Assembly (NCBI GenBank): GCA_000934665.2
Contig: KZ538057.1
Span: 1 to 64,000 of the forward strand
DNA: 64,000 nucleotides
Direction: 5' to 3'
From: Catajapyx aquilonaris
Taxonomy: Eukaryota
Under the pieces are notes generated by a model. That model had not been told where the DNA came from, did no database searches, and saw nothing but the letters and a program-made list of their open reading frames with translations. Below are positions 1-64,000 of this stretch, in pieces. Both the position numbers and the translations under genes were made by a program. Positions within the stretch are counted from its first letter, which is position 1, and every line of letters starts with the position of its first letter.

Positions 1-44
1 GATCCCCTTCGATCCCCTTCGATCCCCTTCGATCCCCTTCGATC
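1..44. repeat. 10-bp tandem repeat (GATCCCCTTC)x4+, truncated by window edge
   Basis: Four exact copies of gatccccttc plus gatc. Probably internal to a transposon whose end (gtgtgaaacccgact, ~213-227) resembles a Harbinger-type TIR. Confidence 0.85.
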
Positions 45-229
45 GCCCGAGCGCGCCGCCTGGCGTGGCGAAGGAGGAGAGAAAAGAGCAAACAGCAAAG
101 ATGGCTGCCTCGGGCGACAAGCTCGTGACAAGCATTTGGCGGGCCCCCGCTCGCGCGCCCTAGCGGCAAACTGGACAATTGGTAGCAACAACAACTCCGA
201 AAATGGAACACCCGTGTGAAACCCGACTC

Positions 230-370
230 TGTGCTGATTGGCGGGACCTTCCGGCGACTGGGCAGAGTTGTAGGGAGTGCAATTCTGCCCCGGCATGTCG
301 GGTGAAAAGCTGAACACCAAGCAGAGGTGACAGGGACAGGATTTGAACCCCGGCCTCTCCAGGTCAGGAT
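230..370 (-). mobile_element. Probable tRNA-derived SINE fragment
   Basis: Minus-strand B-box-like GGGGTTCAAATCC at ~338-351. No intact cloverleaf or TSD seen. Confidence 0.4.
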
Positions 371-1002
371 TGAACATTTGGAATAAATAAGGCATGAGCA
401 TGAGCGTACTTATAAAACCAGTTGTTACTTCTACTACAACAATACAAGTGTACAATTGATTGGAAATCCTGATATACGAATGGAAGTCAACCCTTCGTCA
501 CATAAATATATACTTACAAAAGAAGTGTCACATGCTCCACCGTATCACAGATTAAGGGTTACAAAGGGAGTTGAGTGTTAACAGATTCTGCTTTGTGGAA
601 GCGGAGTGGAAACTCACATGTCCGTAGGTGATTCTGAAGCGCTTTGTTAGTGCTGGTACATTGAAATATTGTGATGGAATCATTGTAAGCAAATCTTTCA
701 TACCAATCCCATTTCTGAATCACCAGTGGTGTAATGAGTCTGCACAGCTTCTAAGTCAATGTGGAAGATCGGCAACAAGTAAAAAAAATACAGCAGTCAC
801 AACAAGTCAGGCAGTGCATGGCTCAACAATACAGGCTATGTACAAAAACAATTGGTGAAAATGACCGTTTGGAATAACAATGTACAATTGTGCCAAGATC
901 ACAGCTTCGTTGACACCAACACTCACATCTCTAAGGCACTACGCAGCATCTAACAAGATTCTACAAAGAGTTGGCACCGAATTGTGAGAAGGAAATGACA
1001 GT

Positions 1003-4000
1003 TCATGTTGGGTTGTAGGGAAGCACCAAGGATGCTGCTCTCTGTTGGACTGGCAGCCTGACGCTGGAGTGACTTGAAGCGATGGAAGCCCTGCTGAGTG
1101 CCTTCCTCCCACCGCCAAAGGGTATCCACGATCCTCCCCTCTTCATTGGTGAAGGGAGTCCAACCATTCCCGCAGGAAGAGTTGCACTCCCGATGACAAT
1201 GTCTCGGTTCACTGCCAGCTGTTTTTGTGGTGCAGGAGATGCAGGCCTGCTACGTTTCTGCTGCTTGCCTGAAATGTGACAGCTCGGCTTAGCAACTATG
1301 TCGTTTTGAATCATTTTCAACTAAGCACATGAAAACAGCAAGTAAAGGTGGAGGTAAGAATGAACCAAGGTAAAAACCAGGACTCACCACTATTAAAAAT
1401 CACCGAAGCATTCAGAAAGCCAAAGTCGAATGGAAGAAAGTCTTGAATGCTGATTGCAATACTGGTACTGCAAACAAATGTAAGTAAAGCAAAGAGAAAA
1501 TAACAGCTACCACCAAATTAGGAGAAAGCAATTTTGTATTGTGAAACTAAAACTATAAACATAGCGTAAGTTATTTTAATGGTTATTTGTAATGCACAAT
1601 CAAGTTACGGTATTATGCAACACTATGCCATTAGAGTATAACCTGATCCATCATTTTTGCCACACTCCCTTCAGGGTTAATTTAAATTGCAAAAATATTC
1701 TTTATTCTGGAACCCTAAAAATTGCATGATGGACCTGGAAAATGATAGATCGAGGTTTCATTGTGCTAATATGCAAGTTACAGTTGTAAAAAAAAAGTCA
1801 AGAAAAATCGAAGTATAAATTATTATTAATGAAGAGCACAAAATGGTGCAGTCACAGGCAGAAACACAGAAAAAAAAAAAATCACATACTTTACTCAGGC
1901 TGTGAATGATATACTGTAATCCAGATTCTAGCAACTTCAATAGTTAGAACAATTATGCCAGTAGCAAACATCTACATTGGCAGGCATGCACATTCTTTGC
2001 TAGAAACATTGCTAATGAAAACATTTATCAGCTTGCATCTAACCTTATTCAGACTAGCATAATTCAACAAGAGACTATTTCAAGGCCTTACACATGCAAA
2101 ATGATTTGAATATTGGTGTTACCACTATAAGCAAGTTAGTTCTGTAACATGAGCTCCCACTCAAGGCATGAACCATGGGCCAATGGTTTCTAACATGCAT
2201 AAAAAATGGTAATAAAAATGGTCAAGTAATGGGCTTGTTCTAACCTGTAGGTTTCCTTGGCTTTCCCTTCCCCCCCTTGTGTGTCAAAGCGAGAGAAACT
2301 GCCCTCTCCTTGGCAGTCTGCGAAAAGGCCATCCCCTCCTCCCTGTCCCTTTGCACTAAAGCCCTCTCCTCCCTCAGGGCCTCCATCCACCGCTGCTTCT
2401 CTGCTGCAGATCTGCACTGGAACACCATCCACTTGCTACGCTCCTGGCTGTACACCCGCCATCCATGCCTCACCCCACCTGCTACAACTCCTGCTGTTGA
2501 AGAGGAAGCAGGCTTGTGCCCAGCCTCTGGGATGTCCACTACCATGCTGGTGTCTAGATTGATTCTCCCCTTGTAGATGTAGGTATGGCGCTTGAGAAGG
2601 TCCTTCTTGCAGTAGACCAGTTGGTGGTCAAATAGGAAAAGAGTCAGCTCCTTGGTCCACTTCCCAGAGCTCACTTTGCTCACTTCCCCTTGGTGGATCA
2701 GCTGTGAGCTGCGACACAGCAAGCTGTCACCCTGCAAGTGCAATTGCGTTAATATCCTCTCTTCCATGCAAATCACATTCAAGAACAGTCACAAACTTAA
2801 ACTGACCTCCCATCCTTCAACCCCAATCTGCCATGCAGCCAGCTTCTCCAGGCACTCAACCCTCCTTTTCCGCTCATTGATCCTAGCTGCAACCTGCCGC
2901 ATGGACTCGAGTGCCGCAGACACTGGCTGATAGTCTGGGTGATCTGCCTTGGTGTACTTCAGCAGTTCTGCCAGCTGGAGAGGGTACTTGCAGATCTTCT
3001 GCACAGGGGTAAGGAGGAATCCATCCAAGGAGATCTCAATCATCCCTCGCAGCAGGCGGCATGCCTCGAAGAAGTGTTGGTATCGAGGGTCCTCATAAAG
3101 CTCTTGCAAGAGGGACACTGCCCAGGGGTGGTTGTTGCAGTACTCCGAGTAGATCTCAAAGCCCGGACGCTGGAATGAGTTAAATTTTTATCCTGCAGTA
3201 CATGAACCCACATTGATTACGGCTGGTTCAACATGCCTCATTAGTATTGGCACTTACAAATTTGAGAAAGCAGTCCCCAATACACGATTGGTGAGGTTGT
3301 TCCCAATTGACCCACGACTCCAGTGCTGCAAGAAATGCCTTGTGGAACTCATGTAGCTGTTCTACATTGCCAAATATGGTTAAGATTTGCTCTGAAGAAA
3401 ACATGTCTGTCCTGCATTTGGCCTGTCTCACAAAACCCTGTAAAATATAACCAGAATTTAGTACAGGAACCAAATAACTTAAAACAGTGATGCATTACCT
3501 CCACAACATCCTGCAAATTCTTCACAAAGTCTCGCTCAGTGGAAACTATCTCCTTGATGACATTTGACCTGACCTGGTCAGTGGACAACAAAGAAATGCT
3601 CCTCTGCCGCTGGATGCTGGTCTGTACGTTATTCTGTTTAATGGCCTCCAAGCACTCTTCCACTGTTTCTTCTTGACTTACACGCAACTGCAATCATAAG
3701 GTATTACTTTGCAACTTCTGCAGTGATATCCAAGTAACAAGATGTGCACAAGTGATGTTACAGCACTTCGAATGATGTCTCATGTTCAACTCACCCTGAC
3801 AAATGAAGCAGGAAACCACCCCCCTCTGCTTCCCCTGATTCCCCACCACCAGTCACTATCCTGTGAGTCCACCACCTCAATCACATCTCCCACCCGGAAG
3901 GACAGCTCCTCTGGGTCAAGGGTCACATGATGCCAGAGTGCCTCGGCATACATCACCGACCCTTCTTCCAGAGCCTTTGGGACAGAAAGAATTATTAGAT

Positions 4001-7000
4001 ATGATATCCTAATCACCTAATGCATAATGGTACGGTACCTGGTCTAGAGAAGATGCCCGCATTCGCCTCTCCAAAGTTGTGCTTTGAGAGGATGGGTGCG
4101 AGGATGTAGGAGCAGATGGAGCCAGGTCTTCCTCTGATGAATTCACAGAGGATGCTACGCCATGATCTTCATCGCTTGGAAGATCTGCAGAGGAGCGCCG
4201 TGGAGTACTGGTTTCAACTGTAAGAGTTTTCTTATTATGACCAACTGCTGAGGACCAATTAGAAGCACATCAAAATAGAGCACGAATTACACAATGACAT
4301 TATTGCGTTAAAAGTAGCACTTACATCGCAGAGTATTGGTTTGAGATACTGCAGGTTGATGGAGGTCAGTTGGCTGACTAGTGCATCTTTTTGCATGACT
4401 CAGGCTGGAAAAGAGGGTATGTTAGTACCACATAAGCAACTACAAATGTACCCAATTTGCTACGAAGTTTGTACCTTTCTCCAGACAACAGAGCATTCAC
4501 ACGAGTCCCTCTCCAGCTCTTCCTCAGTGTCCCTGATGCAGAATGACATGTGACATTCAAAGACTCCGATTCTGATGGCTGACTGAGGCTTCCCCTCCCT
4601 GAAGAACCTCCCAAGTCAGACAGGCTTCTTTGCAAAGGGGGTCTTCCAGGAGCCCATGGTGGGTGGGGGCCAATCTTGTATGTTTTTAATCTGGTTGGAC
4701 TCATGAGGTCGGAGAGAGGCCTCTTCTTCCCCAGGCTGTTGCAGCAATGATTTGGGCCCATGTTTTCTTTTCCCATCAGATCCATTTGAGAGTAATGATT
4801 TTCCGAATCACAAGAGCTTCCAACCATCTAAGTAAGAGTGAGAAAAAAGGTTATCCTGAAGCATTTATACTCAATGTGCCAAACCACAACATTATGCAAG
4901 AGTACAAGCAGGCAGCCCTCCATATCTGCAGAAGCTCAAGCATATGGCGTAGTATATCCATACAGCCTCTGCATATCATCCCATGCACTGTGAATCATGT
5001 CCCTTCCCGAATATTTTTGATCCATGTATTCACAGGTGGGTCGACTGTAGTATTTAAATAAGAAAGGCTAGTCATCACAAACACTCACCTCAAGTTGAAT
5101 TCCACTGTCACCACTGTTGCATTTGGCATTTCTGATTGCTTTCTTGCCCTTCTTTCGTTCTCGGCTGGAGCGCCAGACCAATGGCCCGAACCTGTACGTG
5201 GGTTCATGATTATGCACAATGAAAATCCATATCATCTAATGACTCGACTGCTTACACCAGCCCATATGGCCATATGGCACACCCTTTGGAAGCGTTGCAT
5301 CTATTAGTGATTTTTTGCCATCTTACTATCATTTAGTTAGCAATAAATTACAAATTGGTTCGCACAACATGCAAAATTGTCTACAGCACTCACTTGAAAA
5401 CTGTGTCAACATGTCTTTCTGTGTCTTGACCGGATGAGGTGCAGGAAAGCGGGGGCATTTCTTGTGAGCTTTCCTTCACTTCCTTCCAAGATGACGCATC
5501 ATCAGGAACATCTATATCCTGGCTGGGCAATGTAGCAGTCCCTAAACTACTGCTAGACGATCGTTTGTTAAATCGAAGTGAGAACGTCTTGCGGAATTTT
5601 TGGAGGATTCCTGCTTGTCCTGCAAGAGGGTTATGGTAAGTGTGACATTCCAAGTGTGATACACACAATCCTTACTCACCAACTTCCACAGGCGAATCCC
5701 GGTGAGCAGTTGGGTGATCAGATTCTACTGGTCCAATCTGGTCTTCCAGAGTTGACTGTAGCTGACTGATAGATTGTGTGGTCACAAGGCGTTCTGTTCC
5801 AGGGTCTGAAACAGCTCGAGACCACGGCCTGCCAAAATAAATAAAAAAACACTGTTCAAGTGCTGCACAATTGGAAGAGGCATAAGTGACCATGGCACAA
5901 ACCTGTGGATATCCCACTCCGAGTGGCTCAACCCCAGCCTGTCAGCCAGTGGAGCTGACTTGGATCGTGACGATCTGCTCCGGCATTGTGCCTCCAGTGC
6001 CTTCTGCTCCTACGGTTACAAAAGTCATCTTAGAACATGATTTCAAATCAAAACATCTCAGCTTTGTGTACCCCTTACCTGACTTCTCTTCTTGATCAAC
6101 GTGTAATCCAATTCTTGAGATCCTCGGTTACTGCTGGACTGCTTGGCAAGATCTGATCTTCTCCATGGCAGCAAAAGACTTCAATTGAAAAGAAAAATTC
6201 AGTTAACATTGTTCAGGTCCAAGTCTACTCATAGCAGATAATTATTAATTGCCACTGTTCACCAGAAAAAAACTCATATGTATATTACTGTGCCACAATT
6301 TCAAGGATTTAAATCATAATGATTACTGTACAAAACCACCATCTGCTGTATAATATTAAGTCATTTACATAATCTAGTTTTTCTAACCCCAATCATTTCC
6401 ATATGCATTATGGTTTGGAGCCCCCTGAAATTTCACACCCTCAAATATTCCAATCCGCGCTTCTCGTGTACTTTTCTGAATGGAGAAAAAAAAAAAAAAA
6501 CCTTGGAGGTCACACACGGGCACAGTCTTGCCAGAACCCCGTCTTCTCCTTCTTATCCGGATGAGATGATTGTAAAGGAATGTTCCGAGTGAAATGAGGC
6601 GGGCAGGCCGGTCCCCCGCACGCAATCGGAGTCACGAGAATCGGAAATACCCATTGTGAACCAGTTACGCCTCCCCAAATTTTCTAACTATACAAATCCG
6701 ACAAAAATCCTCAAAAGTCAAAACTTTAATTTGAACCCCCCCCCCCCTCCCAAAAAAAATTTAGCCACCAGTTAATCGGATTACCTCATAGTACAAAAAC
6801 AGGTCCTTCCATATCCCAAACCGGTCCAAAATGTTTCCAACCAAATCCCATCGCACTTGACAAAGTGACTCACGCTCTTGGCAGGTATACGTGATATTAA
6901 GACTGCAATGAGCGGGGGTCTCCTGATCCAACCGGCCGATTCACAGGAATGTTTCTTTCAGTCCTTCTCCACAACGGCATTGTGGCTTCTTATTCACGGT

Positions 7001-10000
7001 GCCTACCCACAAGCACGACACTGCCAGAAAAAAAAAAATACCTTTCAGAGACGTCTGGTATTTTTAACCCGAAGAGATGTTGCCTGTATGATGACGGAAA
7101 GAGTATCCAAGAGAAAAGCCATGTGCTGATATTAGTTCCGGTTCTATATTAGAACGCAGGTACTTCCAATGTTGCACAACACCCGATCTTTGCACCTAGT
7201 AAACACCCCCCCTAATCTACTAATCTGCAAACACACCTAGCAGGTGTCCTTTCCTGCACCGCTGATATACCGACGGTCTACATTTTCAAGAGAAGCCGGT
7301 TTCAGCTCCAAAATTTCCATTACGTGATCAAGTTGCAATATTTGGGCCACTCGACTACCAGAGTATCTCTCGAAACGATACTTCCGTTTCCCAGACGCAT
7401 AATTACACACACGTGCCAGAAGTGTCTCGTCCCACATACCGGCAGTCACACACCTTCTGGATGCGCTCCAGAGATTCGTCTCTTGCCCCTATGTCCCTTT
7501 GCCAAACATAGCATCTGAATAAGCACAGAACTTCTCAAGTCCTCCTCCATCGATTCTGGAGAAAGCAAATCGGCATGGTAATCTCACGATTTACTTTCGC
7601 TCGCGTAACAAATCAGCAAGTTCATGGGAATGCAGACATGGATGGTTCCCTAGCAGGCTGGGGAGTACCTGTAGTAGCCCACGTTTAGCAAGAGAACGTG
7701 ACAATGCGTATGCAGCAGGTTTTCTTTAGTGGGCTTACCGCACAGATAACCGTGAACCAGCTCCATACGGTATAACACGCTTCGGTCAAACCACCATGTA
7801 CGACCATAGTTCATCCTAGAAGTGGGTCTATCCAATGTGGACTGATTCCCCCAACACTTTGATAGCGATTGCGACTATAAAGACGCAGCTTGAAAAACAA
7901 CAACAATCTGTATTCCCTCACACGTTTTCTTCGTAAAGACACGCGGCAGGTGCATGAAGCCAGCCTATTAAACCGTGGTTATATGGTAGCAACCTCAGTA
8001 CAAAAGCTGAAGAGCTTCCCCCAGCGTATAACAGCTGTCCAATAGCCAGGGAACCGGAAGTTACACCTCATTTTTTTTTCTTTCAAAAACCACAAGGCGA
8101 CTCTGATTACACCCCCATCCCCACAAGGCTATTACGTGCTCAAATCAGACGATTCCCTATACAAAAATGTGTTGTAACATACCCAAACCCGGCAGTGAAT
8201 ATGGAACTGACCTTTTCCGTAGGCACGACTTATGCTAATTTCAACCGACTTTCCCCTTAAAATCCTCATTCCGCAATCGACCACGTTACGTGCCAATATT
8301 CACGCTATCGGAATTCGCAAAATTTACTTGGATTCAGCCAGCCCTATAATCCGGTTAGTACATTCGCAATATAAGTTTCATATTACGTATTCTTCCACTC
8401 CCTCAAAGGAACTAACCGCCACACAATCCTGGGAATGCGATATTGCGAATCTGCGAATACACCCAACCATGGCCATTACCGGCGGAAGCACTTCCTCAAA
8501 ACTCGCGGGAAAAAACCCGAGAAAATGCCTGGTCACCGCTCTTTTCATTCACACACTTAGCTTATCGCAGGGCATTTCATCAAGCCACATAATCCCACTT
8601 ATAGAGTTTTGCCCATAAATCCTCATCTTAACACCCCGGAAGCAGCTATCCCTCCCCCCCTGTTATTATAATCCCAGATTGTGTCCAGCCGATGCAATTC
8701 GGCCGAATCCCATCTCGTGCTTCGTGAGCGATCGTCCAGATTGTCAGGACTTAAGACTTTCTCTTCCAATCCCGAAATTTCTCCTTCCTTTTTTTTTTTT
8801 AATGCTATTTAGCCAGCGGTCAGCGATGACATGGGAAACGTTCAAAATGGGCGAGGGGAAAGTCACCTGTCAACACTGATCTGATCTCCTGATTTATTAC
8901 AGGCATACGACAGTTTCACTCTCGGAAATATTGTCCGGGGACATGTTTCGCATCCAACAACTTCCCGCAAAACGACCTTGGCCGTCCGCCTCTGACGTCA
9001 TCCAGGTGTGCAAATTAGCTACCGGCCAGTTTCGGATGAGGGAAGTCAATGGCCCACAGAATGAGTCAGCTATGCTCATTATGAGTTTTTCTTCCGCCGG
9101 TACCGAGAATCCTTGATGTCTTAATGACACCCCTGCAAGTTCTGACGTCCGCGCTCACCTTCTTGTAAATCCGCTGGGTATCACTTATCGCATTGTGAAA
9201 GCGGAAGATACCGTGTTCAAACACACCGAAAAGTGCATGTTTCACACTAAATTGTACCGCCGATAATTTAAAAAAAATATAAGGCACTATCTGGCCATTG
9301 TCTTCATACATTCCTAAGAATATTGTTCTCTTCCGGACCACGACAAATTATCTGAACGTACTCAGCCTCTGAGCTTGTGGGCCTTGAGTCCCAATGGTGC
9401 AAGATGGTGGTGGGCCATATCTGCTGGCCCCCTGTGTCCAGGTGGCACAGGGAGGCCAGGGGCAGCTCCCCGAGGTAGGGTGAGAAGTGCCAGCTGTGTC
9501 GCAAGGAGCTTGTTCCTTTGTTCCTGGACCCTTCCCTCAGCCTCATAACTCTCCAAGCCTGCTGAGGATTCCTTTTAGTGCCTATCCAGATTGAAATATA
9601 TTTGGCTCAAAAAGTGGCTGCAATCTCATCCTGCATTGCTATGCCCCAAAAATACCACGCACTTCACTAATCAGCTCAATGTACTGGATATGTAATTTTT
9701 TTTAAATGTATAAGCCACCAACCGAGCCACCAACGGTCTTCTACTCAATTACGCAAGCAAAACCAGTTTCAAATGGCCTTGGTACCAATGCAGAAAAGTA
9801 CGTTGGGTACCTGTCGCCGGATGAGGTTACAGCCAACGCGAGTACATACCAGACGACCGTCAAATCCACTCGATAAATCGTGTCACTATTGAAGTGATGA
9901 GGTCACACTAAACGCGACACGGCCTTCGCTGACCGGACGAAAACACACGCATTATTTAGGCCACACACTAAAAAAAAACTGAAGAGAACCACCCGACACA

Positions 10001-13000
10001 CTCCTGCTGTTAGCAAACGCCCGAATTGAAGTGAACATGTGCTGTTCATATGGAGACTCGGTGCATGCCTGGCGCATGCGTCGTGCGGGGTTGGCAAGGG
10101 TGGCCAAAATTCTGGCCTTGTTGACCATAGATAAAACCGATACCTGTTTTTCAAAGGGGACCAAATCAGGGCTTCAACTGCGATGCCCAGCGTCCAGGAC
10201 CACCACCAGTCTTCCATGGCTATAGGAGGGTACTGGGCTTGGCATCGGAGCTAAGTTTTGCCTAAATATCACGCGTGAAACAATGGTTGTTTAATTGCCA
10301 CAGCAGCACCCAACCTACATTTAGAGTCTGACACCTTAGCGATAAGAGTTAGAAAGGTCTAGATTTATGCCGTGTGTTAAGTGCCTATTCAGTCGGCAAA
10401 AAAAAGGGGTTTTCAATAGGCACCGAGTGTGCAGTGAACCCTGCCGTTTTCGAACAAAGGTATACTTTTTGCCTGCATTTGGGTTTCATAATGCTAAACC
10501 GGAAGAAGCGCGTCGTTTTTCCTACTAAGGTCCCCCTCACAGACAGGAAGTGTCGTCTGCTTCAGACTGCAGCTGCTGTAATGATCAAGGAGCAGGAACT
10601 CCGTGGGTAACATGTGTGAGTAGTTGGCAAAAAAAAAAGGACTTGCGACATCTATTATGAAATGCATGTCAAAAGAGAGACATGTTTGAGAAGGTGCAAA
10701 GCTCGTCCTTGCCACGTGGCCTTGTTGACCAACAAGATGACAAACAGCCATCCTGTGGGACATACAGCACTGCCTAATCTTGTGGGTTGCATATGTAGCA
10801 GGATATTCCAATAATGTGAATTTGGGTGAAACTCAATATTGAGACTGATGACCAGGTCAAGGCGTTCGTTTATAATCTGTCAATGGTGCCGACTTATCGC
10901 ACTGAATTTCCAGATATAAGCCGAATTGCGATTGTAATCCAATGTCATATGGTTGTCAATCATACTGCCAGGGAGTGCTTATAATGTAATCCATGGGTCA
11001 CTACTCCTGTAATAATTTACGTGTATAAAAGATGTCTTAATTGCAAATGAAGATGTCCTATTATAGTTTGATCTGCAATCCCATTGCCTCCCAATTTTGA
11101 CCAATTGGTCGGAGGAAATATAGGGTTGCAGATCAAACGATATTGACCAATTTGGTGGCAAACACTATACAAAATTCACTGAGGTTACGTAACATCTACG
11201 TGTGTGAAATGCGAGTGCCGACTAATCTTGATAGCTCAGTTTGAGAGAAATAATTCATTGGCATACAATATCTACGCTTTCAATCTGGCTCATATTGATG
11301 AAACTTTCCTGATGGACTCGGGACATCAATGACTGTTAAATTAAACAAGGCTGCGGCATGCAGTGATGGAAATGGAGGTAATATCCGGCCGTATTCTGAC
11401 AACTGTGAACAAGGAAAAGCAGAGTTTGTGCCGCTATAGATGAGTTTATTGAACAGACAAATGCACGTGATCGAATACATCGCAAAGGTATACATCTTAA
11501 TAAAGCTAATACGGCCATGTGAGGTGCATTATTATTCCTTTTAATATATAGGGTTTCACATCATAAAGTTTGTGCAATTATATGGCTGTTGCACACGGAA
11601 CCGTGCATAACAGTGCCTAAAACAGTTCTGGATTAGTCGGTACATTTTCTGAAGTAGAAACAAGGAAACACCAATGGTCCAACCAACCACCAGAAGCAAA
11701 AAAGCACCACAAAGTTTGCTCAGCGTCAGAGATCTCACTTGCTCACCATCACTTTCGATAATCCCAAAGGAGGTCTCTCCTGCCCTGGCTTTGGCCAAAC
11801 CCTCTCTAAATTTTTCGTACGAACCGACTTTTATGAAATGGATAATAAATCCCCCTTCAATAATGCCTTGAAGTGCATCATTGTAGGTGTTTCTAATAAG
11901 CGCATCTTTCCGAAGTCCAGAACTGTAATAGGTAAAGAATTCTTTGGCCGGAGCAATGATCAGCAATTTCTGTCCTTCCATATTCACATATAAACTGGAA
12001 AATGCTTCAAAGATAAGTGAGAATGAAATGCAAGCTTGCTTCTTCGTTACGCTTACTCTCATACAATCCCACTCATCTGCAAACTGCTCGTTGGCAGCGA
12101 ACATATCAGTGTATAACTGAATTCCCGCCTTGTCAACATACATCTGAAAAAGCAATCCGTGACCATAAGGAACACCGGTAGTGTATTTTAACAACGGTAG
12201 ATCCGAAAATTCTAATGGGAGTGGTTCGTAAACGGGGATGGTGAGGAATGAGAAAAGCATCTCTTGATAGCCACATGAGATAACCATGGCAAAATATAGC
12301 CAGAAGAGTAGGAAGAGACGTGGTGCGTCACCTTCAGGAAACTCTTCCCGCGGATTTTGTTCAATAAGGGCTCTAGAACAACTGTTAACAGTAAACAAGA
12401 ACAAAGACGTAAAACTCTGTGCCCTGACAGCATCCGGACAAGTAAAATCAGTCTTAAGCAAGACAGCTAACACAAATGATGACAGCAGGAGCGTCAGAAA
12501 GATGAGAATCCATAAACCGTAGCTGTATGACCACACTATGGCTCCCCATGAGGTCACAACATTTGGCCTTCCAGTCACAAATGCTACGGGAGAGAAATAG
12601 ACCTGCGAAGATAAGTCGATGAAAGGCATGCTTTCCTCAGAAGACCTGGACATAAAAGCAATGTCACATGTATGTCTCAGGAGGTGGTCCACAGTTCCTA
12701 TGAAGGTACCGTTGGGACGACGAGATTCCAGCATTTCAGTCGGATCGAAAGGGTCCGGTACGAACACGAAGTTCATCTTCCTTGATATTAAGTAAAAGAC
12801 GAGCCCGTCACCTGACATGGCCCTGTGCCCTTTTCCTTTGTACACAGAATTCAGATTTTCGTAGTCCAGCTCACGCACGTAAGCCACTCTAAGTTCCTTG
12901 CCGCCTAGATTTGTGGTCATATCAGGAAACAAATCCACAACTTTGAAGTACGTGTCATCTCCTAAATAAGCAGGCATAATGATTGTTTTTGAATTTTCTG

Positions 13001-16000
13001 CACAAAAGAAACATGCAGTGGACAACTCTAACATGCCCACGCTCGACCAAGCTCGCAGACTCAATTTGAATTTCATCCCTTTTGTCCAAGGAGAGTTCAA
13101 AACATCTTGAGAATCTGATCGCAACCAAAGAACGAATAAGTCTTGATCCAGCAGCACTTGCACATTTCTCATCGTGTAACGCAGTAGTGACTCGAAACCA
13201 TTTGCTGTGGCGCTTGTTACCAAATGCACCGTACAATAACCAACTTTGTTCCTGGAGTATGATTCCAGTTCCAATTCTGGTCGTGGTTGTTCATCAGAAG
13301 CACCAGTCAACTGGATTGCTGTCAAGTAATCTTCATTCAGTCGGGTCAAAAGCCACAGAAACGGAGAAATGTGAAAGTCGTGCGACAACACCAACGTGCA
13401 ATTGGGATAATGCCTCTTCATTCCATACAGGAATGATGACACCACATAAATGTCGTCTTCATCGGGAGTAGTTCCTTTCTGGAACCTCTTTGTCGACACT
13501 AACACGAAAAGGGCTAAAGTCCACAACAAGTACGCACTTGGACCCCGCATGTCTGCTAGTTTTCGCCAGGTAGGAGGTATTATTTACGACGTTTAGTCTA
13601 CAAACAACGCGTATATATTGCGACCGCGTAGTGGTCAACACTGTCCCTAAATACACTCTGCAGGTACTCAGTGGCGTGTTGCAGACGGTGTACAGTACAT
13701 TAAGAATTCAAGCGGTTATACCAATGTGCTTGAGAGCCTGTACTTCGATGAATGTATACGATATGATTTGATGGAAATGCCGTGCATTGTAGATAAGAGT
13801 TGCGGAAATGCGTGTGTTCTTTGAGCTCCAAACCCCTATTGAATACGTGCAATATCAGAAGAGTACTATCGATGAAGATGTATTATACAGTATGCACAGC
13901 AAATGGTAAAAGTACTTCAGGTTCGTAAATGTCAGAATAAATATACATTGCAATTATTCGTGATAATAGGGTACATCACAGACCTCCTCAAACTTAAGAT
14001 CCGCGGAATGTTTCAATACACAAATTATAACACCTCATTTGACACCTCTTCTGTAAATAAGCAAATAACTCGAGGAGAAACCCTGCCAAGCACAGAATGT
14101 ACCCTGCCAGAAGAAGTAAAAACGGACCAAAAAGCTTCTTAAGGGTGAGCTTCGTAGGCTTTTCTTCACCCCCACCTCCTCCCTCTTCACCAAAGTCTTC
14201 CTCCGTCTCTTCAAAATCCGTGTTTGATTCAGCAGCTCTCTTGCGATCAGCCACAACAGCTCTCATATGAGTCATATATGCGTGGTTGTCCACGAGATTG
14301 AAGATGATTCCTCCTTCCATCAACCCCATCAAGGCATCATTGTAAGTCTTTCGTATGACGGCTTCTTTCGGAAAAACGGCGTAGGTGTAGATGAAGAAGG
14401 CCGTGTGTGGTGCAATGACGAAGGGTATGTGTCCTCGACGGTCAGTTGCGCCTTGTCTAGCGGACATCAATGGTATTGAGAAACTGATGCAGGCCCATTT
14501 ATCCTGCAAGCCTCTCTGCACACACTCGTGCTCATCCTTCACCAGCATTGCCTCGTCGACCAGCCGCTTGTACATGGAGAGGTTAGCCATGGCCACAAAC
14601 TCTTGGAACATCACCGAATGTCCAAAAGGCATCGCCCAATCATACTCGGATTCTAGTAAGGCATGAAACGAGTCAGGAACTCTCTCTCGAACTGGGATTG
14701 TGACAAATGCAAAAAGCATCTCCTGGTAGCCGCAGGATATGACAATGGCAAAAAACAGCCAGAATAGCATGAAAGCCTTGGCTCCGTCAGCTGGTGGGAC
14801 TTCCTTGTTAGGAAGCTGTTCGACGAATGAACGGGAACAATACTGCAACGCGTATGCGATCAGGCTTGCAGTTGAAAGACGGCCTGCGGATGGTTCGCCG
14901 GATATTTTGGCTTTACTTCCTGCTTTGATGAGCAAGCCCATGATCACTGCTGATACAAATAGTGACACGGTAATAAGAAGCCACATCCCTGGAGTATAGG
15001 GCCAAATGATGGTAGCCCATGCCACGAGGGGTGAGGCTGTCTTGCTGCCGAAGGCCATCCACAAGTACAAAAAAGGGTATGAAGTATCAACAAACTGCAT
15101 ATTCTCTCCAATAGCTCTCGAAAAAATGGCATAGTCGCACTTCCCTTGCAGCACGTGATCGACCATACCTATCCAGCTGCCGTTCTCTCGACGTCGCTCC
15201 AGCATTTCTCCAAGGTCGATCATGTACGAATGAGGTACAAAGTTCATCTTTCTGCTAATGTGGTACAAGATTCCGTGACGAAGTGTCAATCCAATGAATC
15301 CTTCTGCCTCCAAGATGCGATGCACGTCTGCCATGTCGAAAGTGACAAAATTTGAAATCTTCAAAGTTTTCCCATGCAAATTTTTAGTCATGTCAGGATA
15401 CAACTTCGACACCGCCTTAGGTGATCCCAAAGAATAACTTGTTAATGGCATCAAAGTGGCATTCCCCTCCTGGCAAAATGAACAAACGGTTGACAAATTC
15501 AACACTAGGCCACCTGAACCTGATGCTGTCTGAATTGCTATCTTCCACTTCAACCCACTTGCCCATTGAGACAAAAGTTCACGATTGACATCTCCAGATC
15601 TCTGCCACATGACAAAGTAGTCCTCGTCCAATTGCACCTTCAATTGTCTCACAGCATAATGAAACAGCGGCTTCATACCCTCCTCATGAGCCGAAGTGAT
15701 CAGGACCATCAGACAAGGTGCAATCTTGAACCTGGAACGAGCGGCCAATTCCTGTTCTCTGCTCAGTTCTTGCACCTTCTCACCTTTGATCGAAATAGCT
15801 ATTCGATAGTTCATCTGCAACATCCTTATCAACCATGCTAGCCTATGGTTTTCAAAGTCGTGAACCAATAACAACGAACATGATGGAAAATTCTCCATCA
15901 AGTCATACATCAAGTGAGAGGTTATCACATGCGACATTTCCAGACTGTCATTCAAAGTTGACAGCATGTACGACTTGGCTGTCAGCGCCATAACGAAGAA

Positions 16001-19000
16001 CATGAGACAAACACCCCGCATAGTTGCGTAACAAGTCACTGAAGCATGGAAGCTAACTGCAGAAATTCGAAAATATAATATTGATACCGAATATTACAGG
16101 GTGCTAATCCTCGATCATGCAATTCCTCATCAAACTGTCACTTTCCAGTTTCCCCATTACCACGGTGCGACCAGAATTCCACCTGTGTCATTCAAATGTC
16201 ACATAACAAGGAATCGCTTTTTAAATTGTCTGCATCCCATATTCACCGTTCACAAGGAGAGTTTCAAGTGTCACTCACGAGCGTTGCATTTATAGTCATG
16301 ATGCCACTCAAATATTTAGTTCACTGTTGCCTGTTTTGGCCTGAAATTATTTAGCACTGAAGATGATCGCATCCTCTCGATAACTCCCCCTTGAACTATC
16401 GCAACATTTTGTGAATTAGAATTAAATTTAAGAACGTTCGAAAGAGAATTGTTCTCCTACCAGAAGACAATTACCAACTAATGGTTTCCTTCTCCCTATA
16501 CTAGTTTTGGCATTTCCCCCTAATAAGCACTCTGTACACTCATTATTTCATTCAATTTTCAGCATTGTTTTCACAGATTGTGAGATACTGCCAATTGGCG
16601 TCGTAAGCACTCAAGAGGGCATTAAAAATTAAACAGATGTGACTATATAGCCTGCTTTTAATTCCCACTAGCGGTATAGTTAAACATACACCACAATTCA
16701 CCTGTATATCCCCCAGTTTTGTCGTTTCGCTTGTCAAGGTGGTAATTTTACAGGGAGACACTAAGTGACCTACGGAAGGCAGGTAGGTGGAGAGTACCAG
16801 GATTGATTTTTCCACGTGCCACAGTATATTTTACTGGAAGTTGTTCATAATAAATGTAGTTGAAAAAGCTTTGTCTTATCTCTGCCGGTATCGCGAAAAT
16901 CAACATTGAAATTCGAACATTTCACATAATATAAAATCGCCACAAGAAGTGCTTGAAACCTTAAATTGGAAATTATAGGTACAATGCTTGAGATTAGGAG
17001 TTGCGTATTGTTTACTAAAAGTGACATTTAAAAAATAATTATTTGAAATTGCAACACTAGTTACTCAGGTTAAACCGCCTTTAAGTGGGGTAATGAACAA
17101 CTATTCTGGACACATTAATTTCATTCAATGCTTCAATGAACAATATTGATAACTCTCAACATCCTGGCATCCCATATGGCGATTTTAAATCGGAATAGTT
17201 GCAGAATTGAGAATTCAATTTGGAACCACTGCTGTAGAGCATGACAATCATTTCAGCGTTTAAAAAAATTCCCAGTGTTCACACAACACTCACTTCAGTC
17301 CTCGATGTTTCGAAAAAATTACTTTGTCACAACAAAATAAAAATAATTGTTTATTTTGTCACAAGAATATAACCTACCACGAAGATTAGATCTATACCTC
17401 CGAGAAGGTAATCGATCAGTTCGGAAAATGGGGACAGAATTTCATAGTGCATAGTTATACCTTAGCAACAAAAGCGACTGTACTCTACAACACTGTATAA
17501 TGCATCGCCGATGTGATGGACCCATCCTATTACTTATTTATCTCACTCTATCCCGTTTGCGCTTACAGAACCGGCATACTACAGACGCAAAGTCGAATAT
17601 TGCCATACTTCCTACACTTTTCCACATGACAAGTAGTCCGCATGATCTAGTGAGCTCCCAATAAATTCCTCTGGTGTACCAAGTTTTCACGACCTTTCCA
17701 ACTTGAACAACAAATTTCGTCTTCGATTCAGAATGTATAACCGCCTCTCCCTCGTCATAAACTCAGAAGTTTGGAAATGGCATCACAAAGCAAAGTTATT
17801 CGCCCGGATCCTTCGGAAAAGTTCGGAAAGCAGTTGCAAGTCAATAACACGAGCTGTCACTTCTAGTGCTGTTGGGGCCGAGCTCACAATAAAACTTAAC
17901 TTTAGCTAATGGGTTTGGTAAGCTCCTTTCCAATCAACAAGTTTTTATAATTGGTCCAAATTTTAATAAATTTACCATGCACTACCGGTACCTCTTAAAG
18001 CTGGTACAACGTGAACACAACCTTAGTTTTGATAAATGTGCTCTATAAAGTTATGAGCATATTATTAAAGGTAAAAGAAAGCCTTGATATGTAAAATGAG
18101 GTTAAACTTATAAAATCCTCCAATCCATAGCCCACTTTCCCTGTAAATTCCATATTACTTCAAGACACAAAAAAGTAACACAACCATTGCATTTAAGTTT
18201 ACAACTACACCCTTCTTTCAGTAGCACAATGCCTCACTATCATAAAAAATTACACATTAATAATGTGTCATTGTTTTAAGTCTGGTGCCAGAAGTAGGGC
18301 ACTATAGTTCCATGTTTACAGCATATCCTTCCTAGGCAGTCCGTTACTTTGTGAACACATTCCTGACACAGTATTTGCAGCAAATGTGAGAAATCAACAA
18401 GAACGTGCTAAAAATACTAGTGAAAGTGGTACAGTAATATATTTACACACTCGTGGTGGCATCCAATCATTATGATACCAGGCATCACCAGTACAAATTC
18501 TACCAGAAGTTACAAATGTGCAGTAACATTTGAATATTTTGGGAAGCGGCAACACATGCTTACTCATGTTACTAGAATCTTTTCACTTGCAAAACAATTT
18601 GCAAAATATCACATAAGGAGTGAACACACAAAACCGCACTTATCCATATGTTTAAATACGGTATTATTTTGTAAAATCTTATTAATCCACTAAATACGAG
18701 ATGGAAATGCAAGCTGAACGGCTTTTGTACATGAAACTGCCACTTGCAATGTATAATGTAAATCAATTCATGCATCGAAATGCATCATAAAACTTGCTTC
18801 CAAGTGACGAGTGGACACAGACAAACCTTATCCAAGACACTCACGTTCAGTGAGTGTCTTGGATAAGGTTTGTCTGTGTCCACTCGTCACTTGCATGCAA
18901 AGAGAATAAGAAGTTTCCTACCTGGGAAGTGCTACTTTGATGCCCAGGATGCCATACTTCTCTGACAGGAATGACTTCGGTAGGGAATTGGAACGTTGCT

Positions 19001-21792
19001 GCATCAGAGGAACATGGTGCTGCTTATTGCAAGGATAGGGTCCATTAGGCTCACACGGTTCACTGGTACACTCTGCTTTGTCACATTGTGGATGTTCCAG
19101 AGGACTGTTCTGAGTTGGAATCATTGCTTCAGCACTGCAGTCAGCACAAGTTTTCTCCTCACTGGCATGTTGATTCACACAGGCGTCTTCATACAAATTA
19201 TGTTCTCCATTAGCAACTGCATTGTTAGGTTCTTGCCCTGACACTGCATCTACTTTTGTTTCATTGGGGTCAACCAACTTCTTTCTGGAAACTTGGCATG
19301 GTCTGCTGCTTTTTGCAGTTAAAGAGGTCACACCTTTTGATGGCGTTTTCAAGCCTGTTGAATCTGATTCTGGCAATGCCACATAAAAAGATGCACTGCT
19401 TCCTCTGGGAGAAACCCCCTTGGTAGGGACGCGTTGAACCTTATTTCTGGACCTCACTGCAATTCCACTAGCCGTCTTTCTTGCTTGCTGTTCCTGTACA
19501 CGTGCTTCTCCAGCACTTTTCCTTCTGACTGTCGGTGATGGTATCCCATTAGGAACACGCAAGCTTGTGCTTCTCTGGTAAGCTGTTCTTGAAGTGCCAG
19601 CCACACTTGCAGTACTAGTGTTATGGTGAGAAGTTACAGGCACAGGAAGCATGCTGGGTTTCCCACCTGATGGTGGCATGTGTGATGACACACTCTTTCG
19701 CGGAACACCTACCAATCCTTTTGAGTCTTTTGTATCTTGTGCACTTTGATTCTTTGGTCCTGACTGCCTGGACTGGTATCTCCTAGTGGCTTGTGGAGGA
19801 TCCCTTACACTGACACTTCTCTTTGCTTGGGTTCGGGGACTTGAGCCCTGGCTTCCCACAGACCACCTGCTTGAAGCAGATGATTCTGACAGTCGCCTAC
19901 CGATGCTCAAAGACTCAGAACTTTGGGTTCGGCTGCTGGCAGGAGAGACTGTGCAATTGGAAAATGTCCTCCTTGCAGCACTTGCGGCTCTCGGTTTTAC
20001 ACTGGATGCAGTTGGAGCTCCACCTGGCTTCGGCAAATTGCAACCTGAGGCAGCAGGAGATTCTCTAGTGGCAGGACTGATCTGCCGTGACTTGTCAGCA
20101 GTACCAGTCTTAATTTTAGGAGGAGTGACACGTGAAGGTCTTTGAATACTAGATGATGGCTTGTGTTTCCCATCTTGACTTTGCTGCTTGCATGCCTTTG
20201 GTGCAACATTCTGACCATTCATACACACTGTTTCATTCCTGCTCTTTGGACAGTCCACTGCAGGAGCTGGCTGTTGCGGCAAATCATCTGGTGTGGCAAG
20301 AGACAGTCTGAGGCCTTTTGGGGTAGGAGAATCATATGTGGGGGTAGTAGGAGAATGGATTGGACTAGGCGCTTCATTTGGTAAAGGCATCTGGGACAAG
20401 GTTTTCCCTGAGGAATGATATTGCAAGGTAGGTGATTCACCACAGGCACAAACATTTGTTTCAGGCACCTGCATGCTAATCTTGACCGGTTTGGTAATAA
20501 CTTCATCGGCATCAGAAGGATAAATTATTGTAATATCTCTCGGTGAATAAATAGGAGATGGAATTTGCACCGTACAAGTCCCTTCATCAACTTCATCACT
20601 TGCGCTCTTTTCAGGTGTGAAAAATTGCAACATTTCAAACATTTTTCTTCCAGTATCACTTGAACTTCGTTTGACTACACCTGGTTGTGGAATGTCAACT
20701 ACTGCTGGCAAAGCAATACTTGGACCTTGCTTGGGTCCTGATATGCCAGGAATACTGTCATCATGGGGAGTATGAGTGTCAGCACCTTCTCTTTCAGTCA
20801 CATTCACAATTTTATCCGCATGGCCTATTGTGTGAATGTCATTCAATATCTGAGTCCTACTGACACTGTTCTGTCCACAGTCCTTATTGTGCAACTCTTG
20901 ATCCTTCCCAGGACTGCTCCCATTACTGGCTGGGTAATTATCCCAAGTGTCATATTTTGGAGGCTCTGGAGAGTGAATTACTGCAGGCGAACTCCAACCA
21001 CCAGTGCCTGTTTCCAGTGGTCCTGTCCTGACAAGCTGAGCCCTAAAATAAAACAAATGTTAGAAACAGATCCCATCTCAAGGCTGCCGGTCATAAAATC
21101 ACTTCCTAGAAAGGGCCATTTGCAACCCAACCCTGCTAGTAGGACTCCTCAAGGTATTGCGGGTTTATCCCTATTGAAGACAGTAATAAATAATAATCAT
21201 AAAGCTGCAATGGATTTAACAGCATGCATTGCATCATTGCAAGTACTGTATAAATAACATCCTGATTGTTTCCAAAAAAATGGTAAAACTTATGTACACC
21301 AGTTCCACAAAAAAATTCATACTGAACATGTTTCTGTTACATGCACTGGCTGGCCTAAATAAAAGTTTCATAACAGGCAAGTTACTGCTATATCCAGTGT
21401 CTGTTATGCACAGGTTTCAGTGTAGTTCATTACAAAAATAAGTCCTGACACAGTGTATATTTTCAAAGCAACAACCAGCCCGAAAAAGATATGTTGAACA
21501 CATGCATCTTGTCCTTATATTGAACCCTTTCGACTTTGAGTAGCTATGTAGTGATTGCTACATTTTAATGCCATTACCTCTCGAAAACCAAGTGTTCAAT
21601 ATTGGTGTAGCTCGGATCATCCTGGAAGTCCAGCCTCCTCTTGCTCCGACCTTGCTGAGATTTGGACTTGGGCCTGGTCTTGATACTCTGTGCCAACCGA
21701 AGCAGCCGAGCCTTATCCTTCAACCTGGACTCCGGAGGGGGATCAGACATCGGGTAGGACCGCGGGCTCGGAGACCTCCAAAAGTCCCCCAT
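1003..21792 (-). CDS. SPATA13: SH3-DH-PH Rho guanine nucleotide exchange factor (SPATA13/Asef2/ARHGEF4 family; Drosophila RhoGEF3-like), long isoform
   Basis: Phase-consistent GT-AG exons: 21578-21792, 18922-21042, 6079-6178, 5903-6009, 5680-5828, 5394-5619, 5089-5191, 4475-4827, 4325-4404, 4039-4217, 3795-3974 (SH3: [25 protein letters not shown]...WFPASFVR), 3499-3687, 3258-3437 and 2807-3169 ([41 protein letters not shown]), 2245-2731 ([16 protein letters not shown]), 1003-1268. The choice of last exon and the linkage of the far 5' exons are inferred. Confidence 0.88.
9362..9546 (-). CDS. Alternative first coding exon of the RhoGEF ([11 protein letters not shown]...SSEAE)
   Basis: ATG at 9546, open to a phase-2 donor GA|GTACGT at 9361, in frame with the common acceptor at 6178. 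Upstream acceptor near 9581. Confidence 0.5.
10144..10217 (-). CDS. Alternative first coding exon of the RhoGEF ([24 protein letters not shown])
   Basis: GCCATGG Kozak-like start, and a phase-2 donor AG|GTATCG at 10143, in frame with the exon at 6178. Confidence 0.5.
11556..13550 (-). CDS. Divergent ionotropic receptor (variant iGluR chemoreceptor), intronless, 664 aa
   Basis: Signal peptide, NLGG, S1 segment ([19 protein letters not shown]), M1 ([14 protein letters not shown]), [24 protein letters not shown] (SYTANL-equivalent), and a final TM ([16 protein letters not shown]). Confidence 0.9.
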   Translation of the reverse strand: MRGPSAYLLWTLALFVLVSTKRFQKGTTPDEDDIYVVSSFLYGMKRHYPNCTLVLSHDFHISPFLWLLTRLNEDYLTAIQLTGASDEQPRPELELESYSRNKVGYCTVHLVTSATANGFESLLRYTMRNVQVLLDQDLFVLWLRSDSQDVLNSPWTKGMKFKLSLRAWSSVGMLELSTACFFCAENSKTIIMPAYLGDDTYFKVVDLFPDMTTNLGGKELRVAYVRELDYENLNSVYKGKGHRAMSGDGLVFYLISRKMNFVFVPDPFDPTEMLESRRPNGTFIGTVDHLLRHTCDIAFMSRSSEESMPFIDLSSQVYFSPVAFVTGRPNVVTSWGAIVWSYSYGLWILIFLTLLLSSFVLAVLLKTDFTCPDAVRAQSFTSLFLFTVNSCSRALIEQNPREEFPEGDAPRLFLLFWLYFAMVISCGYQEMLFSFLTIPVYEPLPLEFSDLPLLKYTTGVPYGHGLLFQMYVDKAGIQLYTDMFAANEQFADEWDCMRVSVTKKQACISFSLIFEAFSSLYVNMEGQKLLIIAPAKEFFTYYSSGLRKDALIRNTYNDALQGIIEGGFIIHFIKVGSYEKFREGLAKARAGETSFGIIESDGEQVRSLTLSKLCGAFLLLVVGWTIGVSLFLLQKMYRLIQNCFRHCYARFRVQQPYNCTNFMM
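13994..16021 (-). CDS. Divergent ionotropic receptor, intronless, tandem paralog (~675 aa from ATG at 16021)
   Basis: Same architecture as its neighbour: MRG start, [75 protein letters not shown]. The ORF-track start at 16039 is not an ATG. Confidence 0.9.
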   Translation of the reverse strand: MRGVCLMFFVMALTAKSYMLSTLNDSLEMSHVITSHLMYDLMENFPSCSLLLVHDFENHRLAWLIRMLQMNYRIAISIKGEKVQELSREQELAARSRFKIAPCLMVLITSAHEEGMKPLFHYAVRQLKVQLDEDYFVMWQRSGDVNRELLSQWASGLKWKIAIQTASGSGGLVLNLSTVCSFCQEGNATLMPLTSYSLGSPKAVSKLYPDMTKNLHGKTLKISNFVTFDMADVHRILEAEGFIGLTLRHGILYHISRKMNFVPHSYMIDLGEMLERRRENGSWIGMVDHVLQGKCDYAIFSRAIGENMQFVDTSYPFLYLWMAFGSKTASPLVAWATIIWPYTPGMWLLITVSLFVSAVIMGLLIKAGSKAKISGEPSAGRLSTASLIAYALQYCSRSFVEQLPNKEVPPADGAKAFMLFWLFFAIVISCGYQEMLFAFVTIPVRERVPDSFHALLESEYDWAMPFGHSVMFQEFVAMANLSMYKRLVDEAMLVKDEHECVQRGLQDKWACISFSIPLMSARQGATDRRGHIPFVIAPHTAFFIYTYAVFPKEAVIRKTYNDALMGLMEGGIIFNLVDNHAYMTHMRAVVADRKRAAESNTDFEETEEDFGEEGGGGGEEKPTKLTLKKLFGPFLLLLAGYILCLAGFLLELFAYLQKRCQMRCYNLCIETFRGS
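16550..17770 (-). pseudogene. Possible heavily decayed third IR copy
   Basis: Collinear fragments in different frames: [24 protein letters not shown] (~17560-17680), SNLRGR (~17385), a hydrophobic stretch (~16920-17000) and CLTIP (~16680). ccacatgacaagtagtcc at 17622 matches IR2 15605 with one indel. Confidence 0.4.
18801..18893. repeat. Perfect 44-bp inverted repeat with 5-nt loop
   Basis: 18801-18844 is the exact reverse complement of 18850-18893; the loop is gttca. Confidence 0.95.
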
Positions 21793-24700
21793 GTCAAGCA
21801 GTCCTCACCTACAAAGTAAGAAAACATCACTATCTCTCACACATGGCCCCAACAGTGCATAACAGCCCCCCAATCACCTTCAGGCACATGTAGGTCACTC
21901 CTTTGATAAATAAATCCCAAAAAAGGACCAAATGGCAATGTGATTGTCCCAGTTCTCACCCAGGTCACGTGCGTCCTCGGGCCAGAACTAATTGCCAGAA
22001 CATAAAGTTCCCTTTCCTTCTCTTCCATTCTGTCCGAAACTTTCCTTCCGCTGGAATGAATGGGCTGTAGTTCCTACATCAAACAATCCTCCAGTTCTCA
22101 AGAGGCTTTTAAATGCAAGTTTAGTAGAGAACGTTACTGGATTAAACTCTCGGAGCTCTTCGCAACTTTGAACCTACAGAAACTTGAGCAAATATTTTTT
22201 TTTCTCCAGCCCTTTCGATACAATGTATAATCCCCCAAATGAGTTACCACGTCGAAATGGGAAAAGTCGTCGCTCCAAAGTAACCCGGTTTCTATGATGG
22301 GAGGCAACAAACTGCAAACGACACTGCCGCTTCACTTAACGCACGCATTGATTTCCAATAACCCTTGAAAGTCTCTCCATAACCTACCCTTACCAAACTC
22401 GAGATGGCGAAAATAACCTTAGAGCACAATATTATCTGCCAATCCCCGCCAAGCTAACTGGATCTGTAAATCAGCCAGATTGCCGGAGTAATTACTTTTT
22501 TGGGCTGCATGTAGCGTCGTAAAAATATCGGGATCGCAAAAATGTAGCCGGCCTGATCGTATTTTTTATGGGCATTCATTAAATTACGACCGAAACGTGC
22601 TTTTCATGCAGTGTACCGTGAGTAATGTATATTCCAGATATTGTTTATTTTGCAGGTCCGTATGGTTTCCAAGAGGCTATAGATCGCATTTTGTCAAGGC
22701 TATTCGCAGGATATCCTTCGATAAGCGTAGGTTACACACAGCTGATAGTCGATCCCAACGTACGTTATAATCCTAAGAAAGTGCTATTCTGCAAATTCCA
22801 TGAAAATTAATTAACTTTGCGTCATTCTATCGTGATCGCGCTATTACAGAGTTTGGACAGCTTCTGTTCGGTTACTTCCACAATTTCCTTTCAAAACTCA
22901 AACATTGACAGCCCGAAGTTTTGACTCGGCAGTGACGATAGTCCTCTTGGAGCAACGACCTGTTGGAATGTCGTCAAGTTTTGCTGTGAAAAAACCCCCC
23001 CCCCCCCCACTTGCCTTATGGGCCCACCGTGAAAAATCGTCTCACAAGTCAGTGAGTCATCCTCATATCTCCCCGAAATATCGCCCCCCAAAAAACTCCA
23101 AAGTTGGGGACCATTACATATTTCAAACAGACGCCCCTGGCCTACAAACGACCCACCTTCGCCATTATTTGATATCTCACCCTGGTTGTCTATCATCTTT
23201 TATGGCCTTGGTTCCTGCTACTAGCTCCAGCAAAACTTGAGGTCAACCCCAAGAAGTCATGGGGTTGCACGAAGAAGAAACCCGCTTTCCCTGTATGTGC
23301 GTATACCCGTTTTTAAAAAAGACGATAGGGACGTTCCAGTTGGCACATGGTATGGAGAAAAACGATTGTGCAGTTATGGCCATGTAAGTACATAAAAAAA
23401 GGTGCACTGAAGTGATCATCTTCATCAGAGTACTCAAGCGCAGCTTCAAATTACTTTATCTCACTACAGCACCGTTGCACCAAATTCCGTATCACTTCGA
23501 GGGCGCATCAAATGAAGGTGGTTCCGTTGCTTTTTCCTGACACGATCAGGGTTCACTTCCGGGGTCAGGACCACTCTGAATAGATAAACTGATAGTTCCG
23601 TCTGAATCATTCAATTACTCTGCAAAATTTGAAATTTAATTAATCCCTCGATTAAGCATTAATTATTCATGGTATCGGTATCATAAATAGCACATATGTA
23701 CCCTGCAGGCTTATATCCAGTGTGGCTGATAGGACACTCTTTTTTATATAACTAACCTGCTTCGATTGGGCCAATGTACACACAATTTCATGTTAGAGAA
23801 AAGCACTCGGGAGACATTTGCGAGTGTCGTGACACAGCCAATATGAAAGCAACCGCAATTCGGTGTCCCCAAAGTGCCTCGCTTTTGTGGGAGCGACAAT
23901 TTGCTATGAGAAAGGATAGGTCCTTGAGGACATCCTACTTTGTAGGATATATTGCAAACGCAATATTTGACCACAATAGGTTCCAAATCCGCGGAGAATA
24001 CACGCTTCCTCCACTAACATGTTAGCATTTCTTTCGTTCCCCCACATTTATTCAGTTTAAATCCGAATAACTGTCAAGATATACGTGAGTAGCTTATTCT
24101 TAGGATGTTGTTTTATGCCTCATAAAAAGCCATGTTGCATGAACATAAACTCAGTTAATCTAAGATTATCTTCGGTATTCGCAATATATTAATCAGATAT
24201 TTTCTCTTAAGTTGTTATGACAGGGCCTTAAAAATACTTGATTCGAAGCAGCTTTCAACAAACAATCTGTAGCCTGCCTTATCAAATTACAAAACTCTTA
24301 ACGCATCCACAAAATGGCCTGTTTCAGCACTTGGAAGTCGGAACTTCGATCGAACTGATAGAGTTCTCCAATCCATGTTACTTTCTGGAAGTGAATGAGA
24401 ACACGTTCCCTCGAGTTTGTCCTCCTTCCTTATCTGAATACAAAAAATCTTTTACCTTTTCCGAGGGAAAAAAAGACATTCGTTCGGCACGTTCGATAGT
24501 CGACAATGATCGATTATGTAACATCGAGGTAGTTGTATTGTCCCGTTCAACAATGTTGACAACTTGAAAGGGGAATAAAGGATCAAACAACAAGGCAATG
24601 CGGCACAAATATAAGTCCGGGACAGTAATTTATCACTTTAGCAAATATGAAAACCTATGTGATTAGTTTTGCTAGCACTAATAAACATGAAACGTTCCAT

Positions 24701-27700
24701 ATTTTAAATAATAATTTGTACGAGTTTGAAATTGAGATGAATAATGCAAATTATCGTCAAGATATGCAGAATAAAATTTGACGCAAGCCTACTTAAAATG
24801 ATGAACAGAAGATGGATTCACACGTCGTTGTAATCGCACAATGTTGAAATTACGCAAACGTTCAGACAAAACAACGATTATAATGTCAAGGTCAACATTT
24901 ATAACTTCGTAGGTATCTCTGACTAGTTCGTGACCACAAAAATTTTATAATTAAATATAATGAATAAACTCCAACGCTTGTCATGATTAGATGAAGTTTA
25001 TACGAGCAATACATTTCAAACTGAATTCCAGTTTTATGGCAGTTACTTGCTGATTTTGTCACTTTAAATTTCCAGCATTATTAAAGCTCCCACCCACGTG
25101 ATTACTATAATTCCAATGACATACTATTACATGTCTTCCCCGAGTATAAACTCACTAAGATATAATTGCACGAATTTGGGAAAATATGCACGTCGCATCT
25201 ATTATTTCTGACCTCGACAGAGAACGCCATGTGATTGCCCATGAGCAGGAACTGAACACATATTAAAATTTTACTCTTACGACACTTCAAGCTCACCTGC
25301 CACCATTAAAGTGTAAGGTGCTATTTTCGATTACCATCGGCCATTCTGGCATTGAATCGCCCAACCCCTCCTCGTGACGCACAGCATAAACACCCTTACA
25401 AAAGTCGTGCTCTCTCCGTCCTTACTTGATAACATCCCGAAACTGTCACATGTCCTTTAAAAAAACTGCATCCTTCGCATACAAAACGAGTGCAAGTATA
25501 TGTGCACATACCTTCATCCCACACACTCCTACACAAGTCTCCGACAACTAACTGGTTTCAATGGGGAGTGAGTTTCATCTAGGAAGCCATATGGTAAGCT
25601 CGACGACGGATGGGGGCGTACTTAGGAATTCACATCAGGTGCTTCCGGGTCTGTGCCGCAGCCCTTTTGCACGTTAACTTCTTTCTGAGCCGCGACATTC
25701 AATTTTACACAAAAGAACACTACCTTTCTACAATGAGCCCCTCCTTTTCCACTCCCAATTCGCAACCGTGTACCATACTGTATGTAAACGGTGACGACCC
25801 ATTCCACTTATGAGGCCTATTGTTTTCAAGGAAGGAAATAGCTCAAATGAAAGAAAAAAAAAATCTCCAAGGGAAAAGCCAAAGGGCCTGAGAAACACAA
25901 CACAACCCATCCCAGATTTCTGCATGTTCGTGTGAACCCCGCAGAGAAACGGGGTCGCATTAGCCAGGAAAGTACATGCATTCCGTCAAATGACAGCGAA
26001 AATGTCCTCATTCTGATCAAGATTTTCCAACTCTTTCTGGCCTCCAAGATTTCGGACCAGTCTCCAGCTTAAAGTGTCCTAAATGAGTGCTGGCTCCTTT
26101 TAATTTGCATATTAAACACAGAGTGATGTCACCAGTGTGTTGTCCTCGTTGAGCCCCATAGGTTGATGACTCTTGAGAAGAAAAAAAATATATAGTGATC
26201 TCTCTCTTCCTACATGCACTTGTCCAGCGGTTTATTTCGGTGGAACATAACAGCTGTTAATGAAACAAGATGAGACCGTCTGTTTGTACACTTTCACTCA
26301 GGAGAGTCAGCTGCATGTCGGATCCTCTCTGCATGTTACCGTTACACCTTCGCACAAGTAACGGATCATCAATCTGGCCTTCCCAGCTGGCTGATTGAGA
26401 ATTGGCAAACCACGTGAGAATGCTGCTTGTTTAGCAATTACAACAGTTTAAACTCTGCATTTTTGCTTGGTTTACAAGAGCTTGAGAAATGGCACGGGTG
26501 CAGCTTGTGGCGGTTTTTTGGGATGCAGAAGAGCTTTCACCACTGATTATTTCCTTGGCTTGTTTCGATGTCAGGTACTGTTAGTTGGTGCGTCTTGCCG
26601 GAGCCATCTCATATGTGATATATGGATGTCCCTCATCCAACACCGCCAATTTATCGTAATTCGCTAGTCTTTTAATGATGCAACATACTGGACGAAACAG
26701 CAGTAAATTATACATGCACAAAATAATATCTGTAATTTTTATAATGCTTCAGAACACGCCATGCTGTACGCACGACATGCTGGTTTCTGTACACAACACT
26801 ATGTTGATGTACTCTGGTGTCTAGTTTAAATTTCTAATGAGCTTTATGCTTGCAAGCTAAATTTTTCAGGCGAGCTCCTCGCAAATATCACGGCAGCTCA
26901 TTTAGCACAAATGTCCTCATTAGTGCCACTGAGGCAACGTTATTAGTTTACAAGAGAATATACGAACTTCACTAGAATGGAGACAATTAATAGAGCTGGT
27001 TAAATTATGCAGGGCTTATCGCACAAGGTTACACACTGCTAAGGTCGACACAATTAAGAACGTGACCGTTTACACGATAATTCAAGGCAGCTCGTTATCA
27101 GTTACAATAAGCTGCAATGCCGCAAAATGTAATCGGTACATTTAATGCAGTTTCAAGAATAAAGACATCTGAATAGGTGTTTCCGGTTCATTTGTGACCT
27201 AAAAGCATGACAAGCTTTCGCTGACGCACTACTGAAAAGTTTTCCTTCCAATGAACCATGTTTCCGAGAAGTCGCACACAAAAGAAACATCGTTCAAGTC
27301 ACAAAGCTGCTGTATAAACTGCCTGTACCCTGACGCAACTGCTTGCTCATAGACCTTAAAAATTACAAGCTGTGAAAACTAGTTACTTCGTTTTTACAGT
27401 TCTGTGTGGTCATGAGAAGAAAAATACCTCATCTGTACTGTTTTTTTTTTTTTAATTGTACAGCTGGAAACTGATCTGCGATAATATTTTCTCGAACCTC
27501 TATGACGAGCAATCTTCTACAAATCATAGGGTTGAAGAAATTCCACAAAAGATCGCAAGCAGAACGGGCCACACATTCTGCCTTTTCATCAGCCATGTAA
27601 AACTAGGCCTCCATTTAGTGCCGGTGTACACAAATAACATACATGGATCGTACAGCAACTAATATTAATTCGGCATCGAGCTCTAATACAATTATTATAA

Positions 27701-30700
27701 TATCTATACATTAACATGCAAGTTAAGCAAAAATAACTGGACCGAGGTATAAAATGCGACCTCGAGTAAACAATCTCAACATTTTCCGTGGTACGTGGGA
27801 TGTCAGGTGCAATTCAGAAATGAGTGCAATTCTAGCTCAGTGACATTTCAGCAAAGGGTATCTAGGCAATCACGTTGGTTGATACTGACGTGAGGCTCGA
27901 ACGGTAGCTTATAATCAGCGCAAAATTAAGTAGCATGCATGACCGTAATCAGATTACAGCGAATATGAGGACACAATTTGTGGCTCGGTGAAACCTGTGA
28001 CATGAAATACCCAAGCCATTTCCCTTCATAAGTCAGTAATGGAATTAAGTACTAATTATCCTTTTAGTGTCATACGATGCGTCATTTTCCTCGGCACGTA
28101 CTGGACAATTGGTCACTACCCTTATTCTGAAAATATCCCTCTACAAATCTCAGGTCACGCTAAGTCACATGTCCCCCAGACAAATGTTCGCGCAATTTTA
28201 GCTCCGGGCCAAAATATCGATGTTACATCATATTGCATTGCAACACCATCTGCCTCAGCCAGCATTCCCATCAGTACAAATGGTCTAGGAGTAACGATCA
28301 CTATCTCATGACAATGGAGAAAGCCCCCAATCAGTGACTACTGCCACTACTCACCGCGAATCTGAATGCAAATGGTGGATTCAGTTCCGTAGCACATTAA
28401 CTCCAACGTCCTTGATGAGCCTTTTGTTAAGCATCGCCTATGCCCTTCACCGAACTCTTGGCTAATATCTACCCAATCACTTAGCACCTAGATGGTTATT
28501 TTTTTTTCCTTTCCACCCAACAAAATAAACGCTCACCAACCAGGATGGGACTTCCAGATAAAATTCCTCCAGGATGAGCCTCCTGACAGTCTCTACCTCT
28601 ACTAAACCTATGTAACCGAGTGCCTATAACCCCTGAACGAACGGGACCCAAGAGAGCCAGCCTCTGCGGAAAGATTGGCTCCTTTTCTCAGGGTCGCTGC
28701 TCAATTAGCACACACACACACCTACCCCACACATCGCAAGGACAACACACTAGACGTAATATCCCTCGGATTTTCCAGATGGGGCTAGGTTTTTGAATAA
28801 GTGATGCCATGACCACCAACATGGACCGTGGCGTCATCGTCTCCTTCCGACCTTATCAAGGATTCCGCTGCTTGACATGCAGTCGGCGTATCTCGGGCAC
28901 TCGCACCGTTTTCCCAGCCACTGCCGCCACATCCTGAATAGACTACATGTGAAGAATTCAGGCCGTATTATTTAACCATGAGATTCTATTCCTGACTCAA
29001 GAAATGGCCAGGTTTTTGCCTAAAATTCGGGGATGTTAAATACACCTCCGAAAAAACTGACCAGTACAGCGCTGCCTTGAAGTGACCCACTTTCATTATT
29101 ATGGTAAGGAGAGGTGCATGCCAATCGCAATTCCAAGGTAGACTACAGCAGCCCCGACAGGTATATCTTTTAAGGAACCGCTTCCTCCTATCGAATCTCC
29201 GGCCCACTGCAAAAGGAGAACTCGTTAGGAACATTCCTGACACGAATAGCTACCTTTTTTTTTTTTTTCAAATGGCAGCATTACTGCTAGGACGTAATGG
29301 CATCGCACATTGTGGCGACACATTCGTCCTAGATCGGGATCCAGGTGTGTATCTGTTCATTTGCATATTCCCGACGCGTCATTCCATCTGTGCCACTCCC
29401 AAAGTGAGTCAATCATTTGGATGTCAGGAACTGGCATGGCATGTGGACCGTTGACATTGGAAGGCCTCGGAAGTGCAGCAGCATTGCTTTGCATGCAAAT
29501 CATATGACAATCCAGTCGAACGGCAAACCCATTCCAAAAGCCTCAGGTACAGTAATGATGACTGGCATTTTCGTTGATTTTCTGTTTGCATCTCGCAATG
29601 GAATTTCGCACGGGTTGCGGGATTTTGACAGTATCCATCGAAACAATTTCCAGATGAGAAAACCAGTTCAAGTCCAAAACTACTGAGAAGACTTCAATTC
29701 TCGCACAACAAGTAATACCATTGAGTTTCGGATATTGGAACACCTACATGAAGAGTTATAAACACTGCCGGATGTGGTGAAGTAATCGCGTAGTGTAGAC
29801 GGATGCTGTATCATGAGACGAGCCCGGAAACCGAAAAGAAACGACATCCCTTAGCCCTAATTAAAGAATGCTCTAATCATGTGAACCGTACCGATGTGGT
29901 CAACCAAATTGGATGTAAATCACCATTGATACTAGGTGGCATTCAGTAGTTTTCCTTTATTATCCTAGGGTGGCAGACCTTGACGACCACATCAGGGTTT
30001 GTTAAGTTGGTACATATAATAGCAATGAAAAAGAACCTTTGATTTTATTGTTCAAGTGTATCAATCAACCTTGAATTCCGCATACAGGTACTGTATAATA
30101 CCTTTTTATTTCCTGCCTAGTGTGATCCACGTGACATTTGGAAATAATTCTTGATAATATTCCGTCAAGTCTATTGCATTACATTTACATGTATCCCAAA
30201 GAGGATCCCATAAATTCAGTTCCCAATTACGTATTATCGTAAATATTCGTTGGCATAACATTGTGGCAAGCTGACCTGTGTGGCTTTTACATAGTAAAAG
30301 TCAAATCAATCAATCATTGGCGTAAAAATAACACTTCATCAACACAGTCACCTTGTGTAAGGTCGTGGTCACCATGAGGTCATGTGCTCCTATAAACACT
30401 CGCTTTTTGTTCTCCCTTGGTATAACGTGACAGGCCATAATATCACGTACTGTGTGCTGAACAGGACGCAGTCCTTGGAGATACATTCTGATCGCTGGGT
30501 TCCACTGTCACTGTGATTGTTGAAATTCTGCAGATATTGTGAAATCAGAATGGCTTGCATCACGATAAAATGTAAGCATAAATAAAGTAGACACATTTGC
30601 GTCCTCATTTCATCCGGAAAAATCATCCCAATAATTTCCTGGCTCATCATTAAATAAAGCAAGATTACTTCATGAAGTAAGCTAATCCAACCGCGGTCAA

Positions 30701-31465
30701 TCAGTTCAAAAGTGTGAAAGAACTTTCACAGTGAGGAACTCTGTTGAACAATGACATTGATCCAGCAAATCTGGCTTTCACGAATAATTATTCTGGCGTA
30801 GGTGAAATATTCAGTAATCCCTTCCACAAATCCAGGAGGGTGGCTCATTAAAAATTCTACACTTCGCCACTTCATCACTTGTTCATAAATGTCATTCGCT
30901 TGCTCCTGTAATAAATTCATTAGTGGCGGAGTAGTGATAAAATGCATGTTTAAAACCATATCTTCACATTTCAGAATGCAATTTCGCTCCATAATTGAGC
31001 TCCTGTTGCATTCACGTCATTCAACTAGAATGGGTTTCACATCTCCTGCAGGCATACAATCACGATCTCATTGCCGCCATGCAATTCTAGTAATCAAACC
31101 AACTGACCTTGTCAAATTAACTTTTTTGCCTGTATTATGTCCCTACTACTTCCTACACCATATTCAGAAGGCCGCCAAATCTTCGCCCTGACACGCGCAA
31201 ACCTCCTAACATGGCCTGCATGAACTTTGTACAAATATGAACCTACATGTTTAGCTGGCAAGAAGACTCGGTCGAGAACAAGAATCTTGTCCCAAGGACC
31301 CCAGGACCGGTGGATCCCTTTTCAGATCCAACCCACCTGACTAGTTCCAATGCCAGAATGAAACTCTTGACGCACGCTATACACCACGGGTAAGAAGAAG
31401 AAAAAAAACCGTGCTCAAGATTTTCATACTAAAAGATGCACCGTTGCTTTTCCTGTGAGACCATA

Positions 31466-31517
31466 CCGGGTGATTCAGGGCGACAACTTGTTCGACAAGA
31501 TCCTCTGAATCACCCTG
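31466..31517. mobile_element. 52-bp mariner-type mini-MITE
   Basis: TA|C(C/A)GGGTGATTCAG...CTGAATCACCCTG|TA: a TA duplication with mariner-like CAGGGTG termini. Confidence 0.7.
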
Positions 31518-34500
31518 TATAGACGGGCAGGTTTAGAATGAATGAAGGAATGCCGCCTCGTAAATCGCCACGGAGACACCCATTCGCGGAATTGCCTATT
31601 TCCGCCACCTCACCTCACCTGCCAACCCATTCTGGTTTTATGCACTGTTTCATTTCCCACCGTGCAAATTCCACACCTCCCAGAGACCATTTCCCTCAGA
31701 ATTGCAACCTTGGCTGTATAGATCCTGCTCGCTACATATCAGTCTGATCTAAGTCACAAACTGGACAAGGGCATAGAGCCAAGTGCATGCATGCACTCAC
31801 CGAATTTCCAGTACTTTCACCCTATTCGGTGGCCGAACAAAATGCTGGACCAGCTCCTTTTTTTTCACTTGATGCACAACACAGGTGAGTCTTACCTCTC
31901 CGCGCCTGAGGAAGAAGAGGATATGACTCATCAAATTGCGTAAGTCATGCTTACACGTCATGGCCGCGTAAAAAGAAGTTGCTTACAACATGGATCACCT
32001 AGTGCTGCTAGGGGTGAATCCCCAGTACAATGGTATGACTCGTGCACGACATTGCCGCGACAGGTGTCAAAATCCACTAGTAAAAAAAGTTGTTTACACC
32101 ACCTGATCACGCTCAGAACTTGCCACAAAACGACAATGTAGTAAACCAACATATGCAAATGGTGGCCGTGACAAGTCCACAACTTTATTGGCAACCGAGT
32201 AATTAAACATCATGTAAAACTTTTGCTTCAAAAATGTTGATAACAATCATCAGATTACCCCTAATTTAAAAGGGCACGCCAGCACAAACAAAAAAAAAAC
32301 ACTTTCGAACTGTCGGAGAAAGGGGCACAAATGGCAGGCAACTCAAAAAATTATGAGCATTTTGCAAGCAAAAATAAAAATTTTAACACCGTACAACTTT
32401 CACGTCATTCGCAGAATTACATGTACGTCATTCCATACAACCAGCCCGTTTCAAGGGTTTTCACCTCCTACACACAACACATGCAATAACACATTTCACT
32501 GCAGGATATATGAACAATCAATGAAGCTGAGACGAATAATGCACTCCCCCCAAAAAATCACAAGCAATATGAACCATTATTCCGAATCAAATTATTTCTG
32601 GCCTCTTTCCCCCACTATGCAACTATATGGCCTAGTTCCCAACATTTTTTTTTTTTAATTCGCCTAAAAAAAACAATCAGCCTCCAGTCCACATCACTTT
32701 CCTGCTAATTTCTCAGCCCTCCTCATGCTACAATATAGTTTTTGTTTCAAGCCTGGGAGAGCCCAAAAATTCACGGTTCAGTAAGCGAAATTATCAATCC
32801 CGGCCGGTCCTGTCCTCCCTGGCTCTGGTGGATGTAAATGAGTTAATCATGCCCCTGCAATTGTGCTACAAAGTGGGACAAACGCATCCGAGGGGAGACC
32901 CCCCTACAGCTCTGTGCTTTTTGGACGCGAGAGAGAATCGATACAAGAGCACTTCCCAGTATATAGCAAACGGCCGACCCATTTCCAGAGATACATACTT
33001 CAGAGATAACGAAACGTAATGGCCATACTCCAGGAGGAGGCTCCAGATAATGTCCTTTTAGCTCGTTTTTTTTAAAGGACGCCAAAAATGCTATTCATTT
33101 CGAATCATAGTGAAAATGGCAAGGCTCGTTTATGGCACATAAGCGACGCCTGTCACGTATCCTATACAGCTGGAGACCCGTGACTTGGCAGGTAATTACA
33201 CCATTACTGCCGGATCACATGGTCCAGATCAAGAAATCCTGGTGGCTGCCGCCAAGATTCGTTATACGGATCATGCGAGTGTCAGCAGTTATCTGTCAAG
33301 CAACAGGACTTCAGATGCAATATACTGAGTTATTCACAACGAAGCACATTTTTATGGCGAATTCGGCGCCTTTACGGTCTGCTGGCGTCACTTGGTCAAA
33401 TGACCTAACTTTGACACTCCGATTGTCTCTGCCACACATTATGATCCAGCAATGTCACTATTTCGGAGCAACCCCATGCCTACCTTAGTTCATAAACAAC
33501 CTCATGCATAATTGCAAATCCTACCTTATTCAACGTTTCCCAAAATTTCCAGGCATAATCCAACTGAAGCTTACGAGCACAATAAATGCAACCCCTAACT
33601 TAACACCAGGTTCATGAAGCCGGACAGGGTCTGCCTCCTGGCTGCCACATTAGCATAAAAAGTGCAACAACAATCCCCTTTAGAATCGTATCGATCCTAC
33701 CCCACGAGACGTTTCAGAGCCAAATAAAACAAAAGCCCTCCAGGAAAACTTTCCAGCTTCCCACCACCACATCTCTAATCTCCCCAGCAAGAGACTCTGA
33801 GGTCACCACCCGAGAACAAGCTCTAAACGCCTCTAAAGTGACTTCTGTTACAATAATTTGCCGCCACTCTTACGCAACAGCCCAATAAAGAGGGTCATAT
33901 CTGACATCACTCATATATGAATTTTAATTTAATATTTTAATTAGAAATCTTGTTTTACAAACGGTTCTAACAACATGGCCATCAACCGTGCTTATTTCTA
34001 CGAAACATGGATATTTCCAAGACATCCTTGCCTGCTGACCCTTAGCTACTTTTCCATCCAGGCCACTTGTTACCGTCGTTACCTCACATAAAAAAACAGC
34101 ATATACTCCTCATGCAATATTCATGAGTCGCCAAATAGCGGCGGCTCTAGTTCCCGAGGTTATTGTGCACCTATATAAAGTTGACACACGTGGGATGAAG
34201 GGAACCCCACCATAGACGAGCTGGAATGTATTTTTTTCTACTTTCACCTGGACACAACAAGGTCGGGCATCACAGCTGCGGGCCTTCCCTTTCATCCTGA
34301 GTTTCCAAAAAAAAAAGAAAAAAGAAAAAAGAAAAAAAAAGTTCCGGATTCTGGTCACGACAAAAAAATTATTCCCAGGGATGTCCATTCATCCGGAGCG
34401 TAATTTAATATTTTAGACATAATTATGACGGGGTGTACAGTCATGCGCTAAATAAGGCACACCGTACTTGTTGCATTACCGGCGCAACCAAATCACGATT

Positions 34501-36422
34501 GACCAACAGCTGTTCCCTAGTGACCCTGGGACCAGCCGATACCATCCCTTTTAATTTCCCTGCAGGGAAATAAAACTGGCAGAGGTGCAATCACCAGTCC
34601 ACGGGGCTAATTGGGTGAGCGCAAGAGGCCTGTGGGGGTGTTGCAAAAAAAAAGTAACTATAACGGCCAATTCCATCTCTCTAGGGCCTAATTTGCAAAC
34701 AAATGGAGGCCATGCGTCGCTAAATTTCCATCGTACAGTCAGATGATGTGTACGGGACTTGACTCGGGCAAATCAACAGGTCTGTATTGAACCGGTGTCC
34801 GATGGCATTCCGATGTGTCCGTTGTTTTGGCAAGTCCAGGAAGCAACAATGCAAGGAAGATAGAAGTGTGTTCTTGCGTCACAAAAAAAAAAAACAAGTT
34901 GCCATGCCAAAAGGGTGTGACTTCATTAACGAACAATGGTGCATTCATCAGGCCAAGCTTTCTTGTTCTGCACATTGCCGCTCAAGTGCAACACTGCAGT
35001 TTTTTTTCGCAACACTGGTCCAATTACTATGGGATGAGTGGGCCAATAGTGGGTTGGCAAATCTGCACATCTTATAAGTACAGCTCTTCCGTCATAGGCT
35101 CGGTGATATGAATCACTATCGCAAGCATATATTGAACATATTGCCATACTTCAAGGACGGGTTCCGGGGTGGTCGTAAAGGAATCAAGGAAGTGTCGTAC
35201 CCTGATAAAAGTATGAGCCATATATTTCGAATGAAATGTTCACAAAGGCAAATATAGGGCATGAAACGGTTCCGGTACTCGTCGTGCGTCACATTTCGCA
35301 AATAACAGTGATATTCATGGCTGAAACCAGCTGTATTTGTGTTATTTTGTCATTAAATAGAAAGTACCAACTTATTAGGCGAGCACTTTTATGAGTCATG
35401 TGAAACAGTGCCATACCATTGTAGAAGGCCCTGAATATGGCCCGATTGAGGCTAGTGTTTCTGAACAGCACATTGTCCCACTATGCCATATTGACTAACC
35501 GCCATTTATGAATAGCTATTCACCACTCATGGCTTGTTGTATGCAAACCGGTGTGTGAACGCTCTCGTTGGAAATAAATATGTACTTTCTCTGATGCAGG
35601 CTGCCATGCTTTGTTGATACCGCAGTAAATAAATCATCAAAGGGAATGTTGGCCCCTAGGGAAAACTCAATAATTAACATCCTACAAAAATTCTAAGCGC
35701 CAACCTGCCTGCACTAAATACCCCTTCTAGCCCACAAACTATTACCAAGTTGGTCACGGTCAGGACTCAAGAGCGCAGCATCCCCCTCACAAAAATCATC
35801 AGCCCGCAAAAGTATGAAAAGAATGATGTTGTGTCATTCATCCAGCCAAATTGCAGTACTTAAAAAGGTGCTAAAATCCTGACCTCTTCCATCATTGTGC
35901 AGCCAATGATGCGGTTGGGCTGGCATTAATAATCGGTGCATGCTGCCTTGCTATACTGTCAGCAGCAACAGTGTGATGAGCAGTCCTCCAAAAAAGAGCA
36001 GGATGAGGAAGTTTGCATATATAATCACCCGCCCCTCTTTCCACCTTCACGGACCCTGCTCTTTTCTGCCCCTTGACTCTCTGCAGACTCTCCCATCATC
36101 ATTATCCTCCATCTCATCATCACCGTCCAGGTGTGAATCCTTGCAAGACCCTTTTTCCTCTACTTGTACCCATAACCCTGGTTTGGCAACATACTATTGA
36201 TAGGTCATAAACACATGGTTGCCCCAATACTTTCCAAACCATGACCTGTATATTCAACAAGGTGTTTGGTAATGATTCAAACTCTAAGATCTTATGAGGT
36301 CTCTCTGTCCTCGCATGGGTTTTCTCCTGTTTTCCAATAAACCAAACCAATATTGAGATTGCAAACTTAAAGTATTTATAAAATATCCATGCAGGTATGT
36401 GAGCAAGCCTTTTAAATACAAA

Positions 36423-36690
36423 CCCTGGAACCATGCCGTGCCTACGAGTATTACGGCAACTGTGCCGTGGGGTCTTTTCGGACCCCACCACATTTCAATT
36501 TTTATTAATTATTATATAACTTAATACTTTTCAATGTATTGAACAATGCCTAAAATGATCGCTAATTCAAAATAAACCTGCACTTCCTGTTATATACTGT
36601 AAAAAAATGGCAAAAGTTCATTGTAATGATCATTTGAATGGATTTTTTTCCCTTTGACCTCCAAAAAGACCCCACGGCACGGATCCAGGG
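36423..36690. mobile_element. piggyBac-like MITE
   Basis: CCCTGGA(A/T)CC(A/G)TGCCGTG..GGGTCTTTT terminal inverted repeats. The right end is followed by TTAA; the left TTAA is degenerate. Confidence 0.65.
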
Positions 36691-36926
36691 TTAAAATTAA
36701 ATTCCTACATAAGTTCGAATTTCTGTTTTGATACCTGTACAATTAAATAGTTATACTAGCATTCTATTATTTATTTACTGCCCATTTTACTTCCCAATCC
36801 TTACAATTCTGGTGGGGTAGTTAATACAATATTACTTCACTTCAGAAGTTTGTCTGCCTAACCACAAATCCATTTCAGGAGCAACATTGATGTCTGCTAG
36901 TTTGAGCAGTTTGTGCATGTACTCAC

Positions 36927-37300
36927 CTGTTAGTTCTTCACGCCTGGATCCCGCCTGCGCCTAGTGTATACAGAAGAGTCCTTCCCGGACCGAGATTGGC
37001 CAACCCACTGCACTGGTTGGAAAAAGGCGAAAAGCGGCGGATCGGAGGCTGGAAAGTGCAGGCTCGCCATCTGGGGACACGGCTTTCAAACCGGGGGAAA
37101 CCGCGGGGGGACAACCACCGGTCGACAGGTCTTGGGTGTCTGCGGGGTACGTTCCGGTTGATCTGGCCCGTGGGCGAGACTGCGGGCTGCCCTGGGAGTG
37201 GGGTGTCACGAGCGGGATGGGGCCGGGGGTTGGAGAGACGGAGAAACCCTCTTTTCGAACGAAGGCACGATCACAGCCGTTTGGAAGGACGCCATTACTT
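36927..37300 (-). promoter_or_regulatory. Probable distal promoter and non-coding first exon of the RhoGEF
   Basis: GC/CpG-rich block ending in a consensus donor CAG|GTGAGT at 36926, facing the RhoGEF. AATGGCG motif near 37290 with an AT-rich upstream flank. Confidence 0.55.
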
Positions 37301-38741
37301 GTACTACGATAGTCAACAGAGGATGCTGGACGTTTAAATTTTAAATGCGGATTATTAATTTAATCATCTATTATAAATATGCCAAGCTCATTAAGTGCAA
37401 TATTAAAATAGTCGTCCTCACATAACAAATTAATAATAATGTAAGTAATATGGATGTTGATTTGAATGGCGCCAAGTTTGAACCGGAGAATAAGCCCATT
37501 GTGTAATGACACGAGTTCAGTAATTAATAAATAATTGGATCTCCCTTCTATGACCTCTTAGAGGTTCCAAACCCAATTTGACTTCACTGTCCTGCTAATG
37601 ACAGAAAAAGGGAGAAGCTGGGGAGAAAAACCACCTGTAAATGAAGGTATACTGTATGTGTATGCACAGTACGTATTATAAGCAACCACAGCTCCAACTG
37701 TATTCTTCCCATCACCTTTATGACGTTCACATTCTGCTACAGTAGGATTTAACAAGATATAATTCAAGGGAATGTGTTTTATTCAAATCTGTTCAAGTTC
37801 TACATGCCGTACCTGTTGATGCAACCCATGAAAATCTGCTTGTTTTATGTGGATTGCAAATGTAATTAAATTATGAAGTGGATTGTGCAGTTCCATTCCA
37901 CACACAAGAGTGCTACCATGGCCAAAGCATATGAACTCAATCAGGTTCATCAGTTAGGTACAATCAGTTTCACAGCGATTGACAAGTATTCCATTCTCTC
38001 CATATGGTAGTCATATTGACCAGTGTTAGTAAGCATTTAAAATGTGATCAAGTACATCATTCTGACTCGGCGCTAAACAATATTTACAAGCCCGACACAC
38101 CGATTCACTTGCCCAAAACGCAAGACCAAATTAAGGCATGGGAAACAATGCCAGCTGCATATTTTGTAGGTAATGTAGCATTGCCAATATAGAATTTATT
38201 CACATTTCTTTTAAAAAATGTAAACCAACCTCCTTGTTTGAATCTGCTTCCGAGGCCAACCTTAATGTCAAGGGGTTGTTAAGAGTTGAAACTTTATTAT
38301 GCAAATCTAAATATGACACATTCTTTTTACAGAAAGTGAATAATAATTAATAGCAATAATAATTAAGAGGTACACAGACCAAACAGTAAATAACAGGAAA
38401 TGCGAATTCAAGGTTGAGTGGGGGGGAAATAAAAACAATGGTGCAATAGTTTTGATAGGAGCATAATACATGCAGAGCCCAAAAAGTGAGGCTCGTATGT
38501 TAATTATCACAGGTTGCACTTTTCTTTTTGCCCTTTTGCCTTCTTTTCCCCTGCCCCAAAAAAACTTTCTCACAATGCTGCACACACCAAATAATGCTCA
38601 CACGAGACTATAAACTGTAAAAGACACACGAAGTCCTGCATACTCGGGGATTCTTTTTGGCATCTCTTTTGCCTTGTCACATTATCCTTCCTGTCTGATT
38701 CGAAAGCTTAATTCACCGTTGCACTAACTTTGCAAACTCTT

Positions 38742-41700
38742 TTAATCCACTTTGACCACACTGTAGATCTTGCGAACAAACCAGAAGCAGGCAAAGAATC
38801 CAATGGAACCTGCAGGATAAAAAGATATTGTTAAATGTGTCTGCATATTTGTGCAAAACAGTAGCATACCAGTGAGCAGGAAGAAGAGGAAAACCATAAT
38901 GAAGGTGTAACCAAAGTAGAGAAAGGTAGACGTCATGTCCTCGATGTTCAGCTTGGTGGCAAAATAGTGGACGCAGTAAATGAAGAGGTAGAAGGCAGTG
39001 AAGCCACTTGTCAGGAAGCTTCTCCACCACCAATGATAGTCCTGTAGAGATAATTATATTGTAATTTTAAACATAACTCCCAGTACTAATAACTCATAAC
39101 TTCCTCCATTAAATTGGTTGTTGCAATTACGTCAAATATGCCATAACAAATATGCCATAACAAAAAGGGTGGAGAGTGTAGAATTTGTTGCTAATATTGG
39201 AGCAGACACTCAAATGCAAAAGCTTAAGGAAAATGTGAAAGTACCATGTAACTTGACAACATCATATGGCAATTACCGCTAATCTTGCTTGTGACTGGCA
39301 CAGAAATATGCACAGTAAAAACTTTCAAAATATTACCTCAGCACACAAGTGGAAATAGCAGAGAAGGATAGTGGTCTCCGAGCAGGTGATAAGGAGGATG
39401 ACAAACACCAGAAACAGGAAACCAAACATGTAGTACATTTGACTTGACCTGAAAAAGAAAATATGGTAACCAAGTGCCAAGGAGCTAAGACTCTCTTTCC
39501 ACTACAACAGCACTAACCAAATGGAGTTGAGGATAAAAAACAGCTGTATGAAGATGCATCCAAAAGGCAACACCCCTCCCATGATAATCCCTGGAATTGG
39601 TTGGGTGTAGACACTTTGCTCTGGGATCTGCCTTGGAATTTGATTGGTACGGACTGGATGCTCAATGGACTGCAAGGAAATTAAGAATGCATCAGAAATC
39701 AGTTGAGTACACCCTGTCAACTGACACTCACCCTCTTCTTGAAGCCAAAGTATGCACCAACAAAGGTGAGTGGCACAGAGATCCCAAACCACAGAGCCAG
39801 CAGTGCCAGCAGGGTGGTGAAAGGTATAGCTGCTGAGCTGCCATATGCCCACATGATCATGTTCATTACAAAGAACAAAGAGAATACCACCCTGTTTTGG
39901 TGCAGGGAGAAACAAAAATGTCATCAGATGTTCATAATAATTATCAAGTCCAGTAATTGCAAATGACGCCTACCCTGGGCAGAGCATGGACGTGAGCAAA
40001 ACATTCGACTTCCACTTCTCACCCCCAAAGCTCTTGTATATCCTTGCAGCCACATACCCAGCAGGAGTGCCTAGGCACACATACAGTACCATGGCACATG
40101 TCATCAGAGCCCCTCGGTTGGCAGGAGACAGGAAACCCAAGCAAGCAAATGCTGCAAATAAAGATCAATACTGATTTAATTTTTTGTCACGGTCATAATT
40201 TGCTATTGTTCCTCTTAACTGAATAAATAAATCTATCAAATACAGTAAAACTTCCATAAGTCGAACTTCCCTAAGTCGAAGTTCGCTATAAGTCGAATAA
40301 AATTACGAGTTTGGTTGGTCACATGTAAAATAATCGGGAATACACTTCCCTAACTCAAATTTCTATGACTCAAAAGTGCTGGCAGGGCTTTACGATGGGA
40401 TGTCAATGCATTTTCAGTCTCCCTAAGGCGAAGTTCATGTTGGCGAGTACGGAAAATTTTCTCATTTCCCAGCCGAAGGGTCGAGAGTAGGCCACATGTA
40501 CAGAAAGGCTCAATTTCCTGATCTCTGAAAAGTGTTTGACTCGATGGTGACAATTTAATCCTTGAATCTAAGAGTACCGTAGGCAAATGTCCATAATGGA
40601 GATTTTCTTTTACAACAAAACAATGAGGAACATTGTAAGTGTGATAGTGACAGTTATTTTTAAGTTCTGAACACCTTTCGTCGCTGTACATAAAGGTAGG
40701 CGGCCCCTACTTATGTGCTTAAAAAAGTCCAAACTTCTCTAACTCGAATCTTCTATAACTCGAAGTTTTTTCTCGGTCCCATGGAGATTCGACTTATAGA
40801 AGTTTTACTGTAGTATTCTTGAATATCAGTCTGCAGTTGTAACTTATTCAATTTAGTTTCAAAAAAATTAATGAGACATCAATTGTTACCCGCATATTCC
40901 ATTCCGATCTGAAGTGGCAATATGAATGAAACACCTGGCCTTGTATTCACATGCATATGTGTGAAGACATCTGGTGATACACATGCGGAACACGTGGCAT
41001 TATAACCGACTCTCAACTTATCCACAAGTTAGTAAAATAAGGTCACACACAGCAAACATATCTGACACAAAATTAAATACCCTACAAACTCTTAATCCAT
41101 GTAACATCTCATGCTCAACATCAGGAACCAAGGGTTTTTAGTTATGCAGTATTACTTGTGCGCTTCCACGCTTCCTCACTCACCTAGGGTAATGAGAGTC
41201 ATGAAGAATACTTGTACTCCTGAACCCAAGAAGACTGACAACAACATCCCTTTTCTAGGTGGTCTGAAGACATCACCATGGACAAGTTTCCATCCAAACT
41301 CCTCCTGAGCATCCTCTCCAGAATCAATCTGTAAACATTATAAAATACATGTTATCAGCACCAGTTTTGCAAGGCTCGCCAGCAAAAGAGTTTCCACCTG
41401 GTTGTATCTGGCAATGTCCTTGTGCAGGGTCCTAAGCAAGATCATGGCTACCATTCCCGAGAGGAAGAGGACAATGACAAGCGAGTTAAGAATGCTGAAC
41501 CACTGAATGTTGGTGTGGGGCATGGACTCCAAAATATAGTCCCAGCGGCTGGACCATTTCACGTCATTCCTCTCCTCAAAGCGAACTGAATAAGTGTAGG
41601 TGATTGTCCGGGCCTCCCCAGATGCCAGGTCTTTTCCGGGGATGGCCATGGCTTCTTCATCTGTCTTATCATTGCAGTTTGGTGCCCCGGCAGTAGCATG

Positions 41701-44700
41701 CTTGAAACTGCGGGGTTCCACCTTCACAGCTATGAAGGTAAAAAGTCAGTCACTAGTGGCATTGCCCAGAACGAGCTTAAAGAGAGCACAGTGAATGCAA
41801 CTTCATTACAGAATGACCTGACATGCTGCATATTTTTGCATGTGCAAGTCTTCTCAACAGATAATAATTATTTGAAAGAGATTTTTTCATATAAAATCTG
41901 AAAACCTACAAACAATCCGTCCGGCTGAACTGCCCAAGTTGCCCCACTCCTCTCCTGCTCCGCTATGAAAGCCAATGGTGAGATCAACATGATTGAAGAA
42001 GTAGTATGTGTCTGGAACTTTGAAGCGATGCTGTAAGAGAAAATTTGGATCAAGTTAGTTGTACTCCAACACATTCACCATCAATGTCATTACTACAAAA
42101 CTTCCCGATTCAACACCTGCCTGCCTACTTCAAGACTTAGAAATTTGTGTGAATCAGACAAATCTCCATTATGAAATGTAAATCTGAATCACAGTACTAA
42201 AATAGCATCATGGATTTGCACTTACATCAATAACACAAGCTCCTTGAGGCTTCCCGTGAGTATCAACATAGCACCCGACAGGAAATCCTCGACTGCAGTA
42301 TGGAAGGTTGTCTTCCACAGCATAACACCATGTGATAGGCATATTGTCCATGATCCAGTGGTGCTGATAGTTAAGCCCTATGGCCCACTTGAGCATGCGC
42401 AATTTCTTCATGCTCTCATCATTCCCACCTGTGTATGTCTTGCTGCATACTGCCTTGCACTCCTCATTAGTGTCAAAGGTCACCTTATAGGGGGATGGCC
42501 GAATTCGCTCCCCAAATACAACCTGGCCAAGATTCTCCACAGGTGAGTCCTGCTCACTTGGCGGGGTGCAAAAGTCAAAGCTATATGGAAACAGAAAAAA
42601 AGCATTACATGACTGCCCACCAAAATGAGTAGATTTAATGAGCCACTATGTTCTTGCATGCAAAACTACACTTGAACATTATTTTCCAGGAAAGACTGGA
42701 ATGCTTACAAATTTATGTAGCAACTGTACCATGACATGAAGTAAGCAACACAATAACTTGCGAATTGCGATAAAATGCCAAGTAGTAACAGCACACCTTG
42801 AACAGTCATTACAAGCGAGTCAAGAAATAGATCTGCATATGAAATGACACATGGGAGTGCTTCAGTGTGAAATTGGTAACTCAATAGATTAATTATATTT
42901 GTAATGTAGGGTATCTTATGTTACCCCCTTAGCCTATCATCAACCTATGAGTATGAGTAGGACAGGAAGAACAAAGTGTAACAGCTGATAAGATTGAACG
43001 GAAGTCCATTACTCACATAAATGTGTAATAACGGGTAAATGGTGTTAAGTTTCTCAAATTAAATTGACCTCCCAGCCTTGTTGATTGCATTGTGCATACC
43101 ACTGCTCAAAAACACTGGTTTAACAAATACCGTAATAAAAATGGCCTGTTTAATTAAGATTGTCTTCATTGGAACACTGCAGGGAAGGGTTGCATTGGAG
43201 CATGTATGTTCAGTATTTCTGATTAATATTTGTTAGGGTAAAGAATACCAACTTGAATCAGTCGAGTCCACAATATTTCAACTGACAGGGATGTAGGCTA
43301 ATTTATGAAAGCCAGGGTATGTAGATTCTTCTAATAAGTCCTTGGTGTCACAGCGGTTGACAAACCAAACGTAAAAATTTTAACTGACTGCTTCTCTAAA
43401 CCTATTGCCACTTCCTTTACATGTGACTTCCATTCCTGATTGTGTAGCTTACCAACCTTCACGTAACCCTAAACCTTGTCCCTGGCTGTCTTTGAAATGT
43501 AACAAGTCTTTATATTTTTAGACTATTTAGAAGGTTCAATGTGAGGTTCTTGTGACGTGGTCTCATCCTACCTCTTGGGTGTAACTCACTGTACAGATCA
43601 TTAGTGTAAACTACAACTCGTCAGATAATGTGCTTTCTAGGGCAAAGCAAGATTAGTATTTTATTTTTACATCTCCTAGGACCTAGGATAATGTAAACAG
43701 AAACCCTCGACTGGATAAGGTCTGTTCCCACAGCTTAAGTGCAGGTCATATTTATTTTTCCTGTGGAACTTGTTAAGGCTGTAGGCTATTTCACTAATTG
43801 AGAGGCGCAGTGGCCAAGATGGTAACGTCTCGGCTTGCTGTGCAGAAGGTCCCGGGTTTGAACCATGTCTGGGAGTTCCCTTTCACCTGCATCAGGAACT
43901 CTCTCTGACTCGTGCCTTGGAGGCATCTGGCAACCTAACCTCCAGGGAGACCGCACGATCCCACAGCATGACATTGCACTTGCACCTGTGTCTCCTCCCC
44001 AATAATCCCTATCCCTACCTCACGTCTTTTCTTCCCTGCACAGTGATGAAGAAAAATATAGAAAATTGAATGAAATGGTGGTGTTCCACCTCCCTTCATA
44101 TAGGTCATGTACAGTACCGGACATAATAGCATATCATGAATTAATGTAAACAACGGCTTTGGCATTACCTGGCAACCAGGCATGTTCGGACATCGGCATG
44201 TGGAGAGCGCTTAGCATTCTTTCTACTGTTGCCACTGATTACAGGTAGCGGTTGATGCTGGGCGACCTAGAGACGGGTGTGCATGCTTACTAATGTATGG
44301 CATCGGAATAAGCGAGTGGAGGGGATATTATTTTGAGAAGGTGCTTTATTTTTATCCCACTATCATCACTTTCCTGCATGAGTCAGGATGGAGGTACTGA
44401 ATGATCGGGAAGAAATGCTCTATGCTCTTGTCTGAAATGTTAGATTTCTTCATCTTGTGAGGTTCAGGTCTGACTCTCTGAATGTTTTGAGAATAACTGA
44501 TTTATTTCCCAGTCATGATCTACAACAACATAGTACCACCAGACATAACAACCAACTACTGGAACATCCCTCTCATCTCTCCGGCCATTCTGTAACTCCA
44601 TCATTGTGGGAAGTGACGATAGTGTGATAATAACAAAGCGCCTTCTCAAAATAATATCCCCTCCGCCCGCTTATTCCGATGACAGGCATTAGTAAACATG

Positions 44701-46337
44701 CACACTCGTCGCTAGGTCGCCCAGCAGCAATTGCTACCTCTAAACAATGGCAACAATAAAGAGAACGCTAAGCACTCTCCGCATGCCGATGTCCGGACAC
44801 GCCCGGTTGTCAGGTAACGCCAAAGGCGTTCCTTACATTTATATTCTATTATGTCTGGTACTGTGCCTGCCAGGAGGGAAAACAGATTTAAAAAGAAAGA
44901 AAAAAAAGAGCCTATGTCACTAATTCAGCAGCAAATTAGTTGGACTTGGAATGGGCAGTTATGGTTTGAAACTTTAAAAATTCTACTGCGTCTCATGACA
45001 GCAATGTTAAACTTGGATGCTGTCAAATTGAACATTTTATATTATTGTCACAGTGTAGGCACTTGCCATTAAGGCGGTGCATTAGCAAAAATACGGTAGC
45101 CGCAAGCTTTGAGGGAACTCTATTTTTTTGTGGTGAAACGCGATGTTACTCTGAAAAAACACAAACTTGGCGCCCTGTGCAAAGGTTTGGCATTTACAAT
45201 GATAGTATATTCGACATGATTGCATTGAAATTGTGGACATACGGCCACAGAAAAGTGTCTAATTTTCACGCGATTCTGTCCGCCATGTTAATCACTTCAA
45301 CCTTCACTTCTAGGCAGAAAATGGAAAAAAGACGAACTAGGTGCCCTGCGCCAGATCATCTACTATTTTTTGGTGCAATTTCTGTGTCGATTGAACCATT
45401 TTTGCGGCCGTACGTCCACAGAAATGTAGACACGTCGAACCACCATATGCTGCCTAGGAGCCGTCCATAATCCACGCGGACATGTTTTGTCACTTTTTTA
45501 CCACCACCACCACCCCCCACCCCTCCCCTCACTGTTGCAGACAGAAGCAGACAATATCTTACCTCTCCCTCTAAAAACTTCACAGGCATGGCCTCCTTGA
45601 TCCCCCCCCCCTCTCCCCCGCCCCCCTCCGCCACACTGAAACTGTCATTTTCTATACATTGGTATTTTTATTTTCTTATATCTACACACAAATTTCTTTT
45701 TTCAGAGGTATCACGGTATATTTTACGGGCCTGACAAAAAATCGGCCAAGTCCTTAATATTAATTGGACGTTTATTGTCCGCGCGTACAACAGACTTCTA
45801 CCCCCACCCCCCTGTATGGACAAACGGGGACAAAACGTAACCCCTCCCATTCACTTGTCCGCGCGGATTATGGGTGGATTATGGACCGCCCCCTACGCAT
45901 AAGCGAGTTTCTTTAGGTCATTGCCAAGGACTTCATTGTTACTGTATTTTTTTTGCTACTGCGCCACCTTAAACTTCAATAAGCTATTAGATGCTGCCAA
46001 ATAGAACGTTTTATATTATTGACGGTAATTGACACAGTGTATGCATTTGACGTTAATCTAAAGTAGGTGCGCATGGTGGGTTGGGCTGGTCATACTCACT
46101 GGTGGTACTCGTACGGAATGACGCTCTGCTCCGAGTTGAGCCTGTTGACGTACAGCGGAATCTCCTTCTGCAAAAGAGACAACATGTCAGCCCCATTCCA
46201 TGCATCGCACGAGTCCACCTGTGCCTCACCTTGCATGCCTCATTCTGCGGTTCCTTGCAGTAGTTCACAGGGGCCAGACCAGGCAGATAGAACCCAGAGC
46301 ACAGCCCAATCAATCCAAGCAGCACCACCCCCCTCAT
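38742..46337 (-). CDS. TM9SF2: Transmembrane 9 superfamily member 2 (nonaspanin)
   Basis: 12 phase-consistent exons: 46230-46337, 46100-46167, 42226-42580, 41910-42030, 41398-41729, 41184-41328, 39974-40151, 39732-39891, 39518-39669, 39337-39448, 38870-39041, 38742-38809. Motifs [64 protein letters not shown] and C-terminal KIYSVVKVD. Confidence 0.95.
40243..40810. mobile_element. pogo/Tigger-like MITE (568 bp) in a TM9SF2 intron
   Basis: TA|CAGTAAAACTTC(C/T)ATAAGTCGAA inverted termini with TA on both sides; repeated subterminal TAAGTCGAA/TAACTCGAA motifs. Confidence 0.85.
43803..44000 (+). mobile_element. tRNA-derived SINE (degenerate)
   Basis: A-box TGGCCAAGATGG and B-box GGTTTGAACC at tRNA-like spacing. 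No intact acceptor stem; the 3' end is approximate. Confidence 0.6.
44112..44863. mobile_element. Tc1/mariner-type foldback MITE with ~230-bp diverged inverted arms
   Basis: TA|CAGTACC(G/A)GACATAATAG termini. 44112-~44347 is reverse-complementary, with mismatches, to ~44635-44863. Confidence 0.85.
45457..45893. mobile_element. PIF/Harbinger-like MITE
   Basis: GG(A/G)GC(C/G)GTCCATAATCCAC...GCGGACA inverted termini with a C-rich interior. Confidence 0.65.
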
Positions 46338-46878
46338 CCTGTCTGCGTGTTCCAAATACAAGCCTGGTTCCACTCTCAGGTTGCTCTGTCCCCCCCTTTC
46401 CCAAGGCAAGAGATCAGCAGCGAGGATCCATGTTCCCCACTGAAGTGATTGCAATGTACGAGAGGGGGTTTGGCGCAGACACGTCACGAAGCGGGTGATG
46501 TAGTTCGCCGGAGAATATTATCATCGAACAGGACACGAATCGCATCGCCGCTCTTTGGAATCAACCGTAATGTTACACCCCCCCCCTTGCACAACAAATA
46601 GCGTGTTAGCCCGTCCCACAAACGAAGATGGCGAATTAAATAAACAAGTGACGATCTGGCCAACTTGCACCAGCGGGAAATTTTAAATGCATTTAAAGCC
46701 ACCTTTTGAGTAATCGAAGTTTTGTAGACGCGGCGGACGCTGTGTTCCAATTCTAATGATGATGATCCACTTTGATGGTTGCGTCCTTTTCGAGGGGGCG
46801 AGGAGGATAATTCGGGTGAATTCCTGCAGGGGGTTCTGGTGGGTTAATGGCGGCGCCCCTGGCTGTCCTCAGCAGGAG
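46338..46878. promoter_or_regulatory. Putative bidirectional promoter between TM9SF2 and RYK
   Basis: Divergent start codons only 541 bp apart; CpG-rich. Confidence 0.6.
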
Positions 46879-49214
46879 ATGTCTTTGTTTGTGGGGCTGC
46901 TCGTTTCGGTAGTCGCCTTGTCTCTGGTGGGACGGAGTCGGGCCAGCCTCAACTTTTATATCGATGAGAGTGAAGTCAAGATGCTTTTGGGTATGACGCA
47001 CCACCTTTTTGTGTCAGCCATACACAAATGGCACTGAGCGGAGAACCCATAGTGTGTCTCAGATTTAAGTGGCAGTTTAATCATGCAAATGATCAAGTAA
47101 TAGAGCAAACAATGGATAGAGAAAATCAGCAATTTTACTAGGATACCGGTGACACATGAATGCTCCACAAACATTCAGGAACCCTCAAGTGACTGCATTT
47201 TTGTCAAATTTTCAATTTGTTAAAATGTCAATATGTGGCAATAGACCTATTTAGCAGTAAGTAAGAAGCTATCAATTTTTCAGGCATACCAGCTGAGCTG
47301 TACTATGTACGTGATGGAGTGGTGAATGAATATGCAACACGCTTCATGATTGTCATCCCGTCTGATGTTAACCAGGTTCATTTCACCTGGGAAAACAGCC
47401 ATGACGAACCTGTAAGAGTTAGGGGTGATTGAGTACGTACTTATCTGGTTGTAAATGTCAATTTTTCTGCGAATTTATAGATGCCATACACGTTGGGCAC
47501 CACCATAAGCAACCCACACATATTGAGTGCGCCGGAGCTCAATATATCTAAGGAAGGGTTGATCCCCTCCCAACGACAAGTCTTCCACATTTTGCTACAA
47601 TGCACAGGTACTGCAACTGCTCATGTTGACCTCAGTTTGGTGCTCAACGTGACTCTTGACCCAACTGGGTCTAAGGTAACTTCGTTGGTGTTGCCCCGGC
47701 GGAAAATATGCCTTGGTGAGGAATTACATTTACACATCCAGATTAAATTGTATGGGCCATGTTAACTCATCTGAAATTTAAACCGCAGGTGCAGATATTC
47801 TTCAGCCATCTGGCCCAGTTCCTGAGGGCCACTCCAACTTGTTCTACATTGCTGTCGTGTGTGGGAGCATTGCTGTGGTAGCAATCTTGACAGCAGCCAT
47901 AGTGATGTACACTCGCAGCGAAAAGGCTGAGCAGCCTCATCGTTCCAATGCCCCAACTCCAAGCAGCATACCAGTCTACCTCCCACCTGATTCAGAGGAA
48001 CCCAAGCCACTCCTGGAGGCACCCAGGGCAGACAGCAGCGACACAGACGCTGCCTCCGAGCTCCAGGCCAGGATGGCAGAGGTCCTTGTGCTTAGGGAGA
48101 GAGTCACATTATCAGAAGCCATGCTGCAAGGGACATTTGGTAGAGTTTACTATGGGATGCTGGATGACCAGAAGGTAACTTTCTTTAGCTTATTGGGCAT
48201 GTATTAATGTTTTGGTCATACTTCAAGACATTTCTCTAGTCCCCACTAGGATTAACTCGCATATTCTAACTGAAATGTTTCATAAAACCATCTTTTTTGC
48301 AGGTACTTGTAAAGACAGTGACAGAAAATGCTTCCCCGGTGCAGCTGTCCCTTCTCCTACAAGAGGGCCTTCGCCTGTTTGGACTGAGCCACCGCAACCT
48401 CCTAACAGTTGTGGCAGTGGTGGCAGAGGGCAGTGGACCACCTCTCTTACTGTTCCCTCTCCCAAGCCAGGGAGCCTACAATCTGAAAAAATGGCTGATG
48501 TCCTGCCACCCACCTCCTGAGGGGATGGGTAGAGGAGTATCCACGCAGGAGGTGGTGTCGATGGCCCTCCAGGTTCTCTCTGGGCTCCTCTGCCTGCACA
48601 GATCAGGGCTGCTTCACCGAGATGTCTCCTCCAGAAATTGTGTGGTTGACCACAACCTGAGAGTGAAGCTGGCAGACAATGCTCTCTCCAGGGATCTCTT
48701 TCCCGCAGACTACCACTGCCTAGGAGACAATGAGAACAGGCCTGTCAAATGGCTCGCACTTGAGAGCCTGGCACATCGGAGGTTCAGCACTGCTTCAGAT
48801 GTGGTGAGTGTCGTGCGCGCAGCAGCCATTATTTTTCACGCTGCCCTCACATGATTTGGCATTATTCCATTTGCATTGTGAACAACTGACAACTCAATGA
48901 TTTTCACAGTGGATGTTTGGAGTGCTGCTGTGGGAGTTGGCAACCTTAGCCCAGCAGCCCTACATGGAGGTCGACCCATTTGAGATGGCAACTCACTTGC
49001 GGCAAGGCAACCGCCTTGTGCAACCATTTAACTGCCCTGACCAACTGTGAGTAAGAATGGTGGGTTCAGACTACCTGTAACTAACCCTTATTTTGGTGGC
49101 AGATTCTCGCTGATGATGTACTGTTGGACGGCATCGCCCGAGGACAGGCCAAGGCTGGGCCAACTGGAATTCAGTCTCAGGGAGCTCAGTCATCAACTGG
49201 ACAAGTTTGTCTGA
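46879..49214 (+). CDS. RYK: RYK/Derailed/Doughnut family Wnt receptor tyrosine pseudokinase
   Basis: Exons 46879-46990, 47284-47411, 47481-47715, 47789-48174, 48303-48803, 48910-49046, 49103-49214. Signal peptide, WIF domain (AELYYVRDGVVNEYA, RRKIC), TM, and a kinase-like domain with QGTFGRV, HRDVSSRNC, DNALSRDLFPADYHCLGDNENRPVKWLALESL (DNA in place of DFG). Confidence 0.95.
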
Positions 49215-49297
49215 ATGCTGCCATACAAAAAAAATGCATTTATTTTATTTCATGTGTCATTTGTTTTTTTACATTTGCAATAAAAATTTTACACTAT

Positions 49298-52200
49298 TCA
49301 ACCAATGTTCCCAAATTCAGCTAAAAATTGCAGTCCATCCAACTTGTAAGGAGTGACAACTCGTACATGCTGCCCATCCCTGGTTGTAAATTCAACCGCT
49401 TCAGATTCATCGGCATTGGTATTGTCAGCTTCCAAGCTGGATAAATTTACTTGCTGGTCAGGTGCCACTGACAAAACACTTGCAGTATCCTGAAAAATTG
49501 TCCAAGAAAAGTTAGCCAGCTTCTGCACCATTGCAATGAGGAAGGCATTTTTCTACCTCTGTCAATCCAGGTTGGACGAAGATTTTGGAATCATCCTGGT
49601 GATTAACGTCAGCATCAGTTATGTTCAGTGGCACAGTTTGCCCTTGGGCAGTCACTTCTATTGTGCGTCCATCAGGCATCATTATCTGCAGAAACAACCA
49701 AATTCCATTAGACATAACCTGAAGACAACTGCTGTAACAATGATAAAGTTGCATTAGGATCATCATCATGGGCAACCTTTCCTGTCCCCATGTCACAAGA
49801 GTCATTTCACATGCAATTTAGCAGAAGTTGTGCCAAACATAGGCTGGCTCAGTGACCACCAATTGCTTAACCCTGCTGGTCTGGAAACATTTTCCAGTAG
49901 GCCACCAAATTCCTTCCCCGAGACTGCCCATGAAATGAAAGTGAGGAGTCTGACCTGTATGTGCTCTCCATCAGTCGAGGATATTTGCAGGGGATTTCCT
50001 TCCTCGTCCATGAGCTGGAAGGGTGTCTCTTCTCCTAACAAGGGTGCCAGAGCCAGTGCTCCTTCTGCCGCCTCGCCCTGGATTCCTGCATCAGAAAGAA
50101 GCCCTTCTCCATCTTGGGTTGCACCACCATCATCAACTAAATGGAGGGTTTTAGCTTCTGATGGATCATTTGGATCTTGATAAGTGACGTAAATGACATG
50201 CTGCACCCTATCATTGGCATCTCCTTTATCCATTGCCTCAACATGTGCTTCTGTCCCATCTGGAAGCTGTGTTTGCAGTATCTGCAGCACAGCATTTTCC
50301 ATTGGCAATCCTGCATTGTTAGTGGCGCTCTCTTTGTGTACCCGTCGATGTTTAGTCAGATTCGAACAGTCAGCAAAGCTTTTCCCACACACATCACATA
50401 TGTATGGCTTCTCTCCTGTATGCAGGCGGGTGTGTTTTTTAAGAGCCCACTGTTCCGTGAAACCTCGTCCACAGCAAGTGCATTCGTATGGTCGTTCACC
50501 GCGGTGGCGTCTCACATGGCACTTCCAGGTGTCCTTGTGCAGGAAGCTCTTGTGACAAAACTCACATTGCCAGGGCCTCTCACCTGTGTGGCGCTTAACA
50601 TGCAGCTTGTACTGGGAAGAAGTGGTAAAGCAGCGACCACACGACTCACACGTGAAGGGTTTCACACCCGTATGGATGCGGAGGTGCTCCTGTAAGTTGC
50701 CATTCTGGCTGAAGCGTTTGCTGCAAAACTCGCAGGAATAAGGCTTGTCACCTGTAGATAAAGTACACTTTGTAAATTGCACAGCCTAAAATACCACTGC
50801 ACATAAAATAAGTTCTTCAAGTAATAAAATGTTACGTGTCAGGTGTCTAAAGGTTCGTAGCAAAAAGTCTCATTATGACACATTCTTCTGGAGAAGTGTT
50901 CAACCAGATGAGATGAGGGATAGGCTCAGGAGGGGATTCGGACGAGTTGGATTCACATTCACTGTAACTGGGATATCCAAAACAAGGCAACGGGATAAGC
51001 AGTAATTTCCAAACGTTCGGCTTTAGAATCTGAATTTACATCGACTAGTCTTACACGCTGTAGTCCTCACCTGTGTGCCATCTGTAATGCAGATTGAGGC
51101 TTGTCTTGTGCCCAAACTGCTGTCCACAAAGGTTGCAGAAGTACTTCTTCTCCCCTGTATGTGTGAGCTGGTGGTTGAGCAGGTTTGCCCTAGTCTTGAA
51201 TGAACCTTCACAGAGTTTGCAACTGTACGGGCGGACGTCAGTGTGGACCAGTTGGTGCCTGTGCAACAGTTGCTTGTGCTTGAAGCCTTTTCCACATTTG
51301 TTGCAGATAAAGCGCCGACCATCATTGTGCTCAGTATCCTTGTGGTAAGTGACTGAACTAGGATGGCTGAAGGTTTTCTGACACAGATCACACGAATAGT
51401 CCTGCTTCTCTCCCTTCTCCAACACCTCTGCATGGGTTACCATATGGGCCTTCAGACTGTTCTGGTACGAAAAATGTTTCCCACACACATCACATGAGAA
51501 TGGCTTCTGACCCTCGTGTACTGCTCTGATGTGGATCTGTGAACATATTCAGATTTTTGAAATTTAATGGAATAGAAAACTTCCAAGTTGAGTTAAGCAT
51601 ATTGGTAGATACAGCATACAACACAACAAAGGTCACATTTCCCGAGAGGAGGAATGAAACCTGAGTTGCACATAGCTTTTCAGTCAGAGATGGGATAAAG
51701 AGAATTTGAGCTGGGAATTGGACACAGTATTTAAATGCCAATTACCTCCAATGTTTGCTTGGAGAGGAAAGTCCTGTCACACAAATCACAAGACAAACGG
51801 CTGCTGTCAGTTGCACCTTCATTACTGCCTTCTGTAATTGTTTCCATAATACCTTCTCCAGCATGTCCAGTACTCTTTTGATGCTCTTCCAGCAAAGCCT
51901 TCTCATCAAATTGTTCATTGCAATCATTGCAGATAAACAATACACGTTGGTGCACATTCCTGGATTCAAAATGCTCAGTCAGCGCTTACATTAACTTTGG
52001 ACATTGCTCAACTTACCTGTGCATCAGATATCTACCCTTGTGTATGAAGCCCTTCTTGCACACTTCACACACGTAATGCACTTTCTTCCGCCTTGATCTC
52101 TGCTGCGATTTCTCCTTATTTACTGTAACCAGCTGTCCCATGTCACATCCTTCAGCTGTTTCCAAATGTCCAATAACAATATTATCTGCAATAAATGAGA

Positions 52201-54302
52201 AACTTCAGCTACAGGTTTCAATATAAGCAGACCTGTATTGATAACCACAAATGTGCATTGCATTCCACTGTGCAAAAGGTGGGACTCAAATATCCAGAAA
52301 CTTACTCTTGATGCCAGAGGGGTCCAGGTTTGCTGCTACCACCTCTTCAACCTCTTCTTCCTCACTTGCTTCTTCCCCTATGACCCCCTCATCCTTCAGG
52401 ATCCGCTCCAGTTCCTTTCCCCGAACTGCTTCAAGATATCTGAATGCATCAAAAATAAAGAGACCAAAGTAGATGTAAGAATCTTGCAATATTCCAAGTT
52501 GCATTGGCAGCAAGTTATGTCATTAATAATTTTGATCATTCTAGTACCAAATAAGCAAAATGAAAAAACAAAACTTGCATCTCATTCCCTTTCATAAATT
52601 ATTGGAAAAACCACTCCACTGCAACTCCATTTTTTTCATATAGGTTTCCCCCTCAAACCCCCGTGACCTTAGCTTGGCATATCAGTAGTTAGGTGGGGTG
52701 CAGCCAGGCTTTAGTTGCGGCGCTTGGCCCATTCCTTAAGTTACTTTAAAGCCAAGTCGGCACAGAGCGAATCTGGTGGAGGAACATGGTGGACCAAGAA
52801 TCCCAAACCACCACTTCAAATCTAGTAAGCTTGGTCCGTTCTTCCGTTATTTACACTGGGGCCTGTTCACATTCACGTTCTCATGATCCGCTCTGAATAA
52901 TAGTAACCGCAGTGTAGGGGTGTCGCTCCTCAATTTAGTGCATCAGCAATTGGGGGGGACTCTGAAGATCCACTCGATAAGAAGGCAAGTTTCCAGACCT
53001 GTATATATAGGCAAAAACCCTCCTCGACCGTGGGAAAAACTGAAGCACTGCAAGAATAAAGATGTTTTTCTCATTTAACCTTCAGATGGTGACGTGGGCA
53101 CTTTTTGTGACCAACACCACTTTTTTTTGCTATAACATGGAAAATATAGCACAAAACCTCTTTGGTTGATTCCTTCTGCGATAAATGGCATTTAGTTTAA
53201 ATTTTTTGAGGAAATAGCATGATCAGGAAAAAATCAATTATGCACCCATCCGTATTTGGGACCAAATCTGTATTCCAAAAATTTATTATTCACTTCGACT
53301 GCTTTCCAGAGGAGGACCTGAGCTCATTTGTCGTGATTTATGAACAAGTTCTAAATCCCATTAAATGCAGAAGGAATCTACCCAAGATTGTCTCAAGGGT
53401 GAAGCCCAACTGTGCTATATTTTCCATGTTATAACAAAAAACGTGAATTGGTCACAAAAGGTGCCCACATCCCCATGGAGGGTGCACTACAGTATTTGCA
53501 CATCACCATCACAGAGTTAAGAGCGTAATCATGACTTAAACCCTGAACATCCTCGGTCCATTTTCTGCGACAACATTTTTGTGACAACCTCTTGTACCGT
53601 CATTTGAGGTGTCTGGCGCATTACCTCTGTGGAGCTCGTCGCCTTCGCTTTCTCCTTCCATCAGTTCCATCCTCTGGCTCTTCCTCCTCCTCCTCTGCCT
53701 CCTGGCGTTGTGTTTCAGCCACTGCCGCTTCTGCCTCCTTCTCCTTCTCCTCCTCCTTCTTCTTCGGTGGCCTCCCTCTCTTCCTCCTGGGCCTTTCCAG
53801 CCCCTCCACCCTCAGCGACAGCTCGTGGCTCTCCGGGAACAGCGCCCTGTCCACACTAATCTCCGCAAACCCCCCATCCTCCGTCCCAACCAGCATCACA
53901 ATATCCTCGCCCCCTCCCACAAGAACCCCTTCCTCCTCCAGCCTCCTCCGTTCCCTGGCCTCCTTCTTCCTCCTCTCCACCTGCTGCTTCCACAGATCCC
54001 GCAGCCGACTCTGCCCTTCCAGCAGCAAACTGAAGAACTGCACCGTGGCCTGCACCTGTATGTAGCATCCAGGGCATATGGTACGTGGAAGCTTCCCATT
54101 GTCATCAACCTGGATGTGTACAAAGGTTAGATTGACTGTAAATTGATGTTAAGTACGGGCAGTGTACCTTGAGCGGCAGGTACTGATTGATGAGCGTCTG
54201 GAGGCTCTCCTGCTGTGGTTCGGTGCCGTACAGGTATGTACCATTCGAATTTTCTTCTCCACAAAGGCGACAGATATTCGAGTCGCATAGCAAGGTCCCC
54301 AT
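49298..54302 (-). CDS. ZAD (zf-AD) + AT-hook + ~13 C2H2 zinc-finger transcription factor
   Basis: N-terminal CRLC...LPRTICPGC (ZAD), RRKRGRPPKK AT-hook, and fingers with TGEKP linkers in ~51071-51536 and ~49955-50751. About nine exons, some boundaries approximate. An in-frame upstream ATG is at 54332. Confidence 0.9.
52621..53010. repeat. Interspersed repeat copy A (similar to 60583-60905)
   Basis: Shared blocks tttttttcatataggtttc, tagttaggt, agcgaatctggtgg, ttcaaatctagta, tggtccgttct and tttccagacctgtatatata, in the same order and orientation. Confidence 0.75.
53091..53471. mobile_element. MITE with ~60-bp inverted termini
   Basis: GA(C/T)GTGGGCAC(T/C)TTTTGTGACCAA...TATAACATGGAAAATATAGCACA is mirrored at both ends. 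Superfamily unclear. Confidence 0.75.
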
Positions 54303-54408
54303 CTTAGATATTACACGGCGCAACCGATGCATCGTAATATAACGGTTAACAATCGCTGCGACTTAAAATCACTGCTAATGTGTACAAATCCGGACCAGCT
54401 TACAAATA

Positions 54409-54700
54409 ATAATTAATAATAATTGATACCCCATTATCAGCCCTTTGGGCTTTATTAGGGGGGGATTTCTCCCAATTTTTTTGTCTGGAACTCTTTCCAT
54501 TTTTACTATACTTTTTCATCGGAATTGAGGCAAGGATAGGTAAGGAAGGAAGCGGCTGTGGCCTATAATTACGGTAACGACCCCGGAATTATCCTGCGAT
54601 GACCATGGGAAACCACAGAAAACCATGATCAGGGGATTCGAACCCAGGACCTCCCGATTAGCAGTCGGACACCATACCACTCCACCACTACTGCTTCGGT
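54409..54700 (-). mobile_element. Full-length tRNA-derived SINE with 15-bp TSD
   Basis: TSD accagcttacaaata at 54394-54408 and 54701-54715. A-box TGGTGGAGTGG, anticodon-like arm ccga-ctGCTaa-tcgg, B-box GGTTCGAATCC, a body resembling insect Lm1/Talua-type SINEs, and an (ATT)n tail. Confidence 0.9.
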
Positions 54701-55519
54701 ACCAGCTTACAAATAGCGCTTAATGACATCGATTGTGAATATGCGCATATGCTACCGTGTAATATCCAGGAATTATGACCAATCACAGCCAGTGTTTCAT
54801 CCCTGCTCGGACCACTAGTTGTTCCGCAGCCTCCCATTGGTCGCCTGGTTGTGACGCACAAATCGCGCCACTTTTCGGAATAAAATGGATTCCGTTCGGT
54901 CGGGGGTCCGGATGAGGTTTTTTTGAATATTGATAAGACTGGGTTATAAATAGGACCGGCACGATGCAAATTGGATCGCGCTTTTTATTCACGGGAAGAT
55001 GCGGGCGGGGGTTTGATCAACACACCTGAAAGAGCTCGGCGCTTGAAACAATATTTGCACTCATTAATTAGGGCGCTGGTTTTTTCCATAATAGATTGGT
55101 GGGGATAAAGTCCCAATGGCAACAATGAGCCGTATTTTTGGTCCCTTGCATTTGGCAATACTGTAACTGCACTTTTATTTTGGGAAATGAACCTTAACCA
55201 CAAAACTCGTTTCCAGTTGAAAGAATTGCAAAGCTATAAAAACACCGCCTTCTACGCTTCTGCTCAGCTTCCGTGGCAATAAAAATCGTTTACGTCAACA
55301 GGCGCAGCTGACAATGCCTCGTAAATGTAACATAGCCATGCGCCAATTAAATGCAATCAACCACCTAATGACTCACTCTATACCAATTAACTTTATACTC
55401 TGTAACCTGTACATTGGTCAGTATATGTCTGGCCACCTGCTGCCCACCTGTTCCCTCCCACCTCCCCTTTAAAAAATCCTCCCCACAGCAGTCCACCACC
55501 CACAATCACACGCCTCCAA

Positions 55520-55660
55520 GTCACGTGACTCAGTCTGTATAGGGATGCGGCCAAGCGATGGCTTCAGACTAGCTGCTGCCCTCGCAGAGTATACGTCGTG
55601 TCAAAGTACAGGGTGATTGTGATTAACCGGATTCCAGGAATTTGACCAGAGAGTTGGTGA
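55520..55660 (+). promoter_or_regulatory. Probable BOK-like gene promoter and non-coding first exon
   Basis: GTCACGTGAC (55520-55529) overlapping TGACTCA and an Inr-like TCAGT; donor TTG|GTGAGT near 55656. Confidence 0.45.
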
Positions 55661-56394
55661 GTGCATGACCTGTATAGTTGCAAAGTATGTGCGGTATGAA
55701 TCATCACTTAACAACACATGTGGTAACAGGTGCAGCTGTCATATTATAATTAACTATTGCAAACACATATGTTTGGTACTGATTTATTTGCAAAATTTCC
55801 GGTTATTATCACATCCTGTGCCTAATTATGATATCCCACTAATTGTTATTGGAAAAAGTTAGAATTATTGGAGCGTTCATCTTATCATGAGCAAACTTTT
55901 GTTTTGGAGGCCACCCCACAAAAGGAGTCAGGTCCTATGGGGTCATCGCTCTGAGGACCCGCCCATAATCCGGAAGTGGTCACTTCCATCAAGGGACCCT
56001 ACCTTGTCATTCTAGATTCAAGTTTGTGAAAATTACTGTAAGTTTAGAGCCTGGGAATTGAATGCCCTCAAGGTCTGTACGTGTTCGGGGTGTTAATAAG
56101 TTCAGAATTGGATGTTCAAACTTTAGGTTGGTCCTGGATAAACAACTGGTTTTAATCCGGGGCGGTGATGACGAAGGGTGCACGTTAAAGGAGGGTTCAC
56201 ATGGTCGTTGGTTGCTGTTGTTGGGATTCACCAATCAGCGGTTATGCTCCGCCCAAGTGGGCAGGGCTTAGAGACCAAGTCTGGCTGCTGATTGGTGCAC
56301 CCCAACAGCAACGACCAAAAGACAACAACGTCCGTGTGAACCCTGCTGAATTTGTCTCTCGTGAAGGACGCCCTCCCACTGGGGATGCTGAGAG

Positions 56395-59187
56395 ATGTCC
56401 GGCAGCAAAGAAGAGCTGTTCCCTCCTGTGAGCAGCAGACGGGACATCCTGAAGCGTCTGAACTCGGTCGGGTCCCGATCCGCCGCGTACCCAGAACTGA
56501 ACGGTATAAGGCACCGTAAACTCAGCTTTCCTGCTTCTCTCAATGCTGCTCTGATCCACCATGGGGACCTTCAAAAGATGGGCGACCATGATCAAGAGGA
56601 GACCAAGGATGAGCTGCTGGTACCTCCTCGACGACGGTTCAGCACTGTCACCGACGTCACCCGGAAGCTGTCCATCGGATGGAGAGCCGGACAGTATCCG
56701 TCACCTGAAGTTCTGGCTCAACAGGGACGTATCTTATGCGGAAGATACATTTGCTCCAGACTCAGGAGGGTTGGACTGTTCCAGAGGAGGTTGGGGCTCC
56801 AGAGGTTGAGGAGCTTGTCCAAAATGTCAGCCACTTCGGAGGTATCAGAGGTGTTCCAGTACCTGCAAATGGCTGGACAGGAGCTGGAGAGGTTGCATCC
56901 GAAGGTGAGCCATAAACATCGGGCATGTCCAAATATCCAATGTCCCTAGATGTGGATATCCATAGGATGTTCCTCGTGCTACCTGGGCATATATGGGAGG
57001 GAAGCCTATATATTGTAGTCTCCTTTCCTTTCCTTTTTTGTTTGAAAAATTGCAAGTGATTAGCCATGCACGAGACAATAAGGTACAATTTATAACAACG
57101 TTAATTGCATAAGCTTCCAACCCGTACGTTGCCTTGTTGCAGGCCTTGAAATATGACTACAATGATTACAGTAATTACTCATGAGAATAGTGTGCCGCAT
57201 GTAAAATGACTCGCAACACTTGCGGAGACTAAAGGTCAAAAGGTTGGGCTTGAAATGTTTGGACAGATATGAACACCCAGCCTTTCATCTGACCGCCTGG
57301 ATCAACACGACAATCAATATTGACCTTAGTAAATTGAGACCCGTCAACATTATCCGGACCATGCCTGAAGCATCTTTTTTTTTTGCTACAAAAACCAGGT
57401 ATACAACTCCGTGGGCAGGCAGGTCCTAGCCGGATGTGGAGCTGACAAAGTATCGACCAGGACAGCCCTAGTGGCCATCGGCCGGGAGCTGCTGAGGTCA
57501 GAGGTCACCTGGGCTAAGGTGGTCTCACTCTTCGCAGTAGTTGGCGGACTGGCTGTGGACTCTGTGCAGCAGGGACATCCCGAAACCATACCGGATTTGG
57601 TGGAGACATTAGGACTGGTAGTGGAGAGGTCACTGGTGACCTGGCTGTCCCAAAGAGGAGGATGGGTGAGTTGCTCCATGTACTAATAGTGAACCCCCTG
57701 AACGTTATCAGTTGTCGCATAGCTCTGCACACTACTGCCACTCTTAGGGGGCAAGTAGCACGTTGGTGATGAGTTGGTGCACGTTGGTGATGAGTCACAC
57801 CTAATTTAAATTCGATTGCATCTGCCTGCATGTCTGTAGGATTAATCAGCAAAAATGAGTGACCTTCGGGTTCAGGTCCACCAACCCCGCAAAAACTTAC
57901 GTCTCTCTGTTGCATGAGATTCTTTCCCACAAAGGGATGGTCAAGGACATTGGTGTCGTTGCCCTTCGCACTAAAATTCATCAATTCAGACCTCGCTTGA
58001 TGCTGCGGACTCGAAAAGGGGCTGTCGCGGGGTATTAATTTGCATACAAAAATATAAGCTGTGGGCCTCAAAGGAAAGAGGGTGTCTCACAAACGCATCT
58101 TGTTGACCCAGTATCTTTTGAGCGTAACCTTCTCCAGAATTGCATTGGCTTCGTTTGAAGGGTTGCCATGGAAATGAGTTCCCGTTTCCCCCCCGGAACG
58201 AAACCGGGAATTGGGAATGTACGGGATGGGGATGGTTGCAGGAATTTAATCAAGTGACGTCTACAATGATCAGGGTCCCATTCATCTTGATTGCATGGTG
58301 CAATTACGAGAGTGAAGTGGTAATTGCGATGCTGCAATGTTACGTAATGTAAAAAGATGCTGGCAGTTGAACACGTCATTATGGAAGTGGAATAAAAATA
58401 ATTGGCAAGGGTTGCGACCTCAATGAACAAGGTCGTGGGCCATAAACATTGAGAGTCCCGGAAAATAGACATGAGCCAAAATCCTATTGATATCACCTAA
58501 AAAAAACAACAGAACAATCCAAGGTCTTATATGCCTCAAGGTTAAATCGTAGGGCAGGTGACTTAACTTGCCAACTGAAAATGATATCGGTTGGATCGAT
58601 GTCAGCTCCAACTTTTAATCTGGACGGTGCAATATTGGAAAGAGATTTCGGTCTCTGTCTCTTGATAGCATTTCACGGTCCAAGAGCCAGCGGGACGTTT
58701 TCCCCAATTTTCTTTTGAGAGCCGTGATGGCCCTAACTTTTTGAGCCGGCATTTCTGGGAGTGAATGAATGACGACCCGCTCTCCTCATTCCCTAAATCA
58801 ATAGTCATCAAGCACAGAGGGGGAGCTCTTATTGGATCCATTGAGGACACAGCTGCCGTGATCATGGTGTCAGCCCGCATTTCAAATTCATAACCCACTT
58901 CCTGGTGCGGGCAGGCGGCTAGAATAAAAGGAATGTGCACTGCACATTATCAGACGTGAAAAACCGATTGGAGGCGACTAGAGGTTATCGGCGGGGTGGC
59001 ACAAACTGTCCTTGCTGGGTGGGCTGTTGCCATGTTTACAATCTTTCTGATCTCGTTGCAGATGGGTCTGGTGCATCACTACAAGCCTCCAACCAAGGAG
59101 TCGACTCCAGACCACTTATATGCGCTGCTGGCTGCCTTCGTGTTTCTGACGCTGCTACTTGTGTTTCTACTCAGGCTATTCACATAA
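56395..59187 (+). CDS. BOK: Bcl-2 family protein, BOK/Debcl/Buffy-like (300 aa)
   Basis: Exons 56395-56904, 57399-57665, 59062-59187. BH4 (QQGRILCGRYICSRL), BH3 (LQMAGQELE), BH1 (VTWAKVVSLFAVVGGLAVD), BH2 (WLSQRGGW), and a C-terminal TM anchor; AATAAA just after the stop. Confidence 0.93.
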
Positions 59188-59840
59188 CATGCAACAAAAT
59201 AAAAATAAATGCTTTCGCTGCACAAAAGAAAATTTAGGACCCAATCCTTAAAATATCTTTTTATTCCTGTATTTTGTAGTTCTTGAGAGCTGAAGGGGGT
59301 CACAAGAGGGGAAGAACGCTGCCTTTGGTAACAAAAAACAAAGGTTCAAAACAAGAGATTGTGTAGCAAATAAGTAAAAAAATTCATCTCTGTTGTCCTT
59401 TTTTCTGCCTAAAAAACGTAGTATAAATAAATATCTTCATATTATGCACCTTACTATGTACACAAAAGTCTAAATCGTGATTTGTTTTTGAGTTATATGG
59501 AAGCTGACCTCCCTGAAAATTTGCACAATTACAACCCAACACGTACGCAGCATTTCGAGGTGGTCTTGCTTCCCCGTTAACTGAATTACTGCAACATTAA
59601 GGTTTTGGCAACAAAAGAAAGGCAGCAAAGGTTTCAGAGTATAACATGATATACAAGAATTTTTCTGCTTGATTAATTTCTGCTGGTTGAAATGTCAATT
59701 CAGGTGGCTGCCAATAGTGAAGAAGTGGTTCATCTTAAGAGCTGGCCATATTTATTGAATTTATTAGTTTTCCTTGACTGCGCCTTCTTGGGTGGGGGAG
59801 TAATGCATGAGTCTTCGCACCCCACACCTTTGACCCAACG

Positions 59841-62800
59841 TTAAAACTTCTCCTCCTCCAGGCCGTGCTTGAAGAACATCATGTATGGGATGCTGTCTCC
59901 ATTTTCATCACGGTATTCCAGCATGGCTACCATGCCATCGCAGTCAAGGGATTCGCCTGCAACAGAATTGTTACAATTAGTCACTCCTCCAGTATGTGAC
60001 AATCGAGCAATGCTCTTTATCTTGACACTCAATCCGAACACAGATTCTCTGCCAAGCCTCAAAAATCTAATCAGTTTCACAAAGAAAATAGTATTTTGCT
60101 CTCGGAAGCTCTAGGGGTGTTGACGGAGTTTTTTGTTGTTTTGTTTGTGTCATTATCTTGAAGGGATAGAGGCATGGCTTGTGGCATTTTAATTCCTTTA
60201 AGGCCATTTAATTCATATCCGAGTACCAAGTATCATAGGCCCATCATACTGACAACAAATCCTGTGCAGCATGTCATGGCAGCTTGGGATTCTTCCTGAT
60301 ACTACCATTTTACCGTAAGTCAAGGCCCAACAATGCACTTAGGTACTTAAAACATTGATCGATAATGAATACTAAAGTGTCCAATTTCCTGTAACAATTT
60401 CACTTGGTATTATTTTAGGACACAAGACATTCCAGAAAATGTGCAAGTTTCAGAAATGGCCCAACATGTGTGACAGCTGCTATTCAGAGAATTCAGAATT
60501 TTGCATGCATGCTTTCTGCATTTTTTTTTTAAACATACACATACATTTATATCACAAAGTATCCCTGATGATCCAACCCGGTGCAACTCGTTTTTTTCAT
60601 ATAGGTTTCACCCTCTGACCCATGTGATGGCAGAGCGACATATCGTAGTTAGGTAGGGTGCCTTGGCCCCTGTCTTTGGTTACTTTAAGTCATAGTTGGC
60701 ACATAGCGAATCTGGTGGGGGAACACGCCGGAGCAAGACTCCCAAACTGCCAATTCAAATCTAGTAGGCATGGTCCGTTCTCAATTAATAGTAATAATTT
60801 TCATCGCAGTCAGGGTATCCCTCCATGCACTCACTGTAAGAAGCCATCAGGTGGGACTCGAGCAATCCATGTGATAAGGGGGCTAGTTTCCAGACCTGTA
60901 TATATACACACACAACAACTCCTCCGCCATGATCCAACCTATCAGTGTAACCTTGCCAGACTCAACATGTCATCCCAAGGACATAAACCATCTAAATGCA
61001 TGTTGGGAGTAATTTGCCATGAACCCTGTCTATGGGTTAAAATCCTACATCTGTTTCTGTTGGATTACATAAGTGCTTACCATAGGGCTTTGCCAAAATG
61101 GACATACAGGGTGTAAATGAATTCAACCGACAAACTTCTAGGGGTGATAGAGGGGACCAAGACAAACATTTTTGACATAGGAAACCGTGTCCGGAAACGC
61201 CATCTAGAGGGGGTTCATAGACAAGGAACGGGTGCGCTCAGACGCGTCACACGTGAGGCGCTAGGCGAGCGGACTGTTTTGTTGATAGATGGCGCTCGGA
61301 TAGTAACCAACGATGCTATGTGGCATAACGTGGCAACAGCAGAGCCATCTAGCAACTAAAGTCCGCCTCCTAGGAGACGCGCGGATAGTCAACAGCGGTT
61401 CTGTTGTTGCCAGGTTATGGCGTATCGTGTTGTTGTTTACTTACAACGACGCGATACGCCATAACCTGGCAACAACTGCGTGCCATCTATCAACAAAACA
61501 GTCCGCTCGAATTGCGCCTCTCGCGTGACGCGTCTGAGCGCACCCGTTCCTCGTCTATGAACCCCCTCTAGATGGCTTTTCCGGACACGGTTTCCTATGT
61601 CAAAAATGTTTGTCTTGGTCCCCTCTATCACTCCTAGAAGTTTGTCGGTTGAATTCATTTACACCCTGTATAATGAAATCTCCATGTACAAATTACCTCA
61701 CTTGAACAGGCAACGGAGTAAACAGAGGACCCCATCCACAGAACTTACAATTTCAACTTAAGGTAGTAGCACATTCATGGGAGCTCTTCACAAATGTAGA
61801 GGGTGAGGTTACATAAAAATGCCCAATGTTTGATCTTCACACCCGATGGGCAAGTTGGCAGTCAGATCAAAGTGCAACCCTGCCCATCCCACATGACATT
61901 GAATAACATTATGGACAAGATCCAGGGTACAGTAAAAACAATGCCTGAATAACTGACTATTGCTGTGACATTCACTCCTTCAAAAAGATCAAGCCAACCA
62001 ATGAAATCCCTTATGGGGCAAGGGTTTTACTGTAATAATGTTTGTCATCCCTGAAATAGTTAGTGAGGTAGCCCTCTGAACCACAGCCCCTCAATTTTGT
62101 TTTACTGTGCAGTACTCCAACACTTTACCCAGCTCACCTAATGCAAAAATGTCCACTTATTAGTAATATCTCACTTGACAGGGAGACGGGCGCCCACGGA
62201 AGTTAAGGTCCCGGGTTCAATCCCCACCCGGGGTTCCCACCTTCTTTTGTGCAGAGTTGGGCCATCTCTGGCTTCGTTTCGGGTGGCAATTTCCGATAGA
62301 CTAAGCCACCCGGGGGAGTTCACAAAATGACGATTAGAGACATTGCACTTGCACTTTGCACATCCCCTCCCACCCACCCTTGGAGTACACTAATTAAGAT
62401 CTTCTTAAAACTCGCTCCAAAAAATCAAATTCCAATGGTGGTAACCCACCCCCCCTAAGGAGTAGCATAACTCCCCCCGTGGGGTAATGAAAAAAAAAAA
62501 ATGAAAAAAAAAATCTCACTTGACATTCTCATTTGAGTGCATCTCGAAAGTTAACTCCGTGCAATGCAATCGTACATCCAGTGTTCATTATGCATGGCAT
62601 TGTGTGTCCGCATTTTTACCTCATAATGCAAGGTAGGCGTTCGAGGCTTTTACTGTACACATTTCTATTGCATGTTTGAAACCAACAAAACCAAATAAAA
62701 ATATTAATGGTTATGCAGACATGCCTCTGATAGTGACACTTTTCACCTACGCAGCTTTCCAACTGCAACTAATCCTAGACATCCCATACTAACCGGTGAA

Positions 62801-63958
62801 GAACTGCAGGTCCTTAAACCTGCCCAGAAGATCCTTCATGACCTTGTTCATGTTCGACTTGAACTTCTCCACCTCTTCAGGCTTGTCTTCCTGCAGCTTG
62901 TTAACCAGCTTCTTCATGTACTCCTTCAGGTAGGCCGTGTAACCTTTCTTGTCACCAAAGGCAAAGGTCTCCTGGAGTCTGTGGTTGAGGACGATGTCAA
63001 CCCCACTCTCAACAGCCTCATTATTGCCCTCATCAGCTTCTTCTGCAGATGGGTTAGCCCCATCAATCACCACTTCGCCTTGCCTGCGGGTCTCCAGCTG
63101 AAATGTCAGGATCGGATAAGCCAAGCAGTCCACAAAAATGTGTTAGAATGCCTTTTCATCCCGACGCCAAACGGTAAATGGCCTCAGGTTTGAATGCAGA
63201 CAGGTTTATTCTGGCATGTATAGCGTCTGACAAAACAAGTAATAGCTTCTGCCAGTTGTTATGACATGCGAACATGTTCTACAAATTTAAGCAAACTCAC
63301 CTTCCCCTGGACTTCGTACAGGACGTCATCCACAAGCTTCATCTTGTAGGTGTCCGAGAACATCTCGTCACCTGCAAACGCAACCAACATGTTCAATTCC
63401 AATTCCACCTAATTATCCACTAATTTCATGCAATTACGCAGCTGGTAAGACTGTGCGTTTGCCTTTTCCTCCCAAAGCTCCATGAGTGGATGCTCAGGCC
63501 TGAGCACAAACATATTTCTATTGCATGTTGGCATATAGTGGGTCACAGATAATCACCACTAGAGTTTGAACATGCTGTACATGGCCTGGTTAAGCCCCCC
63601 CCCCCNCGGAAGCACATTCATTCCACATAGTGCAATGGATGACTCATACTCGCATGACTCACTAAGGATTTCCCTTCTCAGCTGTACATTACTGAATTTT
63701 TTTTCTAAATTAAAAAAACCCCAATACGTTGCTCCCAACTATTCAGACACGTTCCCTTCATTTGAACCCGTTCAGACTTGATCTGAACCGTGCACAACCC
63801 ATCACTTTTCTTCAATCATGGCCACAAACTCATCCCCAAATTTCAACTCAATATTTCGTCCCCTCCGACCCGTTTTCACCCCGTACAATGTGGTATCGCC
63901 TGAAAGCCCGTATCGAGTAGTCGCACTCACCGGTGAATATGTCCTTGTAGATCCTCAT
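59841..63958 (-). CDS. TCTP: Translationally controlled tumor protein (172 aa)
   Basis: Exons 63931-63958, 63301-63371, 62794-63097, 59841-59956. Motifs MRIYKDIFTGDEMFSD, GANPSAEE, ESGVDIVLNHRLQET, LQFFTGES and FFKHGLEEEKF. Confidence 0.97.
60583..60905. repeat. Interspersed repeat copy B (similar to 52621-53010)
   Basis: Shares the same ordered sequence blocks as copy A. Confidence 0.75.
61107..61668. mobile_element. Young mariner-type foldback MITE (562 bp) in TCTP intron 3
   Basis: TA|CAGGGTGTAAATGAATTCAACCGAC termini with TA on both sides, near-identical ~185-bp inverted arms, and an internal hairpin at 61403-61476. Confidence 0.92.
62180..62390 (+). mobile_element. tRNA-derived SINE fragment
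   Basis: AAGGTCCCGGGTTCAATCCC B-box region similar to that at ~43850. Boundaries approximate. Confidence 0.5.
62598..62725 (-). ncRNA. Candidate box H/ACA snoRNA in TCTP intron 3
   Basis: Hairpin GCATGTCTG...CAAACATGC, H box ATAGAA (62663-62668), a second hairpin, then ACA+3 nt (62601-62603); 128 nt. Confidence 0.5.
63136..63270 (-). ncRNA. Candidate box H/ACA snoRNA in TCTP intron 2
   Basis: Hairpin GCATGT...ACATGC with a pocket 14 nt from H box AGAATA (63207-63212), a second hairpin, then ACA near 63140. G-U pairs favour the minus strand. Confidence 0.6.
63449..63576 (-). ncRNA. Candidate box H/ACA snoRNA in TCTP intron 1
   Basis: Hairpin GCATGTT...AACATGC with a pocket 14 nt from H box ATAGAA (63516-63521), a second hairpin TGTTTG...CAAACG, then ACA+3 nt (63452-63454); 128 nt. 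Confidence 0.65.
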
Positions 63959-64000
63959 GTTTGTCCGATGTTGTTGGATTGATCTGAGGTGGTCGTCGGG

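Follow-up and report, generated by a model that had tools for sequence, protein, structure and literature searches.

Box H/ACA RNAs are ordinary guides that direct the formation of pseudouridine. In Drosophila, clusters of intron-encoded box H/ACA snoRNAs reportedly occupy consecutive introns within one host gene, a description credited to Huang et al. in 2004 and 2005. The TCTP gene examined here resembles such clusters in having one unit per intron, always on the sense strand, and related units across the introns of a single host transcribed by Pol II; it differs in the host itself, which is TCTP, and for its units no Rfam family, whether derived from Drosophila or not, reaches threshold. 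Searches of the literature on TCTP and snoRNAs, exclusive of supplements and of the host-gene tables of Huang et al. 2005, gave no paper that names TCTP as an arthropod snoRNA host, and two Drosophila Tctp papers in which snoRNAs come up concern other contexts. Vertebrates have a counterpart, hosted by an intron of the gene orthologous to TCTP: a table in PMC3766210 gives TPT1 as the host of the H/ACA RNA SNORA31 (ACA31) and 18S U218 and 28S U3713 as its targets, in agreement with what the preliminary description of this DNA had stated. A table in PMC2653536 assigns two ACA31-type snoRNAs of chicken to a single host gene, TPT1 or another, where they occupy introns 5 and 6. The SNORA31 model gave no match at E <=10 in positions 62560-63620, and its gathering score was reached nowhere in the window (the whole 64-kb stretch of DNA that was analysed); SNORA31 and the TCTP units have the host gene in common, and homology of the RNAs is without support.

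Two other families resemble the units in basal stem and hinge. The consensus of SNORA15 (RF00398) opens with GCAUGG and closes with CCAUGC before an A-rich hinge, and that of SNORA14 (RF00397) reads GCAUUC...GAAUGC followed by uAuagaAA; the pockets differ in both cases. The first hairpin of the unit in intron 1, and only that hairpin, gave a SNORA14-like match of 19 bits, below the gathering threshold of 36. For SNORA15, the search around the units listed no match for any of them, while a related unit in another arthropod locus (L071 8525-8662, discussed below) reached 32.2 bits, below the gathering threshold of 47. The Rfam check proposed in the preliminary description returned no family at gathering score in the whole 64-kb window, and the best sub-threshold matches near the units have at most 19 bits. 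The unit family is not recognised by Rfam.

The host gene has four coding exons, and its protein has 856 homologues, the best named of which are insect TCTPs with 77-78% identity. Five sequencing runs were available, none recorded as RNA; two of them (X5 and X1) were used as contigs, and X5 is the one spliced, RNA-like run. A spliced TCTP contig from X5, with a depth of 3707, carries the junctions 63097 to 63301 and 59955 to 62793. Besides the spliced TCTP mRNA, the contigs of this run include low-depth fragments of introns; none of the contigs runs across i1 or i3, and they are uninformative on expression of the units. TCTP is a highly expressed housekeeping gene, and the three units (i1, i2 and i3, numbered by intron) all lie on the sense strand of its introns at the coordinates first given, which bears out the earlier claim of one H/ACA-type unit per TCTP intron. 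This location within a Pol II host gene, a feature of animal H/ACA RNAs, is established for all three units, as is their architecture. Intron 3 is full of high-copy repeats.

Table 1. Coordinates of the TCTP gene, the three intronic H/ACA units with their elements, and the intron-2 units of related loci.
Feature	Position	Strand	Remarks
TCTP coding region	59841-63957	-	4 exons; ATG at 63957, stop 59843-59841
TCTP exon 1, CDS part	63957-63931	-	
TCTP intron 1	63930-63372	-	inferred from GT..AG and reading frame only
TCTP exon 2	63371-63301	-	
TCTP intron 2	63300-63098	-	confirmed by spliced contig
TCTP exon 3	63097-62794	-	Pfam TCTP PF00838, E 7.6e-31
TCTP intron 3	62793-59957	-	2837 nt; confirmed by spliced contig
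TCTP exon 4	59956-59844	-	Pfam TCTP PF00838, E 3.6e-08
Unit i1	63576-63449	-	128 nt; intron 1; 3' splice site ~80 nt downstream of unit end
Unit i1, H box	63521-63516	-	AUAGAA
Unit i1, ACA	63454-63452	-	
Unit i1, hairpin 1			basal stem GCAUGUU/AACAUGC; pocket strands CAAACUC + UAUGCC; pocket to H box 14 nt
Unit i1, hairpin 2			basal stem GUUUGU/GCAAAC; pocket strands GCUCAGG + AGGAAAAG; pocket to ACA 16 nt
Unit i2	63270-63136	-	135 nt; intron 2; 3' splice site ~40 nt downstream of unit end
Unit i2, H box	63212-63207	-	AGAAUA
Unit i2, ACA	63143-63141 or 63141-63139	-	
Unit i2, hairpin 1			basal stem GCAUGU/ACAUGC; pocket strands CAUAACAA(C) + (G)ACGCUAU; pocket to H box 15 nt
Unit i2, hairpin 2			basal stem UGUCU/AGGCA; pocket GCAUUCAAA + AUGAAA(AG), i.e. 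GCAUUCAAA/AUGAAAAG; pocket to ACA 16 nt (ACA 63143-63141)
Unit i3	62725-62598	-	128 nt; begins 67 nt inside intron 3
Unit i3, H box	62668-62663	-	AUAGAA
Unit i3, ACA	62603-62601	-	three overlapping ACA span 62607-62601
Unit i3, hairpin 1			basal stem GCAUGU/ACAUGC; pocket CUGCAU(AA)/U(U)UCAA
Unit i3, hairpin 2			weak; upper stem GCCUCG/UGAGGU; 4-bp basal stem GUGU/ACAC; pocket ACAGUAAAA/AAAAAUGCGG
Intron-2 unit of L070	4643-4765		
Intron-2 unit of L071	2438-2558		
Intron-2 unit of L073	397-517		

In every unit the first stem opens with GCAUGU and closes with ACAUGC, as first described, an H box (ANANNA) lies in the single-stranded hinge between two predicted hairpins, and an ACA stands 3' of hairpin 2. 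In i2 this ACA is separated from the stem by a 5-nt tail, UUCUA, and the two-hairpin fold of i3 appears only when its halves are folded separately. The spacing given in the preliminary description stood in part: an H box 54-57 nt from the start holds for i1 (55) and i3 (57) and is exceeded in i2 (58), and an ACA 60-64 nt after the H box holds for i1 (61) and i2 (63), the distance in i3 being 55-59 nt. Counted by hand from the folds, the distance from pocket to box is 14-16 nt in four of the six hairpins. For hairpin 2 of i3 it is 14 nt if the ACA at 62603 is used, and in hairpin 1 of the same unit only 11-13 nt separate the pocket from the H box as long as the upper stem stays closed.

The units were proposed to be duplicated paralogs with diverged pockets, and diverged paralogs are what they look like. 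The 16-mer said to be common to two units, AACATGCAATAGAAAT, has exactly two copies in the window, one in i1 and one in i3 (when as many as 3 mismatches are allowed the count is 3, where 1.23 would be expected), and the motif CCUGAG...GGGA(G/U)GAAAAGGCA was likewise recovered in i1 and i2. Local alignment gave z 6.7 for i1 and i2 and z 5.4 for i1 and i3, neither score being equalled in 1000 dinucleotide shuffles, and z 3.2 for i2 and i3 (17 of 1000 shuffles as high). Units homologous to these occur in TCTP intron 2 elsewhere, and cross-species covariance models link all of them; the paralogy of the three is established. Their pocket sequences differ from one another and from the L070-type unit of the related loci.

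The signal of the units in the window taken alone is modest. The whole-unit fold of i2 (-39.6 kcal/mol, z -3.2) is equalled by 1 of 200 shuffles, and those of i1 (z -0.68, 49/200 shuffles equally good) and i3 (z -1.77, 11/200) lend weak thermodynamic support. Folded by hairpin, i1 gives -15.2 kcal/mol (z -2.9) and -18.3 kcal/mol (z -1.6). In i3 the first hairpin has -14.0 kcal/mol (z -2.9), and the second, with -7.6 to -10.5 kcal/mol (z +0.5 to -0.6), does not surpass shuffled sequence. A loose H/ACA descriptor found i1 and i3 and missed i2 because of the 5-nt tail before its ACA; across the 64-kb window its fits total 52 plus-strand and 56 minus-strand ACA sites, and it was dropped as evidence for being unspecific and for missing i2. 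H/ACA architecture alone is not rare in the window. The units are, as established by k-mer depth, single-copy and no high-copy repeat: the DNA contig over 62518-63599 has a depth of 34.3, compared with 30-36.5 in the unique flanks and about 1e5 in neighbouring repeats.

We compared the units with 13 genomic TCTP loci from metagenomes. In three of these, the related contigs L070, L071 and L073 (TCTP protein identity 78-82%), an H/ACA unit occupies TCTP intron 2. These units share the GCAUGU/ACAUGC stem with those of the window, carry AUAGCA as their H box and fold into two textbook hairpins, with z -5.1 and -5.9 in the two that were folded and none of 200 shuffles equally good. A blastn search of the window units against the 13 loci gave three matches with E <1, none in a sense-strand TCTP intron; homology to other loci was detected only by the stem and H-box motif and by covariance models. 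A model built from the L070, L071 and L073 units only (R1) was run with filters off on both strands of the whole window, and the top three of the 13 matches listed are i2 (22.6 bits), i3 (20.1 bits) and i1 (16.9 bits), followed by the next match at 12.4 bits; under a shortened calibration the E-values are individually modest (0.008, 0.028 and 0.15, respectively). The reciprocal model from window sequences only (R2) matches the L073, L070 and L071 units at 60-63 bits, E 5e-10 to 2e-9. Neither model found further copies in the 64-kb window. R2 also detects an additional family member, L071 8525-8662, at 41.9 bits. Because of these comparative results the units stand clearly above chance, and we regard the comparison as the decisive evidence: the units are homologous to those in the TCTP loci of other arthropods, and the changes between them preserve the structure.

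That related loci keep the structure through compensatory changes is supported by R1 and R2 and by a count of pairs. Pairs were counted on an alignment with three window rows (A5), leaving out a nine-row one (A4) that includes two antisense self-hits and the extra L071 unit. When the window units are placed on the structure derived from the related loci, 96.6% of the 58 cells are paired, compared with 82.8 +/- 4.2 in shuffles (0/500 reach this value) and 26-47% in slid controls, and there are 8 two-sided pair changes against 3.6 +/- 1.3 in shuffles (1/500 reach); these statistics favour the structure because the alignment was fitted to the model. All six pairs of the hairpin 1 basal stem are invariant, and therefore this stem lends no covariation support.

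Target contexts for three pockets had been predicted earlier; the same three were re-derived, together with three further pockets. Candidate targets were sought in 18 rRNA pieces from 8 contaminant rDNA loci, which are proxies from other eukaryotes and not the species' own rRNA. With pockets fixed, no canonical target in these proxies was better than chance: two of 18 pocket-by-proxy tests were reached by at most 10 of 200 shuffled pockets, both in segments not conserved between proxies. With all plausible pocket registers allowed, 27 matches scored at least 10.5, the best of them in segments that differ between proxies. Chance-level matches in proxies do not amount to the lack of a recognisable target, and the units may or may not be the orphan or new guides first suggested. 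We rejected a match of 12-13 bp between hairpin 1 of i3 and an LSU site in fungus-like and plant-like proxies: it needs a re-registered upper stem of 3 bp, and the arthropod-like proxy has an A at the target position. Matches of 7 nt between the 3' pocket strands of i2 and conserved segments of 18S were left unused; they have no second arm, and by our own estimate their length is expected by chance. The consensus pockets of SNORA14 and SNORA35, used as positive controls on the proxies, gave nothing clear, and no window pocket fits, by eye, the regions of the proxies that we take as equivalent to the SNORA31 sites (18S U218 and 28S U3713). Of the positive controls only L071 8525-8662 worked: its pocket fits a conserved 18S site canonically in all five SSU proxies; therefore the unit family includes a plausible rRNA guide.

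We conclude that the three units are very probably genuine intron-encoded box H/ACA snoRNA genes, paralogs that arose by duplication within the TCTP gene. Their expression, assembly into RNPs and guide activity would follow the usual course. Pol II would transcribe the TCTP pre-mRNA, and dyskerin, Nop10 and Nhp2, with Naf1 later exchanged for Gar1, would assemble on each unit within the intron. After splicing and debranching, exonucleases would trim the lariat down to the protected RNP, leaving an RNA of ~130 nt that ends 3 nt after the ACA. The internal loop of a hairpin would then pair with a substrate RNA on either side of a uridine, 14-16 nt away from the H box or the ACA, and dyskerin would turn the uridine held in the pocket into pseudouridine. 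The units i1 and i2 look intact; i3, with its poor 3' hairpin, is the weakest unit and may be decaying.

How far such decay extends bears on a different reading, in which the units descend from H/ACA snoRNA genes and some or all of them, above all i3, are now inactive, drifting paralogs that form no stable RNP or have lost guiding. The second hairpin of i3, indistinguishable from shuffled sequence (z +0.5 to -0.6), the short distance of 11-13 nt between its first pocket and the H box, the unusual 5-nt tail between the basal stem and the ACA of i2, and pockets that vary among the paralogs and relative to the L070-type unit all point this way, as does the lack of a canonical target in the proxy rRNAs, although the latter may only reflect the use of proxies in place of species-specific rRNA. 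We nevertheless consider this reading unlikely: H and ACA boxes are intact in all three units, double changes keep the structure, and R1, built from another lineage, scores all three above every other site in the window. The same shortage of better-than-chance rRNA targets in the proxies is also consistent with box H/ACA RNAs in a role outside rRNA, either as Cajal-body scaRNAs acting on snRNAs or as orphan guides or chaperones on mRNA or the TCTP pre-mRNA. Added to this is the GCAUGU/ACAUGC stem, which is invariant across the paralogs and a distant lineage; a helix with a structural role alone would not usually be so invariant, and this gives a hint of constraint on the sequence itself. Such a role is quite improbable, given that one related family member (L071 8525-8662) has a canonical 18S target and that the CAB box of scaRNAs is absent: inspected by eye, no terminal loop of the predicted folds contains UGAG, and the UGAG of i1 and i2 falls in the predicted upper stem.

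A bolder proposal, which we hold to be unlikely, is that the TCTP-linked H/ACA family is old within insects, that the invariant, non-covarying stem GCAUGU/ACAUGC suggests a sequence-specific reader, and that pockets turn over fast, so that several paralogs would be true orphans acting on non-rRNA substrates or in TCTP pre-mRNA processing and not on rRNA. It is very improbable indeed that the units are chance hairpins or remnants of hairpin repeats (MITE or SINE) that mimic the H/ACA layout. That layout is common in the window (52 + 56 descriptor sites), intron 3 is filled by high-copy repeats, and i1 and i3 fold with ordinary z-scores; but the k-mer depth is that of single-copy DNA (34.3 against about 1e5 in repeats), R1 and R2 find no further copies in the window, and the model from an independent lineage picks exactly these three sites. 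In addition, the reciprocal search reaches E values of about 1e-9, and the pairwise similarity beats all 1000 shuffles in two of three pairs.

The biological surprise of three guide-like units in the TCTP introns is small, and their practical use lies in annotation, where gene models and scans for intron conservation should mask them. If expressed, the three would be pseudouridylation guide RNAs absent from annotation and belonging to a family unknown to Rfam, and would enlarge a snoRNA catalogue that is sparse for non-model arthropods. The units also indicate that TCTP/TPT1 is an H/ACA host in arthropods as it is in vertebrates, where it houses SNORA31; as no homology is shown between the hosted RNAs, this may reflect either ancient host fidelity or the repeated recruitment of a TOP-type housekeeping gene.

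A minus-strand TCTP gene occupies the final 4 kb of the window. Its exon 3 has 856 homologues, the best named of which are insect TCTPs (77-78% identity); higher values, 80-82%, come from a small number of unnamed metatranscriptome proteins. These matches place the organism among the arthropods, probably the hexapods, and include no close relative that is named. A spliced contig of the RNA-like run X5 (depth 3707) carries the junctions 63097-63301 and 59955-62793, which confirms both intron 2, of 203 nt, and intron 3, of 2837 nt. The preliminary description, made from the sequence alone, proposed that the TCTP introns carry three related box H/ACA RNAs, and the sequence bears out one unit per intron on the sense strand at its coordinates in all three cases (i1, i2 and i3, numbered by intron; see the table). 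Each unit begins with GCAUGU, and ACAUGC ends the first stem about 45 nt downstream, directly followed by an ANANNA box, a second hairpin and ACA. A 16-mer quoted as shared has exactly two exact copies, in i1 and i3.

Features of the TCTP locus of the window and candidate snoRNA units at TCTP loci (L-numbers, metagenome contigs)
Feature	Location	Strand	Basis or context
TCTP CDS	start 63957, stop codon 59843-59841	-	four exons, reading frame
TCTP exon 1 (CDS part)	63957-63931	-	reading frame
TCTP intron 1	63930-63372	-	inferred from GT..AG and reading frame only
TCTP exon 2	63371-63301	-	reading frame
TCTP exon 3	63097-62794	-	Pfam TCTP, E 7.6e-31
TCTP exon 4	59956-59844	-	Pfam TCTP, E 3.6e-08
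Unit i1	63576-63449	-	TCTP intron 1, H box AUAGAA
Unit i2	63270-63136	-	TCTP intron 2, H box AGAAUA
Unit i3	62725-62598	-	TCTP intron 3, H box AUAGAA
H/ACA unit	L070 4643-4765		TCTP intron 2, stem and H-box motif
H/ACA unit	L071 2438-2558		TCTP intron 2, stem and H-box motif
H/ACA unit	L073 397-517		TCTP intron 2, stem and H-box motif
H/ACA unit	L071 8525-8662	+	about 1 kb downstream of TCTP stop, same strand
H/ACA-like unit	L075 7084-7216	+	about 170 nt downstream of TCTP stop, R2
H/ACA-like unit	L069 3310-3390	+	about 170 nt downstream of TCTP stop, R2
Different H/ACA unit	L077 1778-1914	+	TCTP intron 2, SNORA35-like, fold z -5.8
SNORD21-like C/D candidate	L077 1557-1630	+	TCTP intron 2, 22.7 bits, under Rfam threshold

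Taken alone, the evidence intrinsic to the three units is only moderate. Folded as a half-unit, hairpin 1 gives a clean stem, internal loop and stem in all three, at energies of -14 to -18 kcal/mol and z-scores, relative to mononucleotide shuffles, of -2.9 to -3.8. The quality of hairpin 2, likewise folded as a half, declines from i2 (-21.4 kcal/mol, good) to i1 (-18.3 kcal/mol, acceptable) and i3 (-7.6 to -10.5 kcal/mol, z about 0, poor), and whole units give z of -0.68 (i1), -3.23 (i2) and -1.77 (i3) against dinucleotide shuffles. A loose H/ACA descriptor (basal and upper stems each of 4 bp or more, 3-10 nt in the pocket strands and 13-16 nt from pocket to box) matches at 52 plus-strand and 56 minus-strand ACA sites of the window; i2 escapes it, since its hairpin 2 has a basal stem that stops 5 nt short of ACA. 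The preliminary description had pointed to Rfam as a check, and a scan of the whole window returned no family at gathering score; the one match in the vicinity of the units, SNORA14-like, falls on i1 hairpin 1 and scores 19 bits. The units do resemble one another, if modestly: local alignments score z 6.7, 5.4 and 3.2 against 1000 dinucleotide shuffles (reached by 0, 0 and 17, respectively), and when each unit was compared with the window by sensitive blastn, its best matches apart from itself were the other units (E about 0.02), with an unrelated site equalling their score for i2.

Homologous units were found in other TCTP loci. Scanning of metagenome contigs with a protein guide gave 32 TCTP loci, 19 of them intron-less (cDNA-like) and 13 genomic (L066-L078). 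Plain blastn of the three units detected no similarity in the introns of the genomic loci. A search for the stem and H-box motif gave one match per contig in three related contigs (L070, L071 and L073), whose TCTP is 78-82% identical to that of the window over 65 residues; in intron 2 of each, GCAUGU stands 45 nt upstream of ACAUGC-U-AUAGCA. These units have the textbook H/ACA fold, and the two that were folded gave z of -5.9 and -5.1, with 0/200 shuffles as good. Conservation above flanking intron, a point raised in the preliminary description, is somewhat in evidence among these three contigs: identity is 0.93, 1.00 and 0.85 in three 40-nt windows across the unit and roughly 0.6-0.9 in the flanking intron.

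A covariance model trained on these three units only (R1) was run with filters off on both strands of the whole window. Among the 13 matches listed (E up to 10), the top three are the proposed units, almost to the base: 63139-63270 (22.6 bits, E 0.008), 62598-62725 (20.1 bits, E 0.028) and 63447-63576 (16.9 bits, E 0.15). These three are minus-strand matches, and the next one scores 12.4 bits. The reciprocal model R2, trained on window sequences only but on an alignment made with R1, found L073, L070 and L071 in 75.8 kb of TCTP loci at 63.3, 60.5 and 60.4 bits (E 5e-10 to 2e-9). Pairs were also counted with the three window units aligned to the structure derived from the other species, a model-fitted alignment that itself favours structure: 96.6% of 58 cells are paired (82.8 +/- 4.2 in shuffles, 0/500 reaching it) and 8/26 pairs carry double-sided changes (3.6 +/- 1.3, 1/500), and pairing falls to 26-47% when partners are slid by 1-3 columns. 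The basal stem of hairpin 1, GCAUGU/ACAUGC, is invariant at 6/6 pairs in window paralogs and other-lineage units, and it adds nothing to this support because it never varies. A helix whose role is purely structural is not usually so invariant. The same stem occurs in i1-i3, L070 4643-4765, L071 2438-2558, L071 8525-8662 and L073 397-517.

The preliminary description named many copies, indicating a transposon, as an alternative. One contig of the DNA run X1 spans 62518-63599 without differences at a depth of 34.3, equal to that of the unique flanks (30-36.5), and neither R1 nor R2 found additional copies in the window; the units are not a repeat. For i1-i3, then, the analysis shows the architecture, the position, the copy number and homology across lineages.

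Intron 3 also contains two stretches whose X1 depth reaches 1e5 to 3e5. The stretch at 61069-61632 (core 61384-61491) is an inverted repeat or long hairpin, nearly perfect, with sub-threshold miRNA-family matches (mir-2831 at 40 bits, MIR837, mir-196); its k-mer depth is 6e4 to 2e5, compared with about 34 for unique sequence, and the likeliest reading is a MITE-like foldback transposon in high copy number rather than a miRNA gene. The second element, at 62056-62478 (depth up to 3e5), is also present in X5 contigs and is followed by an A-rich tract (62479-62510, plus strand); ARAGORN called no tRNA there, and the element looks like a SINE. Just upstream of i1 in gene orientation, a C run with one N (63599-63608, N at 63607) interrupts the X1 contigs (62518-63599, then 63620 onward) and probably marks a homopolymer at which the assembly has a gap.

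Target contexts were predicted from the pockets. Our own pockets reproduced those of the preliminary description, GGCAUA-UN-GAGUUUG, AUAGCGU(C)-UN-(G)UUGUUAUG and CUUUUCAU-UN-UUUGAAU(GC), and added CUUUUCCU-UN-CCUGAGC (i1 hairpin 2), UUGAA-UN-UAUGCAG (i3 hairpin 1) and CCGCAUUUUU-UN-UUUUACUGU (i3 hairpin 2). The proxies searched are eukaryote rDNA contaminating prokaryote assemblies, annotated with Rfam, rather than rRNA of this organism. Two of the units are arthropod-like (L028, complete; L009, partial) and others are plant-like, fungal or from protists; two partial LSUs complete the set. When all plausible pocket registers were allowed, there were 27 matches to these proxies, none convincing. 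In only two of 18 pocket-by-proxy-set tests was the best match equalled by at most 10/200 shuffled pockets, namely i1 hairpin 2 on L028 (2/200) and i1 hairpin 1 on L009 (7/200), and both segments are unconserved between proxies. One lead for i3 was rejected. The search method does work: for the unit at L071 8525-8662, the top matches of the hairpin 1 (5') pocket, UUAAAUA / CGCUAC, fall on the same conserved 18S site, UAGCG[UA]UAUU(U/A)AA, in 5/5 SSU proxies, with canonical pairing. This site probably corresponds to the pseudouridine pair 649/651 of human 18S. A chicken table lists 18S-610 (ACA46) and 18S-612 (ACA20), two nt apart (PMC2653536). Recovery of this site, together with the lack of a convincing proxy match, argues that the window units would not canonically target the universally conserved rRNA core, as judged on proxy rRNAs.

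Further candidates occur at TCTP loci. The downstream unit of L071 scores 41.9 bits with R2 (8524-8625) and 32.2 bits with Rfam SNORA15, under the threshold of 47. Those of the related contigs L075 and L069 (R2 about 21 bits, E about 0.06) show weak kinship to the window family; by eye they have a basal stem ACAUGU/ACAUGU, an H box AGAUCA and ACA. The more distant arthropod-like locus L077 (66% identity) holds a different unit, which scores 31.8 bits with SNORA35 (threshold 39). TCTP introns of L066, L067, L068, L072/L074, L076 and L078 yielded no convincing unit. About 1.3 kb downstream of TCTP in L072, on the opposite strand, lies a miRNA cluster (2561-3052, minus) with mir-12 (62 bits, over the gathering score of 55) and sub-threshold mir-216-like and mir-3477-like hairpins.

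The feature put forward in the preliminary description is real, correctly spotted and of an ordinary kind. The arrangement of i1-i3, in which a single host carries related H/ACA units in one intron after another, has been described for Drosophila (PMC5932544). The host gene has a parallel in vertebrate TPT1, given as host of SNORA31 (PMC3766210), but the Rfam search around the units detected no homology to SNORA31. Our literature search on TCTP and snoRNAs returned no account of arthropod TCTP-hosted snoRNAs; its scope did not extend to Huang et al. 2005, where Drosophila ones may be listed. Most likely, i1-i3 follow the standard pathway of intronic H/ACA snoRNAs, in which case they would be expressed, assembled into RNPs and active as guides. 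They belong to a snoRNA family outside Rfam coverage, and, since units occur unevenly across TCTP loci, these loci are recurrent but non-universal snoRNA hosts among the arthropods sampled.
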